Shown in pieces: positions 1-64,000 of a stretch of DNA of 64,000 nt. Numbering within the stretch: the stretch's first letter is position 1; every line of letters begins with the position of its first letter. Under the pieces are notes generated by a model. It saw only the letters and a program-made list of their open reading frames with translations, was not told where the DNA came from and ran no database searches. The stretch comes from Candidatus Aenigmatarchaeota archaeon. GTDB lineage: Archaea > Aenigmatarchaeota > Aenigmatarchaeia > CG10238-14 > SCSR01. Where the stretch lies: assembly GCA_038998335.1 (NCBI GenBank), contig JAVZHQ010000001.1, positions 96,001 to 160,000 on the forward strand, in the 5' to 3' direction. Position numbers and translations under genes: made by a program.

Positions 1-428
1 AGGTGAATATTTTCAGAAGATATTAATGCTTCTTTCCCAACTTTACACTCGCCTTTTTCTCCTTTAAGCCTGTTAACCTTACATTTTCTCTCGCATAGTT
101 CGCAAGCTTCCATTATTTCTCTTGTAAGTATAATTTTTAAGTCAATTAAAGAATAGCGAGGGACTTCAAGTTCATTTAACTTCATTTTTTTCTTCTCACA
201 TACTTCTTTAATTTCATAAAATTTTTTCATAAGTTGAGAATGAGTTTCCCAGAGCTCTTCAGAGCTTAAGCTTTTTTGGAAATCAAAAACAATTCTTCTG
301 GCTATTTGAAAATTTGCCCAAGCTTGATTTTCAACAGCTTTAACATACCTTGGTAAAATTTTTTTAATTATAGGATTTTCTAAGGCCCTTGCTGAGTCAG
401 GTCTTATGAGGTAAAAATAACTAACCAT
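1..428 (-). CDS. PflX-like radical SAM protein, N-terminal part (runs off window)
   Basis: Not in ORF track; manual translation from ATG at 428 gives MVSYFYLIRPDSARALENP...MEACELCERKCKVNRLKGEKGECKVG, a CxxCxxxC..NR..GEKGxC pattern typical of PflX N-termini. Confidence 0.7.
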   Translation of the reverse strand, partial: MVSYFYLIRPDSARALENPIIKKILPRYVKAVENQAWANFQIARRIVFDFQKSLSSEELWETHSQLMKKFYEIKEVCEKKKMKLNELEVPRYSLIDLKIILTREIMEACELCERKCKVNRLKGEKGECKVGKEALISSENIH

Positions 429-437
429 AATTATTCT

Positions 438-2051
438 TTATAAACAAGCTTTAATTAACCCATCGAATAATGGAGCAGGTCTTAAAGGTCTTGATTTAAA
501 TTCTGGATGGGCTTGGGTTGCAACAAAATATTTATGATTTGGTAGTTCTATGAATTCCACAAGCTTTTTATCTGGAGAAACCCCAGAAAATACTAAGCCA
601 TTTTTCTGTAAGATTTCATGGAACTTTGGGTTTACTTCATACCTATGCCTGTGTCTTTCGCTGATTCTTTCTCTTTGCCCATAAAGCTTCCAAACTAAAC
701 TACCTTTTTTAAGAATAGCTGGATAAGCTCCTAATCGCATGCTCGCTCCGTATCTTGATTCTTTCAATATTTTTTTTTGTTCAGGCAAGATATCAATAAC
801 TGGATAAGGAGTTTTTGGGTCAAATTCTGTGCTGTTAGCGTTTTTTAAGTTACAAACATTTCTTGCAAATTCAACTACTGCTAACTGTAAGCCTAAGCAT
901 AAGCCTAAGAATGGAATGTTCTTTTCTCTAGCATATCTTATAGCTAGGATCTTTCCTTCTATTCCAGTTTTTCCAAAACCACCTGGAACTATTATTCCAT
1001 TAACTGAATCAAGAACAGAAAGTTTTTTTTCATCTCTTTCAAATTCTTTTGAATCAATCCATTCTATCTTTGCTTTAACATTATTGTTAGCTGCTGCATG
1101 CTTTATTGCTTCTATAACAGAAATGTAAGAATCTGGTAAGCGATATAAACCAATATCAAAATATTTCCCAACTATACCAATTTTAACAATTCTTTTTGCT
1201 TTGTTCATTTTTTCAACAAACTTTTTCCACTCGTTTATCTTAGATGTTTTTGCCTTAAGGTTAAATTTTTCTAGTATTTTATCCCCAAACTTTTGTTTTT
1301 CGAATATCAAAGGCAGTTCATAAACATTCTCAAGGTTTGGGTTTGAAATTATGTATTCTTTTTGAATACTGCAAAAAAGAGAAAGTTTTTCTTTTCTTAT
1401 CTCATCAACAGGTTCTTCCGACCTACAAACCAAAAAATCAGGTTGAATCCCTATTTCTCTTAGTTCTTTTATAGAATGCTGCGCAGGTTTTGATTTCATC
1501 TCACCTAAACTCTTTACTACTGGTAAATAAGCAACATGAACAAAAATGACTTTTTCTCCTTCAAACTTCATTTGCCTTGCAGCCTCTAGAAACAAAACAT
1601 TTTCATAATCTCCTACAACTCCACCAATTTCAACCAAAACAAAATCTGCTTTTGTTTTTTTAGCAACATTTTTAATTCTTCTTTTAATCTCATCAGTTAT
1701 GTGAGGAATAGGCTGAACGGTTTTTCCTAGGTATTCTCCTCTTCTCTCCTTTTCTATTACAACATAATAAATTTGTCCGGTAGTTATGTTATGCTCTTTG
1801 CTTATATTAGTATCTAAAAATCTTTCATAATGTCCTAAATCTTGATCTATTTCTCCACCATCTTCTGTTACCCATACTTCACCATGCTCGGTAGGTCTTA
1901 AGGTTCCTGCGTCCATGTTAATGTAAGGGTCTATTTTAATCGCTGTAGCAGTGTAACCCTTAAGTTGAAGAACTTTTCCTATAGAAGCGGTAGTTATTCC
2001 TTTTCCTAGCCCCGAAATTACCCCTCCGGTAACGAAAATGTAATTGCTCAT
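438..2051 (-). CDS. pyrG: CTP synthase
   Basis: YIFVTGGVISGLGKG, KIDPYIN, GLCLGLQ, ERHRHRYEVN, QAHPEF motifs. Confidence 0.98.
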   Translation of the reverse strand: MSNYIFVTGGVISGLGKGITTASIGKVLQLKGYTATAIKIDPYINMDAGTLRPTEHGEVWVTEDGGEIDQDLGHYERFLDTNISKEHNITTGQIYYVVIEKERRGEYLGKTVQPIPHITDEIKRRIKNVAKKTKADFVLVEIGGVVGDYENVLFLEAARQMKFEGEKVIFVHVAYLPVVKSLGEMKSKPAQHSIKELREIGIQPDFLVCRSEEPVDEIRKEKLSLFCSIQKEYIISNPNLENVYELPLIFEKQKFGDKILEKFNLKAKTSKINEWKKFVEKMNKAKRIVKIGIVGKYFDIGLYRLPDSYISVIEAIKHAAANNNVKAKIEWIDSKEFERDEKKLSVLDSVNGIIVPGGFGKTGIEGKILAIRYAREKNIPFLGLCLGLQLAVVEFARNVCNLKNANSTEFDPKTPYPVIDILPEQKKILKESRYGASMRLGAYPAILKKGSLVWKLYGQRERISERHRHRYEVNPKFHEILQKNGLVFSGVSPDKKLVEFIELPNHKYFVATQAHPEFKSRPLRPAPLFDGLIKACL

Positions 2052-2076
2052 TGTTTTTTTGTATGTATTATAAGAA

Positions 2077-2190
2077 TTAATATCTTTTTCTCTTTTTCCA
2101 GAACTTATCGTAAATCTTCCTGAACCAATAAACTTTAGTCCTTTTCAAACTTTGTTTGACATGGAAAAACCTTTTCTTAACTCTAACCAT
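2077..2190 (-). CDS. Small basic protein, 37 aa (MVRVKKRFFHVKQSLKRTKVYWFRKIYDKFWKKRKRY)
   Basis: Manual translation; GAGGT RBS-like sequence before ATG; fills the gap between the pilin operon and pyrG. Confidence 0.45.
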   Translation of the reverse strand: MVRVKKRFFHVKQSLKRTKVYWFRKIYDKFWKKRKRY

Positions 2191-2194
2191 AACC

Positions 2195-2926
2195 TCACGC
2201 GTAAACTACATTTAGAACTTTTACAGTTAAAAAATCAACATCTGAATATAAAGTATAAAGAATTTCATAGCTAGCATAGCTAGTGTTTAAATGTACTATA
2301 GCTTCTGCCTTTGCTGAATTCTTATTCTCATTTAACGCTTCAGAGTAGCCATAGCCGTAAGAACTCTCTTCTTCATCGTCTATAAAAATAGAGGTGTCCG
2401 AAGGAATTAGGTTTATGTCGTTCATTTTAAAATTAATTAACTTAATAAGCTTGCTTGTGTTTATGAATTCGTAATTTTCTTTACTTCCTTTCTTTAAAAT
2501 CCCAACTTTCATAAACTCATTTTCCAAAACAATTTCATCTTCTCCATCGTTATCCAAATCATATTCTTTAGCTACTGCGCTTTTCCCAGAAATCAGAAGA
2601 ATATTATCTTCTTTAAGGAATATTGATTCTAGGGAGTAGCTTTTTGGTAAATAGTAAAATTCAATACTGTTTGTTTTTTCATTTACTTTATATTCTCCGT
2701 CTGAGATTTTCAAAGAGATTGTCCTAAGGCTTCCTATACCTTCTGAAGCAACTTCTTCTATAGTTTTTTCTATAAGCATTAAATTTCCCCAAGCTTCATT
2801 AATTACAGAAGATTCTCTTGCCCTTTCTATTATAGGCATGCCTAAAAAAAGAACTAGAACAATGCCAGAGAATACTATCAAAAAAACCATAACATAAGCA
2901 ATTAACGGGCTAACTCCTTTTAACAT
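2195..2926 (-). CDS. Archaeal pilin-like protein (class III signal peptide)
   Basis: N-terminus MLKG/VSPLIAYVMVFLIV followed by hydrophobic helix. Confidence 0.8.
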   Translation of the reverse strand: MLKGVSPLIAYVMVFLIVFSGIVLVLFLGMPIIERARESSVINEAWGNLMLIEKTIEEVASEGIGSLRTISLKISDGEYKVNEKTNSIEFYYLPKSYSLESIFLKEDNILLISGKSAVAKEYDLDNDGEDEIVLENEFMKVGILKKGSKENYEFINTSKLIKLINFKMNDINLIPSDTSIFIDDEEESSYGYGYSEALNENKNSAKAEAIVHLNTSYASYEILYTLYSDVDFLTVKVLNVVYA

Positions 2927-3540
2927 TTTCTCACTTCTATTATCGGCTTATTTTCTTTCGTTGTCCCATAATACTCTACACAAACTCTATTTGTTCCTGA
3001 GCTAAAAATTTCACTTCCTTTTATCAAAATTTTATCATTTCTCAAGATTAATAAGATTAAACCTGAATCTTTAGAATAAAGTGAAAAAGCTTGTGAAGGC
3101 AAGCCGTATTTTTCCACTGAATAAATTTTTCTTTCAATTTGTTCGCATGTACCATTTGTAAAAGCTATAATAAGGCTAGTTCCTTCAGCTTTTTGTTTAA
3201 CTTCAACCTTATAGTCTTGGTTTACTGAAAAAGAAATAAAGTTTAAGTCTTGCCTTTTTCCTGAATAGATTAAGCTTGCAAGCATCCCTTTTTCGAATTC
3301 TTCTTCATCATAAGAGCAAGCATAAAAGTGAGATAAGTTTGTAGGATAGCCTATTATGTAAAGGTTCTCTTCCACGCTTCCATTAATTCCATCAATTTTG
3401 TAAAAGTCGTTATTTTTGTTTTCCCCTAAATGATAAGCAAACCTAAACTTTACGTAACTTACTCTGCTTTGAGCATTAAGCGAAGTGGTTAAAAAGAAAA
3501 GTACTAAAATTAAGAAAATACAAAAAATTACCTTCCTCAT
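2920..3540 (-). CDS. Secreted hypothetical protein in pilin operon
   Basis: Signal-peptide-like N-terminus; overlaps neighbouring pilin gene. Confidence 0.6.
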   Translation of the reverse strand: MRKVIFCIFLILVLFFLTTSLNAQSRVSYVKFRFAYHLGENKNNDFYKIDGINGSVEENLYIIGYPTNLSHFYACSYDEEEFEKGMLASLIYSGKRQDLNFISFSVNQDYKVEVKQKAEGTSLIIAFTNGTCEQIERKIYSVEKYGLPSQAFSLYSKDSGLILLILRNDKILIKGSEIFSSGTNRVCVEYYGTTKENKPIIEVRKC

Positions 3541-3566
3541 ATTTAATTTTTTGATTTTTTATTTAA

Positions 3567-4163
3567 TTAAGCAAGTTCATAATATTTCAAAACTTTATCT
3601 CTGAGTTTCATCTTTTCCGTTTCTAGTGTGATGTCAAGAAAAACTATAAGTTGAGTTTTTCCTTTTAGGGATTCTACAAGAAATTCCTCTTCTTCTTTAG
3701 AATAAGGAGTCTCATAAAAAATTTTTAAAGTATAGTTTGCATCTTCGATTGGAACAGTAAAGATTGTATTTACTTTTTCTCCATCTCTTACTTTTTCAAG
3801 CCTATTAAAAGAGTTGTTGAGTGTTATATTAAGAAAAATTATATCACTTCCTAAAAGGTTTTTTACACTTACGTTTAGGCTGCTATTTTCTGCAAAAACC
3901 TCTAAGAGGAGCGAACTTAAAATTGAAGCTCTTCTTTTAAAAGATTTTCTTGCAAAATTAGCAAAACTTTCTAAATTTTTTGTTATATTTTCTTTTTGAT
4001 TAATCGAGAACTCTACACTTCTTATCATCTCTTCCTTAACGTTTTCAAACTCCAAGAAAAGGCTTTTATCTTGCTTGATTTCTAAAAAACTTATACTTGC
4101 TTTGATTAAAGCAAGAATTGTTATGAAAATTATTGCAATTATCAAGAAAGCTTGGCCTTTCAT
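3567..4163 (-). CDS. Minor pilin-like protein
   Basis: MKG/QAFLIIAIIFI class III signal peptide. Confidence 0.75.
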   Translation of the reverse strand: MKGQAFLIIAIIFITILALIKASISFLEIKQDKSLFLEFENVKEEMIRSVEFSINQKENITKNLESFANFARKSFKRRASILSSLLLEVFAENSSLNVSVKNLLGSDIIFLNITLNNSFNRLEKVRDGEKVNTIFTVPIEDANYTLKIFYETPYSKEEEEFLVESLKGKTQLIVFLDITLETEKMKLRDKVLKYYELA

Positions 4164-4519
4164 TTGCTCACCAATAAAACAACTTCTAAAGGTTTAAACT
4201 CTCCAAAGTTACCAGCTAAAAAATAACTTACTCTTACTTTTTCTCCTTCAAAATCGGTTTTTTGGCAGTCTTCACAAATAAAAACTTCGTAACTTAACTG
4301 GTAGGGAATTAAATTTTTAAGCTTACTTTTTATGCTTTCTGTATCGTTTTTTAAAACATAATTCCTTAGTTCATTACTTTTGTCAAGAGCTCTCAAAGCT
4401 TTAAGTCCGATTTCTTTAAGATTAATTTCTCCCTTAGGTTCTTCAGGAGCAAAAATTAAGATTAAAAATATAAATATAAAAGAAGCTGCTATTATTGCTT
4501 CTCCAACATTCAAAGCCAT
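4160..4519 (-). CDS. Minor pilin-like membrane-anchored protein
   Basis: N-terminal EAIIAASFIFIFL helix; translationally coupled in pilin operon. Confidence 0.6.
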   Translation of the reverse strand: MALNVGEAIIAASFIFIFLILIFAPEEPKGEINLKEIGLKALRALDKSNELRNYVLKNDTESIKSKLKNLIPYQLSYEVFICEDCQKTDFEGEKVRVSYFLAGNFGEFKPLEVVLLVSK

Positions 4520-5160
4520 TACTTTTCACTTACCTCTAAATAAAAATCATAATTTCCAAGGCTTTTAATTAAATCATCATAATTAACGCTCCTAAGTCCT
4601 TTAAGTTTACTTAAAGATAACATTTTTTGTTCTTGAAGAGGGAATACTTCTACTTTTAAACCAGAAGCTTCTTCGAAAGGAACGTAATAGTTCACTTCCT
4701 TTACTTCTTTTTCTCCAGAAAAGTAAATGAAGAAGATTTTTGTTTGGTAAGCTGAGAAATTTGACTTTAAAACTAGGTCAGAGTTTTTCAAATAGTTTTC
4801 TTCACAAAAAGTTTCATTATAAATACTAAACTCAACTTCTTTGTTATTTTCGTCGTAAACCCTTACTGTGGAAATCCAAGCTTTATTCTCGCATTTTTCG
4901 TCAAATTTTATGGTTAAATTTATTATCGCATCTGTTCTTTCATTTCCGTTTATTTCCGTGATTTTAACTGGCAACTTATAAAGTTCTGTGGTTAAGTTAA
5001 GCTTTAACGCAAGGAAAATGTTATGAGCAATAGTTTTTAGGTTAAGGGTTTGGGAGTATTGTGAATACTTTACCACATAGCTTAAAACAAAACTTAAAGC
5101 TATGGTAATTGCTATTAAAAAAATTCCAACAGCAATTACAAAATCAGCTTGAATTGGCAT
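4519..5160 (-). CDS. Minor pilin-like protein
   Basis: MPIQADFVIAVGIFLIAI, a Q-x-D/E pilin-type N-terminal helix. Confidence 0.65.
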   Translation of the reverse strand: MPIQADFVIAVGIFLIAITIALSFVLSYVVKYSQYSQTLNLKTIAHNIFLALKLNLTTELYKLPVKITEINGNERTDAIINLTIKFDEKCENKAWISTVRVYDENNKEVEFSIYNETFCEENYLKNSDLVLKSNFSAYQTKIFFIYFSGEKEVKEVNYYVPFEEASGLKVEVFPLQEQKMLSLSKLKGLRSVNYDDLIKSLGNYDFYLEVSEK

Positions 5161-5645
5161 TATAGCACCATTTCTTCGAACACAATTTTATCGCTTACTT
5201 TATTATCTAAGTTACATCTGTAATAGTACATACCTGTTTTTCTTTCACTTTTAATTTTTCCTTGAAAGTTAACGTAAATCTTTGGGAATTTTATTTCAAA
5301 AGTTTCCGAATTTCCAAAAGCCTTTATTATCAAATTTTCTTCAGAATTTTGAACAATAATCTCATAGTTCTTGTTTGAAATTTTTGGTGGAAAGTTAAGT
5401 TTAACTTCTTGAAGAATAATGCAAGAATTATTTTTTGGTATAAATTTTGAGTTGCTAGCAAATTCGTAAGCTTCTATTATTGAGTTGTATAATTTTAAAG
5501 AAATGTATTCCAAATCATTTTTAATCTCATTCTTAAGAAAGCTTGAATAAAAAGAAGAAAAAATTAAGGAAGAAAATATTATAAGGGTTACCGAAAGCAA
5601 AATGGTTAAAGCGTAGCTTATTAAAATAGCTTGTCCTTTCATCAA
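5160..5645 (-). CDS. Minor pilin-like protein
   Basis: MMKG/QAILISYALTILL class III signal peptide. Confidence 0.75.
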   Translation of the reverse strand: MMKGQAILISYALTILLSVTLIIFSSLIFSSFYSSFLKNEIKNDLEYISLKLYNSIIEAYEFASNSKFIPKNNSCIILQEVKLNFPPKISNKNYEIIVQNSEENLIIKAFGNSETFEIKFPKIYVNFQGKIKSERKTGMYYYRCNLDNKVSDKIVFEEMVL

Positions 5646-5702
5646 TTAAAATTGGCACGCTTAAGATAATATTTATTAACCCTTAAAAATAAAAATAAAA
5701 GT

Positions 5703-6131
5703 ATGAGGAAAGGATTATCCCCACTCGTAGCTGCAGTTTTGCTCATAGCAGCAACAATGGGAATAGCAACAATCCTAACTTACTGGGCAACCCGATTTAT
5801 TCAATCCTCTTTACCAGAAGTTGCCAATCAAAGCTATAGCCCTTGCCTATACGCAGATTTCCAGATTTATTCCTGCTCTTACACAAACTCTACACCAACA
5901 AAAGGGAACATAACATTAATTTTAAAGAATGCTATGGACGTTGAACTAAGAAATCTAACAGCTACAGTATTTTATGGTCCTACAATAAAAAACTATCCAT
6001 TAAAACCAGATAATATTTTACCAAAAAACATTTACAAAGGCTTCACTATAGAAGACGTTGATTTACCGTTTGACAAACTTGTGATAACCACTCATTGTCC
6101 ATACGTAGAAGAAGAGTCACCATGCCATTAA
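5703..6131 (+). CDS. Archaeal type IV pilin
   Basis: MRKG/LSPLVAAVLLIAAT, classic archaeal pilin N-terminus. Confidence 0.88.
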   Translation: MRKGLSPLVAAVLLIAATMGIATILTYWATRFIQSSLPEVANQSYSPCLYADFQIYSCSYTNSTPTKGNITLILKNAMDVELRNLTATVFYGPTIKNYPLKPDNILPKNIYKGFTIEDVDLPFDKLVITTHCPYVEEESPCH

Positions 6132-6604
6132 AAGGCATCTCTCCTCTAGTAGCTACTGTATTGTTAATAGCTTTTACCGTAGCTGCAGCTGCCATAATTT
6201 CTTTTTGGTTAATTCCCTTTTTAACTTCAATTTCCCAATCAACTACAGAAGAAGCTGATATTCAGCTTAAATGTAGCAGAGGAGGTATTTCTCTTTTTGA
6301 CTTAAAGTATAACTTATCGTCTTCTTATCTTTTGGGAAAAATTGAAAATACTGGTTCAGTTTCTCTTGGAAGCTTGGCCTTACAAATACTTTACTTAAAC
6401 TCCACGGTAGAAAAAATAGAGTTATGCTATTCTGAAGGAAATGTTTTACCATGTGAAAAATCTAACTTAACACTTTTACCAAGAGACATAATTTCTTTTA
6501 GTATAAAAATTCCAAACAATTATGATGTATTGACTTTGACTACAAACTGCTCTGCTTATGGAGTTTATGGGAGAGCAACTAGAGAAGAAATTAACCAAAT
6601 ATAA
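6122..6604 (+). CDS. Archaeal type IV pilin
   Basis: Probable start at 6122: MPLKG/ISPLVATVLLIAFTV. Confidence 0.88.
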   Translation: MPLKGISPLVATVLLIAFTVAAAAIISFWLIPFLTSISQSTTEEADIQLKCSRGGISLFDLKYNLSSSYLLGKIENTGSVSLGSLALQILYLNSTVEKIELCYSEGNVLPCEKSNLTLLPRDIISFSIKIPNNYDVLTLTTNCSAYGVYGRATREEINQI

Positions 6605-7406
6605 GAAAAACTATTATACCAGCGCTTATCATGAAAAGGCTATGCTTGATTCCTGCTACTACTGCTCCTTCTGACATTTTTCCAACTATCAGACCAGCAA
6701 AAAACCCTTGAATAATTATAAGATTTTGGAACAGAAGTTTGTACCTTTCGGTAAGACTTCCTTGCTGAGTTTGCTCTAAAGGATTTCTGGCTTGAGAAAG
6801 GCTTGGTATCAAAAACCTTTGCATTATTATCATTACTGCTAAAAAAACAAAGAAAATTACGTAGCCGGTAATCATTTGTGATTGAAGATAAAGCTTTCTT
6901 TCTGTTCTTAACCTTTCTATTTCTAAAGCAGTGTTTGCTAAAGCTTCTAGCGTATCGGTTAAATTACCACCAAACCTATGAGTTTCTATAACGCTTGAAA
7001 CAATCCTTGCTATAACTCTTGACTTGCTTTCCTTAGCAAAATTTTGAAGAACTTTATCAACATTAATTCCCCAATCAACTTGAGCAGCCATTTTCTTTAC
7101 GTAAGGACTTAAAGTCTTGTAGTCATTAGAAGAAAGCGATTTTAAAGCTTGAGGTATTGTCATACCACTTCTCACACTTTCGACAAAATCCCTTAAGAAT
7201 ACTGGAAAAATTTCTTCCAACTCCTTTACTTTTCTATGCTCGTTGTACCTAAGAAAAATTAAAGGTGAAATAAAAACCCCAAAAGCAACTATCAAGAGAA
7301 TTTGAAACACGTTGGCTATTCCTGAAAAGTAAACAAAAGCTAAGGTAATTAAAAACACTGCTAAAAAACTACTTGGAACAAGGAGTAAAACTTCATTCTT
7401 CTTCAC
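6591..7406 (-). CDS. Type II secretion system F-domain membrane platform protein (TadC/ArlJ-like)
   Basis: FPVFLRDFVESVRSGMTIPQAL...GGNLTDTLE T2SSF pattern with TM helices. Confidence 0.88.
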   Translation of the reverse strand: MKKNEVLLLVPSSFLAVFLITLAFVYFSGIANVFQILLIVAFGVFISPLIFLRYNEHRKVKELEEIFPVFLRDFVESVRSGMTIPQALKSLSSNDYKTLSPYVKKMAAQVDWGINVDKVLQNFAKESKSRVIARIVSSVIETHRFGGNLTDTLEALANTALEIERLRTERKLYLQSQMITGYVIFFVFLAVMIIMQRFLIPSLSQARNPLEQTQQGSLTERYKLLFQNLIIIQGFFAGLIVGKMSEGAVVAGIKHSLFMISAGIIVFLIFG

Positions 7407-8278
7407 ATTTCTACCTCCACACCTCTTAAGAACATTAGAAAACCTATGTTTAGAGCAGGAAGAATAACGTAAATTATCAGTTCCATTAGATTAAGGATTT
7501 CAAACTGTCCTATGGTAGTAGCTCCTGGTATAGTGTTCATCACAGCAAAAAGGGAGATTATAAAAAGAGGGGCAGCTATTAGTAATCCGGTATAAATTTC
7601 AGCATAAGTTGTTAGCTGTTGTAAAAATCTCTCTCTTTTTATTCTCCACTCAAACAAAGCTCTTATACCAGAAGTTTTAAGGTATTCTTTCATGCTTCCC
7701 CCTGCTTCTGTCGTTGTTACAAAACCAAGCAATAATTGCCTTAAACTTTCAGAAGGAGTTCTTTTAGCAACTTCCCTTGCTGCTGTTACTGGGTCTACAC
7801 CAAAAGCTTCGATATTCCTAACTATTTTTTTCATCTCTTCAGCAATTTCTCCATATTCTTTAAAATTGCTTATGATTTTAAAAACAACATAGGGAGGAAC
7901 TCCGGATTCTGCTATCGCACTCATGTGAGTTAAAACAAAAGGCAAGTTAGTTTCTATGTTTCTTTTTTTTGATTGCATTATTTGATAAGGAGAAAAAAAG
8001 AGTGTAAAAAGAGAAATAAAAGAAAAGGTTATAGGCATAGCTATAACGTAAAGCAGGAAAAGAGCTTCTGGTAATTGGAAGAAAATAAAAATAAGGTAGA
8101 AAAAAGTAAGGCTTACAATAAAAACCAATATTGTAGTTAAAATGCTCATGCTAACATAACTTCTTAAAGGAATTTTAATTCCAGATTTTACTAAACTTTC
8201 TTTTAAAAAAGAAAAGAGCTCAGGATTTTTATCTACAATTTTTCCAAACAATAAAGTTGCAAACCCAACATAACTCAT
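7403..8278 (-). CDS. Type II secretion system F-domain membrane platform protein (TadB/ArlJ-like)
   Basis: LPFVLTHMSAIAESGVPP, YGEIAEE, TPSESL, GGSMKEYL. Confidence 0.88.
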   Translation of the reverse strand: MSYVGFATLLFGKIVDKNPELFSFLKESLVKSGIKIPLRSYVSMSILTTILVFIVSLTFFYLIFIFFQLPEALFLLYVIAMPITFSFISLFTLFFSPYQIMQSKKRNIETNLPFVLTHMSAIAESGVPPYVVFKIISNFKEYGEIAEEMKKIVRNIEAFGVDPVTAAREVAKRTPSESLRQLLLGFVTTTEAGGSMKEYLKTSGIRALFEWRIKRERFLQQLTTYAEIYTGLLIAAPLFIISLFAVMNTIPGATTIGQFEILNLMELIIYVILPALNIGFLMFLRGVEVEM

Positions 8279-8286
8279 TAATTTCC

Positions 8287-9897
8287 CTATTTTTTCTTCT
8301 TCAAAATTTTGGCTTGTTTATAATAAAACTTAATGTACTTTGTTACTTCAATATAATCTTTTATTCCTTTTTCTCTTAAACTTTCAAGAAACTTTTCCCT
8401 TCTTTTTATTTCTTTTATTGCTTCTTCAACTCTTCCGCCCAGCTCTTCAACTATTTCCTTTATTTTCACGCTTTCATAAAACTTTTCATAAGTATCCTTT
8501 GTAGGGTTCCACCTAAAAACAGGGTTTGCTTTTACTTCTCCTGTCTTAGGATCTACTGATTGTATCTCTACAACTTCCTTAACTCTTCTTGCAGATTCTC
8601 CTTTTTCTTTTGCATGAGTCATTATAACAATGACATCTAAGCTTTCTAAAAGCGTGGGAGGAAGCTCTATTGGTGGAGAAGTTAGCCTTTTAATAACAGT
8701 GTCAACACTTCCTGCATGAAAAGTACTTAAGCAAGGATGTCCTGAAGACATTCCTTGAAACATAACATAAGCTTCCTTTCCTCTTGTCTCTCCAACTATC
8801 ACATAATCAGGGTTTTGTCTAAAACTTTCTTTAAGTAAGTCAAAAAGTGTGACTTCGCCGTACTTTTCTCCGCTAGGTAAAGGAATACCAAAGCCTACTC
8901 TTGCTAAAGTAGGAATCCAATGTTCATGAGGAATTCTTATCTCTCTTGTATCTTCTATCGAAACGATTTTTGCTTCTGAAGGAATAAACATGCATAAACT
9001 ATTTAAAAAAGAGGTTTTACCGGTTGCTACTCCACCAACGATTAGAATTGAAGCTTTATGTTCTATCAAGTACCAAAAATATGCTAGCAGCTCAGCACTT
9101 GCTGTGTTTAACTCAATTTGCTCTATTGGCGAAATTGGTTTTGTGGTAAACTTTCTTATGGTAAAAGTTGGTCCCCTTGTTGCTACATCTCCAGCAAGAG
9201 TAGCAGAAACTCTTGAGCCGTCTGGTAAAGTACCTGAAAGTATAGGTTCAGCATAGCTTACATACCTTCCGCATTTTTCCGCTAGCTTAATCACAAATTC
9301 TCTCAACTTTTCAACCTCTGTAAAAATTACATTTGTTTTTATCGAACCAAATTTCCTGTGAATAATGTAGATTGGAATGTTAACCCCATCGCAACTTATA
9401 TCTTCTATGTTTGGGTCCTGCAGTAAAGGTTCTATCTCGTTTAAACCAATAAAATTTCGGTAGATGTAATACATAAGTTTAATGTAAGTTATTCTTGAAA
9501 GTTTAAGCCCAAACTCTTTTATTATTTTTAAAACGTTTTGTTGCAAGTATTCCATAGCTTTTGAAACTTCTTTAATGGCAGTAAGCTCAACTTCTATTAA
9601 CTCTATTAAAGCTTCGGAAATTCTCTCTAGAATTTCTCTTTCACTTTCTGTTAGCTCAGGTTCTATCAAGTTATAAACCAACTCTTGATTTTGTTTGTCC
9701 CATTTTATATGGGCAAAAGCAAAGGGCTCGATCAAAGGATAAATAACATTAACTCTTGTCAAATCATGATAAGTAGGGATTTCCACTATTCTTTCCTGTT
9801 TTTTTAACACAAAAGAAGGAAAAGGCTTCCTCTCTTTTTTTATCAGTTTTCTGTAAAGAACTCCTTTCAAACTTTTTACTTTGTTCAACATAATCAT
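8287..9897 (-). CDS. Type II/IV secretion ATPase (ArlI/PilB/VirB11 family)
   Basis: DPNIEDISCDG, Walker A GGVATGKTS, SIEDTRE, RQNPDYVIVGETRG, GH..STFHA. Confidence 0.93.
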   Translation of the reverse strand: MIMLNKVKSLKGVLYRKLIKKERKPFPSFVLKKQERIVEIPTYHDLTRVNVIYPLIEPFAFAHIKWDKQNQELVYNLIEPELTESEREILERISEALIELIEVELTAIKEVSKAMEYLQQNVLKIIKEFGLKLSRITYIKLMYYIYRNFIGLNEIEPLLQDPNIEDISCDGVNIPIYIIHRKFGSIKTNVIFTEVEKLREFVIKLAEKCGRYVSYAEPILSGTLPDGSRVSATLAGDVATRGPTFTIRKFTTKPISPIEQIELNTASAELLAYFWYLIEHKASILIVGGVATGKTSFLNSLCMFIPSEAKIVSIEDTREIRIPHEHWIPTLARVGFGIPLPSGEKYGEVTLFDLLKESFRQNPDYVIVGETRGKEAYVMFQGMSSGHPCLSTFHAGSVDTVIKRLTSPPIELPPTLLESLDVIVIMTHAKEKGESARRVKEVVEIQSVDPKTGEVKANPVFRWNPTKDTYEKFYESVKIKEIVEELGGRVEEAIKEIKRREKFLESLREKGIKDYIEVTKYIKFYYKQAKILKKKK

Positions 9898-10175
9898 CTC
9901 ATGTGCTTTTTTCTTATGCTTTTTCCTGGCTTAGAAATTCCCCAGAACCTTGCACAAGCAGGACAAATCCTCATTTTTGTACTCATAAGATGAATAAATC
10001 TTTTGTCAGTTTGCTGGAGGATTAAAGGGTCGGTAATTCTTAACCCTTTAGTTACAACAAAAGTTTTGTATCTAGGTACTTCCCTTTTACAAACTCCGCA
10101 TGTCACAGTGGTTTCACTTCCTCTTGCCTTAGTGTGAGCATACTTTCTTCTGTAAGGAGCAGTGCTAACTGGCAT
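9894..10175 (-). CDS. rps26e: 30S ribosomal protein S26e (eS26)-like
   Basis: Basic 93 aa with RG....V.C..C.R.VP..K and C..CA pairs, matching the eS26 zinc-finger pattern. Confidence 0.75.
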   Translation of the reverse strand: MPVSTAPYRRKYAHTKARGSETTVTCGVCKREVPRYKTFVVTKGLRITDPLILQQTDKRFIHLMSTKMRICPACARFWGISKPGKSIRKKHMR

Positions 10176-10223
10176 ACCATCACCTAATCATAGTTAGTGT
10201 TTTAGAAATTAAATAAGTTAACT

Positions 10224-11726
10224 TTATCTTTTTTTCAATTTCTTTATTTCAAGATATTTTCTTCTATTTTCTTCTTTAACTATTCCTTCAATCGTATAAA
10301 TTCCAGCTTCTATTAACCTAGGTGAAGTAGCATAAATAATTCCTGTGTTGTCTTCCAAGGCGTAAATATTTGGAATGCCGTATGCGTGGGGTTTAAGCTC
10401 TGCATATAAAGTTATATAAGAGTTTGGTTTTACTTTTTTAATTATTTCCTCAATGGTATGGCTAGGTCTACTTTTTTTAATGCGTATGAAAAGTATTAAG
10501 CTTAGAATTAAGACTAAAATCAAAAGTAGAAAAACGTAGATTTGAGGCAAACCCCAAAGAATTGTTATTTGTTTCTTGTTTTCTATTATAAATCTGAGAA
10601 TCTCTACTAGCTTCTCTGTTTCATAAACAAGCTCGCTTGCTCTTTCTGGGTTCTCTTTCGCAATCTCCTCTTCAATTTCTGTAAGTTTTCCTTTAACCAA
10701 AGATAGAATCATTTTTATTTCTCTTACATCAACTTTATTTTCCTCCAGGACCTTACTTCGGTTTTCTAAAATTTCAATGTCTCTTTTTAAATCTTCCAAC
10801 TTTTTTTGAAGTTCAGAATAGTTAAAAACTCTTCTCACACTTACAGTTATTTGAAAAGACATAAGAATTTCTCTACTTACTAGGGTAATCGAGATTGGGT
10901 AATCTTTTATCAGAGCGTTAGGTGGTATAGTTAACCTTACAGTAAAGTTTTGAGTTTCATTTGGTTTGAGTGTTATGTTATGAGGGTAAATGGAAAACCA
11001 ACTCAATTCCAAACCTTCTAGAAAAAGAAAAATTTCACTAATGTTAGTTTCACCTAAGTTTTTAATGCTTATGTAAAAAATTTTTGTTGTATTAAGCAAT
11101 GCTATGATTTTTTCAGGATAATAAACTTCTACCTCTTTTCTTAACTCTCTAGGGAAGGGCGGAGAAGGTATTCCTGGCTGTGGTAGAGCTACAGAAGGCA
11201 AAGCAACTTCGAAAATGTCTTTTCCTGTACTGTAATAGCCAGGTGCGGTTATCTCAACTTTAAACAAATAAGTTCCTTCAGAAGTATTAGAAGGAATAAG
11301 CAAACCTTTAATCGAGTTCCAAACATACCCATAACTTAGGTACAAAGTCGTAAAGTTTGAATTAAGAACATTACCAAGATTGTCCTCTACAATCCATTTG
11401 ACTGTTACTTCTCCTTCGTAAATTTCACTCTTTATACTTATGTTCGCGTATACTACTTCACCAGGATTAACTTTCTTTCTTAAGACATTTACACTAACAT
11501 TGAATACGTCCAAGTTTTCTCTTACTGTTACCTGTGAAGCTGCAAAGACCTCAATTATTTTCCCTGTTTTTATCAATTCTATAAATGCTTTAAATTGAGC
11601 AAGAAGGAAAATGGTTAGAAGTAAGAGAAGAATGATTAAAGCTTTTCCAACTATCTTGTTAGTTTTCATTAATAATTTTTTCGTTTTCCGAATATTTGAG
11701 GTTAGACTCTTGAGTCTCTTTTCCAA
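10224..11726 (-). CDS. Membrane-anchored surface protein (Ig-like/CARDB-type domains, coiled coil, TM, C-terminal OB-like domain)
   Basis: Beta-rich domains (IKNLGE..., LKPNETQNFTV), Pro-rich linker, TM helix; true start probably slightly downstream (MKTNK). Confidence 0.6.
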   Translation of the reverse strand: MEKRLKSLTSNIRKTKKLLMKTNKIVGKALIILLLLLTIFLLAQFKAFIELIKTGKIIEVFAASQVTVRENLDVFNVSVNVLRKKVNPGEVVYANISIKSEIYEGEVTVKWIVEDNLGNVLNSNFTTLYLSYGYVWNSIKGLLIPSNTSEGTYLFKVEITAPGYYSTGKDIFEVALPSVALPQPGIPSPPFPRELRKEVEVYYPEKIIALLNTTKIFYISIKNLGETNISEIFLFLEGLELSWFSIYPHNITLKPNETQNFTVRLTIPPNALIKDYPISITLVSREILMSFQITVSVRRVFNYSELQKKLEDLKRDIEILENRSKVLEENKVDVREIKMILSLVKGKLTEIEEEIAKENPERASELVYETEKLVEILRFIIENKKQITILWGLPQIYVFLLLILVLILSLILFIRIKKSRPSHTIEEIIKKVKPNSYITLYAELKPHAYGIPNIYALEDNTGIIYATSPRLIEAGIYTIEGIVKEENRRKYLEIKKLKKR

Positions 11727-12315
11727 TTTCTGGTTTTTTCACACTTGATAGTAATTTTTTCTTTATTCTTAATGCTATCACCAGTAGGATGAACGTTAAT
11801 ATTACTACACTTATCACAAAAATATAAAATGATAGAAAGTTGCCTATTCGAACAGTTAAAGGAGCTTGTACAACAGAAACAGCAGTACTTCCAAGGCCTG
11901 CAGCTTTTCCAGGGATGGCACTTGCAAATATTGCTCCGCTATAGTTTACTGGATAGAAAGGTGGCCATCTAAAAGGATTAGCGTAAAAGCATATTTTAAC
12001 ATCTTGCTTGTTTGCAAGTTTTGCAGCATTATCCTTTGGGTCGCCTGTATAAGGTGGTAAGTAAACTTCTTTTGGTTCTATTTTCGTTATGAGTGATGCT
12101 AATTTTTCATCAACACTTATTTGTGCAGTTACTTCGGTATCGAAAGGATTATAAACAGAGTAAAAAATGCATTTTTCCTCGAACTCTCTAAGGAATATTT
12201 CTTCCAAACTCCATTTTATTCCAACACCAACGTCTGCTTTCACTATAGGAAAGAATAAAATAGAAGTCAAAAGAAGAGAAATAAATTGTTTAAGCATAAT
12301 TAAATATATTCTCAT
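11659..12315 (-). CDS. Secreted Ig-like protein with C-terminal TM anchor
   Basis: Signal peptide, one beta-sandwich-like domain, C-terminal TM and basic tail. Confidence 0.6.
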   Translation of the reverse strand: MRIYLIMLKQFISLLLTSILFFPIVKADVGVGIKWSLEEIFLREFEEKCIFYSVYNPFDTEVTAQISVDEKLASLITKIEPKEVYLPPYTGDPKDNAAKLANKQDVKICFYANPFRWPPFYPVNYSGAIFASAIPGKAAGLGSTAVSVVQAPLTVRIGNFLSFYIFVISVVILTFILLVIALRIKKKLLSSVKKPEIGKETQESNLKYSENEKIINEN

Positions 12316-12329
12316 TTAATTTTTATACT

Positions 12330-12980
12330 TTAACATAAGGTAGTATTTTCTACTGCCTTAAAGTAAACATAGTTGCTATACTCTCCTGCATGAGTGTTGC
12401 TTGGCACGTCTAACGCAAACCTGAAATAAATTTCATCTGAAACTCCACCTACCCATTTATCTTCTACTGTTTTCTGATAAGTTTCGCTTATATCAGTAGT
12501 TGGTGGAAATGCTGGGTGCGTCCAATCGTTGGTATCGTCATCGAAACTATAATGATAATTTGTGTTTGGTATTTGATAGCTTCCTGAGGTTAACGGTTGG
12601 TTAACTCTTATACAAAGGTCTACATCAACATTGGTTGTTCCGTCAATAGTTATCCAGTATTGTGTATGCCCGGTAGAGTTAAAATTACCTGTAGCGTTAT
12701 TGTTTGTTGTACCAGTGTTTACATCCCCAAAGATTATTCCAGCAGTGAGGTTGTTTGACATGGCTATCGCAACATGTTTTGTTACGTTTGCGGTTGAAAC
12801 AGTGTATTTTTCATCGCTTTGTGTTAAAGCTAAGGGCAATAAGTAGAAAATCGTTGCTAGGAAGAGTAAAAAGAAGGTTAAGGAAGCAAATTTAGTGGCT
12901 CCTTTACCAATTTTCATTTTTTCATCACTATTTAATATTAATGTTAAACTTATATATATAGTTTTTTCATAAAAAGCCAA
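12330..12980 (-). CDS. Secreted single-domain beta-rich protein (putative fibre subunit)
   Basis: Signal peptide; ends LDVPSNTHAGEYSNYVYFKA; paralogous to the C-terminal domain of 12984-14153. Confidence 0.6.
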   Translation of the reverse strand: MAFYEKTIYISLTLILNSDEKMKIGKGATKFASLTFFLLFLATIFYLLPLALTQSDEKYTVSTANVTKHVAIAMSNNLTAGIIFGDVNTGTTNNNATGNFNSTGHTQYWITIDGTTNVDVDLCIRVNQPLTSGSYQIPNTNYHYSFDDDTNDWTHPAFPPTTDISETYQKTVEDKWVGGVSDEIYFRFALDVPSNTHAGEYSNYVYFKAVENTTLC

Positions 12981-12983
12981 AAT

Positions 12984-14153
12984 CTAACTAGGTGGGGACA
13001 AATCACTCCTTCCTGCCCAGAAGTAGATAGTATTAGTGTAATTTCCAGCTCTCTGACTGGAAGGTACTTCCAGAACAAATTTCAAATACACGTAACTTCC
13101 GTCTGAAAGTAACGAGCCTATTTTATTATCTAAGTAGCTTGTAGTTAAGGATATGTTTTGAAGAGAGCTAGGGACAGTATTGTCTGTAGTTGAATTCCTA
13201 AACTTAAAGTTTGCTAAAGGAATAGAATAAGAATCAGAAATAAAATCTCCATTTGCTTTCATATAAACATTAACCGTATTTGGGGAACAACCGCTAATAA
13301 AAACAGTAAGATAATAATCTGTTGCAGCATTGCCATTATTTCCTAAAGCATCTTTTTTTTGTCCTGGATTTATTTCTCCAAAAAATACTCCTGAAGCTAG
13401 GGTGTTGGATAAACCCAAAGCAATTGCACATTCAGAAGTTGTTGTATAGGTAAAAACTTCACTTTCATTCCAGTTGTCAAAAGAATCGTTAGCGTAAACC
13501 TTCCATCTTATAGTACAACCTACAGTTGAGTTTATCGTTACAGTAAAGTTGCTCCAGGCTTTTTCTCCTTCTAAACTCATACCAGTTATGTTTTCCAATT
13601 CGCCTGTACAGTTATCGAAGCTAAAAATTGCATAACTTAAGTTATAATCTGTCCACAAGAGATTATGACTTACCGAAGTCCCTGCCAATGTTGAGTTTGT
13701 CGAGTTTAAAGAATAAGAAGGAGGGATTTTTACAGAGAAAGTCGTCGAGTTTCTTTTAACATTTCCGTAAGTGTCATTAGCGCTTACGTTAACAATCCAA
13801 GTGGAATCTGGATCTGTTTGAATTAAACTATAATTTTTCTCAAAAATCCAGCAATAAGTTCCGCAAGAAATGGTCGTATTCGTCATTAAGAGATTATTAT
13901 AAATTAGACTTCCGTTACTTGCTGTCAGGTTTAACCACACATAGTTTAAATTATTTTCACTATCACTGACATTAGCTCTTATGATAACTTTCTGAGGATA
14001 GGTAGCTACTGAAATCTCTATCAAACTTTCATTAAAAATTTGTGGGTTGTAAACGAATGGTGTAGCGAGAATTATTAGAGATTTTGGTACAATGTAAGAA
14101 ATAACTATAATGAAAAGGAAAGCTAAGATATAGAGCAAAAGTTTGTTTAACAT
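12984..14153 (-). CDS. Secreted multi-domain Ig-like glycoprotein
   Basis: Signal peptide, many N-x-S/T sequons, C-terminal LEVPSSQRAGNYTNTIYFWA domain. Confidence 0.6.
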   Translation of the reverse strand: MLNKLLLYILAFLFIIVISYIVPKSLIILATPFVYNPQIFNESLIEISVATYPQKVIIRANVSDSENNLNYVWLNLTASNGSLIYNNLLMTNTTISCGTYCWIFEKNYSLIQTDPDSTWIVNVSANDTYGNVKRNSTTFSVKIPPSYSLNSTNSTLAGTSVSHNLLWTDYNLSYAIFSFDNCTGELENITGMSLEGEKAWSNFTVTINSTVGCTIRWKVYANDSFDNWNESEVFTYTTTSECAIALGLSNTLASGVFFGEINPGQKKDALGNNGNAATDYYLTVFISGCSPNTVNVYMKANGDFISDSYSIPLANFKFRNSTTDNTVPSSLQNISLTTSYLDNKIGSLLSDGSYVYLKFVLEVPSSQRAGNYTNTIYFWAGRSDLSPPS

Positions 14154-14536
14154 GGTAAAAATTCCTCCAGCAAATCATACTTATAAGTTGTGTTATAAAA
14201 CCCTGCCCTTAGCCAGTAGATATAATTTCTTCTTGGCAATTCAATCGATATATTTTTTGTCTTGTTTTCTTTCAAAAAAATCTTATTTTCATAAATTGAT
14301 GCCCAGCATGTATGAGTTACTTTAATGATACCTTTACAGTTATGTGTTGAAATAAAAGAACAATTGAAAATGCAGTAGTTTTCATTTTGATAAATCTTCG
14401 TACACTTTGCTTTCACTTCGAGTTCTGTCGGTTCAAAGTTAAAATAAGGATAGACGAGACTACAAAATATTAGAAAAGGTATAAAAATTAGCAAAAATCT
14501 ATAGAACCTCATATATTTTGTACCCATTTTCATCAC
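14147..14536 (-). CDS. Hypothetical membrane-anchored protein
   Basis: ORF with N-terminal TM, co-oriented in operon. Confidence 0.5.
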   Translation of the reverse strand: MMKMGTKYMRFYRFLLIFIPFLIFCSLVYPYFNFEPTELEVKAKCTKIYQNENYCIFNCSFISTHNCKGIIKVTHTCWASIYENKIFLKENKTKNISIELPRRNYIYWLRAGFYNTTYKYDLLEEFLPC

Positions 14537-16046
14537 TATAGACTAACTTAAAGTATGTGGTATTATCAAATTGCTTTGGGTCTAAACCAACCCATTTCTC
14601 TCCTATGAAAATATGAGTAATATTGTAAGCTTTAAGTTCATTTATGCAACATGATGCGTTGATACTTATTCTTCTGTACAAATCTACTCTTTTTCTGTAT
14701 TCTTCTCTGTCATAATCTGCCCAGCAATAGTTGGAGAAGTAAAATATTTTCCTAGAGGTTAAGGGAAAAATTCTTTCACCATAACTTGCTGAAGCTCCGG
14801 TGCAACCTGAGCCACCACCATCTATGAGAAAGGTTGCATTTTCAGGAAGATTATTCCTAACCCAATTCATAACTTTGTTAAAATTATGGAAGTTTATGAA
14901 AGGAACAAAAATTTCTTGATAATTACTTAAAGCATTTATTAGAAATAAGATTGATGGTGATTGTACAAAGAAAAACAAAGGAATAAAAGCTAGGTTTAAA
15001 TAGTGATTATCGAACCAGTAGCCTAAAAATACGCAATAAACCAACCATAAAAAGGAAGCTGCCCTAAGCAGGTTTAACTCACCAAATACTAAAACAGAGG
15101 CTATAGAAAGAAAAAGGAAAAAATATGTTAAAAAATTTACTTTTTTTCTTAAAATGATTGTGAGAATTGAGAAGAAAAAACCAAGTAATAAAAAAGGAGA
15201 AAAAATAGTTCCAACATACGAGACAAAAAAGATTGTTTTAAATCTTTCCCAGGCATTCATTTCAAGTCTCCTTGCAGTAAAAGTTAACAGGTCTACGTAG
15301 TTCTCTTTAGATAGTTCACTTGCTCTTTCCACATCGAAGCTAATTCTAAAATATTTTAGAAAAGGAAGTACGAAAGGTAAAGAAATTAATGAGGCAAGTA
15401 TAAATGAAAGGCAAAACAATTTCCAAAAATTCAAATCTATCCTATCTTCAACAAATTGATACGTGAAGATTGAAAGCAAAGCGATGCAGAGAACCATAAA
15501 AAGATACCAATGGAACATAAAAATTCCAAACAAACCCAAGGTCATCAAAAAAAAGTTAGGTTTTTTCTCTAGCAGTTGCCATAATACCACTAAAAAGAAA
15601 AAAGAGGCAAAACCATAAGAAAACAGTCCAAAAAAATTGAAAATTAAAACGATATCAAAACCAAGAGAGTAAAAAAAGAAAGAGGCTATAGCTTTACTTT
15701 CACTCAGAAATACTCTTGCTATTTTATAAAAAACTAAAGTCCCTAAAAAGGAAAATAGAAAAGAAAAAAAAGTCACAGAGGTTACAGGATCTATCCCTAT
15801 AAACTCAAAGATAAAAGGTAAAAGAAACACTCCTGGAAAATAAAAAAACCCTCTAGCCAAATCATAGGGTCTTAAGTCTGTTGCAATTTGCTTTTTTAAA
15901 TACCAAACATGAGAAATTATAGTAAATCTACCTACATCAGCTCCTAAAATGGAGCCCACAGAATCAAATAAGTAAACTCTAAACCCTAAAGAAAGTAAAA
16001 GTATAAGAATAAACCAGAACCTATTATTATTAAAATTAATTTCCAC
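14499..16046 (-). CDS. Multi-pass membrane glycosyltransferase-like protein (GT-C fold)
   Basis: Many TM helices, GAD after TM1, YFPG loop, soluble C-terminal domain WVRNNLPENATF...YNITHIFIG. Confidence 0.65.
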   Translation of the reverse strand: MEINFNNNRFWFILILLLSLGFRVYLFDSVGSILGADVGRFTIISHVWYLKKQIATDLRPYDLARGFFYFPGVFLLPFIFEFIGIDPVTSVTFFSFLFSFLGTLVFYKIARVFLSESKAIASFFFYSLGFDIVLIFNFFGLFSYGFASFFFLVVLWQLLEKKPNFFLMTLGLFGIFMFHWYLFMVLCIALLSIFTYQFVEDRIDLNFWKLFCLSFILASLISLPFVLPFLKYFRISFDVERASELSKENYVDLLTFTARRLEMNAWERFKTIFFVSYVGTIFSPFLLLGFFFSILTIILRKKVNFLTYFFLFLSIASVLVFGELNLLRAASFLWLVYCVFLGYWFDNHYLNLAFIPLFFFVQSPSILFLINALSNYQEIFVPFINFHNFNKVMNWVRNNLPENATFLIDGGGSGCTGASASYGERIFPLTSRKIFYFSNYCWADYDREEYRKRVDLYRRISINASCCINELKAYNITHIFIGEKWVGLDPKQFDNTTYFKLVYSDENGYKIYEVL

Positions 16047-16576
16047 TTTCTCCTTCCCTCCTTGCTTATTTTAAAATTTAATAAATGTGCTGTGGTAAAT
16101 CTCCCCTCTTTTTTATCCTGCTCAAAGTGTTCTGCTTCATGAAAGATTTCGCTTACTGTAGCTAAAAAGGAAATTGGAAAATAAAAGAAATTAAAGGAGT
16201 TGAGAGGGAGTAAAAATAGTAATGAGTAACCAAAACCTTTGTAAAAAGCTGAAAATGGATATTTCTTTGCAACTTTGTAAAGGACACAAAGAAGCATTAT
16301 TGAAGTTACGATAAGAATTTGAAAAGAATTAATGTGAACAATACTTAAAAGAATTATTCCGGAGAATGAAAAAAAAGATGAAAAAAGTTTCTTGTCGTCC
16401 AAAGAGTGGGCAAATAGTAGCAAGAAAAAGCCTAAGATAAAATAGTAAACAGCGAGAAAATTAAAGAGTTTAACTAAGGTTACTCCCAAAAAAATTAAAC
16501 CTAATATGTGAAACCATTCTTTAAATTTATGAAATATTACTTGAAGCCAAAGGTTGCGATTTGTATTCACGCTCAT
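15986..16576 (-). CDS. UbiA-family prenyltransferase-like membrane protein (short/degenerate)
   Basis: TM helices with HSLDD and EAEHFEQDKKEGRFTTA resembling the two UbiA acidic motifs. Confidence 0.55.
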   Translation of the reverse strand: MSVNTNRNLWLQVIFHKFKEWFHILGLIFLGVTLVKLFNFLAVYYFILGFFLLLFAHSLDDKKLFSSFFSFSGIILLSIVHINSFQILIVTSIMLLCVLYKVAKKYPFSAFYKGFGYSLLFLLPLNSFNFFYFPISFLATVSEIFHEAEHFEQDKKEGRFTTAHLLNFKISKEGRRKWKLILIIIGSGLFLYFYFL

Positions 16577-17769
16577 AGAGGAGACCCTACCATGGCTTGG
16601 ATGGGAAATTTGTTCTCTACTTTTTCAAACCCTTCGTTAGATTCAGAGAAGATAAAATTTCTCATAAGATCCCATTCTACTGGTGTATAAATCGAGCAAA
16701 AACATAGCTTAAGAATACTTTTTATTTTTTTCCCAAAGATTCTCCACAAGAAAATGTTTATACCTTCTTTTAGAAAATCAAAAAAAGACAAAGGTTTTAA
16801 GTCTCCTCTTTTTAAAGGAATAACGCAATGTTCAATTCCCAACATGTTTTTGAGTTTAAAAGGTAAAAATCTAAAACTCCAAAGAAGCTTCTTAACCTTA
16901 AGAAAGTACTCTGGGTTTACTTTTAATTCTTTAGCTAATATTTTGTACCCATCAGAAATGAAGAAATTTTTGTTTGGGTATTCTGTTAAAAATCTTACTT
17001 CCTCAACGAATGTATGTTTATCTGCGTACTCTATTATTTTCTTAATCTGGTCTTCGTTGAATCCTTTTCTTATTACTGGAACTAAAATAGTACTTATTCC
17101 TTCTTTCTCTAAGTTTTCTAAAGCTTTTAACTTAAGTTTAAGTAGGTTTTTTCCTCTGAATTCTTTGTAGATTTTGTCATCAAAACCGTCAAAACTTAGG
17201 TAAACTCCAACTAAACCAGCTTCCTTAAGCTTTTTTACATAATTTCTATTCGCTAGTTTTATCCCGTTTGTTATGATTAAAACTTTCCTTCCCATTTTAG
17301 TTAATAACTTTATTATTTTAGGCAAGTCTTTCCTCACTGTAGGTTCCCCTCCAGTTAAACTTATAAATCTAGACTTGTTCTTTTTTAGAAAGTGTTTTAT
17401 TTCTTCTATCGTCATATCTTTCATAGAGTGAGCAAAATTCAAGTAGCAAATCTTACATCTTAGGTTGCAACGAGAGGTTATGTATAGAGCTGTAGAAAAT
17501 TTTCTTTTTCTTATTTCTTCCCAAATTTCTTCTAAATTTTTTCCTTTTACTTTTTCTTTAAACGGAAGAATAAATTCTTTATAAAAGTTAGCATCTCTTT
17601 CTATCAAAAGTTTTTCTCCACACTCTTTTTCTAGAAAAACTCTATTGTTTCTTTCCACTATTCTTGCTCTTATAATTTTTAAATTTTTAATACAAACAGC
17701 TAGAGTATTATCTAAAATTCTCATAACTTCACCTCCAGAAAAAAGTACATTTTTTGTAATTTTTTCCAA
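16573..17769 (-). CDS. Radical SAM protein, MJ0619/Tes-like N-terminus
   Basis: CNLRCKIC, LTGGEPTVRKDL, TNGIKL, YLSFDG; N-terminal ARIVERNNRVFLEKEC resembles the MJ0619 family. Confidence 0.75.
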   Translation of the reverse strand: MEKITKNVLFSGGEVMRILDNTLAVCIKNLKIIRARIVERNNRVFLEKECGEKLLIERDANFYKEFILPFKEKVKGKNLEEIWEEIRKRKFSTALYITSRCNLRCKICYLNFAHSMKDMTIEEIKHFLKKNKSRFISLTGGEPTVRKDLPKIIKLLTKMGRKVLIITNGIKLANRNYVKKLKEAGLVGVYLSFDGFDDKIYKEFRGKNLLKLKLKALENLEKEGISTILVPVIRKGFNEDQIKKIIEYADKHTFVEEVRFLTEYPNKNFFISDGYKILAKELKVNPEYFLKVKKLLWSFRFLPFKLKNMLGIEHCVIPLKRGDLKPLSFFDFLKEGINIFLWRIFGKKIKSILKLCFCSIYTPVEWDLMRNFIFSESNEGFEKVENKFPIQAMVGSPL

Positions 17770-18064
17770 GTGTGAAGAATTTTTGAATTTCGTCTATAGG
17801 GAATTCTCTACACTCTAAAGGTTTTCTTTTTTGAATAGAACATAAGTTTTTTTTAAAGTGAGGACATTTTAAACCTTTAAACTGACAGCACAGTCCACAA
17901 CGAGAACAAAAACCTTTTCGTTTTTTAAGTTTATATTTTACATAATTTTTTCTGTACTTTTTAATAAATCTTGTATAAGAATCTCTTATCAGTTTACTTA
18001 GTTTCATTCTGGCAAAAGTAAAAAAGGAGCATTCACCTTCTACATAACTTGTTTTTACATACAT
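17729..18064 (-). CDS. YkgJ-like CxxCxxCC cysteine-cluster protein
   Basis: CSRCGLCC, CPHF, CSIQKRKPLECREFP. Confidence 0.75.
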   Translation of the reverse strand: MYVKTSYVEGECSFFTFARMKLSKLIRDSYTRFIKKYRKNYVKYKLKKRKGFCSRCGLCCQFKGLKCPHFKKNLCSIQKRKPLECREFPIDEIQKFFTLGKNYKKCTFFWR

Positions 18065-19377
18065 ACTTCTCCCACCTGCTCTTCCATTCCAGTTACTCCC
18101 TCTAAAGGATATGGTCTTATTCTTGCTATAAGCGAATTTTTTTCTAAGTAACTTTCGGTTATTATTTCAGGATAATTTCCCAAGTTAAAAAAACTTATAA
18201 GAGAGGGCATAGTTACGTTCAAAGTTAAGTTAGAATAAGCAGAGATAGGGAATTTTATGCACCTTACTTCTTCTGGAAATTTGACTTCAAATTCTATCTT
18301 ACCGGTAAGAGTAGAAAACTCCCAAATAGAGTTTGGATTTTCTCTCATTTTTTTGTACATTTCTTCCTCTGTAGGATTTCTTTCATAAACATAATATATT
18401 AGTTCTCCTTTTAGTTTGTCGTTTGCTATTAAAAAAGGAAGCGAAAAAGTGTCAATACCTGTATCCCTTGTTGTCCTCACGTCTGACTTGAGTTCTTCTT
18501 TTACAATTTCAATTCTCTTTTGAGTAAAGTTGTTCGGGCATACTGTTAAGTTTTTTAGCGGAAATGTTGGGTCAAGAATTGAAGAATAATTGATACAAAT
18601 AAATCTATTGATTATAACACGAAAATTAAGCATTTTTGAAACATTTTCATTCCTATAAGTAAGGCTGTCTCTTACTTTTACCGTATTTCCAACAACTTCG
18701 ATATTTAAAGTCTCGTCTTTTAAATAAACTTCTTTACCTTCGTAATACGCTTTACTTGTTAAATTATTTACCCAATTGGAAAGTTCTAAATCTTTAGAAC
18801 TTTCCTTCTCATAATAGTAAGTAGTCCATGCTTCTTTAACTTCACCTTCTTTTCCTGTGAAAATTCGAATAAACTTATGACCTTCTGGAAAAATGAGTTT
18901 ATATTTCTTGTCACCGTTTGTTTTGCTTTGAACTAAAAACCCATAATTGTCGGTTTCTTTACACCATCCCAAAGGTAGTTCATAGTCTGTTAATTTTTCA
19001 AACTTTAAAGTCCCGCCATAATTCCATACCTTAGTAGTAATGTCGTATTCTAAAATCTCTATATTATAAACACCACTAATATTACAAATAACAAACGACC
19101 ATTCGTATGTCTCTTCCTTTGTAGTTTGTTTTATGTCGAATTCTAGAACACTTTCATTTATCGGTATGATAATAGTGGTTATGTCTGGATTTCCATCTTT
19201 ATCCAAGTCTGTCTCGTTCTGTCTTTCGTAGATAAACCATGAATTTTTGTTGTAAGTTCCATGTACTTGGGCTTGTGTAGACGAGTTAATTATAGGTTTA
19301 AATCCAGAAAAAATTAAGAGAGTTATTAGTAGCGAAAAAAAGAAAATTAACATTTTACGCTCCATTTTTACCTCCAT
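18055..19377 (-). CDS. Secreted hypothetical protein
   Basis: 440 aa ORF with N-terminal signal/TM. Confidence 0.55.
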   Translation of the reverse strand: MEVKMERKMLIFFFSLLITLLIFSGFKPIINSSTQAQVHGTYNKNSWFIYERQNETDLDKDGNPDITTIIIPINESVLEFDIKQTTKEETYEWSFVICNISGVYNIEILEYDITTKVWNYGGTLKFEKLTDYELPLGWCKETDNYGFLVQSKTNGDKKYKLIFPEGHKFIRIFTGKEGEVKEAWTTYYYEKESSKDLELSNWVNNLTSKAYYEGKEVYLKDETLNIEVVGNTVKVRDSLTYRNENVSKMLNFRVIINRFICINYSSILDPTFPLKNLTVCPNNFTQKRIEIVKEELKSDVRTTRDTGIDTFSLPFLIANDKLKGELIYYVYERNPTEEEMYKKMRENPNSIWEFSTLTGKIEFEVKFPEEVRCIKFPISAYSNLTLNVTMPSLISFFNLGNYPEIITESYLEKNSLIARIRPYPLEGVTGMEEQVGEVCM

Positions 19378-19394
19378 TTTTCATTATTATTAAC

Positions 19395-20468
19395 TTAATA
19401 TTCGAATAACTTTAATAGTTTATAAGGTTCTGATTTCTTCAGTATAAATTCGTTGCCATTCTTCTCATACCTTTCCAAAGCTTTTTCTGTAGAAGCATCA
19501 AAAGGTTCAAAATTTTTCACTTCTTTGACAGATAAAGGTAAAGAGACCAGACCAGTTTTTGAATGAACAGAGTAAGGAGCTCTTACCAATCCTAAAGGTT
19601 TCATGCTTGCAGGATCAAGTAATATTTTATCCTCTCTTTCTTCTTTTAGTAAAGTTTCAGAGGTTGTTATTCTTGGAATTTCTTTATCAACTTCTCTTTG
19701 AATTACTCTAACAAAGTCAGAGAATAAGGTGAAATAGTTTCTTTCCCTTTTAGTTTTTCCTCTTAAGGTTAAAGGTTGATAAAATTCAGGAATTTCAAAT
19801 TCTTTTATAAGGCTCCAAATTTGAAAGCCTCTTGACCCTGAAAATTTCATGGCTGGGTTTAAGTCCAATTTTTCAAAAATCTTATAGGTTATTTCTGCTA
19901 CTTCTTTTGTTCTTTCCCAGGAAACTTTTGGTCCTGGATCAATGTCGACAACAAGCCAGTCAGGCTTGTTAATTCCAATTCTGTGAACACAAGGAATCAC
20001 ATCAATATAATGAATGTTGATGAAAAAAAGCAAATCTTTTACAGAATTTAGAACGATTTTTTTGCCTCTAAAATCCCTCCTAAAAAATCGTTTCTCAGTG
20101 AATAATGCGTAAAATCCTACGTATCTATTCTTACAAAATTCAAAAACAGTATCAGCAACGAAAGGATAGTACTGTTTTGCTTTGTAAACAATTACCCAAG
20201 GCTCGTTCACTTTTCTTAAATCTTGTTCAACTTCCTTTATTCTTTTTTCAAAAAATTCTTTCCCTTTTTCTGTTACCCCATAAAGTCCTTTTACTTCTTC
20301 CAAAAAACCTTCCTTTATTAGATTTTTAAGAATTTTTCTAATTTCTTCGTCAGAAAATTTTTTTAGATCACGAGAAACCTTTTCTTTTACGTGATTAAAA
20401 TCAACTCTCTTTCCTACCCCTTTCATGGAAAACATGAGCAAGAGGTAATCTTCAAGTTTGACAGGCAT
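19395..20468 (-). CDS. AEP-superfamily primase-polymerase (LigD POL-like) with N-terminal winged helix
   Basis: PDWLVVDIDPG (DxD), KFSGSRGFQIW, ILLD..., RAPYSV..KTGLVSLPL; N-terminal YGVTEKGKE wHTH. Confidence 0.8.
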   Translation of the reverse strand: MPVKLEDYLLLMFSMKGVGKRVDFNHVKEKVSRDLKKFSDEEIRKILKNLIKEGFLEEVKGLYGVTEKGKEFFEKRIKEVEQDLRKVNEPWVIVYKAKQYYPFVADTVFEFCKNRYVGFYALFTEKRFFRRDFRGKKIVLNSVKDLLFFINIHYIDVIPCVHRIGINKPDWLVVDIDPGPKVSWERTKEVAEITYKIFEKLDLNPAMKFSGSRGFQIWSLIKEFEIPEFYQPLTLRGKTKRERNYFTLFSDFVRVIQREVDKEIPRITTSETLLKEEREDKILLDPASMKPLGLVRAPYSVHSKTGLVSLPLSVKEVKNFEPFDASTEKALERYEKNGNEFILKKSEPYKLLKLFEY

Positions 20469-20502
20469 ATTTTTAAATTATAGCTAGAATATAAATTTTA
20501 TT

Positions 20503-21471
20503 TTGGTTGATGTTATGTACGATGTGATAATAATCGGAGGAGCAGCAGCAGGCTTAACAGCAGGAATTTATGCAGGAAGAAGAAAGCTAAAAACTTTAAT
20601 TTTAACAAAAGATATAGGTGGGCAAGCAAGCTTGGCTTTTCAAGTTGAAAATTACCCAGGCTTTTTAAAAATTCCAGGTTTTGAGTTAATGCAGAAGTTT
20701 TATCAGCAAGCTATAAACTCAGGGGCAGAAGTAATTTTTGAAGAAGTTTTGGAAATAAAAGAAAAGGGAAAGAATTACTTGGTTAAAACGGCAAGCAAAG
20801 AGTACGAAACTAAGGCAGTGATTCTAGCTTTTGGAAAAACCCCTAGAAGCTTGAATGTACCAGGAGAAAAGGAATTTTTGGGAAAAGGAGTTTCTTATTG
20901 TGCAGTTTGTGACTTACCTTTGTTTAAAGGAAAAACTATAGCAATAATCGGAGGAGGAAATTCTGCTCTTGATGCTGCTTTGAACGGAAGTGAGATAGCT
21001 TCAAAAGTCTATTTGATTCACAGAAGGAAAGAGTTTAGAGGTTTTGAAGAGCTTGTTGAAAAAGTAAGGAAAAAGAAAAATGTTGAGTTTGTTTTAGATA
21101 GCGTGGTAAAAGAAATAAAGGGTAAAAAGTTTGTTGAAGCGATAATAGTCAAGAATGTTTTAACAGAAGAAGAAAGAGAAATAAAGGTTGATGGCGTATT
21201 TGTTGAAATTGGTTTTGAAACAAAAATAGATTTTGTAAGAGAGTTGGTAAAAATCGATCAAAACAACCAAATAGTTGTGAACAAAAAATGTGAAACTTTT
21301 TATCCTAATAGCGATAAAATCAGGCCAGGAATTTTTGCAGCAGGTGATTTAACTGACAATCCTTTTAAGCAAATAATTACTTCTGCCGCCGAAGGAGCAA
21401 AAGCAGCTTTACAAGCTTATAATTATATAAAAGGAATTGATGTTCCTGTAACAACTGATTGGGGGCATTAG
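20503..21471 (+). CDS. trxB: Thioredoxin reductase
   Basis: IIGGAAAGLTAG, GVSYCAVCD, GGGNSA, GIFAAGD. Confidence 0.93.
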   Translation: MVDVMYDVIIIGGAAAGLTAGIYAGRRKLKTLILTKDIGGQASLAFQVENYPGFLKIPGFELMQKFYQQAINSGAEVIFEEVLEIKEKGKNYLVKTASKEYETKAVILAFGKTPRSLNVPGEKEFLGKGVSYCAVCDLPLFKGKTIAIIGGGNSALDAALNGSEIASKVYLIHRRKEFRGFEELVEKVRKKKNVEFVLDSVVKEIKGKKFVEAIIVKNVLTEEEREIKVDGVFVEIGFETKIDFVRELVKIDQNNQIVVNKKCETFYPNSDKIRPGIFAAGDLTDNPFKQIITSAAEGAKAALQAYNYIKGIDVPVTTDWGH

Positions 21472-21472
21472 T

Positions 21473-22579
21473 ATGATAGAAAAATTTGCAGACGAATTTG
21501 GACCTGAAAAAGTTGTTGAAGTTTATAACCCAAAAGTTGGACTTAAAGGAATTCTTGTGATAGATTCGACAGCCCGCGGCCCAGGAAAGGGAGGAATAAG
21601 AATGACTCCTACAGTAAGCGTGGAAGAAGTTTTTAGGTTAGCAAGGGTAATGACATGGAAAACTGCCTTAGCTGATTTACCTTTTGGAGGAGCAAAGTCT
21701 GGAATAATAGCAAACCCAAAAGAAATTTCTTTAGAAAAGAAAAAAGAATTGCTTTTCGAGTTTGGAAAAGCCTTGAAACCTTTTTGTCCAAAATATTACA
21801 TAGCTGCTCCTGATGTAAACACAGGAGAAGAAGAGATGAGATGGTTTGTTGAAGGTAACGGTTCTTTAAAATCAGCTACAGGAAAGCCAAAGGATTTAGG
21901 AGGCTTACCACATGAGCTTGGTTCAACAGGCTATGGTGTTGCAGTTTCCACTTTGATTGCTTGCAAGCATGCAAGATTAAAAATAAATAATGCAAGAGTA
22001 GCTATAGAAGGTTTTGGCAACGTTGCAACTTTTGCTTTCAAGCATTTAGCTCAGCATGGAGCAAAAATTATAGCAGTAAGCGATAGCAAAGGCTGTATTT
22101 ATGACGAAGCAGGTTTAAACTTTGAAGAATTGCTAAAAGTTAAAAAGGAAACAGGAAGTGTGACAAATTATCAAAAAGGAAAAGTTTTAAAAAACGAGGA
22201 ACTTTTTGGTTTGGATTGTGACGTATTAATTCCAGCAGCTTTATCAGACTCTATAAACGAAAGCAATTATGAGAAAATAAAAGCAAAAATTATAGTTGAA
22301 GCTGCTAATATAGCAATAACAAAAAAAGCAGAGGAAGAGCTTTTTAAAAGAGGGGTTTTAATAGTTCCTGATTTTGTTGCAAACGCTGGAGGAGTAATTT
22401 CTTCTTACGCAGAATATAGAGGTTATGATGAAAACAAGATGTTCAAGCTTGTTGAGAGAAAGATAAAGAAAAACACAAAGCTAGTTTTGAAAAGAGCAAA
22501 AGAAAAGCAAATAAAACCAAGAGAAGCTGCTATGGAATTAGCAAAGGAAAGGGTAAGAGAAGCGATGGAATCAAGATGA
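21473..22579 (+). CDS. gdhA: Glutamate dehydrogenase (Glu/Leu/Phe/Val family)
   Basis: GPGKGGIR, LPFGGAKSGI, APDVNT, EGFGNV, VPDFVANAGGV. Confidence 0.9.
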   Translation: MIEKFADEFGPEKVVEVYNPKVGLKGILVIDSTARGPGKGGIRMTPTVSVEEVFRLARVMTWKTALADLPFGGAKSGIIANPKEISLEKKKELLFEFGKALKPFCPKYYIAAPDVNTGEEEMRWFVEGNGSLKSATGKPKDLGGLPHELGSTGYGVAVSTLIACKHARLKINNARVAIEGFGNVATFAFKHLAQHGAKIIAVSDSKGCIYDEAGLNFEELLKVKKETGSVTNYQKGKVLKNEELFGLDCDVLIPAALSDSINESNYEKIKAKIIVEAANIAITKKAEEELFKRGVLIVPDFVANAGGVISSYAEYRGYDENKMFKLVERKIKKNTKLVLKRAKEKQIKPREAAMELAKERVREAMESR

Positions 22580-23274
22580 GAATAGCTATAGTCTCACCAC
22601 TAAAAAAGGAAAGAATTTTAAGAGTTGCCAAAAAGTTTGGTTTTGAGATTAGCGATAAGAAACCTGAGCTAGTAGTTTGCTACGGAGGAGATGGAACAAT
22701 ATTGTATGCTGAAAGGGTTTTTCCAGGAATTCTTAAGCTTGTGATAAAAAAGCCTACAAGTGTTTGTAAAAAATGTGAGTATAAGTTGAGCGAGCTAAAC
22801 AAGGTTTTGAGGGAAGTATCAAAAAGGAATTATGAGATAGTAGAAGAAGTGAAGCTTGAAGCTAGGGTAAAAGGAAAAAAGCTTTTTGCTTTAAACGAAA
22901 TTCAACTTCACAATAAAAACCCAGCAAGAGCTATAAAATTTTCTGTTTATGCTGAAGGAAGAAAATTTGAAAACTTGCTTGGCGATGGTGTAATAGTTTC
23001 AACGCCTTATGGTTCAACAGCTTACTATTCTTCAACAGGAGGAAAACCGTTTAAAAAAGGGATCGGAATTTCTTTCAACAATCTGCATAGGAAAAAAATC
23101 AAGAGTTTTGTTATTCCGGAAAATTCTTCGGTAAGAATAAAAGTTTTGAGAGGTCCTGCCTTGGTTTTGGCTGATAATTACGAGAAATTTGTTGAAATTT
23201 TGAAAGGAAGAGTTGAGATTAAAAAAGCAAAAGAAAAGGCAAGGTTTGTGAAGATAAATTTAAATAAAAAATGA
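22576..23274 (+). CDS. nadK: NAD(+) kinase
   Basis: GGDGT, ALNE, GDGVIVSTPYGSTAY. Confidence 0.9.
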   Translation: MRIAIVSPLKKERILRVAKKFGFEISDKKPELVVCYGGDGTILYAERVFPGILKLVIKKPTSVCKKCEYKLSELNKVLREVSKRNYEIVEEVKLEARVKGKKLFALNEIQLHNKNPARAIKFSVYAEGRKFENLLGDGVIVSTPYGSTAYYSSTGGKPFKKGIGISFNNLHRKKIKSFVIPENSSVRIKVLRGPALVLADNYEKFVEILKGRVEIKKAKEKARFVKINLNKK

Positions 23275-23285
23275 AATTTTAAATT

Positions 23286-23495
23286 ATGGCAGTAGTCAAA
23301 GTTATTGAAGTTATAGGAAGTTCTGAAAAAAGCTGGGAAGATGCGGTTCAAAACGCTTTAAAAAGAGCGAGCAAAACAGTAAGGAATATAACAGGAATAG
23401 ATGTTTTGGGTTTTAAAGCTGTTGTTAAGGACAATAAAATAGCAGAATACAGAGCCCACATGAAAATTGCTTTTGTAGTTGAGGAGCCTGAATGA
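23286..23495 (+). CDS. Dodecin family protein
   Basis: KVIEVIGSSEKSWEDAVQNALKRASKTVRNI. Confidence 0.92.
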   Translation: MAVVKVIEVIGSSEKSWEDAVQNALKRASKTVRNITGIDVLGFKAVVKDNKIAEYRAHMKIAFVVEEPE

Positions 23496-23728
23496 ACAAG
23501 CAAAAAATACTAGAGATTGTAAGAAAGTGGAAGATAAGCAAAAAACCTGAGTACAGAAGTTTTAGATGTGCTAAGTGTCAAAGAGTAATAAGAAAAGCTT
23601 GGCATGTTTGGTTAGAAAATAAAGGGTTTAAAATAGAGGTTCATTTTTGCAAGAAATGTTTTAAGAATAGGAATAAGTTTTTTAATTTTTATCTTCAGCG
23701 ATACTTGTTTTTACCAGACAAGCATTAG
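23492..23728 (+). CDS. Small zinc-finger protein
   Basis: CAKC...HFCKKC; ATGA overlap with dodecin. Confidence 0.55.
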   Translation: MNKQKILEIVRKWKISKKPEYRSFRCAKCQRVIRKAWHVWLENKGFKIEVHFCKKCFKNRNKFFNFYLQRYLFLPDKH

Positions 23729-23764
23729 GAAAAATTTAAATAGTTATGTTGGCAATTTTAAAGA

Positions 23765-24604
23765 ATGAAATTTAATCAAAGCTTAGCGACTATTCACGCA
23801 TACTTATGCGCAGATGGTTATGTAATAACCAATCCACCTACTCAAAAGCATAAATATTATTATATTGGTTTAAGAAATACGAACGAAATAATTTTACAAG
23901 ATTTTCAAAAGAATTTTGAAAGGGCATTTGGAATAAAACCAATAATTACAAAAGAAAAAGATAGATGCAAAATTCAAAATAAAAATTTATTTTTAAAACT
24001 CACAAAAAACTTTTCATTTTACTCAGATAAGTGGACCATGCCAAAGCTTTCATTAAAAGGATTAAGGTGTTGGTTGAGAGCTTTTTTCGACTGTGAAGCA
24101 TGGGTTAATGTTCAGAAAGGTAAAAGTAGAGTAATAGGATTAGAATCTGTTAACAAAAATGGCCTGGAACAAATTAGAAATTCTTTGCTTAAATTTGGGA
24201 TTAAGGTATCTAATGTAAAAAAAAGGAAGAATAGGAATATTTGGTATATTTACATTTGTGGTAAGGAAAATCTTCTAAAATTCAAAGAAAATATTGGATT
24301 TTTACACCCAAATAAAAACAAAAAACTCTTAGAAGCTATTAATTCATATATAAATTACGAATGGTTGATACCAAGTGAAAGAGAAGAATTTATCAAATTT
24401 GTGAATGATAAAGGGAAGTTAAGAAATGATACAAAAGAAGTTAGATTCTTTTCAATCATCAAAGATAATTTAATAAGATTAAAAGAAGAGTTAATAAAGT
24501 ATGGTATTGATGCAAGGATGTATGGTCCCTGGAAAAATAATAGGGGAAGAATTTATTATTGTTTATCTTTTAAGCAAAAAGAATTAATTAAATTAAGGAG
24601 GTGA
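23765..24604 (+). CDS. Free-standing LAGLIDADG homing-endonuclease-like protein
   Basis: Two LAGLIDADG-like helices IHAYLCADG and WLRAFFDCEA; FKENIGFLHPNK; no intein splice residues; TTTAAATA box about 25 nt upstream; GTGA overlap with rtcB. Confidence 0.85.
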   Translation: MKFNQSLATIHAYLCADGYVITNPPTQKHKYYYIGLRNTNEIILQDFQKNFERAFGIKPIITKEKDRCKIQNKNLFLKLTKNFSFYSDKWTMPKLSLKGLRCWLRAFFDCEAWVNVQKGKSRVIGLESVNKNGLEQIRNSLLKFGIKVSNVKKRKNRNIWYIYICGKENLLKFKENIGFLHPNKNKKLLEAINSYINYEWLIPSEREEFIKFVNDKGKLRNDTKEVRFFSIIKDNLIRLKEELIKYGIDARMYGPWKNNRGRIYYCLSFKQKELIKLRR

Positions 24605-26076
24605 GAAAGATAAGGCTTAAAGAAAGGTTAAGAAAAATTGGCCCTTGTCTATGGGAATTACCAAGGGAAACAAAGCCGGGAATGAAAGTACCAGCATGGC
24701 TTTTCTTGTCAGAAAAGCTTTTAAGTCAAGTAGAAGAGGGAGCGATAGAGCAGGCAGCCAATGTAGCTTTCTTACCAGGAATTTACAAGCATAGTATAGC
24801 ACTCCCTGATATGCATTTCGGCTATAGCTTATAAAGCGGCTAAGGATTTCCTATCGGGGGGGTTGCAGCTTTAGATTATAAAGAAGGCGGCTTAAGTCCA
24901 GGAGGTATAGGCTTTGATATCAATTGTGGCGTAAGACTTTTGCGTACAAACCTAACATTAGAGCAAGTAAAACCAAAACTTAAGGAATTGCTAGAATCAA
25001 TTTTCCATAACGTTCCTTCTGGTGTTGGCGAAGTTGGAAAAATTAAGCTAAGCTTTTCTGAGCTAGATGAAGTTTTAGTCAATGGAGCAAGATGGGCCGT
25101 TGAAAAAGGTTACGGAACCGAAAAGGATTTGGAGCACTTGGAAGAGCAGGGTTGCATGAAAGGTGCAAACCCAGAAAAAGTTTCTAACGAAGCAAAAAAG
25201 AGAGGAGCTCCTCAGCTTGGTACTCTAGGAGCAGGAAATCATTTTCTTGAAATTCAAATTGTGAATAAAATATTTTTACCAGAAGTTGCGAAAGTTTTTG
25301 GAATAGAAAAGGAAAATCAGATTTGCGTGATGATCCATACCGGAAGTCGTGGATTTGGTCATCAAGTTTGTACTGATTATTTAAGAATTTTGGAATCTAG
25401 GTTTAGAGATGAGCTAAGAAAATTACCTGACCGCGAGCTAGTTTATGCTCCTGCTGGAACTCAAGAATGTGAAGATTATTTTTCTGCAATGGTTTGTGCT
25501 GCAAACTATGCTTGGACTAATAGGCAAATGATTGCTCATTGGGTAAGGGAAAGTTTTGTAAAAGTTTTAGGAATGAAATTGGAAGATATAGGCTTGGAAA
25601 CAGTTTATGATGTGGCTCATAACATAGGGAAAATAGAAGAGCATGAAATAGACGGAAAAAAAGTTAAGGTTTATGTTCATAGAAAAGGTGCTACAAGAGC
25701 ATTTCCTCCTGGGCATCCAGAAATCCCAAGAGATCATCAAAAAGTAGGGCAATGCGTACTTATTCCAGCTAGCATGGCTACCCCTAGCTTCGTTTTAGTT
25801 GGAGCAGAAACCGCAAAAGAAACATTTTACTCTACTGCCCATGGCTCCGGGCGTGTAGAGTCCAGAACAAAAGCACTTAAGCAGATTAGAGGCGAAGAAG
25901 TCTTAAGACAATTGCAACAAAAAGGTATACTAGCTAAGGCCGCCAGCATGAAAGTTCTCGCTGAAGAGAGGCCAGAAGCTTATAAGCTATCGACAGAAGT
26001 TGTAAAAGCAACAGAAGAAGCAGGCATAAGTAAGCGTGTAGTAGAATTGTGGCCTTTAGCTGTGATGAAGGGTTAA
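24601..26076 (+). CDS. rtcB: tRNA-splicing ligase RtcB, join(24601..24825,24844..26076), 485 aa after intron removal
   Basis: ORF-track pieces 24601-24834 and 24940-26076 are in one frame; removing 24826-24843 gives LPDMHFGYGFPIGG...GFDINCGVR, QLGTLGAGNHFLE, HTGSRGFGHQ, HRKGATRAF, HGSGR. Confidence 0.95.
24826..24843 (+). other. 18-nt bulge-helix-bulge (BHB) intron in rtcB mRNA
   Basis: AGCTTATAAAGCGGCTAA with two in-frame TAA; central helix GGCU(24820-23)/GGCU(24838-41), bulges AU^A and AA^G, intron hairpin GCUU-AUA-AAGC, exon stem 24802-11/24852-61. Confidence 0.9.
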
Positions 26077-26077
26077 A

Positions 26078-26200
26078 TTACCTAAAAGTTTTGTCAACCC
26101 CCTTGTTCAATTTTTCAGAATGAAATTCACACTCAAAACAGACCCATTCACCTAAAATTTTAGTTAAGCTTTTATTCCCGCAGTTTGGACATTTTCTCAT
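26078..26200 (-). CDS. CPxCG-type zinc-ribbon microprotein, 40 aa
   Basis: Manual translation MRKCPNCGNKSLTKILGEWVCFECEFHSEKLNKGVDKTFR. Confidence 0.65.
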   Translation of the reverse strand: MRKCPNCGNKSLTKILGEWVCFECEFHSEKLNKGVDKTFR

Positions 26201-26245
26201 ATTAATTTAAATACTCTTGAAAAAGATTAAGTTAAAGGTGAGAAA

Positions 26246-26524
26246 ATGCTCTCTCAAATACCTTTTGAACTTGAGAAAATAAAGAAAGAAGACTTGGAAA
26301 AAGAAATAGCAAGAGTTGGGATGATAGCAGAGCTAGATGCTATAAATTTATACGAGCAACTAGCAGCTGTTTGTGAAGATCAAAAAATGAAGAAAGTCTT
26401 GCTGGATATAGCAAAAGAAGAGAAAACTCATCTCGGCGAGTTTCAAGCCTTGCTTTTAGAAAAAGATGAAGAGCAACAAGAAGAATTGAAAAAAGGAAAA
26501 GAGGAAGTTGAAGAGTTAAGCTAA
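26246..26524 (+). CDS. Ferritin-like protein (rubrerythrin / encapsulin-cargo Flp type)
   Basis: AELDAINLYEQLA...DIAKEEKTHLGEF di-iron ligands; GGTGA RBS. Confidence 0.85.
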   Translation: MLSQIPFELEKIKKEDLEKEIARVGMIAELDAINLYEQLAAVCEDQKMKKVLLDIAKEEKTHLGEFQALLLEKDEEQQEELKKGKEEVEELS

Positions 26525-26937
26525 ATGTCAAGAATAACTTTTGCTTTCCAAACTTTATTTTTTTTAATTTTTAGCTGGTGATAGGTACAAGCTTTAACGT
26601 GCGTTCTAGTTTCATGCTTATTCTTATCTATGGTTTCGCCTTTGCAAATAGCTTCTAGCTTAAATTTTTTCTCATTAACTTTTACCGAAAATTCAGAAAA
26701 AGCTAAGTTTTCCGAATCAACAAAAACTAGCAAATAATTTAGCCAGTTAAACATTAAAGATTCTAAGTCTGAACCTTCGACCTCAACTTTTCTTTCAATT
26801 TTTGTTTCTATTTGCTTAGTGTTAACCATTACTTCAAACATTGCTAAGGCTGCATTTTCAAACAACTCGTTCAAATCTTTACCATAAGCTTCAAAGGCTA
26901 TGTCTGCTGTTGTTATGTCCAAAAACTTAAACTTCAT
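26521..26937 (-). CDS. Archease (RtcB activator)
   Basis: FLDITTADIAFEAYG, FENAA.AMF, VKACTYH, VILDI. Confidence 0.93.
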   Translation of the reverse strand: MKFKFLDITTADIAFEAYGKDLNELFENAALAMFEVMVNTKQIETKIERKVEVEGSDLESLMFNWLNYLLVFVDSENLAFSEFSVKVNEKKFKLEAICKGETIDKNKHETRTHVKACTYHQLKIKKNKVWKAKVILDI

Positions 26938-26992
26938 ACTTTAAAATTGGTTTTTAAGCTAAAAAATTAAATATTAATACTTTTTAGGCTTA

Positions 26993-28129
26993 TTGGTAAT
27001 CATGGAAAGAATACCGAAAGCTTTGTTAGAAGTAGAAAATTATATGAAAGTTAACCTTATAGAAACTTTTGGAATTCCTAAGGAAAACGAGCAAATGGGT
27101 TTAGCTATAGAGGAATACTTAAGCAGGGGAGGAAAATACCTTAGGCCAGGTTTGGTTTGGTCGACAGTTAAAGCATATGAAGTAAGAAAACCAGAAGATT
27201 CCATCTGGGCAGCGATTTCATTAAGCTTCGATCATAACTGGTTTTTGATTCACGATGATATAGAAGACAATTCAAGGCTAAGAAGAGGAAAGCCTTGTTT
27301 ACACATACTTTATGGAATAGATAATGCAATAAATTATGGCGATTACTTAAGAACTTTAGCAGAAATGGCTTTGGAAAAAGGAAAGAAAAATTGGGGGCTT
27401 AAAACTTATTCAAAACTTATTTCTGCAAGACAGGAAATGCTTAAAACAACTTGTGAAGGACAAGACTTAGAGTTTGTCTTAAGGAAAAAACCTTTGAGAG
27501 AAACTACAGAAGAAAAAGTTTTTAAAATCCTAGAGAAAAAGTCAGCTTTCTACACAGTATTTACACCTTACCGCTACGGAGCAATAATTTCAGGAGTAAA
27601 TGATAAGGAAATAGAAGAGCTTAAGCCTGCTTTAATGAAAATAGGAATTGCTTTTCAGATTCAGGATGATGTTCTTGATTTAACAGTAGAGAAAGAACAA
27701 GAAAAAGGTGAAGCTACTTTAAAAGCTCAAAAGTTTGGAAAGGATTGGGCAGGGGATTTGGAGGAAATGAAAAGAACTTTGCTGATAGCAAAAGTTTTAG
27801 AAAAAGCTGATAGCGAAGACAAAAAATACTTGCTAAGAATGTTGGATAATGAGGGAAGGATGAAAAGGCTTGTAGCTATGAGAGATTCTTTAAAAGATAA
27901 AGGTCTGGAAAATTCCTCTCAATATAGAAAAGTTCAAGGAAGAATTGATGAAATTAAGCTAAAAGTCATAGAAATCATGAATAAGTATAGTGTGATAGAT
28001 GAGGCAAAAGAAAAAGCAAAAGAGCTTTATGAGCAAGGAATAGTAAAAGTAGAGGAAGCTTTACCTGCTACTGAAGGAAAAAAAGATGTTTTAGATTTGT
28101 TAAAGTTTGCAGTGTTTAGGCACTTCTAG
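26993..28129 (+). CDS. Polyprenyl diphosphate synthase (GGPP synthase-like)
   Basis: GGKYLRP, LIHDDIED...RRGKP, GQDLE, AFQIQDDVLD. Confidence 0.9.
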   Translation: MVIMERIPKALLEVENYMKVNLIETFGIPKENEQMGLAIEEYLSRGGKYLRPGLVWSTVKAYEVRKPEDSIWAAISLSFDHNWFLIHDDIEDNSRLRRGKPCLHILYGIDNAINYGDYLRTLAEMALEKGKKNWGLKTYSKLISARQEMLKTTCEGQDLEFVLRKKPLRETTEEKVFKILEKKSAFYTVFTPYRYGAIISGVNDKEIEELKPALMKIGIAFQIQDDVLDLTVEKEQEKGEATLKAQKFGKDWAGDLEEMKRTLLIAKVLEKADSEDKKYLLRMLDNEGRMKRLVAMRDSLKDKGLENSSQYRKVQGRIDEIKLKVIEIMNKYSVIDEAKEKAKELYEQGIVKVEEALPATEGKKDVLDLLKFAVFRHF

Positions 28130-28143
28130 AAAAGCTTATAAGT
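28129..28143 (+). promoter_or_regulatory. Putative BRE/TATA promoter of the 28166 RNA
   Basis: GAAAAGC-TTATAAG about 25 nt upstream of the first paired base at 28166. Confidence 0.5.
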
Positions 28144-28165
28144 TGAGAAAAAAATAAAGTTAAAT

Positions 28166-28269
28166 GTAGTTAAGGAGGAAGTTTAGAATTCAGTAGCTAA
28201 CAGCTACGCTTTCCTTGGCTTATAAAAAGCTGAGGAAAGTCAAAAATTCTAAACCTCGAACTTAACTAC
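28166..28269 (+). ncRNA. Unknown structured RNA closed by a BHB motif
   Basis: 9-bp stem, GAGG/CCUC central helix with AAG and GAA bulges, 9-bp inner stem, two hairpins (6 bp; 14 bp with three G-U pairs favouring + strand). Confidence 0.75.
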
Positions 28270-28319
28270 GAAAAATTTAAAAAATTATCTTTTTTTATTA
28301 GAAAACCTAACTTAATAGT

Positions 28320-28730
28320 ATGAGAAAAGCTCAGGCTGCCTTGGAGTATTTGGTTCTCGTTTCAGTTGCACTTTTGATATTTGGTGGAATTCTTTACTAT
28401 TTTCAAATTTCAAAAAACAGCTTTTCTAATGATGTAAGAGTTTCGCAACTCAGAAATGCAGTCGATTGGATGATAAGCTCAGCTAACATGGTTTGTATGC
28501 AAGGCGAGCCTGCAAGCGTTATTTCTCAAGTTTACATTCCTTCAGGAGTAAAAGACGCTTATTTTGATGATAAAAAAATAGTTTATAACTTGACTGTTGA
28601 TTCTAGTGTGACTCATGTTTATGGGGAAGCTTTGTGCAAACTAAACGGAACTTTACCAAGAGGAGAAGGAAACTATAGAGTTCTTGTTAAAATGCAGGGT
28701 GATTATGTTAACATTACCTATAGGTTTTAA
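28320..28730 (+). CDS. Class III signal peptide pilin-like protein
   Basis: MRKA/QAALEYLVLV. Confidence 0.82.
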   Translation: MRKAQAALEYLVLVSVALLIFGGILYYFQISKNSFSNDVRVSQLRNAVDWMISSANMVCMQGEPASVISQVYIPSGVKDAYFDDKKIVYNLTVDSSVTHVYGEALCKLNGTLPRGEGNYRVLVKMQGDYVNITYRF

Positions 28731-29112
28731 GGCTCAGGTTGTGGGAGAATTCATTTATTTATTCGGAGCTTTTTGCTTTTTTCTAGTTGCTTTCATAGCA
28801 GCTTATACTTGGAGAAATACTCAAATTCAAGAGCAAAGCATGATTTTTGAGGTTCAGAGAATAGGTGATGAGGCTGCAAATCAAATAAATTTAGCTCATT
28901 TAAGTGGAGATGGTTTTTCAAAAGAATATTACTTGCCTGAAAAAATAGGGACGTTTATTTATAACATAACCATTTACGGAAACGTTTTAATCATAAACAC
29001 AACAAAAACTTCCTATTCCGTTGCATTAATCACAAGCAATATTAATGGAAACTTTACTTTTGGAAAAAATTTAATAAAAAATATTGATGGGATGGTGAAC
29101 ATAAGTGCTTAA
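28705..29112 (+). CDS. Pilin-like protein
   Basis: Probable start 28705 after GGTGA; FKA/QVVGEFIYLF. Confidence 0.72.
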   Translation: MLTLPIGFKAQVVGEFIYLFGAFCFFLVAFIAAYTWRNTQIQEQSMIFEVQRIGDEAANQINLAHLSGDGFSKEYYLPEKIGTFIYNITIYGNVLIINTTKTSYSVALITSNINGNFTFGKNLIKNIDGMVNISA

Positions 29113-29614
29113 GAAAAAAGCTCAGGTTTTCACTTTTGATGTTTTTATGAGCTTAATATTTTTTGTTAGCGTTTTTGTTATTTGGCTTATCATAACCAAT
29201 CAGTTAGTTGAACAGGCAAGTTATGCTTATGAAATTAACATGCTCGATAAAAAATTGCAAAGGGCTTCTGACCTGCTTATAAGAAGCAAAGGAGTACCAG
29301 AAGATTGGGATTCAAATAACGTGAAAGCTTTTGGTTTAGCAGGAGATACAGAATATATAGTGAGCGAAGAGAAAATTTCAAAATTTTTGAGCGCAGGTAT
29401 AGATAAAATTAAAAGTAGTCTTGGTTTTGGTGGCTACAATTTATACATAAGATTTGCTAACATTACAGGAGATGATTTTGACCCAGCAAACCCTTATGAG
29501 ATAGGAAGCTTTCCGAACAACCCAAAAATTGTAGTTTCAATAAAGAGGTATTTCCTGATAGATTTTAACGGAAATAGAGATTTGGCTATGATGCAAATGA
29601 TTGTGTGGCGATAA
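29105..29614 (+). CDS. Pilin-like protein
   Basis: KKKA/QVFTFDVFMSL; GVPEDW motif. Confidence 0.78.
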   Translation: MLKKKAQVFTFDVFMSLIFFVSVFVIWLIITNQLVEQASYAYEINMLDKKLQRASDLLIRSKGVPEDWDSNNVKAFGLAGDTEYIVSEEKISKFLSAGIDKIKSSLGFGGYNLYIRFANITGDDFDPANPYEIGSFPNNPKIVVSIKRYFLIDFNGNRDLAMMQMIVWR

Positions 29615-32600
29615 AAATGAAAGGCCAGGTTTTTTCGTTAGAGGCAATTCTGGCAATTTCTTTATTAGTAATTTTTGCTATAGTTGTTTCTTTTATTGGT
29701 GTAACTTCATTCTTCCAACATCAAACTTATGAAAGGTTTCACTATATTTCTCAAGATTCCGTTCAACTTTTAATCAAAACAAGAGTCTCTGATTGGAAAG
29801 AAAAACTACAAGAGTTGTTTGATGAGGGAGTTTTAACAGAAAACGATTTGGATAAAAGTTTGCTCGACATTATAGGTAGCTTTTGGACCAAAGGAGATAT
29901 AGAAAATGCAAAGAAAGTAACTGAATTGATCCTAAACTTGTCTATTCCTGAAAATCTAGGTTATGAAGTTTCTATAGATGAAGATACCATAGCTAAAAGA
30001 GAAAAGCCGTTGAAGGCTCTACTTTCTGTCTCTACGACTACTGTTTCAGGTTATGCTATAGGAAAACCTGTAGAAGGATATATGTCAACAGCTTTTCTAA
30101 GAGAAGTAGAGAAAAAAGAAACTTGTAAAGTAATTTCTGTCGAACAAGAAGGAAGTGGTTGGTCATCTCTAAAAAAAGTTATAGGAGTAAGCTATCCTTT
30201 TCATCTATTTAGAGCTCCAGGGTCTGGTTGTGATGATCCGACAATAACAATAATGGCGTTAAATGACTCAATTTACATTCTTCAGTACTACAATCCTGGA
30301 CAAGGTTGGCAAACTATACTACAAAAAGAAATATTAAACAAATCATTACATGTGATATCAAATTATTCTACAGCAAATTTTCCCATAAGTGTTAAGCCTG
30401 GATATTTTAGAGTACTTTCTCCGTACGAAGTAAGTATAAATGTTATGACCGCAGAAGGTTCTGATATAACTACATTGTCAACAGATCCTTCAATAAAGTA
30501 CACAGGAACAGAGTTTATTTTACTTGGTAACGCAAGAGGAACTTTTGAAGGTCAGTGTAATATTCGTGGAGGAGGGTGCAATGATAGAAGACATTGTTTT
30601 ATGGTAAGAGGGTTTGCATTTGAGGATAACACAGAAATAAACATCTCTTACCTTAACAAAGTTCCTTTTGAAGGTGTAGCAGTTTTTCTTTGGGACGAGC
30701 CGGGATGGACTTTAGTTAAAACGTTGAGGGCAAACGCTACTCAACCTTTTGACAGTAATCAAACCTGTATTAACGTGCCTAACGGAAATTCTTATACCGC
30801 GTTAAAAGTTGTTACAAATAAACCAATACTGCTTTATAGGGCCACTCATATGGACGAGATGGATATGATGATAGCCGATACAGGAACGAATTGGGGTAAA
30901 ATTTTGTATTTTGCTATGTATCAAGAATGCTATAGTTCGTCAGGTAATTATGATCCACGAAGACCTTTACTTTTCTATGTTTATAATAGAGGTAAGAATG
31001 CAGGGAAAGTTAAATTACAAGTTTATAAGGGGTTTAATTACACTACTGGTGCTAGGTCTTATGGAAGTTATACTCCTGGATGGAATGACTGTACAGAAAT
31101 TTCACTAGATGCTGGGCACATGAATGTTATTGATGTAGATAAAAGTTGTGGTACACTTGCTCGAACTGACAAAGGGGGGAGAGAATCTTTCTGGAGGTTG
31201 ATTTCAGATGTAGATATAGGTGCTTTGGCCGGAGGAGATTTAAACTGTAGGATGTGGGGAACTATTTCAGACGTATATATGGAACTTCCCGCAGTTGATG
31301 AAGAATGGACGACTTTCGAAACACACATGCTTTATGGCGGGAATCCTTGGAGCGATGATGTTACATGGGGATGCAGTTGTTCAGGAGATTGTAGAACAAC
31401 TTGTCCTCCTAATGGAAATTGTTGGTGGCCTTATGGCGGACAAGAATTTCTAGCAACGGTAGGGCCTGTAGAGATTACTGTTAAGCCTGAAGGTCAAATT
31501 GGTAATGTTAATATCACCTACGTTTGTGCAGGTTATTGTGCGATTGAAGATTCTGCTGGTCTGCATGTGTTAGACAATACAACATACACTCCTCAAAAAA
31601 TTGAAGTTAAAGGAAGCTTAAGAAAATTTATTTTAGGAGGAAACAATTCTAATCTATTCTGGGGTTTAGAAAAAAGGCCACCAGAAAGTCCATACGTGGC
31701 TACTGCTCAAAAATGGATATTTGAAGGGAATGAGAAGTTTAGATTCTATCAAGGAGGATCTGGAAATTGTTGGATTTTAACAATAAATCCTTATTCGATG
31801 CAGGAAAAAGTATCTGCAAGAGAGGCACCGTTTCCGTACATACCTCCTCCAAAAAGTGCTACAGGACCATTATATGTTACAAAAAAATTCTCTTTGCCAA
31901 GTGATGCAGTAATCAAAAGAGCTAATTTAGTTATAAGTCTACATGAAGGTTACGGCACTCCTGAACCAGTATCGATAAGTATAAACGGTAATAAAGTATG
32001 GGAGGAGATGATAAGTGAAGGTTTCGTAGATGAGATAATCTTAGATCCCAGTGTTCTAAAACCTGGCGAAAATACTCTTTTTATAAACATGAGTAAGCCT
32101 GATAGTTACCATTCTCATATCCATCCAGGTTTTAGGTTAGACGTTTGTTACGAGACAAGAGAGTCTGAAATTGAATGGGATGGTGATAAAATTGTGAAAA
32201 GATATTATTTTGATAATGTTATAGGTCATCCAACTGCTTGGAGTTTTGTTTCCTTTGGTATACCTATTGGAGCAAAAGATATTGAAATTACTGGTTATTT
32301 ACTAGTAAAAAATATTAACTATTACACCAAGTTAGCTTTATCGAATATGAATAACCCGAATTATGTTTTATTTGAGAAAGAAACTAAAAAAGAAAGAGGA
32401 TTAGAGGAATACGACAGAGAATTCTTCATAAATAATCCAAGTTGGGCGATACCACAACTTCCCCCAGCTGCTCAAGAAAAAATAACTTTAGACCCAAGTA
32501 AAATTGATATAGGTAGGACAAATATAATTTCTATCTATCTTGACACAAAAACTACCGATGATGTTTATATAGACACATTTAACGAAATAGAAGATAAAGC

Positions 32601-33330
32601 TGAAATAGTTGAAGGAATAATAGAAATAAAATATAAACCACCTTCCTCTCCGTACGGTTATATAGATTTAACTAGAATACTTCCTTCCTCTCAAGGTGTT
32701 GAAGAAACAGTTACTATTACTTTTCCTCTGAATTTTACTCCTCCCTATGAGATTGTTACAGAAGCGAACGCACACTTTGTTGCAAGCTATAGCTGGAGAG
32801 TTAATTATAGTGTTAATTCTAAGCAGGCATTCATTTCACCTAGCGGAAGAGTGGTCCCAACAACTGTTTTTATTCCAGTAGAGTTTTTAAACACTTCTGG
32901 GTTAAACACCGTTTTTATGGAAGACTTGGCAAAAAATCTTGCTCATTCAGGAACCGTTTCTTACTCGTTTTTAATCAAAGATTCTGTCGAGTATGGCAAG
33001 GAATTCGAAAAGGCAAACGGTTGTACTATTAAAGTTTGGTATGATATTAATTTTGACGATTCTGCTGATAATTTCGTAGAGGTGAAAATTGGCCCTGAGC
33101 CAGATGACTTTGATCCAGACAAAGATGCTATCGATGATGCTCTAGCTAGGCTTTTAGATATTTTAAACTTTTACGGGGATAAGGGAGATTGGCCTGATAA
33201 TCCTGACGGAAGCCAAACCAATCCAATCGATATAGAAATTCCTCCAGATATAAAATTTGATTGGATATACGTGGGAGGTATAAAAAGTTTGTGGGGACCG
33301 GCAAATCTTAAAATAAAGGTTTGGACATGA
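29605..33330 (+). CDS. Large minor pilin / adhesin-like protein, 1241 aa
   Basis: MKG/QVFSLEAILAI signal; large Cys-rich beta domain; C-terminal DAIDDALARL...GIKSLWGPANLKIKVW. Confidence 0.75.
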   Translation: MAIKMKGQVFSLEAILAISLLVIFAIVVSFIGVTSFFQHQTYERFHYISQDSVQLLIKTRVSDWKEKLQELFDEGVLTENDLDKSLLDIIGSFWTKGDIENAKKVTELILNLSIPENLGYEVSIDEDTIAKREKPLKALLSVSTTTVSGYAIGKPVEGYMSTAFLREVEKKETCKVISVEQEGSGWSSLKKVIGVSYPFHLFRAPGSGCDDPTITIMALNDSIYILQYYNPGQGWQTILQKEILNKSLHVISNYSTANFPISVKPGYFRVLSPYEVSINVMTAEGSDITTLSTDPSIKYTGTEFILLGNARGTFEGQCNIRGGGCNDRRHCFMVRGFAFEDNTEINISYLNKVPFEGVAVFLWDEPGWTLVKTLRANATQPFDSNQTCINVPNGNSYTALKVVTNKPILLYRATHMDEMDMMIADTGTNWGKILYFAMYQECYSSSGNYDPRRPLLFYVYNRGKNAGKVKLQVYKGFNYTTGARSYGSYTPGWNDCTEISLDAGHMNVIDVDKSCGTLARTDKGGRESFWRLISDVDIGALAGGDLNCRMWGTISDVYMELPAVDEEWTTFETHMLYGGNPWSDDVTWGCSCSGDCRTTCPPNGNCWWPYGGQEFLATVGPVEITVKPEGQIGNVNITYVCAGYCAIEDSAGLHVLDNTTYTPQKIEVKGSLRKFILGGNNSNLFWGLEKRPPESPYVATAQKWIFEGNEKFRFYQGGSGNCWILTINPYSMQEKVSAREAPFPYIPPPKSATGPLYVTKKFSLPSDAVIKRANLVISLHEGYGTPEPVSISINGNKVWEEMISEGFVDEIILDPSVLKPGENTLFINMSKPDSYHSHIHPGFRLDVCYETRESEIEWDGDKIVKRYYFDNVIGHPTAWSFVSFGIPIGAKDIEITGYLLVKNINYYTKLALSNMNNPNYVLFEKETKKERGLEEYDREFFINNPSWAIPQLPPAAQEKITLDPSKIDIGRTNIISIYLDTKTTDDVYIDTFNEIEDKAEIVEGIIEIKYKPPSSPYGYIDLTRILPSSQGVEETVTITFPLNFTPPYEIVTEANAHFVASYSWRVNYSVNSKQAFISPSGRVVPTTVFIPVEFLNTSGLNTVFMEDLAKNLAHSGTVSYSFLIKDSVEYGKEFEKANGCTIKVWYDINFDDSADNFVEVKIGPEPDDFDPDKDAIDDALARLLDILNFYGDKGDWPDNPDGSQTNPIDIEIPPDIKFDWIYVGGIKSLWGPANLKIKVWT

Positions 33331-34352
33331 AAGGTTTAATTTATACGTTAATAACAATTTTGATAGTAGCAACAATTATAGGTATTCTTTTTATGTACGT
33401 AAATATGTCTTACTCTCTTACAAAAGATATTTCCAATAAGATTGTTTCAGATCAACTTCATTATTTTGAAAGAAATATAGAAGAAGATATAGAAAGAGCA
33501 TTGTACGCGAGTGGTAAAAGAGCCTTAGTAGCTGCTGTAAATTATGTTATAAAAAATAATACATTTTTAGACGATTCGATCAAAAGAATAAAAGAACTAA
33601 TGGAAAATGGTACCATATATAATGAGGCAGTTTTGTATATGAAGGATAATACAATAGGCAATTGGACTACTAACATTGAAAAAGTTGCAAATCAAGCTGG
33701 TTATATAATGGAGCTAGATATAAGTTCTGTTGATATAAGACCATTAGATAGTTTTAATTTAGCTTTTAAAATTAACGTAACAATAAATCTTACAGAAAGT
33801 ACTAGAAGTATAAGAATCGATAGGTTTTTTGAAAAGAGTATTATAATTTCAATAGAAAGAATAGAAGATCCTTTACCCTCTCTTAAAACTGGAAAAAAGT
33901 ATAGGAAAATCATAATTAAATGTCCATTTTCTGAACATGTGGAACAAGCAGATGGAAATTATGATTTTACAAATCTCAAAGAAGATATAAAAAACGGTTA
34001 TTATCATCCCTCTAAAGTGGGAGCAAGTTTTTTAGATAGATTAGAAGGAAGTTTAGTAACATCTAGCAAATATCAAAATCTTGCTCCATCTCCAGATACA
34101 ATTATTGGTCTTGAGTTCTTTGTCAATAGGTTAAAATTGCCTACCGATGATCCTACTTATAATCAAAAAGCGAACCAATCTGTTATAGACCATCTTTATT
34201 GGGATACACAAGCTTATAAAGGTTATTCTATAGATCATCCTGATATAAGAGATGACCCAGAAGTAAATTGGTTTAAAATCGATAAAGATCCTTTCTGTTT
34301 AGATTGTCCTCATCATACTACTTATGGAATTCCTGAAGGTTTGCTTAAGTGA
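33321..34352 (+). CDS. Pilin-associated protein
   Basis: MKG/LIYTLITILIV; IEDPL and GASFLDRLEG motifs seen in archaeal pilus accessory proteins. Confidence 0.7.
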   Translation: MDMKGLIYTLITILIVATIIGILFMYVNMSYSLTKDISNKIVSDQLHYFERNIEEDIERALYASGKRALVAAVNYVIKNNTFLDDSIKRIKELMENGTIYNEAVLYMKDNTIGNWTTNIEKVANQAGYIMELDISSVDIRPLDSFNLAFKINVTINLTESTRSIRIDRFFEKSIIISIERIEDPLPSLKTGKKYRKIIIKCPFSEHVEQADGNYDFTNLKEDIKNGYYHPSKVGASFLDRLEGSLVTSSKYQNLAPSPDTIIGLEFFVNRLKLPTDDPTYNQKANQSVIDHLYWDTQAYKGYSIDHPDIRDDPEVNWFKIDKDPFCLDCPHHTTYGIPEGLLK

Positions 34353-34393
34353 TTTAATTTTAATTAAAAAATCAAATTAATTATTAGATAAGT

Positions 34394-35044
34394 ATGCTTA
34401 AAGTAAAGGATGTTATGTCAAAAAATGTAATTACAGTTTCTCCTGAGCAAAGCATAATGGAAGTTGTAAAGATTCTTGCAGAATCAAAAGTTTCAGGCTT
34501 GCCTGTTGTTAAAGAAGGAAAAATAGTTGGAATAATAACAGAAGCAGACATTTTGGATTTGGTAGGAAAGAAAAATTTGCTTGCTGTAGATGAAGGAGCT
34601 TTGAAAGAAAAAGGTGTGACAAAAGTAAAGGAAATAATGAAGAAAGTAGTTATAGTAGCTAATGAAGAGGATGGTTTGGATAGAGCTGTTTTGCTCATGA
34701 GCTTGTACAAAGTTAAAAGGCTTCCTGTAGTTGATAAAAAGAATAATATTGTAGGAATAATTGCTCGAGACGATATAATAAAATCTCTTGCTAAGCTCAT
34801 GGCAGAAGCAGTCCCTGAAAAAGTCTCTACTGTGGAAAAAGTTCCGAGTATGATGGAAACAGACATAGACAGAATACTTGCTGTTATAAAGGAAAAGAAA
34901 AGAGTAAAGTTTAGCGAGCTGGAAAAAATGTTTAACGTAAGCAAAGAAGTTATAGAAGAGTGGGCAAAGATTTTAGAAGATCATGGTTTAGCTGAAATTT
35001 TCTATCCTGCCATAGGTGAACCTGAACTTAGGTTGAGAAAATGA
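34394..35044 (+). CDS. CBS-domain pair protein with C-terminal HTH-like domain
   Basis: VKDVMSKNV, SGLPVV, VGIIT, KRLPVVD, GIIARDDI. Confidence 0.88.
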   Translation: MLKVKDVMSKNVITVSPEQSIMEVVKILAESKVSGLPVVKEGKIVGIITEADILDLVGKKNLLAVDEGALKEKGVTKVKEIMKKVVIVANEEDGLDRAVLLMSLYKVKRLPVVDKKNNIVGIIARDDIIKSLAKLMAEAVPEKVSTVEKVPSMMETDIDRILAVIKEKKRVKFSELEKMFNVSKEVIEEWAKILEDHGLAEIFYPAIGEPELRLRK

Positions 35045-38000
35045 GGATATTAGATAGCTATAAGCTTTTTGCAGAGGGTGTGCCTGCAGAAATTAACATA
35101 GTTAAAATAGAAGGAGAGTTTGTTCCTATTTATGAGGTTTCTTTGCCAAAGTTTGAGGAAGCAACCCTAGCAGTTTTGTCTGCTATAAGGGAAAGGCTAA
35201 TAACTGAAGTTGGAGTTAAAGTTCAAGAAATCCTTGACCCTAGAGTTATGGAAGATTTGAAGCAAAGGTTTTTTGCTAAATCTTTAGAGCTTATTCAAAG
35301 GCAATTGCCAAGAGTTTCTGAGGAAGAGAAAAAGATTTTGGCAGGTACTTTAGTTCATGAAATGCTAGGCTTAGGAAAGGTTGAAGTTTTGCTTAAGGAT
35401 GAAAATTTGGAAGAAATAGTTATAAACAATTCCCAAGAGCCTTTGTGGGTTTACCATAAAAAATATGGTTGGCTTAAGACTAACATAGTAATAAAAAGTG
35501 ATCTGGAAATTTACAACTATGCAAGCATGATAGGAAGGAAAGTTGGAAGACAAATAACAAGCCTTAACCCTTTAATGGATGCGCACCTAACAACAGGAGA
35601 CAGAGTTAACGCAACTTTATTTCCGATCTCAACAAAAGGAAACACTATTACGATAAGAAAGTTTGCAAGAAAGCCTTGGACTATAACTGACTTGATAAAA
35701 AACAATACAATAAATAAAGAAGTAGCTTCCTTGCTTTGGCTTGCCATTCATTATGAAATGAACATAATAGTTTCAGGAGGAACTGCTACAGGAAAAACTT
35801 CTATTCTTAACGTTTTAACAACTTTCATTCCACCAAACCATAGAATTGTTTCGATAGAGGATAGCGTCACTGGCGATTGTGAAATCCTTTTTGAAAGGAA
35901 AGGAGAAATCTTTAGAAAGGCTATTGGCGAACTAATAGATTCTTTACTCCCCGATGGTGAAGAAAAAGTTGAAAACAAAGATAACATAAAAATTTTTTCC
36001 ATGGATAAAGATGGAAAAATTAAGCTTGCTCTACCTTCCCACTTTATTAGGCATAAAGTAAAAAAGAAAGTTTTAGATATAATTTTAGCTAGCGGAAGAA
36101 AGATTTCAGTTACAGAAGATCATTCTCTTTTTGGTTTGAACGAAAACGGTGAAATAGTGCCAATTCCTGGAAAAGAAATAAAAGTTGGAAGTTTTATTGC
36201 AGTACCAAGAATACTCCCTTATGAAGGAAAAAAGAAAGTTTTTGACCTTTCCTTAGAGCTTGAGAAATTCAAAGGATGTTTTGTTGAAGTGGACAAAGAA
36301 TTTATTAGAAAAAACTTTAAAAAGCTGGTAGAATCAAAACTTTTATCAAAGCAACAAGCTTACTATTACTTAAAAAAAGGAGTTTTGAAAGCTGAAGTGC
36401 TGCAGAAGCTAAACGTTAAACCAAGAAAAGGAAAAATAAAATCTAGAAGCGGTTCTTTCTTACCTTTAAAAGTTAGCGTAAATAAAGATTTAGCATTAGT
36501 AGCTGGGCTTTGGCTTGCAGATGGCTGTTACGATAGAAATTCTGTTATTTTTTCTGTTACTGATGAGGAAAGTAAAAAAATTATTAGGAAAATTGCAAAA
36601 AGGTTTAGAATGGGTTGTAAATTGCATAGTGATAAAATTTCCTTGATGCTTAATTCAAAACTGTTTAAAACATTTTTCAAAGAAGTTTTAGGGTTAGAAG
36701 GAAATGCCTATACCAAAAGAGTTCCAAGCTGGGTTTTTGGTCTGGAAAAAGAAGAGCTAGCAGCATTTTTAAAAGGATACTTTTCAGGAGATGGTTGGGT
36801 AAGGTCAAAGGATGTTGCAGTTTCTTCTGTTTCATTCAATCTTCTAAAAGATATTCAAACACTTTTGCTAAGGTTTGGGATTCCTTTAAGAATAGGAAAA
36901 AAGTTTAAGGATAATACTTACCAAGCAACAATCTCTGGTTCAAAATTTTTAAAAACTTTCTTTTATGAAGTTGGATTTTTGCAAGAGAAAAACAACGAAA
37001 AACTTTTTAGTTTGTTGCATAAAAAAGTCCATGATGTTTCTGATGTAGTTCCTTTGCCAAAGCACTTTTATCTCAGACTTAAAAAATTGTTAAAAGAAGA
37101 GGTTGGAGTAAAGAGAAGTTATAAGGGATGGAAATCTTGGCACAGAAATTACATGAAATCTAACATAGGGAGAGAATTGTTGAAAGAAATTGTGAGTAAG
37201 ATTGCAAACGATGGTGGAAATGAAACTTTAATAAAGTTAGCTAATAACGACATCTTTTGGGACAGAGTAAAAGAAATAAAGGAAAGAGAGTTTGAAGGTT
37301 ATGTTTATGATATAAGTGTTCCAGGAAATGAAAGTTTTGTTTGTAACAATATAATAGCGCACAACACTAGGGAGATTCAGTTGCCAGATTTCTTACACTG
37401 GGTTCCTTTGACAACAAGAGAGCCGAACCCTGAAGGAAAAGGTGAAGTTTCTATGCTTGACTTGATGGTAAACGCTTTGAGAATGAGGCCTGACAGAATA
37501 ATAGTAGGAGAAATAAGAAGAGCAAGGGAAGCAGAAGTTTTGTTCGAAGCCATGCATACTGGTCATTCAGTTTATTCAACCTTGCATGCAGATACTGCTG
37601 AGCAGACTGTTAGAAGATTGGTTAATCCACCGATAAACGTGCCAGAAATGCTCTTAGAAGCTTTACATATCATACTAGCAATGCACAGAGATAGAAGAAA
37701 AGGAATAAGAAGAGTTTTTCAGCTTTCTGAAATTATTCCAAGTGAAAGGGGAGTTCAGCTCAACACTTTGTTTAGGTGGAGAGCCGATAAGGATGAAATT
37801 ATTCCTTTCAAGACAAGCATGAGAATAATGGACGACTTAAGACTTTACACAGGAATGACAGATCAAGAAATAGCTCAGGAGCTTGCTCAAAGGCAAATGG
37901 TTCTTGATTGGTTAGTTAGGCACAATATTAATACTGTCAATACTGTTGGCTTTGTTATTTCTGAGTATTATTCTGAACCGGAAAAAATAATAAGTGCAAT

Positions 38001-38061
38001 AAAAACTAATATTAGTCCAGAGAGAATACTTGGAGATTTGATGAAGGAGTTGAAAACTTGA
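35041..38061 (+). CDS. CpaF/TadA-type pilus assembly ATPase containing an intein
   Basis: GGTATGKTS, SIED|intein|TRE, LRMRPDRIIVGEIR, TGHSVYSTLHA. Confidence 0.93.
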   Translation: MRILDSYKLFAEGVPAEINIVKIEGEFVPIYEVSLPKFEEATLAVLSAIRERLITEVGVKVQEILDPRVMEDLKQRFFAKSLELIQRQLPRVSEEEKKILAGTLVHEMLGLGKVEVLLKDENLEEIVINNSQEPLWVYHKKYGWLKTNIVIKSDLEIYNYASMIGRKVGRQITSLNPLMDAHLTTGDRVNATLFPISTKGNTITIRKFARKPWTITDLIKNNTINKEVASLLWLAIHYEMNIIVSGGTATGKTSILNVLTTFIPPNHRIVSIEDSVTGDCEILFERKGEIFRKAIGELIDSLLPDGEEKVENKDNIKIFSMDKDGKIKLALPSHFIRHKVKKKVLDIILASGRKISVTEDHSLFGLNENGEIVPIPGKEIKVGSFIAVPRILPYEGKKKVFDLSLELEKFKGCFVEVDKEFIRKNFKKLVESKLLSKQQAYYYLKKGVLKAEVLQKLNVKPRKGKIKSRSGSFLPLKVSVNKDLALVAGLWLADGCYDRNSVIFSVTDEESKKIIRKIAKRFRMGCKLHSDKISLMLNSKLFKTFFKEVLGLEGNAYTKRVPSWVFGLEKEELAAFLKGYFSGDGWVRSKDVAVSSVSFNLLKDIQTLLLRFGIPLRIGKKFKDNTYQATISGSKFLKTFFYEVGFLQEKNNEKLFSLLHKKVHDVSDVVPLPKHFYLRLKKLLKEEVGVKRSYKGWKSWHRNYMKSNIGRELLKEIVSKIANDGGNETLIKLANNDIFWDRVKEIKEREFEGYVYDISVPGNESFVCNNIIAHNTREIQLPDFLHWVPLTTREPNPEGKGEVSMLDLMVNALRMRPDRIIVGEIRRAREAEVLFEAMHTGHSVYSTLHADTAEQTVRRLVNPPINVPEMLLEALHIILAMHRDRRKGIRRVFQLSEIIPSERGVQLNTLFRWRADKDEIIPFKTSMRIMDDLRLYTGMTDQEIAQELAQRQMVLDWLVRHNINTVNTVGFVISEYYSEPEKIISAIKTNISPERILGDLMKELKT
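35863..37365 (+). mobile_element. Intein with LAGLIDADG homing endonuclease, 501 aa
   Basis: Starts SVTGD, block B VTEDHSLF, VAGLWLADG and FLKGYFSGDG, VYDISV, ends IIAHN before Thr; removal restores SIEDTRE as in the paralog at 8287-9897. Confidence 0.93.
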
Positions 38062-38966
38062 GGATTCCGCTACTTCCTTTCAAAACAGAAGTAGCTTTGA
38101 ATTTTGCAAGGAAGTTTTTTGGAGTAAGCAAAGAAATGGCAAAGTTTTTTCCTTCTTTAAGTTATGAGCTTAAGCAAGCAAAGGTTGATTTGAACCCTAG
38201 GGAATACATTGCCCTAGCAATTTTTACCGCATTTTTTTATTTTGCTCTAATGATTTTCATAACAATTTTCTTGGGGATAATTTCTAATCCTTTAAATCCT
38301 TTAGCTGCCTTTACTCCAACTTATCTTGTTACCATGCTTTCCTTAGATATAGGAATAACTTTCTTTGTTTTTTACTATGTAATTCTTTACCCAAAAATGC
38401 TCTTGATCAAGAAAATAAGGCTTTTGGAAAGGGATTTGTTGTATGCTTTAAGACATTTGCTGATTCAAGTTAGGTCAGGAGTTACTCTTTTTAACGCTAT
38501 GGTTTCTGTTGCTGCAGGAGATTATGGTTTGGTTTCAGAAGAATTTGAAGAAGCAGTAAAGGAAATAAACGCAGGAGTTTCTGAGATAGAAGCTTTGGAA
38601 AACATGTCTTTTAGGAACCCCTCTCTCTACTTTAGAAGGGTTATTTGGCAACTAGTTAATGGAATGAGAGCAGGTTCAGACATAGCAACAACTTTAAGAG
38701 AAATAGTTAATGGCTTAGCAATAGACCAAAGAATTGAGATTAGAAGGTATGGGGCTCAACTTAATCCTATGGCTTTGATGTATTTGATGACTGCAGTTAT
38801 TATTCCAACTCTAGGAATAACTTTCATAATAATTCTTTCTTCTTTCTTTGGTCTTTCATTCCTGCCCTTAGACATTTTCTTGTACCTAATTTTGGGATTC
38901 TTGATAATCTTTCAATTCATGTTTATTGGCTTGATAAAAGTTAGGAGGCCAAGCCTGGAGGTATAA
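38058..38966 (+). CDS. TadB/TadC-like T2SS F-domain protein
   Basis: LLYALRHLLIQVRSGVTLFNAM, YGLVSEEF. Confidence 0.87.
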   Translation: MRIPLLPFKTEVALNFARKFFGVSKEMAKFFPSLSYELKQAKVDLNPREYIALAIFTAFFYFALMIFITIFLGIISNPLNPLAAFTPTYLVTMLSLDIGITFFVFYYVILYPKMLLIKKIRLLERDLLYALRHLLIQVRSGVTLFNAMVSVAAGDYGLVSEEFEEAVKEINAGVSEIEALENMSFRNPSLYFRRVIWQLVNGMRAGSDIATTLREIVNGLAIDQRIEIRRYGAQLNPMALMYLMTAVIIPTLGITFIIILSSFFGLSFLPLDIFLYLILGFLIIFQFMFIGLIKVRRPSLEV

Positions 38967-38967
38967 G

Positions 38968-39966
38968 ATGATTAGCTTTGTTAAGATTTACAGGAAAATC
39001 GGAAGAGCGATGCCAAAAGGTTATAGAGAATATCTAGAAAGAAAGCTTGTTTGTTGTGGAATTCCAACTAGCGTTGATATTTTTATCGGCTTTACTTTAT
39101 TGCTAGAAATTTTCCTCAGCTTCATAATAAGCCTTTCACTGTTTTTAATAGGTTTTATCAATTTTCTCTACTTTATAGTTGCTTTTCTTGGTTTTCTCTG
39201 TGTTTTTGTTTTGGTTGAGCATGCTATTCTAATTCTAATAGCTGATAGGAAAGCTTCCTTTGTTGATGAAATTTTACCAGATGCCTTGCAACTAATGGCA
39301 GCAAACATTAGAGCAGGAATTACTCCTGATCGAGCTTTGCTTCTTGCTGCAAGGCCCGAGTTTGGGCCCCTAGAAATAGAAATAAAAAGAGCGGCAAAGG
39401 AAGCTTTAACAGGAAGAACCATAGAGGACGCTTTGCTTGAAATTCCTAAGAGGATTGAGTCGAAAATGCTTAACAGAGCTATAAAGCTTATAGTTGAAGG
39501 CTTGCGTTCAGGAGGAGAACTAGCTACTTTGCTTGATGAAACTGCAAACGATGCAAGACAAACTCAATCTTTAAGAAAAGAAGTTAGAGCAAATGTTGCT
39601 ATGTACGGAATGTTTATTTTATTTGCTGTAGCAATTGGTGCTCCTTTGCTTTATGCAATTTCAACTCATTTAGTAGAAATGATAATAAAAGTTAGCGCAG
39701 GAATAGAGATGCCCGAAACTTCTGCAGTAGGAGGATTAAGCATAATTAAATTTGCTGCTCCTTCTATCGATCCTCAATTTATCTTTAACTTTTCCATAGC
39801 AGCTATTATCATAACAACAACTTTTGGAGGAATAATTATTGGTTTAATAGAGGCAGGAAAGGAAAAGGCAGGAATAAAATTTGTTTTTGCTTTAATCGCA
39901 GTAGGGCTTTTGGTTTTTATTGGAGCAAGGCTTTTGCTTGCGAGCATGTTTTTCTTGCCAGCATAA
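38968..39966 (+). CDS. TadC-like T2SS F-domain protein
   Basis: LPDALQLMAANIRAG, EFGPL, SGGELATLL. Confidence 0.87.
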   Translation: MISFVKIYRKIGRAMPKGYREYLERKLVCCGIPTSVDIFIGFTLLLEIFLSFIISLSLFLIGFINFLYFIVAFLGFLCVFVLVEHAILILIADRKASFVDEILPDALQLMAANIRAGITPDRALLLAARPEFGPLEIEIKRAAKEALTGRTIEDALLEIPKRIESKMLNRAIKLIVEGLRSGGELATLLDETANDARQTQSLRKEVRANVAMYGMFILFAVAIGAPLLYAISTHLVEMIIKVSAGIEMPETSAVGGLSIIKFAAPSIDPQFIFNFSIAAIIITTTFGGIIIGLIEAGKEKAGIKFVFALIAVGLLVFIGARLLLASMFFLPA

Positions 39967-40008
39967 AGCTTATATTTAAAGAAAAAGAAATTCAATTTTA
40001 GTGAGAAA

Positions 40009-40515
40009 ATGAGGAAAGGACAAACTGCTTTGGAGTATTTGATGACTTATGGATGGGCAATCCTAATAGTGATAATCGTAGTAGCTGCTTTGTATGCTCT
40101 AGGGCTAACAAAGCCTTGCAGATGGACAGGAACACAAGTAACTGTTCCAGGAGGTTTTTCAACTGATAGAGCATATATAAAAGTAACAAATCAAGATGCA
40201 GACGGTGATGGCGCAGTAGATGATAACAAATTACAGATGAAATTAACAAATGGTTTGCCTGACGCCCTAACAGATTTGGATCTTACGTTCAAAATGACAC
40301 CTTCTGGTGTGCAAACTGTAAGTAACGATTTGGTGACTTCTGCAGATCCGCTTGAATCAGGAGAAACATTAACTTTACAGGTGAACTTCTTAAATGGGTA
40401 CGTCTCTGTGGGAGATTGTTACACTATTGATATAACAGGGACCTATACATCGGGTGGGGCAACTCATGACTTTACAGCCAGAATTACAGGAGTAGTAGAG
40501 TCAGGAACAATTTAA
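40009..40515 (+). CDS. Probable major type IV pilin
   Basis: MRKG/QTALEYLMTYGWAILIVIIV; T-rich terminator-like run downstream. Confidence 0.85.
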   Translation: MRKGQTALEYLMTYGWAILIVIIVVAALYALGLTKPCRWTGTQVTVPGGFSTDRAYIKVTNQDADGDGAVDDNKLQMKLTNGLPDALTDLDLTFKMTPSGVQTVSNDLVTSADPLESGETLTLQVNFLNGYVSVGDCYTIDITGTYTSGGATHDFTARITGVVESGTI

Positions 40516-40605
40516 AACAATTAAACCTTTAATGTGAAATAATTTGCTAAATTTTTTTCTTTTTTTCTTTAAATTTATTAACCCAAAAAACTAAATTTTA
40601 TTTTA

Positions 40606-41331
40606 ATGAAGAAAAAGATGAAAAAAGTTTCTGAAAAACCAAAAGAGGAAGGAAAACCTGAAAGGGTAGAAACGGGAATTCCTGGTTTGGATAGACTAAT
40701 AGAAGGAGGTTTTGTTAAAGGCTCAGCAGTTTTGATAGCAGGAGAAACAGGAACAGGAAAAACGATTTTTTGTACTCAATACATTTGGCATGGCTTACAA
40801 AAGGGTGAAAATGTAGTTTACATAACCTTGGAAGAGCCAGCAGAAGATATAATCTCGCAAGCTTTACAGTTTGGGATGGACTTCAGGCCTTACATTCAAC
40901 AAGGAAGATGTATAATAGAGTATGTTTTTCCTAAATCTTGTGACGATTTGGATTATGAAATTTTTAAGAGGATAAAGGAAGTAAACGCTACTCGTTTTGT
41001 TCTAGATGGTTTAAGCTTAGTAGCTTTTGCAGCAAAGGCTTCTGACCCTACTGAGCTAAGGGCAAAGGTTTTCGAGCTAATAATGAGGTTAAAACAGTAT
41101 GGAGTAACAAGCTTGATAGTTGGAGAGATACCAGAAGCAACAAAAGCCTTATCGCGATTTGGTTTTGAAGAGTTTATAGTAGATGCGGTAATAGTTTTGC
41201 ATTATTTGGAATTTACAGGAGGAGGAACACCAAGAAGCTTACTTATAAGAAAGATGCGTCACACTAAGCATGGAACTGACATCTATCCCATAGAAATTAC
41301 TAATAAAGGAATTGTTGTTAAGAAAGAATAG
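40606..41331 (+). CDS. KaiC/RAD55-like RecA-superfamily ATPase
   Basis: TGIPGLD, GETGTGKT, YITLEE, IRKMRHTKH. Confidence 0.88.
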   Translation: MKKKMKKVSEKPKEEGKPERVETGIPGLDRLIEGGFVKGSAVLIAGETGTGKTIFCTQYIWHGLQKGENVVYITLEEPAEDIISQALQFGMDFRPYIQQGRCIIEYVFPKSCDDLDYEIFKRIKEVNATRFVLDGLSLVAFAAKASDPTELRAKVFELIMRLKQYGVTSLIVGEIPEATKALSRFGFEEFIVDAVIVLHYLEFTGGGTPRSLLIRKMRHTKHGTDIYPIEITNKGIVVKKE

Positions 41332-41362
41332 TTTTTTAAAATTTATTCTTTATTTTAAAAGT

Positions 41363-41617
41363 ATGAGAAGTTTTGAGGAAATAAAGAAGGATTTGGATTA
41401 CGTGAGGAATTGGGAAAGTCTGATTTCTTCTCTTCTGGCTGGTAACATAGCTTATTCTTTGTTTAGGGAGTTTTTGGAAGGTAGAAGCGAAGCTCAGGAA
41501 AAAATAAGGTCTTTAACGCTAGATTATTTGGGCAAGATTTCTGAGCTTAGAAAAGAATATGAAAAAGAGATGGAGGAGCTTTTAAGAGGATATAAAGAAG
41601 GGAAAAAAATGGAATAA
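41363..41617 (+). CDS. Hypothetical protein
   Basis: ORF; probable start MRSFEE. Confidence 0.5.
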   Translation: MRSFEEIKKDLDYVRNWESLISSLLAGNIAYSLFREFLEGRSEAQEKIRSLTLDYLGKISELRKEYEKEMEELLRGYKEGKKME

Positions 41618-41666
41618 TTTTGAGTTTTTTCAAGTACTTAAATACTTTTTCTTTTATTTTTTCTTT

Positions 41667-41903
41667 GTGGAAGAAGAAAAAAGATACTTAAATTTTACAA
41701 AAGTTTTGATGGAAAAATTTTTTAAAGAGGCAGAAGGAAAAGAGTACTTGGATTCTTTTATCAAAGGCTTAAAGTTCGGAATAAAGCTAGCAGAAGGAAA
41801 AGAAAAAGATTTTGCTTTTTGTTATGGAGCTATTCTAGGCTATTTATTAGGAAAAAAGAAATTTGGAGAGAATAAAAATTATGAAAATTTAAACGAAAGT
41901 TAG
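41667..41903 (+). CDS. Hypothetical protein
   Basis: ORF with host-like composition. Confidence 0.45.
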   Translation: MEEEKRYLNFTKVLMEKFFKEAEGKEYLDSFIKGLKFGIKLAEGKEKDFAFCYGAILGYLLGKKKFGENKNYENLNES

Positions 41904-41931
41904 CATTTAAAAGTATAAATAAGGATTTTTG

Positions 41932-41947
41932 TGTTAGACGTCTAACA
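41932..41947. repeat. Palindrome TGTTAGACGTCTAACA, copy 1
   Basis: Exact 16-bp palindrome, intergenic. Confidence 0.95.
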
Positions 41948-42017
41948 AAAAACCAACTTTCTAAAATTTCCCTAAGGGAAACAAAAAATATATATTTTTG
42001 TTTCCTATATTTCTTTT

Positions 42018-43295
42018 ATGCTAAGAGAGGTTTTACTAGAGTGGAAAGAGAAAGAACTACCGCAAGATATAATCGAGAGAGATTTAAAGGTATGGATAAA
42101 CAAGCACATAGTTTCCCTTATAGGACCAAGAAGAGCCGGTAAAACCTATTTTATGTTCCAGCTAATAAAAGAGCTTTTTGAAAAGAATAATTCCAAAGAT
42201 AATGTTGTTTACATAGATTTTACCGACCCAAGAGTAAGAAAAATTGGTGTTTCTGAGTTTTTAAAGGAAGTAAATTCACTGTTTAAAAATCAAGTTTTTC
42301 TTTTCTTGGACGAAATTCAAGAGTTAGAAGAATGGTCTTTGTTCGTTAGAACTTTGTACAATTTCCAAAAATATAAAATAATAATTTCTGGTTCTTCTTC
42401 AAAACTTTTAAGCAGAGAGATTTCAACCGAGCTAAGAGGAAGGTGTATTCCTTATATAATTTTTCCTTTTACCTTTAAAGAGTTTCTTAAGCTAAAAAAG
42501 TTTGTAGTTAGGGAAGAAATTTCTAAGGCAAAGGTTGGTGAAATTTTAATGCTTTTGAAAGAATTTCTTGATTTTGGAGGGTATCCTGAAATTCTTCTTG
42601 CTGACGAGAAAAACAAGAAAATTGAAATAGCAAGAACCTATTTTACTACCGTATTTTTTAAGGATTTGATAGAAAGGTTTAAAATAAAAAATGTTGCACT
42701 TATGGATTATTTTGTTAGGTATTGCATAGCAAACTCTTCCTCCTATATTTCATTAACAAAAATTGAAAAAGAATTGAAATCGATTGGCTTGAAAGTTAGC
42801 AAAAAAACCTTAGCGAATTATTTAAAGTATGTGGAAGAGGCTTTGTTCCTTTTTCCGATAAAAAGATTTTCTTTAAAGTACAGAGAAAGAGCAAAGTATC
42901 CTGCAAAGATTTATTTGGTAGATAATGTTTACTTTGCGATTGAACCAAGGTTTTCAAAAGATTTTGGGAAAAAAATGGAAAACTTGGTAGCTATTTCTCT
43001 TTTGAGAAAAAAGTTTGAAGGAAAAGTTGATGAAATTTTTTACTTCAAATCGAACGATTTTGAGGTAGATTTTGCTGTGAAAAAAGGTTTAAAAATCAAT
43101 CAACTAATTCAAGTTACCTATGCTTCTAGTAAAGATGAGGTTGAGAAAAGGGAAATTAGGTCTTTAATAAAGGCAAGCAAAGAACTTAAATGTAAAGATT
43201 TGCTAGTAATAACCTGGGATTATGAAGATCAATTAAAAATAAAAAACAAAAAAATTGTTTTCAAACCTTTGTGGAAATGGCTGCTAGAAAGTTAG
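42018..43295 (+). CDS. AAA+ ATPase (AAA_14 + DUF4143) with C-terminal nuclease-like domain
   Basis: GPRRAGKT, LFLDEIQ, ISGSSS, GGYPE, KIYLVD, EVDF...IQV. Confidence 0.88.
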   Translation: MLREVLLEWKEKELPQDIIERDLKVWINKHIVSLIGPRRAGKTYFMFQLIKELFEKNNSKDNVVYIDFTDPRVRKIGVSEFLKEVNSLFKNQVFLFLDEIQELEEWSLFVRTLYNFQKYKIIISGSSSKLLSREISTELRGRCIPYIIFPFTFKEFLKLKKFVVREEISKAKVGEILMLLKEFLDFGGYPEILLADEKNKKIEIARTYFTTVFFKDLIERFKIKNVALMDYFVRYCIANSSSYISLTKIEKELKSIGLKVSKKTLANYLKYVEEALFLFPIKRFSLKYRERAKYPAKIYLVDNVYFAIEPRFSKDFGKKMENLVAISLLRKKFEGKVDEIFYFKSNDFEVDFAVKKGLKINQLIQVTYASSKDEVEKREIRSLIKASKELKCKDLLVITWDYEDQLKIKNKKIVFKPLWKWLLES

Positions 43296-43300
43296 TTTAG

Positions 43301-43324
43301 AAATTGTTAGACGTCTAACAATTT
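43301..43324. repeat. Palindrome copy 2, extended to 24 bp (AAAT-TGTTAGACGTCTAACA-ATTT)
   Basis: Exact palindrome just downstream of the ATPase stop codon. Confidence 0.95.
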
Positions 43325-43424
43325 TAAAGCATTTCTTTCAAGTTTTTCTGTTTAGTCTAAAATTTTTCTTTTACAAAAGAGATAAAATTTAAATATTTTG
43401 CTTATGAGAGATTATTAGAAAAAC

Positions 43425-43634
43425 ATGGCGTTAAGAGTTAAGAAAGGGGAAGAATATAAAATTCACAGAATAGCAGAAGCGATAGAGCAAGGAAAGGTAG
43501 AAGGTGTTTCGAGAAAAGATTTTAGGGAAATAACAGACCCAGAACTTCTAGCTCTTTATGAAATAGCTGAAATGGTTTATTCCTTTAAAAAAGCTTTAGA
43601 ATACTTGAAGGATTTTCTTGAGTCTAAGGAATAA
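43425..43634 (+). CDS. Hypothetical protein
   Basis: 69 aa ORF with upstream TATA-like sequence. Confidence 0.5.
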   Translation: MALRVKKGEEYKIHRIAEAIEQGKVEGVSRKDFREITDPELLALYEIAEMVYSFKKALEYLKDFLESKE

Positions 43635-43691
43635 ATTTTGCTGATTTTCTTAACCACAAACTTTTTAAAAAAGTTTGTGAATATAAATTAT

Positions 43692-44990
43692 ATGGAAACA
43701 GAGGAGATTAAAAGAGTTATAGTGTCTCAGAAAGAGGAAATGGAAGAAAAGTTTGAAAGAGGGGAAATAATAGAAAGAGAAGTGGAAGTAAAAAAGCTGA
43801 GAAATTTTCTTGTTCGTCCTAACATTTTAGTTATTCTAGGGGTAAGAAGATGCGGAAAATCTATATTTTCTTGGCAAATTTTCAGAGATGGCAAGTTTGG
43901 TAGTATTAATTTTGACGATGAAAGATTGGTTGGGATTGAAGCAAAAGATTTGGATAAAATTCTTCAAGCTTTTTACGAGCTTTACGGAAGGGTAGATAGA
44001 ATTATTCTTGATGAACCTCAAAACGTAGAAAATTGGGAGTTGTTTGTTAATAGGTTAAGAAGAAGTAAAAAAGTTATAGTTACTGGTAGCAACTCAAAAC
44101 TTCTTGCAGGTGACTTAGCAACTCACTTAACAGGAAGATATGTAGATTTCACTCTCATGCCTTTTAGTTTTAGAGAATTTTTAAAATACAAAAAAGTTGA
44201 AATGAAAAAAGAAGATTTTTATTCAACAGTGAAAGTAGCAGAGATAAAGAGGCTTCTTGAAAATTATGTGAGGCTTGGAGGGTTGCCAGAAGTCTTTACT
44301 TTCGGCAAAGAAATTCTTGTTAGGATTTATGGAGATATTATAGAAAAAGATGTGCTAAGAAGGTTTAAAATAAAGAGAAAGGATACTTTTAAACAGTTTG
44401 CAAAGTATCTAGTTTCCAACATAGCTTCTGAGTTTACAATGAGAAGACTTTCATCTACTTTTGAAGTAAGGGATTCGCATACTTTAAAAAATTGGATCGA
44501 TGCCTTAGAAAATTCTTATTTGTTTTTTATTCTAGAAAGATATTCTCCCAAACTAAAAGAGCAAATTATTGCACCAAAAAAAATTTATTGTGTGGATACA
44601 GGAATAGTTAATGCTGTTTCTTTCAGAACTTCTGAAAATTTCGGTAAACTGATGGAGAATTTGGTTGGGGTTGAACTGGTTAGGAGAAAAAACTATTGGT
44701 ATAAAAACTTGGAAATTTTCTACTGGAAAGACTATCAGCAGAATGAAGTTGATTTTGTTTTAAAAGAGGGATTAAAAGTTAAACAATTAATTCAAGTTAC
44801 CTATGCTTCTAGTAAAGATGAGGTTGAGAAGAGGGAAATTAAGTCTTTGGTTAAAGCTTCCGATTTACTTAAATGTAAGGATTTGTTGGTAATAACCTGG
44901 GATTACGAAGGTCAACAAAAGATAAAAAACAAAAAAATTGTTTTCAAACCTTTGTGGAAGTGGCTATTGATTGACTTTTTTTATTGTTAG
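43692..44990 (+). CDS. AAA+ ATPase (AAA_14 + DUF4143)
   Basis: GVRRCGKS, INFDDERL, ILDEPQ, TGSNS, GGLPE, KIYCVDTG, EVDF; probable start METEE. Confidence 0.88.
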   Translation: METEEIKRVIVSQKEEMEEKFERGEIIEREVEVKKLRNFLVRPNILVILGVRRCGKSIFSWQIFRDGKFGSINFDDERLVGIEAKDLDKILQAFYELYGRVDRIILDEPQNVENWELFVNRLRRSKKVIVTGSNSKLLAGDLATHLTGRYVDFTLMPFSFREFLKYKKVEMKKEDFYSTVKVAEIKRLLENYVRLGGLPEVFTFGKEILVRIYGDIIEKDVLRRFKIKRKDTFKQFAKYLVSNIASEFTMRRLSSTFEVRDSHTLKNWIDALENSYLFFILERYSPKLKEQIIAPKKIYCVDTGIVNAVSFRTSENFGKLMENLVGVELVRRKNYWYKNLEIFYWKDYQQNEVDFVLKEGLKVKQLIQVTYASSKDEVEKREIKSLVKASDLLKCKDLLVITWDYEGQQKIKNKKIVFKPLWKWLLIDFFYC

Positions 44991-45000
44991 ACGTCTAACA
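44985..45000. repeat. Palindrome copy 3
   Basis: Exact; supplies the TAG stop of the second ATPase. Confidence 0.95.
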
Positions 45001-45048
45001 AAAGAAAATATTTGAGCAACCTTTAATTAATTGAAATTAAGGTAAAAC

Positions 45049-46329
45049 ATGCTTGACATTAAATTGATAAGAGAGAAGCCAGAGTTTGTAAGGAAAAATT
45101 TGGAAAAGAGGCAAGACCCGGAAAAATTGAAAATGTTCGAAAGACTTTTAGAGCTTGACAAGAAATTGCGCAGCCTCAAAACAGAAATGAACAAACTGAG
45201 AAACAGAAGGAACAAACTTACTTTAGAAATTTCAAGGTTGAAGAAAGAAAACAAGGATACAAGCAAAATCTTAAACGAAGCTAAGAAAATCCACGATGAA
45301 ATAAAAAGAATGGAAGAAGAGTCGAGCAGACTGGAAAAAGAAGTAAGGGATATTTTGCTCAGGCTACCGAACATTTTGCACGATTCTGTACCTTTTGGTA
45401 AAGATGAAAACGATAACGTTGAAATAAGAAGAGTTGGTTCCCCACCAAAGTTTAACTTTAAACCAAAAAATCATCTAGAAATTGCTTTAGAGTTGGGTTT
45501 GGTAGATCAAGAAAGGGCAGCAAAAGTTGCTGGGGCAGGCTTTTTCTACTTTAAAAAAGAATTGGTTTTGCTCGATCTAGCTATTCAAAAGTTTGCTCTA
45601 GATTTTATGATAAAAAAAGGCTATATTCCTGTAGAGCCTCCTTTCATGATAAACAGAAAAGCTTACGAAGGAATGATAGACCCAAGCGACTTTGAAATGG
45701 TAACTTACAAAATAGAGAATGAAGATTTATACTTGATAGCAACTTCTGAGCATCCTATAGGAGCAATGTTTATGAATGAAATTTTAAATAAAAAAGACTT
45801 GCCTTTGAAGTTTGTTGGAATAAGCCCATGTTTTAGAAAAGAAATAGGCACGCATGGAAAATACACGAAAGGATTTTTCAGGATGCATCAGTTTAACAAG
45901 GTTGAGCAATTCATTTTTTGCTTGCCAGAAGATTCCTGGAATTTGCACGAAGAGCTGCAAAGAAATTGTGAGGAGCTCTATCAAGCTTTAGGTTTGCATT
46001 ACCGTGTAGTAAACGTTTGCACAGGAGATATAGGAACAGTAGCGGCAAAAAAGTACGATACAGAGGTTTGGATGGTTGACGGAAAGTTTAGGGAAATAGG
46101 CTCAAACTCTAATTGCACAGATTATCAAGCAAGAAGGCTTAACATTAGGTTTAGAGAAAAGGAAGGAGAAAAGCCAAAAGGTTTTGTCCATACTTTAAAC
46201 TCTACTGCCTTAGCGACAAGCAGAACCATGCTAGCTATTCTTGAACACTTCCAGCAAGAAGACGGGAGCGTGAAAATCCCAAAAGTTTTGGTTCCTTACA
46301 TGAACGGAATTGAGGTTTTGGGTGAATGA
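45049..46329 (+). CDS. serS: Seryl-tRNA synthetase
   Basis: MLDIKLIRE, YLIATSEHP, CFRKEIG..G..RMHQFNKVEQF, SNCTDYQARR, HTLNSTA. Confidence 0.97.
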   Translation: MLDIKLIREKPEFVRKNLEKRQDPEKLKMFERLLELDKKLRSLKTEMNKLRNRRNKLTLEISRLKKENKDTSKILNEAKKIHDEIKRMEEESSRLEKEVRDILLRLPNILHDSVPFGKDENDNVEIRRVGSPPKFNFKPKNHLEIALELGLVDQERAAKVAGAGFFYFKKELVLLDLAIQKFALDFMIKKGYIPVEPPFMINRKAYEGMIDPSDFEMVTYKIENEDLYLIATSEHPIGAMFMNEILNKKDLPLKFVGISPCFRKEIGTHGKYTKGFFRMHQFNKVEQFIFCLPEDSWNLHEELQRNCEELYQALGLHYRVVNVCTGDIGTVAAKKYDTEVWMVDGKFREIGSNSNCTDYQARRLNIRFREKEGEKPKGFVHTLNSTALATSRTMLAILEHFQQEDGSVKIPKVLVPYMNGIEVLGE

Positions 46330-46340
46330 GTTTTTTATAC

Positions 46341-46355
46341 GTTAGACGTCTAACA
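46341..46355. repeat. Palindrome copy 4 (15/16)
   Basis: GTTAGACGTCTAACA followed by ATTTTAAAGC as after copy 2. Confidence 0.9.
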
Positions 46356-46360
46356 ATTTT

Positions 46361-46486
46361 AAAGCTTCCTCCTTGCTTAAATGCAAAGATTTGCTAGTAA
46401 TAACCTGGGATTATGAAGATCAATTAAAAATAGAAAACAAAAAAATTGTTTTCAAACCTTTGTGGAAGTGGTTGCTAGAAGTTTAG
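46361..46486 (+). pseudogene. Orphan 3'-terminal fragment of the DUF4143 ATPase
   Basis: Near-identical to about 43185-43295 (LKCKDLLVITWDYEDQLKIENKKIVFKPLWKWLLEV*), no start. Confidence 0.85.
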
Positions 46487-46546
46487 TTTTTTTAAAAATG
46501 GTTTATTCTTCCAAAAAAGTTACAGGATGGTAGCAATTTTTTTCTA

Positions 46547-46562
46547 TGTTAGACGTCTAACA
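46547..46562. repeat. Palindrome copy 5
   Basis: Exact. Confidence 0.95.
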
Positions 46563-46574
46563 TTAACAACCTTT

Positions 46575-47165
46575 TCATTTTCTCAAACTTTCTATCAATT
46601 CTTTCATCTTTAGGCTAGAGCGACTAAACCTTAGAATGAGCATGGAAAAAAGAGCTAAAAAAACAGAAAGCTCCCTTATTCTCAAGACTCCAGAAATTCT
46701 TTTCCAGCTTGGTCTGTCAAACTCGCTTAAAGGAATTAGCTTTTCCGTATCCTTTCCAAAAGTTGGATCTACAACTTTCCATTCATTGTTTAAGTAAACT
46801 TCAGCAGCTATATGTCCAACTTTTTTTGGAAAATCCTTTACCTTAGCGTTAAGCTCGCATCTAAGTATTAAAAGATACCTTGCAGGAATTCCAACAGCTC
46901 TGCAAAGAGCTATGAAGAGATTAGCTTTATCTGCACATACTCCATGCATAGGGTTTCTTTTTAGCGTTTCCTTAGCACCAACTATCTCTTCTACTTTCCA
47001 AGCAACATTATCCCTTACCCAATAAAAAAATGCTCTAGCAGCTTCTTCAGGAGTTTTTTTATCTTTTGCTAAAGCTTGGGCTAGCTCTTTTATTTCTGGC
47101 AGGTTAGATTCGCACAAAAAAGTTGGTTCGCAATATTTTTCATAACCTTTTGGAGGTTCAAACAT
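46575..47165 (-). CDS. Transglutaminase-like protein
   Basis: GVCADKANLFIALCRAVGIPAR, HIAAEVY, VDPT (Cys-His-Asp); probable start MFEPP. Confidence 0.88.
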   Translation of the reverse strand: MFEPPKGYEKYCEPTFLCESNLPEIKELAQALAKDKKTPEEAARAFFYWVRDNVAWKVEEIVGAKETLKRNPMHGVCADKANLFIALCRAVGIPARYLLILRCELNAKVKDFPKKVGHIAAEVYLNNEWKVVDPTFGKDTEKLIPLSEFDRPSWKRISGVLRIRELSVFLALFSMLILRFSRSSLKMKELIESLRK

Positions 47166-47193
47166 ATAATTAATTTGTTTGTTAAAAGATAAA

Positions 47194-47207
47194 TTGGAAT
47201 ATTCCAA
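47194..47207. promoter_or_regulatory. Palindromic operator TTGGAATATTCCAA
   Basis: Same palindrome as in the wHTH gene promoter; about 30 nt upstream of the transglutaminase ATG. Confidence 0.6.
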
Positions 47208-47214
47208 AAGTTTT

Positions 47215-47928
47215 TTAAATTTTTTCGCTAGTTGTTAGCAAGGTACTATGAGAATAATAAGTTGTTTTTGTGTTAAGGATCTTGAAGTTGTTTTCCTCAA
47301 GAAGTTTCTCTACATAAGTTTTAGAATAAGGGGTAAGGTTGACTTTTAATTTCATGGGAATGTTCATCAAGCCAACAACTACGCAGAAAGGAAGGGATAA
47401 AATCGTTTGTTTTGGTTTTTCTTTTAAGGAATACTTAAAGCCGCTTTTTCCCTTAGAGTATTCTACTTCACTTGTGTAGACTAAGCTTAGCCTTCCTCCC
47501 TTTCTTAAAATTCTCCTCGCTTCTCTTACAAAATTTTGTAAAGAGCTTGGGCTTAAGTAGTTTATAAAGTTAACAGCAGCGATTCCGTCAAAGTAGTTAT
47601 CATTAAAAGGAAGCTTTTCTTCAAAATAGTACTTGTAAAGCTTGACGTTAGCGTTTGAATTTTTAATTTTTTTTGAGGCAATTTTAAGCGCTTGCTCTGA
47701 AGCATCTATACCCCAAACCTCAATTTCCTTAGAATTTTTAACTAGATATTGAATCAAATTTCCTGTTCCACAACCAACGTCAAGAAATTTCTTTCCTTTA
47801 CTAAAGTTTAAGCTTTCAGCAGTATCTCTTATCATTTTTTTGTATGGAGCAAAGTTGTTTAGGGAGTCGTAAAAAAATGGATAGATTTCCCAGAGCAAAT
47901 CAGTTAAGCTAGCTGGCATAGAGCTCAC
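47215..47928 (-). CDS. Class I SAM-dependent methyltransferase
   Basis: FLDVGCGTG, GIDAS, LPFNDNYFD. Confidence 0.88.
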   Translation of the reverse strand: MSSMPASLTDLLWEIYPFFYDSLNNFAPYKKMIRDTAESLNFSKGKKFLDVGCGTGNLIQYLVKNSKEIEVWGIDASEQALKIASKKIKNSNANVKLYKYYFEEKLPFNDNYFDGIAAVNFINYLSPSSLQNFVREARRILRKGGRLSLVYTSEVEYSKGKSGFKYSLKEKPKQTILSLPFCVVVGLMNIPMKLKVNLTPYSKTYVEKLLEENNFKILNTKTTYYSHSTLLTTSEKI

Positions 47929-49360
47929 TTTCGAGTTCTTTTGAGGGCGAGAGGATAAGATTGTGTGGCTTAAATTGGAGACTAGGAAAAACGATTTCTC
48001 TTAGCTTACCCTCGTCTATTTTTTTGAATCTAAGGAGGCTGTATCGTAAAGGGCAAACAGTATATCTTATCTTTTTACACATTTCTTCATAATTTCTCTC
48101 TTCCATACTACTTGGAATTAATATCAGCAGCTCTTCTTTTGTTTGTGGCTTGCAAATCGCAAAATTATAACCCGCATAAGATGTTAAGATTTCTTTTAGA
48201 ATGTCAACAGAAACAGGATACTCTTTTATTTTTACGTAACCACTCTCGTGCTTCCTTCTTATGTCAATAGAAAGGGACGGAAAGGGAAGTGTTATTTTTT
48301 GATTGTTTAGGGTGATTGTGGTGGAATAGCTTACAAGCCTTGTAACATCACCTGGTGCATAATCAATTAGACATGTTCCCTCGAAGGGAGAGGTTATTTT
48401 GATTTCGCCTTCTTCGCCTTCGCTAACATTTTCACCTTTTTCGTCAACAACTCTGATATGGCACAGGTTTCCCATCACCATCAAGCTATCGCTAGCTTCC
48501 CAGTTTCTATCTACACTTGAAATAATTCCATAAGCTACACAGCCTAAGGGCATACATTCCTGGGCACCATAGGCGTCTATAACTATTTTAGCTCCTATTT
48601 CATGTCCCAAGTCTATAACCTCTTTGCTTGGTTTAAAGCCTCCGGTACCTATGAACATCAAGTTCTTATACCTAAGTTTGTTCTCGACCATAAAAGTACC
48701 TATATCCCTTAAAATTGATGGTGTAATCAAAACCCCGTTTGCATCATTTTCTATAGAATCTAAAACATAATCACAAAGTTGTTCATGACTTAAAGGTTCC
48801 CCATAAGGTAATACTCTCAAAGGAATTTTTTGCGAGACTCGCATAAGAGAGGCGAAAGGATACGTCCCGGAGCCACCATAAATGTACATTCGAGAAAAAA
48901 TAGCTACACTTGGCGTAGAAATGTTTGCAAAAAATCTCCTAAGACCACGGAGATAAAGTTCTTTTATCACAGTATTAACATCTTTTTGTGTATAGGCTAT
49001 TTTCTTTCTTTTAAATTTCTTTATTGTTTCAAGAAAACTTTCCCCGCTTCTTAATCTTTCTACTAAGCTATAACCTGAAGACACTTGTACCCACGTCCTT
49101 TTATTTTGAGGTACAAGGCTTAAATGGGATGAAAAGTCATTTCCCATAAGGTCTGTACCTTCGACCCAGTTTACCTTATACTTCTGAAGGAAGTTATCAA
49201 GCTTTTCTATCGAGTTAATTCTTCTTACCTCGGAAAATTCAATCGAGTTTTCCCTTAACTTTTCTCTATAAAATGGTATCGAAAGCATAGCATCCCTAAC
49301 TTTTTTAGCTATGCTATTCTGCTTTATTTTAACATAAAAGGGCGCTATTTTCTCTATCAT
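47909..49360 (-). CDS. Divergent PaaK-like adenylate-forming (ANL) ligase
   Basis: IPFYREKL, IDAYGAQE, RVVDEKGENVSEGEEGEIKITS, IDYAPGD; P-loop degenerate (QVSSG). Confidence 0.65.
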   Translation of the reverse strand: MIEKIAPFYVKIKQNSIAKKVRDAMLSIPFYREKLRENSIEFSEVRRINSIEKLDNFLQKYKVNWVEGTDLMGNDFSSHLSLVPQNKRTWVQVSSGYSLVERLRSGESFLETIKKFKRKKIAYTQKDVNTVIKELYLRGLRRFFANISTPSVAIFSRMYIYGGSGTYPFASLMRVSQKIPLRVLPYGEPLSHEQLCDYVLDSIENDANGVLITPSILRDIGTFMVENKLRYKNLMFIGTGGFKPSKEVIDLGHEIGAKIVIDAYGAQECMPLGCVAYGIISSVDRNWEASDSLMVMGNLCHIRVVDEKGENVSEGEEGEIKITSPFEGTCLIDYAPGDVTRLVSYSTTITLNNQKITLPFPSLSIDIRRKHESGYVKIKEYPVSVDILKEILTSYAGYNFAICKPQTKEELLILIPSSMEERNYEEMCKKIRYTVCPLRYSLLRFKKIDEGKLREIVFPSLQFKPHNLILSPSKELESELYAS

Positions 49361-49364
49361 AGTA

Positions 49365-49901
49365 TCACTTTTTTACCTCTATTTGAAACGTACAATATGG
49401 AGCACCTTTAGTGTAGCAGGAAAGCTCTTGTATTTTAGGTGTAGAATGGTATAATATTTTTAGAGGAGCAAGTAAATTTGCTTCTACTATTTTACATACT
49501 TTTGAATTTTTTCCCCATTTTTGTTTAGCATATTCTACAAGCGGAGAATTTTCGACTTTAACTGTATAGACTATTTTTTCTTTATTTTCTTTTTTGTTGA
49601 CCAAAGTAAATTTCCCCAACCCGTAAAAGTCTGCAAATGGTAAAAGCTTCTCTATGTTTAGGGAGGATGGTGATAAACCAAATGCTTTCGTTGCGTTTTC
49701 GATTGCAATTTCTGTGGCTTCCATTAAAATTTTAAAGGCTTTTTTTTCTCCAAGTTCTTCAAATATTTTCTGATGAAGATACGCAAATCCACAACTTTCT
49801 ACTAAAGTCACATTGTATCTTCCCAAAATCGTAACCCTTCCTTCTTCAGCAGAAAAAGCCCTTCCAAGCAAAAGTTTTTTCAAAATAACAGCTATTCCCA
49901 T
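49365..49901 (-). CDS. V4R (4-vinyl reductase) ligand-binding domain protein
   Basis: YGLGKF, VENSP, VC, ELSCYTKGAPYCTF. Confidence 0.8.
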   Translation of the reverse strand: MGIAVILKKLLLGRAFSAEEGRVTILGRYNVTLVESCGFAYLHQKIFEELGEKKAFKILMEATEIAIENATKAFGLSPSSLNIEKLLPFADFYGLGKFTLVNKKENKEKIVYTVKVENSPLVEYAKQKWGKNSKVCKIVEANLLAPLKILYHSTPKIQELSCYTKGAPYCTFQIEVKK

Positions 49902-49910
49902 TCTCTCACC

Positions 49911-50207
49911 TCACAACCCTTTTAATAATTCGTGCACAACCCTAAGCTTTTCAATCTCAGTAGGCCATGCTATGTAAGTGTTTCCAACTTTTTTCATGTC
50001 TATTAACCCCATTTCCTTAAGCTTGCGAAAATGGTAAAGGTACTTTGCAGAAAGCGTTTTCTCTTTTCCTTTATCTCCTAAAATCTCAGCAACTTCTAGC
50101 GGATTTGTAGGCCATCTAGAATGAATAATTTCAAAGACTTTTGCTGTAAGTTGAGAGACTTTTTTTACTCTTACGCTTTCAAGCATTTCTTCAAAGGTTT
50201 TTTCCAT
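49911..50207 (-). CDS. Winged-helix transcriptional regulator
   Basis: PTNPLEVAE...LYHFRKLKEMGLIDMKKVG. Confidence 0.75.
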   Translation of the reverse strand: MEKTFEEMLESVRVKKVSQLTAKVFEIIHSRWPTNPLEVAEILGDKGKEKTLSAKYLYHFRKLKEMGLIDMKKVGNTYIAWPTEIEKLRVVHELLKGL

Positions 50208-50213
50208 AATTTA

Positions 50214-50258
50214 AGAATATTCCATAAAGTATTTATAAGTTATGTATGGAATATTCCA
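50214..50258 (-). promoter_or_regulatory. Promoter with TATA box flanked by two (T)GGAATATTCCA operators
   Basis: AGAATATTCCA 50214-24, TTTATAA 50232-38, TGGAATATTCCA 50247-58. Confidence 0.65.
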
Positions 50259-50292
50259 AAAAAATCTATGAAATGTTTGTTGGCTGCTTTTC

Positions 50293-50308
50293 TGTTAGAC
50301 GTCTAACA
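50293..50308. repeat. Palindrome copy 6
   Basis: Exact. Confidence 0.95.
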
Positions 50309-50673
50309 ATTTTTTTCCTTTTACAACAAAATTACAACTTCTTTAAAATATTTTTCTTTTAAAAAATTTCTTAATCTTCACCATGCTTTTTTTTAAATTT
50401 CTATCCTAATGATAGAAAAATTTAAGTTAGATGTTTAACATATTTCTAAAACCCGTAATTTTAAATATTTTCAAATCGAGTTTAAATATTATGTGTTATA
50501 AAGATTTCCCAAATGAGTGCAAGAAATGTAGGCATTTATTTGAAGAATATAAAATAGCTCAGAGTTATTTTATAATTCCGATAAAATTTTATCGTTCGTC
50601 CGAATGTACCAAATATGCTCTTAAGACTCATGAAATAATTTCTGCTCTACCTCTTTTAGAAATTAATTTTAAA

Positions 50674-51609
50674 TTAATTTCTACATTTGTTAATCGAGTA
50701 TTTCGAGCTTAACATTTCATTGTCAGTCATAACCTTTCCTGAAGATTTTATGTTTATTTTTGAGTACTCGGGTATAATAAATAACAATTTATGAATATTT
50801 TCATTGTAGAATTTTAAATTTGTTATCATCCTTTTCTTTATCCTTTTCTTTATCTCTTTTTTGCTTAATAAAAGCGGATCAAACTTTTTTGATCCAGCAA
50901 CAAAACCTGCACCAAAAGAATAGCCACGAACTATCGGGAAAACATTACTAACGGTTGCGTATATAGAACTAAAAGTATGAGAATTATAGAAAGGTGATGT
51001 GGCTTGTGTAACAAATATCCCATTTTTCTCCAATTTTCTTTTAACAATCTCGTAAAATTCTTTAGTGTATAGTCCAGCAGAAATTCCACACGGCGAAGGG
51101 TCTGTAGCATCGATAATTATACAATCAAATTTATCCGATTCTTCGATGAGATAGTTTCTTCCATCATTGAATATAACTTCTACTTTACTATTGTAAAAAG
51201 ATCCTTGATGAATTTCTTTTAAATATTTTTTGGCCACATCGACAACATCTTTACTTATTTCAACCATTTTTATTTTCTTAACAATATTATGTTTAAGTAC
51301 TTCACGGATAGTTCCACCTTCACCCCCACCAATTACTAGTACTTTTGATGGGCGCGGATGTGTTATCATTATAGGATGTACGAGGGTTTCATGGTAAATC
51401 CATTCATCGTTTAAAGAAGATTGTATTTGATTATTTAAAACAAAACAGATGCCTCTGTCATATGTCTCTACAATTTCAATTTTATGATACTTTGTTTTTT
51501 TTCTATAAATTACTTTTTTTATTCTATAAATGGTTGCCATCGTAGGTGTAATACAATCTAAAAGTATTTGTCCACTAAAATTATTTTCAGTTAGTTTATT
51601 CTTTTTCAT
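50674..51609 (-). CDS. speE: Polyamine aminopropyltransferase (spermidine synthase family)
   Basis: DEWIYHETLVHP, VLVIGGGEGGT, DGRNYL, FDCIIIDATDP. Confidence 0.9.
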   Translation of the reverse strand: MKKNKLTENNFSGQILLDCITPTMATIYRIKKVIYRKKTKYHKIEIVETYDRGICFVLNNQIQSSLNDEWIYHETLVHPIMITHPRPSKVLVIGGGEGGTIREVLKHNIVKKIKMVEISKDVVDVAKKYLKEIHQGSFYNSKVEVIFNDGRNYLIEESDKFDCIIIDATDPSPCGISAGLYTKEFYEIVKRKLEKNGIFVTQATSPFYNSHTFSSIYATVSNVFPIVRGYSFGAGFVAGSKKFDPLLLSKKEIKKRIKKRMITNLKFYNENIHKLLFIIPEYSKINIKSSGKVMTDNEMLSSKYSINKCRN

Positions 51610-51647
51610 AATTTAATTTAAATAATTAAATTACTTAAAATAGTTCA

Positions 51648-51986
51648 ATGAAAATTAAAGAACTTTTGATAGATGCTTATAACTGTTCTGGAAACTTAAA
51701 CAATAGTAGACTATTGTTATCTATTTTAATCAAATCCGCAAAAAAAGTTGGTGCTAAGGTTGTAAACTGGTTGGTTCATAATTATAAACCTTTTGGAGTT
51801 AGTGTTGTAGTTTTGTTAGCAGAGAGTCATGTATCAGTATACACATGGCCAGAATATAAGTATGCAGCGATTGAAATATTCCTTTGTAACGAGAAAATGA
51901 ATCCGGAGCTCGTTTGGAAAAATATTAAAAAATATATTCGGCCCAAAAAATATTTTATCAAAAAAGTTTATAGAAGTGTTAAATAA
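51648..51986 (+). CDS. speD: S-adenosylmethionine decarboxylase proenzyme
   Basis: GVSVVVLLAESHVSVYTWPE...IFLC. Confidence 0.9.
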   Translation: MKIKELLIDAYNCSGNLNNSRLLLSILIKSAKKVGAKVVNWLVHNYKPFGVSVVVLLAESHVSVYTWPEYKYAAIEIFLCNEKMNPELVWKNIKKYIRPKKYFIKKVYRSVK

Positions 51987-51994
51987 TGCTACTT

Positions 51995-52771
51995 TTACTC
52001 TTTTTCACTTAGAATTTTTCCGATAAATTTCTTCCAATTCCCAATACTTTTAACATCTTCAAGATGAACTTGAAATAATTTAACATACGGATTTCTTGTC
52101 TTTTTTGGTAAAGGAATGTTTAGTACGCGAAAGGTTATTATATCTGTTATGGCTTCGTTTATTTTTGATTCATCTTTCCTGTATTTTTTAGGAATTTGTT
52201 TGATTATTCTATTCATTAAATTTAAGTGCACGAGTTCATGCGTTATAGCAAGTTTTAATAATTTATTATCGTTGGTTCTTCCAATAGCAATTCCATTAGG
52301 AGGTACAGGTTCAGCACCAAATTTATACTCGAAAGAAAGTGCTTCTATCAAATAAATTTTAATTTCTCTTGGGAATGGTAAATTAGTAAAAGTTTCTATT
52401 TTATTTAAAGTATCGAGGACAAAATTTTTATCTATTTTTTTTGAAAAATTTTTAAGTTTTGGTTCAATCTCTTTTTTCCATAAGGGTTTATAAAGCCTAC
52501 TACTCTTAAGTAAAATTCTCTCTACTCTTTTTTCAAATTCACTCATACATTTTTTAAGACGTTTCTTTTTACCTATTGCTTTTTTAAAATACCAAGAAAT
52601 ATTTTGAGGGTCAAATTCCCATCCAAACTCTTTACTTAGTTTTTCAAAGTTTGAGAATTCTGTGGCATATTTTTGATTGAATCTTTGAGGAACGCTTCCG
52701 CTAAGCTTCTCAAGATGATAAAAAAGATTTAATTTAAAGTTGATTTCGACGCTAAGCTTGGTAGATTTCAT
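51995..52771 (-). CDS. HExxH putative metallopeptidase
   Basis: ITHELVH followed by NEAIT (gluzincin-like third ligand). Confidence 0.55.
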   Translation of the reverse strand: MKSTKLSVEINFKLNLFYHLEKLSGSVPQRFNQKYATEFSNFEKLSKEFGWEFDPQNISWYFKKAIGKKKRLKKCMSEFEKRVERILLKSSRLYKPLWKKEIEPKLKNFSKKIDKNFVLDTLNKIETFTNLPFPREIKIYLIEALSFEYKFGAEPVPPNGIAIGRTNDNKLLKLAITHELVHLNLMNRIIKQIPKKYRKDESKINEAITDIITFRVLNIPLPKKTRNPYVKLFQVHLEDVKSIGNWKKFIGKILSEKE

Positions 52772-52801
52772 AAATTATTTTAAATTTTTTAAAATTAATA
52801 A

Positions 52802-53752
52802 ATGAATATGCAAAAGAGTGATTTAAAAAAATTCGAGAAAGAAATTTATTTTAACATAAACTACAGAAGTACCTGTAATAATAACTGTCTATTTTGTGAT
52901 GCTGACGAAGGTTATGAACTAATAACTTCTCAAAAAATTTTTGAAATTCTAGAGAAAGAAAGAGTAGGGCCTAAAGATAGAGTAGTATATTGTGGAGGTG
53001 AGCCAACAACTCACCCAGAAATAATAGATATAGTTCAAGGTACATGTAAAAAGTATTCGTCAAATTTATATTTCTTGACAAATGGAAGAAAACTTTCGGA
53101 TTTGGAATTTTCGAAGAAGCTTTTAAAAAAAATAAAAGGTGGTTGTGTTTCCGTCCCTATTTATGGTTACACATCAAGTATGCACGATTATTTAACTCAA
53201 TCAAATGGAAGTTTTAAGGAAACTATTAAAGGGGTAACTAATTTATTTAAGTTAAGAGACGATTATGGGTTTGATTTTGAGATAGAACTTAAAGTATTAA
53301 TTTGTAAACCTACCTATAAGTATATCTCTAAGATTGTTAAATTCATACAAAAAAAATTTCCCCAACCTGACTATTTAGTAATAAGTTCTTTGGACATTTC
53401 AAATCGTGTTTTGGAAAATCTTGATAAAGTATTTGTAAGATTAAGTGAAGCATCTCCTTATCTTCGAGAAGCCATAGATATGATCGATGATAAAGAAAAC
53501 TTAGTTCTATATTTTATACCATTATGCATCCTAAAAGATGAAAAATATTTTCCAATAGCTAATAGTTTACGTGGAATCCTTTGTAAAGCTCCTACAAAGT
53601 ATTATGATCCGCGTAATCTCAACGGAATAGTAGGATATACGGAGAAATCAAAAAGCCCTAACTGTAAACTTTGTAAATATGATAATTTTTGTGATGGTCT
53701 ATGGAAAAGATATACAAATTTAGTTGGTTTTGGGGAGCTGGTACCTTTTTAA
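52802..53752 (+). CDS. Radical SAM protein, HxsC-like
   Basis: CNNNCLFC, GGEPT, LTNGRK, HDYLTQSNGSF, IPLC, C-terminal CKLC....CDG. Confidence 0.8.
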   Translation: MNMQKSDLKKFEKEIYFNINYRSTCNNNCLFCDADEGYELITSQKIFEILEKERVGPKDRVVYCGGEPTTHPEIIDIVQGTCKKYSSNLYFLTNGRKLSDLEFSKKLLKKIKGGCVSVPIYGYTSSMHDYLTQSNGSFKETIKGVTNLFKLRDDYGFDFEIELKVLICKPTYKYISKIVKFIQKKFPQPDYLVISSLDISNRVLENLDKVFVRLSEASPYLREAIDMIDDKENLVLYFIPLCILKDEKYFPIANSLRGILCKAPTKYYDPRNLNGIVGYTEKSKSPNCKLCKYDNFCDGLWKRYTNLVGFGELVPF

Positions 53753-53776
53753 TTAGTACCAATTTAGCTTAATAAA

Positions 53777-54550
53777 CTAGCGTTTTTTTCCTATAGTTAA
53801 TATATCCATCCCAAGATTAATGAAAGGTTGTGTTTTTGCGAGAGATTCTTCTAAATTCAGATAATAATAAAGGTTGTCTATCAATTCTTTGGAATTTTCT
53901 AGAAAAAAGAAAAAAGGAATAAATGATATTCCTTCCATAGAAATTAAATAGAAATACTTTTTTATCAGAGAACTCAGTTCATTTGTATCGTAGAGCCGAA
54001 CTTCTAACTTTTTATCTCCTATGTAATGTGGATAAATTTTTGAGTTATTTTTAAGAGCTTCCAAATGTTTTTTATTCTGAAGTCTTATGTACGAGTATTT
54101 GGAATAGAAAGTAGATAAAAAAATACCATCCTTTCTTATAACTCTTTTGATTTCTTTAAGCACGGGTTCTATCCTTTTAACATAGTTTAGAGACCCGTAA
54201 ATACTCACTATACAATCAAACTCCTCATCTTTGAAATAATGCAATTTTGTTGCAGAAAGAACTTTGTAACTAACTTTGTTTTCAACCTCCTTGGGCAAAT
54301 TTTCTACAGCCTTCGTAATCATTTTTGTTGAAACATCTATTCCAGTAACGGTGCAATTCCTCTTTTGAGCAAGATATATGCTAGGGAAACCAGTCCCACA
54401 ACCGATGTCGAGAACTTTAGAATTTTTGGGAATATATTTGTCTAATATACGTTTAACTCTTTCTCTATAGAAGATTTGATAAGGTCTTTCCATCAAGTTG
54501 TCGTAGTGAGGTGCAAATGAATTATAAGCTTTTTTTACTCTTTCCATCAT
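53777..54550 (-). CDS. Class I SAM-dependent methyltransferase
   Basis: VLDIGCGTG, GIDVS, FDCIVS. Confidence 0.88.
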   Translation of the reverse strand: MMERVKKAYNSFAPHYDNLMERPYQIFYRERVKRILDKYIPKNSKVLDIGCGTGFPSIYLAQKRNCTVTGIDVSTKMITKAVENLPKEVENKVSYKVLSATKLHYFKDEEFDCIVSIYGSLNYVKRIEPVLKEIKRVIRKDGIFLSTFYSKYSYIRLQNKKHLEALKNNSKIYPHYIGDKKLEVRLYDTNELSSLIKKYFYLISMEGISFIPFFFFLENSKELIDNLYYYLNLEESLAKTQPFINLGMDILTIGKKR

Positions 54551-54573
54551 TCCATATTTTTAAGGCTAATAAA

Positions 54574-55899
54574 TTAAAATGTAATTTCTTTAGTCCAAGG
54601 ATCTTTATAGTTGTTGATAATGAAATTTAATAAGAATTTGTAGTATCCTTTTATAAATTTACAGAAAGGAGAAGGTTTAAAAGTATCATTATAAAAATGC
54701 AAGCATTCACCAGGACAACCACCGTTACAAAAAAATTGCCATGGACAGCTTGTACATTCTTTTATCGTACTTGCAGCTCTTAATGGAAATTTAATAAAAT
54801 TTTTATAAGCTTCCTGAAAAGAATTCAATTCAGTTACATTACCAAGTTTAAATGTAGGTATTTGAAGTCGGGTGCAAGGATATAAATTCCCATTTATATC
54901 AACAAAATACATTCTTAACCCTGCAGCGCACCCTCTCGATAAACATATATTTTTATCATACATCCTTGTTAAGTTGTCGAAGTACTCGTCTAAAAGTTTT
55001 GACTTACAGCCTTTTCTTTTAAGTTTGTATGCTTCTAGAAAAATCCTCTTTTTAATAGTAAGAAATTCTTCAGGAGAAATAAGTAATGAAGCATTTTGTT
55101 TCGCCCTCCCCATTAAAATTATGTAATTGAACCTAGAGGCAGAAATGTTAAGATCAAGCCATAAATGACGTAAAATACCTTCTGGCTCCTTCATATTAAA
55201 CTTGTGGAAAGTAGTAATAGAAGATATCCAATTGAAACCAGCATTTCTTAAATTTTCAATAGCTTTAATTACATTATCGTAGCTTCCTCTACCGTTCTCG
55301 TAAATTCTCGCTGAGTTATGTTCAAATTCACGACCATCAATACTTATACCAACTTTTATATCATACTCTTTAAGTTTTTTTGCAATCTTAGGTGTCAAAA
55401 TTGTCCCATTTGTTTCGATATTAACTTTTAACTCCGCAAGATCTTTTTTTAACTCTCTAATTTTATTTATTAACCACTCAATTTTTTTCCATTCTAATAA
55501 AGGTTCACCTCCAGAAGGTTGAATTCCTATTCGCTTATTAGGTAATTTTGCAATTAACTCAGCAATTCTCTCGAGAGTTTCTTTTTTCATACTTTTTCCC
55601 TTTCCAGCATCGGCATAACAGTATTTACACCTTAATGTACATTTCTTAGTAAGTTCGATCTCTATAAGTGTTGGGTTAAAGTCATATCTCTTTACAGAAA
55701 CTGGCCGAAGTTGTCCGTCTAACTTTATTATACCTCTCCAAAAAAATTTTCGAATAAGATTTTCATTCCATTCATTATTTGTAAACTTCCTATAAATATC
55801 ATTAGAAATATGTACCCAACCTCCTGTTAGATGAGAAAATATCACATAACCATTTTTAGTTTTCCATGAAGAATAAGGGAGTACTTCTACTTTTACCAT
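54574..55899 (-). CDS. Radical SAM/SPASM peptide maturase
   Basis: CTLRCKYC, GGEPLL, ETNGT, ISIDG; SPASM C..(CAAG)..GNLYPC...CTSCPWQFFCNGGCPGEC. Confidence 0.9.
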   Translation of the reverse strand: MVKVEVLPYSSWKTKNGYVIFSHLTGGWVHISNDIYRKFTNNEWNENLIRKFFWRGIIKLDGQLRPVSVKRYDFNPTLIEIELTKKCTLRCKYCYADAGKGKSMKKETLERIAELIAKLPNKRIGIQPSGGEPLLEWKKIEWLINKIRELKKDLAELKVNIETNGTILTPKIAKKLKEYDIKVGISIDGREFEHNSARIYENGRGSYDNVIKAIENLRNAGFNWISSITTFHKFNMKEPEGILRHLWLDLNISASRFNYIILMGRAKQNASLLISPEEFLTIKKRIFLEAYKLKRKGCKSKLLDEYFDNLTRMYDKNICLSRGCAAGLRMYFVDINGNLYPCTRLQIPTFKLGNVTELNSFQEAYKNFIKFPLRAASTIKECTSCPWQFFCNGGCPGECLHFYNDTFKPSPFCKFIKGYYKFLLNFIINNYKDPWTKEITF

Positions 55900-56189
55900 A
55901 CTATTCCCATCTCTATAAGCTCGTCTAAAATTTTACTAGCATTATTTTTAAAGTAAGGTTTAAGTATATTAAGGATTTGGTATTTTTTCAATTTTCCCTT
56001 TTCTAATTTTTGGAATAATTTTTCCAAACAAGGTGAGTATTCTACTTCAAAAACTCGTGATGCGTGATCGTCTAACAAAAATATTTTTGATTCTTTAATA
56101 ATAACCCTAACCGCGGGTGATAATTTAAATGTAGATAAATTTTTACCTGTAATTATTTCTACATGAGAAAAGGGCCTTTCTATTATCAT
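55893..56189 (-). CDS. Stand-alone RRE/PqqD-like protein
   Basis: 98 aa, three predicted strands then helices ending ILDELIEMGIV; between peptide gene and SPASM enzyme. Confidence 0.6.
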   Translation of the reverse strand: MIIERPFSHVEIITGKNLSTFKLSPAVRVIIKESKIFLLDDHASRVFEVEYSPCLEKLFQKLEKGKLKKYQILNILKPYFKNNASKILDELIEMGIVW

Positions 56190-56207
56190 AAATTATCATA
56201 TAAAGAT

Positions 56208-56372
56208 TTAGGTAGTTGTAGACCAGTTAAGCCAGTAGGCTTTTATAGGAACATCAGAAGGCTGAAGATCCTCGTAGCTTATTTCTTTGCAATAGGTGAA
56301 GGGCACACTTCTAAACTCATTCTGCAAGGACAACTTTTTATCTTTTATTGAGATTTTATACGCTTCTTCCAT
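56208..56372 (-). CDS. Putative RiPP precursor, 54 aa (MEEAYKISIKDKKLSLQNEFRSVPFTYCKEISYEDLQPSDVPIKAYWLNWSTTT)
   Basis: Manual translation, below ORF-track cutoff; first gene of operon, TTATAAATA box about 25 nt upstream on - strand. Confidence 0.7.
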   Translation of the reverse strand: MEEAYKISIKDKKLSLQNEFRSVPFTYCKEISYEDLQPSDVPIKAYWLNWSTTT

Positions 56373-56457
56373 AAATTATAAAAATTACTTAAAATATTTA
56401 TAAGTTACGGATATAAAGGTGCCTTTAAATTTGTAATCTCAACTTAGAAAATACTTG

Positions 56458-56829
56458 TTATAAAATTACAACGTTTGGTAAATCCTTAAAATGCAAGTCT
56501 CCTGTGACTATCTTTAAACCAAAAACCAAGCTGGAAGCCAAAATAAAAGAATCTAGCATACCCCAATTTTTGACTACTTTTTTCCTGTAAAAATTTATTT
56601 TTCCAGCTGAAACGCTTGTAGCTTCGTCTAAAGTTAAAATGGTTGAAAGTTCCTTTATCTTTTTAACAAATTTTTCTGGAGTTTCACCACATCTCAAACA
56701 ACATTCAGCTATTTCAGCAAGCGAAACAATACTAGTAAAACACCTTTTTTCCTCTAGAATTTTCTTTACTTTTTTTCCTTTTTCACTTCCGTTAAAAAAC
56801 TCAACCCAAGCATGAGTATCCAAAAGCAT
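56458..56829 (-). CDS. vapC: VapC PIN-domain toxin
   Basis: LLDTHAWVEFF, SLAEI, DSFILA, TGDLHF. Confidence 0.9.
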   Translation of the reverse strand: MLLDTHAWVEFFNGSEKGKKVKKILEEKRCFTSIVSLAEIAECCLRCGETPEKFVKKIKELSTILTLDEATSVSAGKINFYRKKVVKNWGMLDSFILASSLVFGLKIVTGDLHFKDLPNVVIL

Positions 56830-56832
56830 AAA

Positions 56833-57036
56833 TCATCCTTTATGTTCTCTTTCAAACTTCAACTTTCCTTTAGCAATTCCGAAGGCTTTTTCAACAGCTT
56901 TTTTGTCTGGTTTTAACAAGGCTATCTCCACCTCTTCCCCCTCTTTAACATTTTGCTCTACAGCTATTTTCTTAGGTATTAAAACTCCTAAAGAAGTTCC
57001 AACTACTCTTATTTTTGTTTTGAACACTTCTGGCAT
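56833..57036 (-). CDS. vapB: AbrB/MazE-family antitoxin
   Basis: KIRVVGTSLGVLIPK...VKEGEEV upstream of PIN gene. Confidence 0.85.
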   Translation of the reverse strand: MPEVFKTKIRVVGTSLGVLIPKKIAVEQNVKEGEEVEIALLKPDKKAVEKAFGIAKGKLKFEREHKG

Positions 57037-57184
57037 CTATTATAATTTATTATAATTTCTATTTAAACTTTTCTTACCACTAAAAGTAGCAGTTTTGAAT
57101 TTTTACCTACAGAAAACTTTAAAAATTAAGGAGAATATTTAATTTTACCAAGTTGATGACTTTTTTTGAGATTTTGGTGTTAGT

Positions 57185-58147
57185 ATGAGCGAACTGATAA
57201 GCCTAGAAAAGGAAGCGAAAGTTTGCTCCGAGCTACTCAAAAAAATAAGGGATTTGGGGGCAAGGGTTCCGACTAATCATGATGCTTACGTTTCTACAGT
57301 GGAAGAATTTAAAAGAGTACTCTCGCAACTTTACGAAACGACAAGATTATGCTCAGATATTCCAGAAGAATGGAAGGAAAAAAGAAGCGAAAGAATAAAA
57401 GGAGCTATGAGGTTTAGCGAAAAGATAGTTTCAGAAGAAGACATAACTCAGTGGACTTTTCACTTATCACCTCTTAGGGCTCAAACTTTAAACTTATGCA
57501 TGGCTCCGATTTACATGAGCAGGATTTACAAAACAAACGCTTGGCTAAGGAATTTTAGGATAAGAGGAATTCAAAGAGAGCTTTTAATCGATTCCTTAAG
57601 CTACGCTTCAAGTTATGAAAAAAGAAAGATTCTTGAAATTGAAGAAAGAGCAAGGAAAGGAGAAGAAGTAAACCCAAGAATAATGATATCAAAGGCAAAG
57701 TACGATACAAGCCCCTTTGGCCAAGGAAAAATCGTTTATTCCTTTTCTCAGTTCATCGAGCCCTCGATTATTTTACTTAACCAGCCTTTAAACAAAATAG
57801 AAGAAATAAAGAAAAGGATAAATTCCCTAGCTCTTATGCCAGACGTAAAATCCTTGCTCTTAAACAACATAAGAAAGTACAGAATAGAGGAAGTCTACCC
57901 AGGGCCTTACATTTTAACTTTAATAGAAAGCAGAAAAGAAGAAATGACTCAAGTCTTAAGAGAGTACATTTCAAGAATTCCTGCTGCAAGAAAAAGGTTG
58001 TGCAACCCAGTTTTCATCTGGCAATTTTTCTTCGACGCAATCTTCTACGATAAAAAAATGCAAGTTTTAGACTGTTACTTAATCCCATTAGGTTATAAAA
58101 AAGAAGAAACAAAAGTTGAGCAAGAAAAGCTTCCTTATGTTTCTTAA
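57185..58147 (+). CDS. Hypothetical protein
   Basis: 320 aa ORF, no recognised motif. Confidence 0.55.
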   Translation: MSELISLEKEAKVCSELLKKIRDLGARVPTNHDAYVSTVEEFKRVLSQLYETTRLCSDIPEEWKEKRSERIKGAMRFSEKIVSEEDITQWTFHLSPLRAQTLNLCMAPIYMSRIYKTNAWLRNFRIRGIQRELLIDSLSYASSYEKRKILEIEERARKGEEVNPRIMISKAKYDTSPFGQGKIVYSFSQFIEPSIILLNQPLNKIEEIKKRINSLALMPDVKSLLLNNIRKYRIEEVYPGPYILTLIESRKEEMTQVLREYISRIPAARKRLCNPVFIWQFFFDAIFYDKKMQVLDCYLIPLGYKKEETKVEQEKLPYVS

Positions 58148-58791
58148 TCTTTTATCTCAAAGTCATACTCAGGGTATTCTTCTTCTTCCTCTATCCCGTT
58201 AATTATTTCCTTTAACTCATAATGCTTTATCGGTACACGACCCCAAGGAGCTATGTTTCTCAATTTTTCTATTTTTTCAGGAGGTAAGGCTTCTAATGGA
58301 TTTTTAGATGGAATTGGGTATAAAGTTATTTCTGCTCCATAAACAACTGGCTCTCCTTTTTCAACAGCATAGTGCAATAGCAAACATCTTTTTTTGGCAC
58401 TAGCTATTTGCGGGTCAGTCAAATCATCTTCCAAATTTCTTAAAATCTTTCTCAGAACTTCTGGGCTAGTCCTTTCAAGATATTCTAAAGAGTCTGTCGG
58501 CACATCTATTCTGTTTTCTCTGCAATAACTCAAAATTCTTGCAAGCAGAATATCTCTTTCCTCGCAAGCATTTTCTATTTCTTTTATCTTTTCTCCTAAA
58601 CCATTTTTTTCGCAAGTTAATACTATAGTTTCTCTTTCATCGTAAGGATAAGATGTGTAAAGTTTGTACTCTTCTACTTTTTTTACTTTTCCGTCTACTA
58701 AAACCTCTTTTTCTTCTGACTTGATTGCATATACTTCTTTTTTATACAGCCTTTTTATCAGCTTTCCCAAGATTCTTATCTGCTCTATCAT
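58144..58791 (-). CDS. Hypothetical protein
   Basis: ORF; probable start MIEQIR. Confidence 0.55.
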   Translation of the reverse strand: MIEQIRILGKLIKRLYKKEVYAIKSEEKEVLVDGKVKKVEEYKLYTSYPYDERETIVLTCEKNGLGEKIKEIENACEERDILLARILSYCRENRIDVPTDSLEYLERTSPEVLRKILRNLEDDLTDPQIASAKKRCLLLHYAVEKGEPVVYGAEITLYPIPSKNPLEALPPEKIEKLRNIAPWGRVPIKHYELKEIINGIEEEEEYPEYDFEIKD

Positions 58792-58937
58792 ACTAAATAA
58801 AATTAAGTGAAATAAGCTTAAAAACTTTTGTTTTTTAAACAAAAACACATGCAAACACTTAAAAAATTTTTATAACTACCTAAAAGTTAGAACTAACTTT
58901 ACTTAACTTAAATAAATTCAGAGATTAATTATATAGT

Positions 58938-59639
58938 ATGGGTTTTAAAAGCAAAAAAGGTCAATTCTTTCCTTATACAGACTCAGCTCCAAGAAAAACT
59001 TTCCCAATTTTAACAATTCTTTTAATAATTCTAAACGTTTCGATTTTTATCTGGAGCCTAACTTCAGAAGAAGTTCCTTATGTTATTGAAGGCAAGCGTG
59101 TATTAATTCCAGAAGTTTACATAAGGTATGGTTTTATTCCAGCAAAATTTTCCTTTTTCTCTTTTTCATCGATAGCAACGATTTTCACTTCTATGTTTTT
59201 GCATGGCGGCATAGACCACATTTTTGGAAACATGTGGTACCTTTGGATTTTTGGTGATAACGTTGAGGATAAGCTAGGAAAAATAAAGTTTCTTTTGCTC
59301 TACTTTCTCTCAGGAATAGGAGCAACTTTCCTTCACTACATAACAAACTTAAACTCAGAAATTCCTGCAATAGGAGCTTCCGGAGCAATTTCAGGAATTC
59401 TAGGCTCTTACTTGCTTCTTTTCCCAAGAGAAACGATTTTAACAAGGTTTGGCTATATGTTTGTAAGAATCCCAGCTTTCATAGTCATAGGCTTTTGGTT
59501 TTTTATTCAGTTTCTCTTTGGTACTATAAGCTTTCTTGGAGGAATAGGAAGCGGAATCGCTTTTTTTGCCCATGTTGGTGGTTTTATCTTCGGCTTTCTT
59601 TTCACTTTAATTCTCAAAAATTCTCAGAGTGAATTTTGA
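58938..59639 (+). CDS. Rhomboid intramembrane serine protease
   Basis: SMFLHGG..HIFGNM, GDNVED, GASGAISG, AHVGG. Confidence 0.93.
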   Translation: MGFKSKKGQFFPYTDSAPRKTFPILTILLIILNVSIFIWSLTSEEVPYVIEGKRVLIPEVYIRYGFIPAKFSFFSFSSIATIFTSMFLHGGIDHIFGNMWYLWIFGDNVEDKLGKIKFLLLYFLSGIGATFLHYITNLNSEIPAIGASGAISGILGSYLLLFPRETILTRFGYMFVRIPAFIVIGFWFFIQFLFGTISFLGGIGSGIAFFAHVGGFIFGFLFTLILKNSQSEF

Positions 59640-60133
59640 TAAACTACTCTATGAAAACCCTTTGCCTTTTCTATTAAACCAAAATAAGGTTTTATATCGT
59701 CTGGAAAAACCCATGTCCTTTCTTTTTCAGGAACTCCTGTAGGGTCAACAACAAATTTTTTTCCTTCAAAAGAAAGCATCAGCAAGAAGAAATGCCTATC
59801 ATCATAATTTTTCAAGACAATTTCATAAAAATAATTTTTTGCACAAGACTCTTTCAAAGTTTGTTTTGCTAACTCAATAACTTTCGGAATGTATCTACAT
59901 AAGCCAGGCCTCCAAGCATAGCCAGTTTTTTTACACAATTTTTCAAGAAAATCTTTTACCGCTTTTCTCTCCTCTTTTTTTAATCCACTCTTTTCAAAAT
60001 ACTTTGAAAATTTATCAAAACTTTCGCTTCTTGATTTTTCAATCATTTCTTCTACCAACTTGCTATCATAAAGAGATGGTTTAAAAACCTCTTCGCTAAA
60101 TATTTCAATCAATTCTTCTAGCTTACTTTTCAT
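59624..60133 (-). CDS. Hypothetical protein, possible transglutaminase-like fold
   Basis: GLC, H, VDPTG pattern. Confidence 0.45.
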   Translation of the reverse strand: MKSKLEELIEIFSEEVFKPSLYDSKLVEEMIEKSRSESFDKFSKYFEKSGLKKEERKAVKDFLEKLCKKTGYAWRPGLCRYIPKVIELAKQTLKESCAKNYFYEIVLKNYDDRHFFLLMLSFEGKKFVVDPTGVPEKERTWVFPDDIKPYFGLIEKAKGFHRVVYQNSL

Positions 60134-60134
60134 A

Positions 60135-60965
60135 CTAAAACTTATAACCCAAACTTTCAAATACTTTTTTCATCTTTAAGCTGTCTTGCTCCAATACGGG
60201 CGATTCAGAAATTATGGTAACGTTTAGCTTTCTTTTCAAAATCTCTTTTGCTAAAGGCTCAAAAGGTGGTGAATTATCCATAGGAACATGCTCTTTCTCG
60301 TTACCAAAACCTGTTGCTTTTACAGGAGTGAACTTTATGCCAGAAAAATGCATGTGCAAGTGCTTAAGTTTTAGTTCTTCTATTTCATCAAAAATTCTCT
60401 TGTAATCTATTTTTCCGCAATTTCTCGCAAATATATGAGCAGGATCTAAAGCTAAAGTGAAACCTTTAACTCTTTTGCTCAACTTAATCAATTCTTCCAA
60501 AGTTCCAAACTGACTTACTTTTCCTGTAGTTTCTCCTGCAAGCAAAACTTTTTTTATTCCTTTTTCTTTTGCTTTTTCCAAAATATCTTTAACTTCTCTT
60601 TCTACTATTTCAAAAGCCTTTTCCTTTTCTAAACCAGAATAATAAGCTAGGTGAGCAACCACAACCTCAGCTTTAAGCCTTTCAGCCCTATCCATGGAAT
60701 CAAGAATAAATTTTTTGCTCGCTTCTACAGTTTGTTTTTTTGCTGAGCAAAGGTTTAGAAAATAAGGAGCATGAACAGAAAGCTTTATTCCTAAACTTTC
60801 TGCTAATTTTCCAGCTTCTTCTGCAGCCTTCTCGCTCAAATAAACGTTTCTAACAAACTCAATTTCCATAGCGTTAAGCTTAAGCTCAGAAACAGTTCTA
60901 ATTCCTCCTAGTGTGCTTCTATCTTTCGCTACTGTAGGAATTCCAGCAGGTCCAAGCCAAATCAT
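60135..60965 (-). CDS. nfo: Endonuclease IV-like AP endonuclease (TIM barrel)
   Basis: SVHAPYFLNL, ETTGKVSQFG, DPAH, HMHFSGI, EKEH, ISESP. Confidence 0.85.
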   Translation of the reverse strand: MIWLGPAGIPTVAKDRSTLGGIRTVSELKLNAMEIEFVRNVYLSEKAAEEAGKLAESLGIKLSVHAPYFLNLCSAKKQTVEASKKFILDSMDRAERLKAEVVVAHLAYYSGLEKEKAFEIVEREVKDILEKAKEKGIKKVLLAGETTGKVSQFGTLEELIKLSKRVKGFTLALDPAHIFARNCGKIDYKRIFDEIEELKLKHLHMHFSGIKFTPVKATGFGNEKEHVPMDNSPPFEPLAKEILKRKLNVTIISESPVLEQDSLKMKKVFESLGYKF

Positions 60966-61003
60966 ACTAATTTATTTTCAAGTTTTAAAAGAATTAATTT
61001 TTG

Positions 61004-61168
61004 CTAAATTGGAAAAACAATCCTGAGAATTATTTCCATAAGAATTATAGCAATAACTATGTAAACAACATGCTCTGGCTTAATCTTTATAACTTCCTTT
61101 TCCTCTTCACTATATCTCAACAACCCTCCTGCTCCCATGGGCATGTAAAGTTTTTCTCTTCTTGCCAT
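61004..61168 (-). CDS. secG: Preprotein translocase subunit Sec61-beta
   Basis: GAGGLLRYSEE...IKIKPEHV + TM; probable start MARREK. Confidence 0.85.
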   Translation of the reverse strand: MARREKLYMPMGAGGLLRYSEEEKEVIKIKPEHVVYIVIAIILMEIILRIVFPI

Positions 61169-61287
61169 AGCACCACTAGTTTGGATAATAGTAAAGGTTT
61201 TCTTCTTCAATAAAATTTTGTATGAACTCTTCAGAAATTTTCATGAATTTTATAAACTCAAGCTCGTTCAACTTTTTTCTTTTCATA

Positions 61288-61944
61288 CTAAAAAATTAAG
61301 CGTTGGAAATATATATAAAGATGTTGAGGCGAAGTTATAACACCAAAGTACGGGTTTGCTGCTCTTAATCTTGCTATAACTCTTAAATCACGTTCACAAC
61401 AAAAACCCAAGGTTAACATGCCAGCCCTTTTTCCAGCGATAATATCTTCCTTGCTGTTTCCCACGTAAAGACATTTTTTTGTTTCTAAATTTAAATCTCT
61501 TGCCAAGCAAATCAAAGCATCAGGCTCAGGTTTTGGTCTTAAGTTTCTTTCCTCTATTTCATCCCAAGTTATCATTCCGTCTATATACTCTACAATTTTA
61601 TTCTTTCTGGCTATTTCTTCAACAACACTTCTTGGAGAATGGGTTACTATACCTTGAATTTTTCCATGCTTTTTATTGTACTTCAGAACTTTTTTCACTT
61701 CTGGTATGACTTTTATTTTATCAGTTTTATTTTTGTAAGCTTCTTCTGCTTTTTCTGGCTCTATTTTTTGCCTTCTCAAAAATTTTTTCCAGTCGTAGTG
61801 TAAGCGTTGCAACATTCTGTAACTTAAGCTAGGTTTTATTCCCATTTCTTTACAAATCTCGTAATAAGTTTCTCTTATAAACTTATCTGATTTAACTATG
61901 GTTCCGTCAAAATCGTAAAGTATTCCCGTTATCAAAAGACTCAT
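61288..61944 (-). CDS. HAD-superfamily hydrolase
   Basis: DFDGT, PKPEPD, YVGNS..DIIAG. Confidence 0.88.
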   Translation of the reverse strand: MSLLITGILYDFDGTIVKSDKFIRETYYEICKEMGIKPSLSYRMLQRLHYDWKKFLRRQKIEPEKAEEAYKNKTDKIKVIPEVKKVLKYNKKHGKIQGIVTHSPRSVVEEIARKNKIVEYIDGMITWDEIEERNLRPKPEPDALICLARDLNLETKKCLYVGNSKEDIIAGKRAGMLTLGFCCERDLRVIARLRAANPYFGVITSPQHLYIYFQRLIF

Positions 61945-62034
61945 TAAAATGAGTAGGAAAAATGAGTTTAAAAAGGTTTTTTTAAGGAATTTAAAAATTT
62001 TAAGCTTTCTTCCTTTTAAAATTGAAAAAAGGAA

Positions 62035-62292
62035 GGCGTGCTAGCCATAGCCCCTCTTATGTTTTGGTAGCATTTGTCTAAGCGTTTCAAACTTGCATCC
62101 CAGGCCTACCAGACCGTTTCATCCTTTTAGCCTCAACTCAGCTTTCGCATCATGGTTAGCGAAGCTAAAAGGTCTCGTTTCTGATTCTGGTAGAGGCTTC
62201 TCAGCCTGCTGCTTAAGCAGCACCTTAAGGGATGGAGGGAACTTCCTCAGCTTTGCTTTGATGCAAAGCCGAAGCTACCTGGCTAGCTCGCC
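62035..62292 (-). ncRNA. rnpB: RNase P RNA
   Basis: GC-rich island; - strand GGCGAGCUAGCC...GAGGAAGUUCCCUCC...AGAAAC...UGAAACGG...GCAAG...AAACAUAAGAGGGGCUA...GGCUAGCACGCC; TATA about 25 nt upstream. Confidence 0.92.
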
Positions 62293-62371
62293 TATATTTT
62301 TATTACCCCAACAACTTATAAATTTTTCTTTTAGTTTTAAAAATAAGAGAAAGGAAAAAGAAATTAATATT

Positions 62372-63085
62372 ATGGCAGAAAGAGTTTCCTCAGGAATTAA
62401 AGGTTTAGACGAGCTTATAGGTGGAGGCTTTATTCGCTCTTCTTCTATAATGGTTAGTGGAAAAACAGGAAGTGGAAAAACTCTTTTTTCAGTTCAGTTT
62501 TTGTACGATGGCTTGCTTAAAAACGAGCCTGCAGTTTATGTAACTTTTGAGGAAAGAGTAGAAGATATAAAAAAGGATATAGAAGAAACTTTCGGCTGGG
62601 ATTTGGAACCTTTTGAAAAAAAGAACAAGCTTCTATGGCTTCCTTTAAGAATAAAAAGGGTTTGGCATCCTGTTGAGAAAAAAGAAGTTCTTTCCATGGG
62701 GTTTTACCAGATAGTTCAAAAAATTCTTGAGGCTGTTGATAAGATAAAAGCAAAAAGGCTTGTTATAGATTCGATTTCAGCAATAGAGATGATGTTTAAA
62801 GATAAGTACATGATACGCTCAGAAGTTGTTTCGCTGGTAGATGCTTTAAAAGAAAAAGGCGTTACAACAATTTTCATCTCAGAAGTTCCAGAATCTGAAA
62901 TGGGAGTTAGTAGATTACAATTTCTAGAGTTTGTTGTCGACACAATAATCAAGCTTGATTTTGTTTACATAGCAAAAGAATATCAAAGAACTTTAACTGT
63001 GAGAAAAATGAGAAGAAGTAAGCATTCAACTTTGATTCACCCTTTTGTTATAAAAGAAAATGGAATAGAAGTTTTAAGAGTTTAA
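62372..63085 (+). CDS. KaiC/RAD55-like RecA-superfamily ATPase
   Basis: True start MAERVSSGIKGLD; GKTGSGKT, VIDSIS, RKMRRSKH. Confidence 0.88.
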   Translation: MAERVSSGIKGLDELIGGGFIRSSSIMVSGKTGSGKTLFSVQFLYDGLLKNEPAVYVTFEERVEDIKKDIEETFGWDLEPFEKKNKLLWLPLRIKRVWHPVEKKEVLSMGFYQIVQKILEAVDKIKAKRLVIDSISAIEMMFKDKYMIRSEVVSLVDALKEKGVTTIFISEVPESEMGVSRLQFLEFVVDTIIKLDFVYIAKEYQRTLTVRKMRRSKHSTLIHPFVIKENGIEVLRV

Positions 63086-63672
63086 GCTTTAGCGAAATCT
63101 TCAACTTTAAAGTTAAACTCAGCGTCTGACTTTATCTCTTTTCTTTCTTTCAATATTTCTCTCGCTAAAAGCCAAAGAATAGTTGCTAAGGCTTTCTTTC
63201 CTTTGTTGTTAGCAGGAACAATTAAATCAATATTTTTTGTTTCGTTTATCGTATCGCAAAGGGCAACTACAGGAATTCTTGCTTTTACTGCTTCCTTCAA
63301 AGCCTGATAATCTATTAAAGGATCAAAAATGAAAACAACTTCTGCCTCATAGTATTCTTTGTAAGAAGGGTTTGTTAGAGTTCCTGGCATAAACCTTCCA
63401 AGAATAACTTTTGCTCCTATAACCTCAGCAAATCTTTTTATTCCTTCTTGAACAGAAGACTTTCTGCTTACTATTAGAATTTTTTTATGTCTTGCTAAGA
63501 ATTTTGCAGCAACCCTTATTCTCTCATCAATTTTTTTCAAGTTTAAAATACAAAGTCCATCTTCCCTTACTTTGTAGATAAACTCCTTCATATCCTTAGT
63601 TTTTTGCTTCATTCCTATGTGAATTCCAGATGCCAAATACTGCTGCCTAGGAATTAATAGTTTGCTTACCAT
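63082..63672 (-). CDS. rps2: 30S ribosomal protein uS2
   Basis: YLASGIHIG, GRFMPGTLTNP, PANNKG, WLLARE. Confidence 0.96.
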   Translation of the reverse strand: MVSKLLIPRQQYLASGIHIGMKQKTKDMKEFIYKVREDGLCILNLKKIDERIRVAAKFLARHKKILIVSRKSSVQEGIKRFAEVIGAKVILGRFMPGTLTNPSYKEYYEAEVVFIFDPLIDYQALKEAVKARIPVVALCDTINETKNIDLIVPANNKGKKALATILWLLAREILKERKEIKSDAEFNFKVEDFAKA

Positions 63673-63676
63673 TCTC

Positions 63677-64000
63677 TTAACCTATGTAGCTAAGCTTTTC
63701 TTCTTTTCCTGGTTTTTCCACAGATTTAAGCAATTGTCCTAAAGCTCTTTTTTGCACGTCTTCAACTTTTTTTATAAAATCTTCCATCTCTTTTACTTTT
63801 TTCTCTATTTTACTTGTGTCTATCTTAACGTTAAGTATTTTTACCACAACTTTAAGCAAGGCTTCTGCACTTTTTTGGTCTGGTATTATAGGAAAGCCTA
63901 CAGTTTCACCAAGCAGACAAACTCCTTTCATCCCTCTTACTTTTCCTAAACCTATTATCAAACCAGAAGCTCCAACTATTGTCCCAACTCTACTTCCTGC
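63677..64000 (-). CDS. PAC2-family proteasome assembly chaperone, C-terminal part
   Basis: IVGASGLIIG...CLLGET...DQKSA, C-terminal YIG; frame continues off window. Confidence 0.8.
   Translation of the reverse strand, partial: AGSRVGTIVGASGLIIGLGKVRGMKGVCLLGETVGFPIIPDQKSAEALLKVVVKILNVKIDTSKIEKKVKEMEDFIKKVEDVQKRALGQLLKSVEKPGKEEKLSYIG

Follow-up and report, generated by a model that had tools for sequence, protein, structure and literature searches.

A conserved small RNA gene beside archease in Aenigmatarchaeota, with a predicted bulge–helix–bulge closing stem and a possible circular product

Introduction

Bulge–helix–bulge (BHB) cleavage and RtcB ligation process tRNAs and rRNAs as well as a single SRP RNA and a small number of mRNAs, and to our knowledge all of the known cases repair or rearrange a familiar RNA. 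Could such a motif also close a free-standing RNA gene, of which the excised piece is the product? This question is raised by positions 28166–28269 of the window (the whole stretch of DNA that was analysed, 64,000 nt, from a Candidatus Aenigmatarchaeota archaeon), where the first-pass annotation had proposed an intergenic RNA that is excised as a 79-nt circle. As defined in PMC5829648, a BHB has two 3-nt bulges with a helix of 4 bp between them. Full-text literature searches found no description of this RNA or of any archease-linked RNA. In this study, the fold, relatives, gene neighbourhood and probable processing of the element were analysed computationally.

Results

Structure of the element

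Sequence inspection bore out the earlier structural description of 28166–28269 base for base; the elements on the plus strand, with what is predicted from the geometry and from RNAfold, are listed below.

28136–28141, plus strand: TATA-like box (TTATAA), 25–30 nt 5′ of the first paired base of the RNA
28166–28174, plus strand: 5′ strand of the outer helix (GUAGUUAAG); with 28175–28180, the predicted 5′ "exon"
28175–28178, plus strand: 5′ strand of the central 4-bp BHB helix (GAGG), partner of 28254–28257
28179–28181, plus strand: 5′ bulge (AAG), with the predicted cut 3′ of 28180
28181–28259, plus strand: predicted excised and circularised RNA of 79 nt, deduced from the BHB geometry
28182–28190, plus strand: 5′ strand of the inner helix (UUUAGAAUU), pairing with 28245–28253
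28193–28207, plus strand: hairpin 1 (GUAGCU-AAC-AGCUAC), 6 bp, from RNAfold
28208–28240, plus strand: hairpin 2, 14 bp with loop AUAAA and three G-U pairs, from RNAfold
28241–28244, plus strand: junction strand (CAAA) from hairpin 2 to the inner helix, of CAAA/CAAG type in the alignments
28245–28253, plus strand: 3′ strand of the 9-bp inner helix (AAUUCUAAA)
28254–28257, plus strand: 3′ strand of the central 4-bp BHB helix (CCUC), partner of 28175–28178
28258–28260, plus strand: 3′ bulge (GAA), with the predicted cut 3′ of 28259
28261–28269, plus strand: 3′ strand of the 9-bp outer helix (CUUAACUAC), the predicted 3′ "exon"
28290–28296, plus strand: run of seven T, a likely terminator from the sequence

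The folding energy was −45.7 kcal/mol, against a mean of −18.6 kcal/mol (s.d. 3.05) for shuffled sequences (z = −8.89), and none of the 200 shuffles equalled it; RNAfold recovered both stems, outer and inner, as well as the two hairpins and the three-way junction. The minus strand folded slightly more weakly (−43.0 kcal/mol). The preference for the plus strand, argued earlier from the three G-U pairs, was reinforced by the first covariance model (R1), which scored about 113 bits on the plus strand and 28 bits on the minus strand. In the BHB region itself, the minimum-energy fold was a 3 × 3 internal loop followed by 2 bp and a 1 × 1 loop, not a BHB; the BHB pairing reached −43.2 kcal/mol and was thus 2.5 kcal/mol less stable. 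Low G+C content sets the RNA apart from the other stable RNAs of its genome: 36.5% for the RNA and 33.1% for the genome, compared with 50–64% for the 5S, SRP, RNase P and tRNA genes. To judge from its sequence, fold and conservation, 28166–28269 is an independent, single-copy small RNA gene on the plus strand.

Comparison with known RNA classes

The locus matched no known family in Rfam, a search that had been named beforehand as a way to refute the idea of a new RNA. With Rfam 15 at gathering level, the sole match in the window was an archaeal RNase P RNA (62036–62291, minus strand, 137 bits); around the locus, with E up to 10, no credible match and no tRNA match appeared, and ARAGORN found no tRNA gene in the window. 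The earlier statement that the element is not a tRNA, 5S RNA, SRP RNA or C/D guide therefore held in the Rfam, ARAGORN and box-motif checks. A tRNA, including a permuted or split one, was rejected because the RNA has three arms rather than a cloverleaf and lacks a T-loop, in addition to the negative ARAGORN and Rfam results. The 5S, SRP and RNase P RNAs were rejected because Rfam was negative at the locus and the genome carries its copies elsewhere (5S at C2:106158–106274, SRP RNA at C1:640751–641034 and the RNase P RNA given above); the 16S and 23S genes also lie elsewhere. In this genome (G000), the 16S (C1:407647–409193) and 23S (412614–415875) genes are 3.4 kb apart, and the gap between them (C1:409194–412613) holds a tRNA-Ala gene and, on the opposite strand, three ORFs (151, 268 and 244 aa) without a Pfam match.

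The C/D box consensus comprises a C box (RUGAUGA) and a D box (CUGA) joined by terminal pairing. No UGAUGA occurs in 28166–28269, and the sole CUGA lies within the non-conserved hairpin 2, so that a C/D box sRNA was dismissed. As a separate observation, several tRNA introns of the genome (e.g. C1:504696–504833 and 785187–785307) hold C/D-box-like motifs (AUGAUGA ... CUGA); tRNA-Trp introns of Euryarchaeota are guide RNAs with such motifs. A K-turn was discarded because no tandem G-A pairs stand beside a 3-nt bulge in the sequence. The analogy with Ro and Y RNA was dropped as well, as no TROVE/Ro protein (PF05731) was found in the 90%-complete genome, while control genomes gave matches.

A MITE or another dispersed repeat, which would have occurred in many copies, did not fit: a full-length match occurred only once in this genome, the remaining hits spanning 14–46 nt, and no flanking repeats were seen. 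Being present in one copy, the RNA is not a repeat, and the relatives likewise hold one locus per genome, apart from the variant RNAs of genome G016.

Conservation and covariation

Relatives were initially found by BLAST, and R1 was built from 10 sequences. The search of related genomes with a covariance model, proposed in the first-pass annotation, recovered the RNA from 26 of the 70 genomes of the same Aenigmatarchaeota family, at essentially one locus per genome. The remaining 44 gave no match with the covariance model; archease is present in 59 of the 70. When the region upstream of archease was searched in 20 genomes without the RNA (E up to 1, filters off), no diverged RNA was found. A second covariance model gave no match in 48 genomes from six other families of the order, and in a phylum sample of 151 genomes its sole match outside the family was genome G201, from another family. 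An IUPAC motif scan of bacteria and archaea, with one genome per species, returned 15 matches, all in Candidatus Aenigmatarchaeota or uncultured archaeon MAGs. As far as these searches reach, the element is a new small non-coding RNA family, so far found only in Aenigmatarchaeota. Missing from many relatives, the RNA is dispensable, and this patchy presence, like its low G+C content, speaks against a classical stable RNA.

The 26-sequence alignment had 95.5% of 673 cells paired, with changes on both sides in 22 of 29 pairs. None of 500 shuffled alignments matched this pairing and covariation, and slid controls were 28–48% paired. Its conservation in relatives, where compensatory changes occur, places the element far beyond chance. 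Changes on both sides were seen in all 10 pairs of the outer helix (25 distinct homologs), in eight of nine pairs of the inner helix and in four of six pairs of hairpin 1. Hairpin 2 is the most variable part, being a long hairpin in every homolog with a different sequence in almost every genus and, in most relatives, a UUCG-type loop.

The flanking signals recur too. The TATA-like box noted earlier is kept across relatives, as a regular expression located such a motif 18–34 nt upstream at 21 of the 26 homologous loci; at two more (L033 and L031) it missed a TTATAA that was recognised by eye. At least five consecutive T occur within 40 nt downstream at 18 of the 26 loci.

Geometry of the motif and predicted cut sites

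The element has the canonical hBHBh′ features, namely two 3-nt bulges on opposite strands, a 4-bp central helix and 9-bp flanking helices. The earlier reading of a BHB in the closing stem was upheld by this geometry, for the 3-nt/4-bp/3-nt layout is kept at the same place in 23 of 24 homologs of the hairpin-1 type. The 5′ bulge, 3 nt long in 23 of these 24, varies in its letters among homologs (AAG, AUG, UUG, UAG). The 3′ bulge is 3 nt in all 24 (GAA, GUA, GCA, ACA, AAA, AAG, AGA), and its third letter is A in all but one homolog. In G201, from the other family, the geometry is kept with GGGG:CCUC and the bulges CAG and GAA, while the outer and inner helices are different. L047 has a mismatch within the central helix.

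Hardly any variation is seen in the central helix, G(A/G)GG:CCUC, and 99% of its cells are paired. Its sole change, A to G giving a G-U pair, occurs in five of 25 sequences and no change on both sides was seen, so that covariation cannot prove the BHB pairing. Geometry and sequence are conserved together, and the count of 23 in 24 is thus not independent of sequence conservation. Nevertheless, the non-BHB pairing fits the alignment slightly worse: its pair 17–132 fails in three of 25 sequences (70 of 73 cells kept), whereas pair 14–132 of the BHB pairing is kept in all 25 (20 A-U and five G-U).

Five variant RNAs (L051, L054, L057, L058 and L132) are shorter, lack hairpin 1 and have either 2 or 4 nt in the 5′ bulge. 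These were found at G048:C6:14337–14423 (L051), G016:C29:95–187 (L054), G023:C29 (L057), G069:C7 (L058) and G016:C26:208239–208332 (L132). They have a similar closing stem and CCUC strand, one internal hairpin and their own TATA-like box and T run, and by these traits may be a sister family.

In a genome-wide scan for the strict arrangement helix, 3-nt bulge, 4 bp, 3-nt bulge, helix (excised length 15–300 nt, G-U allowed), the 1.0-Mb genome gave 949 matches, among which the element ranked first by Watson–Crick pairs (22; next 19). The second-best candidate (C1:543527–543618) overlaps a gene start, folds weakly (−17.2 kcal/mol) and was set down to chance. Two intron-bearing tRNAs of the same genome supply a cutting rule, as the 37/38 introns of tRNA-Leu(UAA) (C1:785187–785307) and tRNA-Ser(CGA) (C1:504696–504833) are bounded after the second base of each bulge. 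This rule agrees with the cut positions proposed earlier; applied here, it places the cuts at AA^G (after 28180) and GA^A (after 28259) and predicts a 79-nt piece. The predicted excised piece is 71–87 nt long in homologs. Folded as a circle, the 79-nt piece keeps the three-way junction, and a new stem of 10 bp, closed by a CUCGA loop, forms across the ligation junction, whose predicted sequence is ...UCUAAACCUCGA/GUUUAGAAUU... (the slash marks the ligation point).

Linkage to archease

Two genes of the RNA-ligation pathway lie on the upstream side of the element.

24601–26076, plus strand: rtcB (RNA ligase), interrupted by an 18-nt insert at 24826–24843
26521–26937, minus strand: archease (Pfam PF01951, 157.8 bits), 1.2 kb upstream of the RNA

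Archease is described in PMC4090602 as the factor that enables RtcB to turn over. In 21 of the 26 RNA-bearing genomes archease is encoded on the same contig as the RNA, at a distance of at most 1.6 kb, and in 20 it is divergent. Nine genomes have no ORF between the RNA and archease, with gaps of 62–269 nt; in the remaining linked genomes one or two unrelated genes intervene, the one at this locus encoding a polyprenyl synthase. Of the five genomes without the linkage, three have the RNA at most 250 nt from a contig end. Archease was also upstream and divergent at 13 of 16 further metagenome loci. The linkage is absent in G020, G201 and metagenome locus L128, and the variant RNAs are not adjacent to archease.

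By gene order, archease is the most stable neighbour of the RNA family. The label "orphan" in the first-pass annotation, in which archease was missed, was therefore wrong, as the RNA belongs to a conserved family with this stable neighbour. By the gene maps, the pilus operon downstream is not a conserved neighbour either, and only 10 of 21 maps have rtcB at a distance of 5 kb or less. Genes downstream of the RNA differ between genera in identity and strand, so that the RNA serves an adjacent gene neither as leader nor as terminator. Since the RNA gene is kept beside archease, mostly in divergent orientation, the RNA and the ligase cofactor are probably expressed together.

Some other features of the neighbourhood were recorded. 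A 92-aa ORF resembling EncFtn or rubrerythrin (26246–26524) stands between rtcB and archease and recurs there in six of 21 gene maps. A free-standing LAGLIDADG_3 ORF (23765–24604, 279 aa; PF14528, 84 bits) ends 4 nt inside the rtcB start, and AAGGAGGTG precedes the rtcB GTG start codon.

Splicing machinery and inserts in rtcB

The genome encodes one EndA of 188 aa with both the N- and the C-terminal Pfam domains, i.e. a single alpha subunit, and ARAGORN found several intron-bearing tRNAs, whose introns are AU-rich, as is the RNA. The tRNA BHB central helices of the genome are CUUA:UAGG and CUCG:UGAG, which indicates that GAGG:CCUC is not required by EndA.

The insert in rtcB at 24826–24843 is in-frame, contains two stop codons and separates ...PDMHFGY from GFPIGGV... 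Short inserts that break the rtcB frame are present in three RNA-carrying genera: besides the 18 nt of G000, G012 has 27 nt at this site, and an insert of 20 nt in G074 lies four bases further downstream. In six of the nine RNA-bearing loci examined rtcB is uninterrupted. The G000 insert can be drawn by eye as a BHB-like structure with GGCU:GGCU, bulges AUA and AAG and an inner GCUU-AUA-AAGC hairpin (4 bp), the outer helix being weak at only 2 bp. The inserts suggest that this lineage uses BHB splicing on an mRNA, and the mRNA of the RNA ligase may itself need ligation to be made. This raises the prior for the RNA gene, and on the genomic evidence BHB use looks widened in this lineage. The likeness earlier noted between the tip of hairpin 2 and the rtcB insert hairpin is a coincidence, given that hairpin 2 is highly variable and that in G012 it has nothing in common with the insert.

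Transcription data and target searches

Four public RNA runs gave no read on the RNA; three of them were raw-read hot-spring runs sampled at 3–5%, with no reads of the organism on the stretch, and the result therefore speaks neither for nor against transcription. One sediment metatranscriptome contig covers only 28040–28072, inside the upstream gene. The back-junction motif had no match in metagenome contigs, which rarely hold 79-nt circles, and this result is thus not evidence against the circle.

A 21-nt perfect match to 28235–28255 was found at C1:410363–410383 of G000, antisense within a 268-aa ORF that has no Pfam match and is present in only six of the 70 genomes. Similar matches of the 21-nt type in five other genomes fall in unrelated genes, one of them a synthetase-like ORF with a KISKS motif, and the match in G001 has a mismatch. 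This trans target was rejected as a codon-usage coincidence, since the matches all encode GLEFL on the other strand. Of 550 long ORFs, only 36 are preceded by GAGG, and Shine–Dalgarno mimicry by the RNA is pure speculation.

Discussion

A predicted pathway and its alternatives

We lean towards the explanation that EndA cuts the precursor and that RtcB and archease ligate it into the 79-nt circle 28181–28259. From sequence features we infer transcription, cleavage, circularisation and any function. A primary transcript of about 104 nt would start about 25 nt after the TATA-like box and end at the T run, and its ends would pair into a long stem containing the canonical BHB. The single alpha-type EndA would cut after the second base of each bulge, RtcB with archease would close the inner piece into the circle, and the two "exons" would either be joined to a 25-nt hairpin or be left unjoined. 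The letters flanking the predicted ligation junction are near-invariant (CUAAA-CCUC-RN/G-UUUAG). As they are not needed by EndA, we regard the junction hairpin, which only ligation would make, as the candidate functional part of the circle.

A linear structured RNA that is never cut is possible, if on balance doubtful. The invariant GGAGGAAG/CCUCGNAC would then be an internal-loop site for protein binding or RNA pairing that resembles a BHB by chance, and the RNA, expressed together with archease, would act as a regulator or as part of an RNP. The stability advantage of the 3 × 3 loop over the BHB points this way, as does a sequence conservation of the region that far exceeds what EndA needs; the empty searches for back-junction matches and for reads on the RNA in the sampled runs are compatible with it. 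The variant RNAs also point this way, as they keep the closing stem and CCUC but have bulges of 2 or 4 nt, which should escape a strict alpha4-type enzyme (PMC5829648). Such a site, however, would not explain why the bulges stay 3 nt long and are spaced by exactly 4 bp although their letters change; furthermore, the alternative pairing loses its pair in the three sequences mentioned above, the region is not a K-turn, and the linkage is to a ligation cofactor and not to an RNA-binding protein. It is very unlikely that the BHB is cut with incidental products only, the RNA being a decoy or gauge substrate from a promoter region shared with archease that buffers or reports the EndA/RtcB capacity also governing the interrupted rtcB mRNA. 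The conserved divergent pairing with archease, the BHB-like mini-inserts of rtcB in the three RNA-carrying genera and the AU-rich composition, which resembles that of tRNA introns and differs from that of stable RNAs, accord with such a role. The idea is purely inferential, however; rtcB is uninterrupted at six of nine RNA-bearing loci, and a mere substrate needs neither invariant letters nor a conserved three-way junction.

BHB-closed precursors give rise to permuted tRNAs and to the SRP RNA of Thermoproteus (PMC3978253, PMC4731332), and on this precedent the element might be a disrupted known RNA (a permuted or split tRNA, or an rRNA spacer relic); otherwise it might be a mobile element (MITE). 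ARAGORN found no tRNA-Met, tRNA-Asp or tRNA-Gln in the 90%-complete genome, so that disrupted tRNA genes may remain undetected there. We nevertheless hold this explanation to be extremely improbable, given a three-armed circle with no cloverleaf or T-loop, the negative ARAGORN and Rfam results, one copy per genome at a fixed position beside archease with no flanking repeats, and the loss of hairpin 1 in some relatives.

Returning to cleavage and circularisation, the circle could be the product of a dedicated circular RNA gene, back-to-back with archease, that acts in trans and feeds back on the RNA-ligation pathway, but we consider this unlikely. In such a scheme, ligation would make the conserved CCUC-RN-G hairpin loop, which would be present in no linear form, and the exposed CCUC of the circle might, for example, pair with ribosome-binding sites of the GAGG type, among them the AAGGAGG before rtcB; the feedback would operate in a lineage whose rtcB mRNA also needs the pathway for splicing.

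If cleavage and circularisation occur as predicted, the locus would be a free-standing conserved gene whose excised piece is the product and which is genetically tied to the ligase cofactor, that is, a natural "circular RNA gene" in archaea. Together with the rtcB mini-inserts, the RNA suggests that in Aenigmatarchaeota the splicing machinery has come to serve more than tRNA. With a transcript of 104 nt and three small proteins, the locus offers a small substrate open to testing, and it raises the questions of what role stable BHB circles have and for what reason archease would be co-regulated with the RNA.

Comparison with known systems

Bacterial rsr–Y RNA–rtcB loci hold a small structured RNA, with a long stem formed by its ends, beside RtcB ligation genes, and the present locus resembles them in having a stem-closed RNA beside genes of the RtcB system. 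In contrast to those loci, no Ro/TROVE protein and no tRNA-like module are found here, and the link is to archease and not to rtcB (within 5 kb in the 10 of 21 maps). We know of no Y RNA that is a BHB substrate.

The circularly permuted SRP RNA of Thermoproteus (PMC4731332) and circular pre-rRNA intermediates resemble the predicted transcript, each being a separately transcribed non-coding RNA with a BHB at its termini, from which cutting and ligation yield the functional topology. Those are universal RNAs that were rearranged, whereas in this genome the SRP, 5S, 16S, 23S and RNase P RNAs are normal and lie elsewhere, and the predicted 79-nt product matches no known RNA family in Rfam.

Circular intron products, of which metazoan tricRNAs are the eukaryotic analogue, offer a further comparison. 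The BHB introns of archaeal tRNAs and rRNAs have the same motif, with two 3-nt bulges 4 bp apart and flanking helices, as described in PMC5829648. The enzymes are the same as well, as EndA, RtcB and archease are all encoded in this genome; the excised piece would be expected to be circularised, and the tRNA introns of the genome share the AU-rich composition of the RNA. Unlike those introns, the RNA has no host gene, its "exons" being a 9-bp helix plus GAGGAA/A (25 nt when joined), and the unit has a promoter and a terminator of its own, to judge from the TATA-like box and the T run. The conserved structure of the RNA lies in its inner part and not in the exons.
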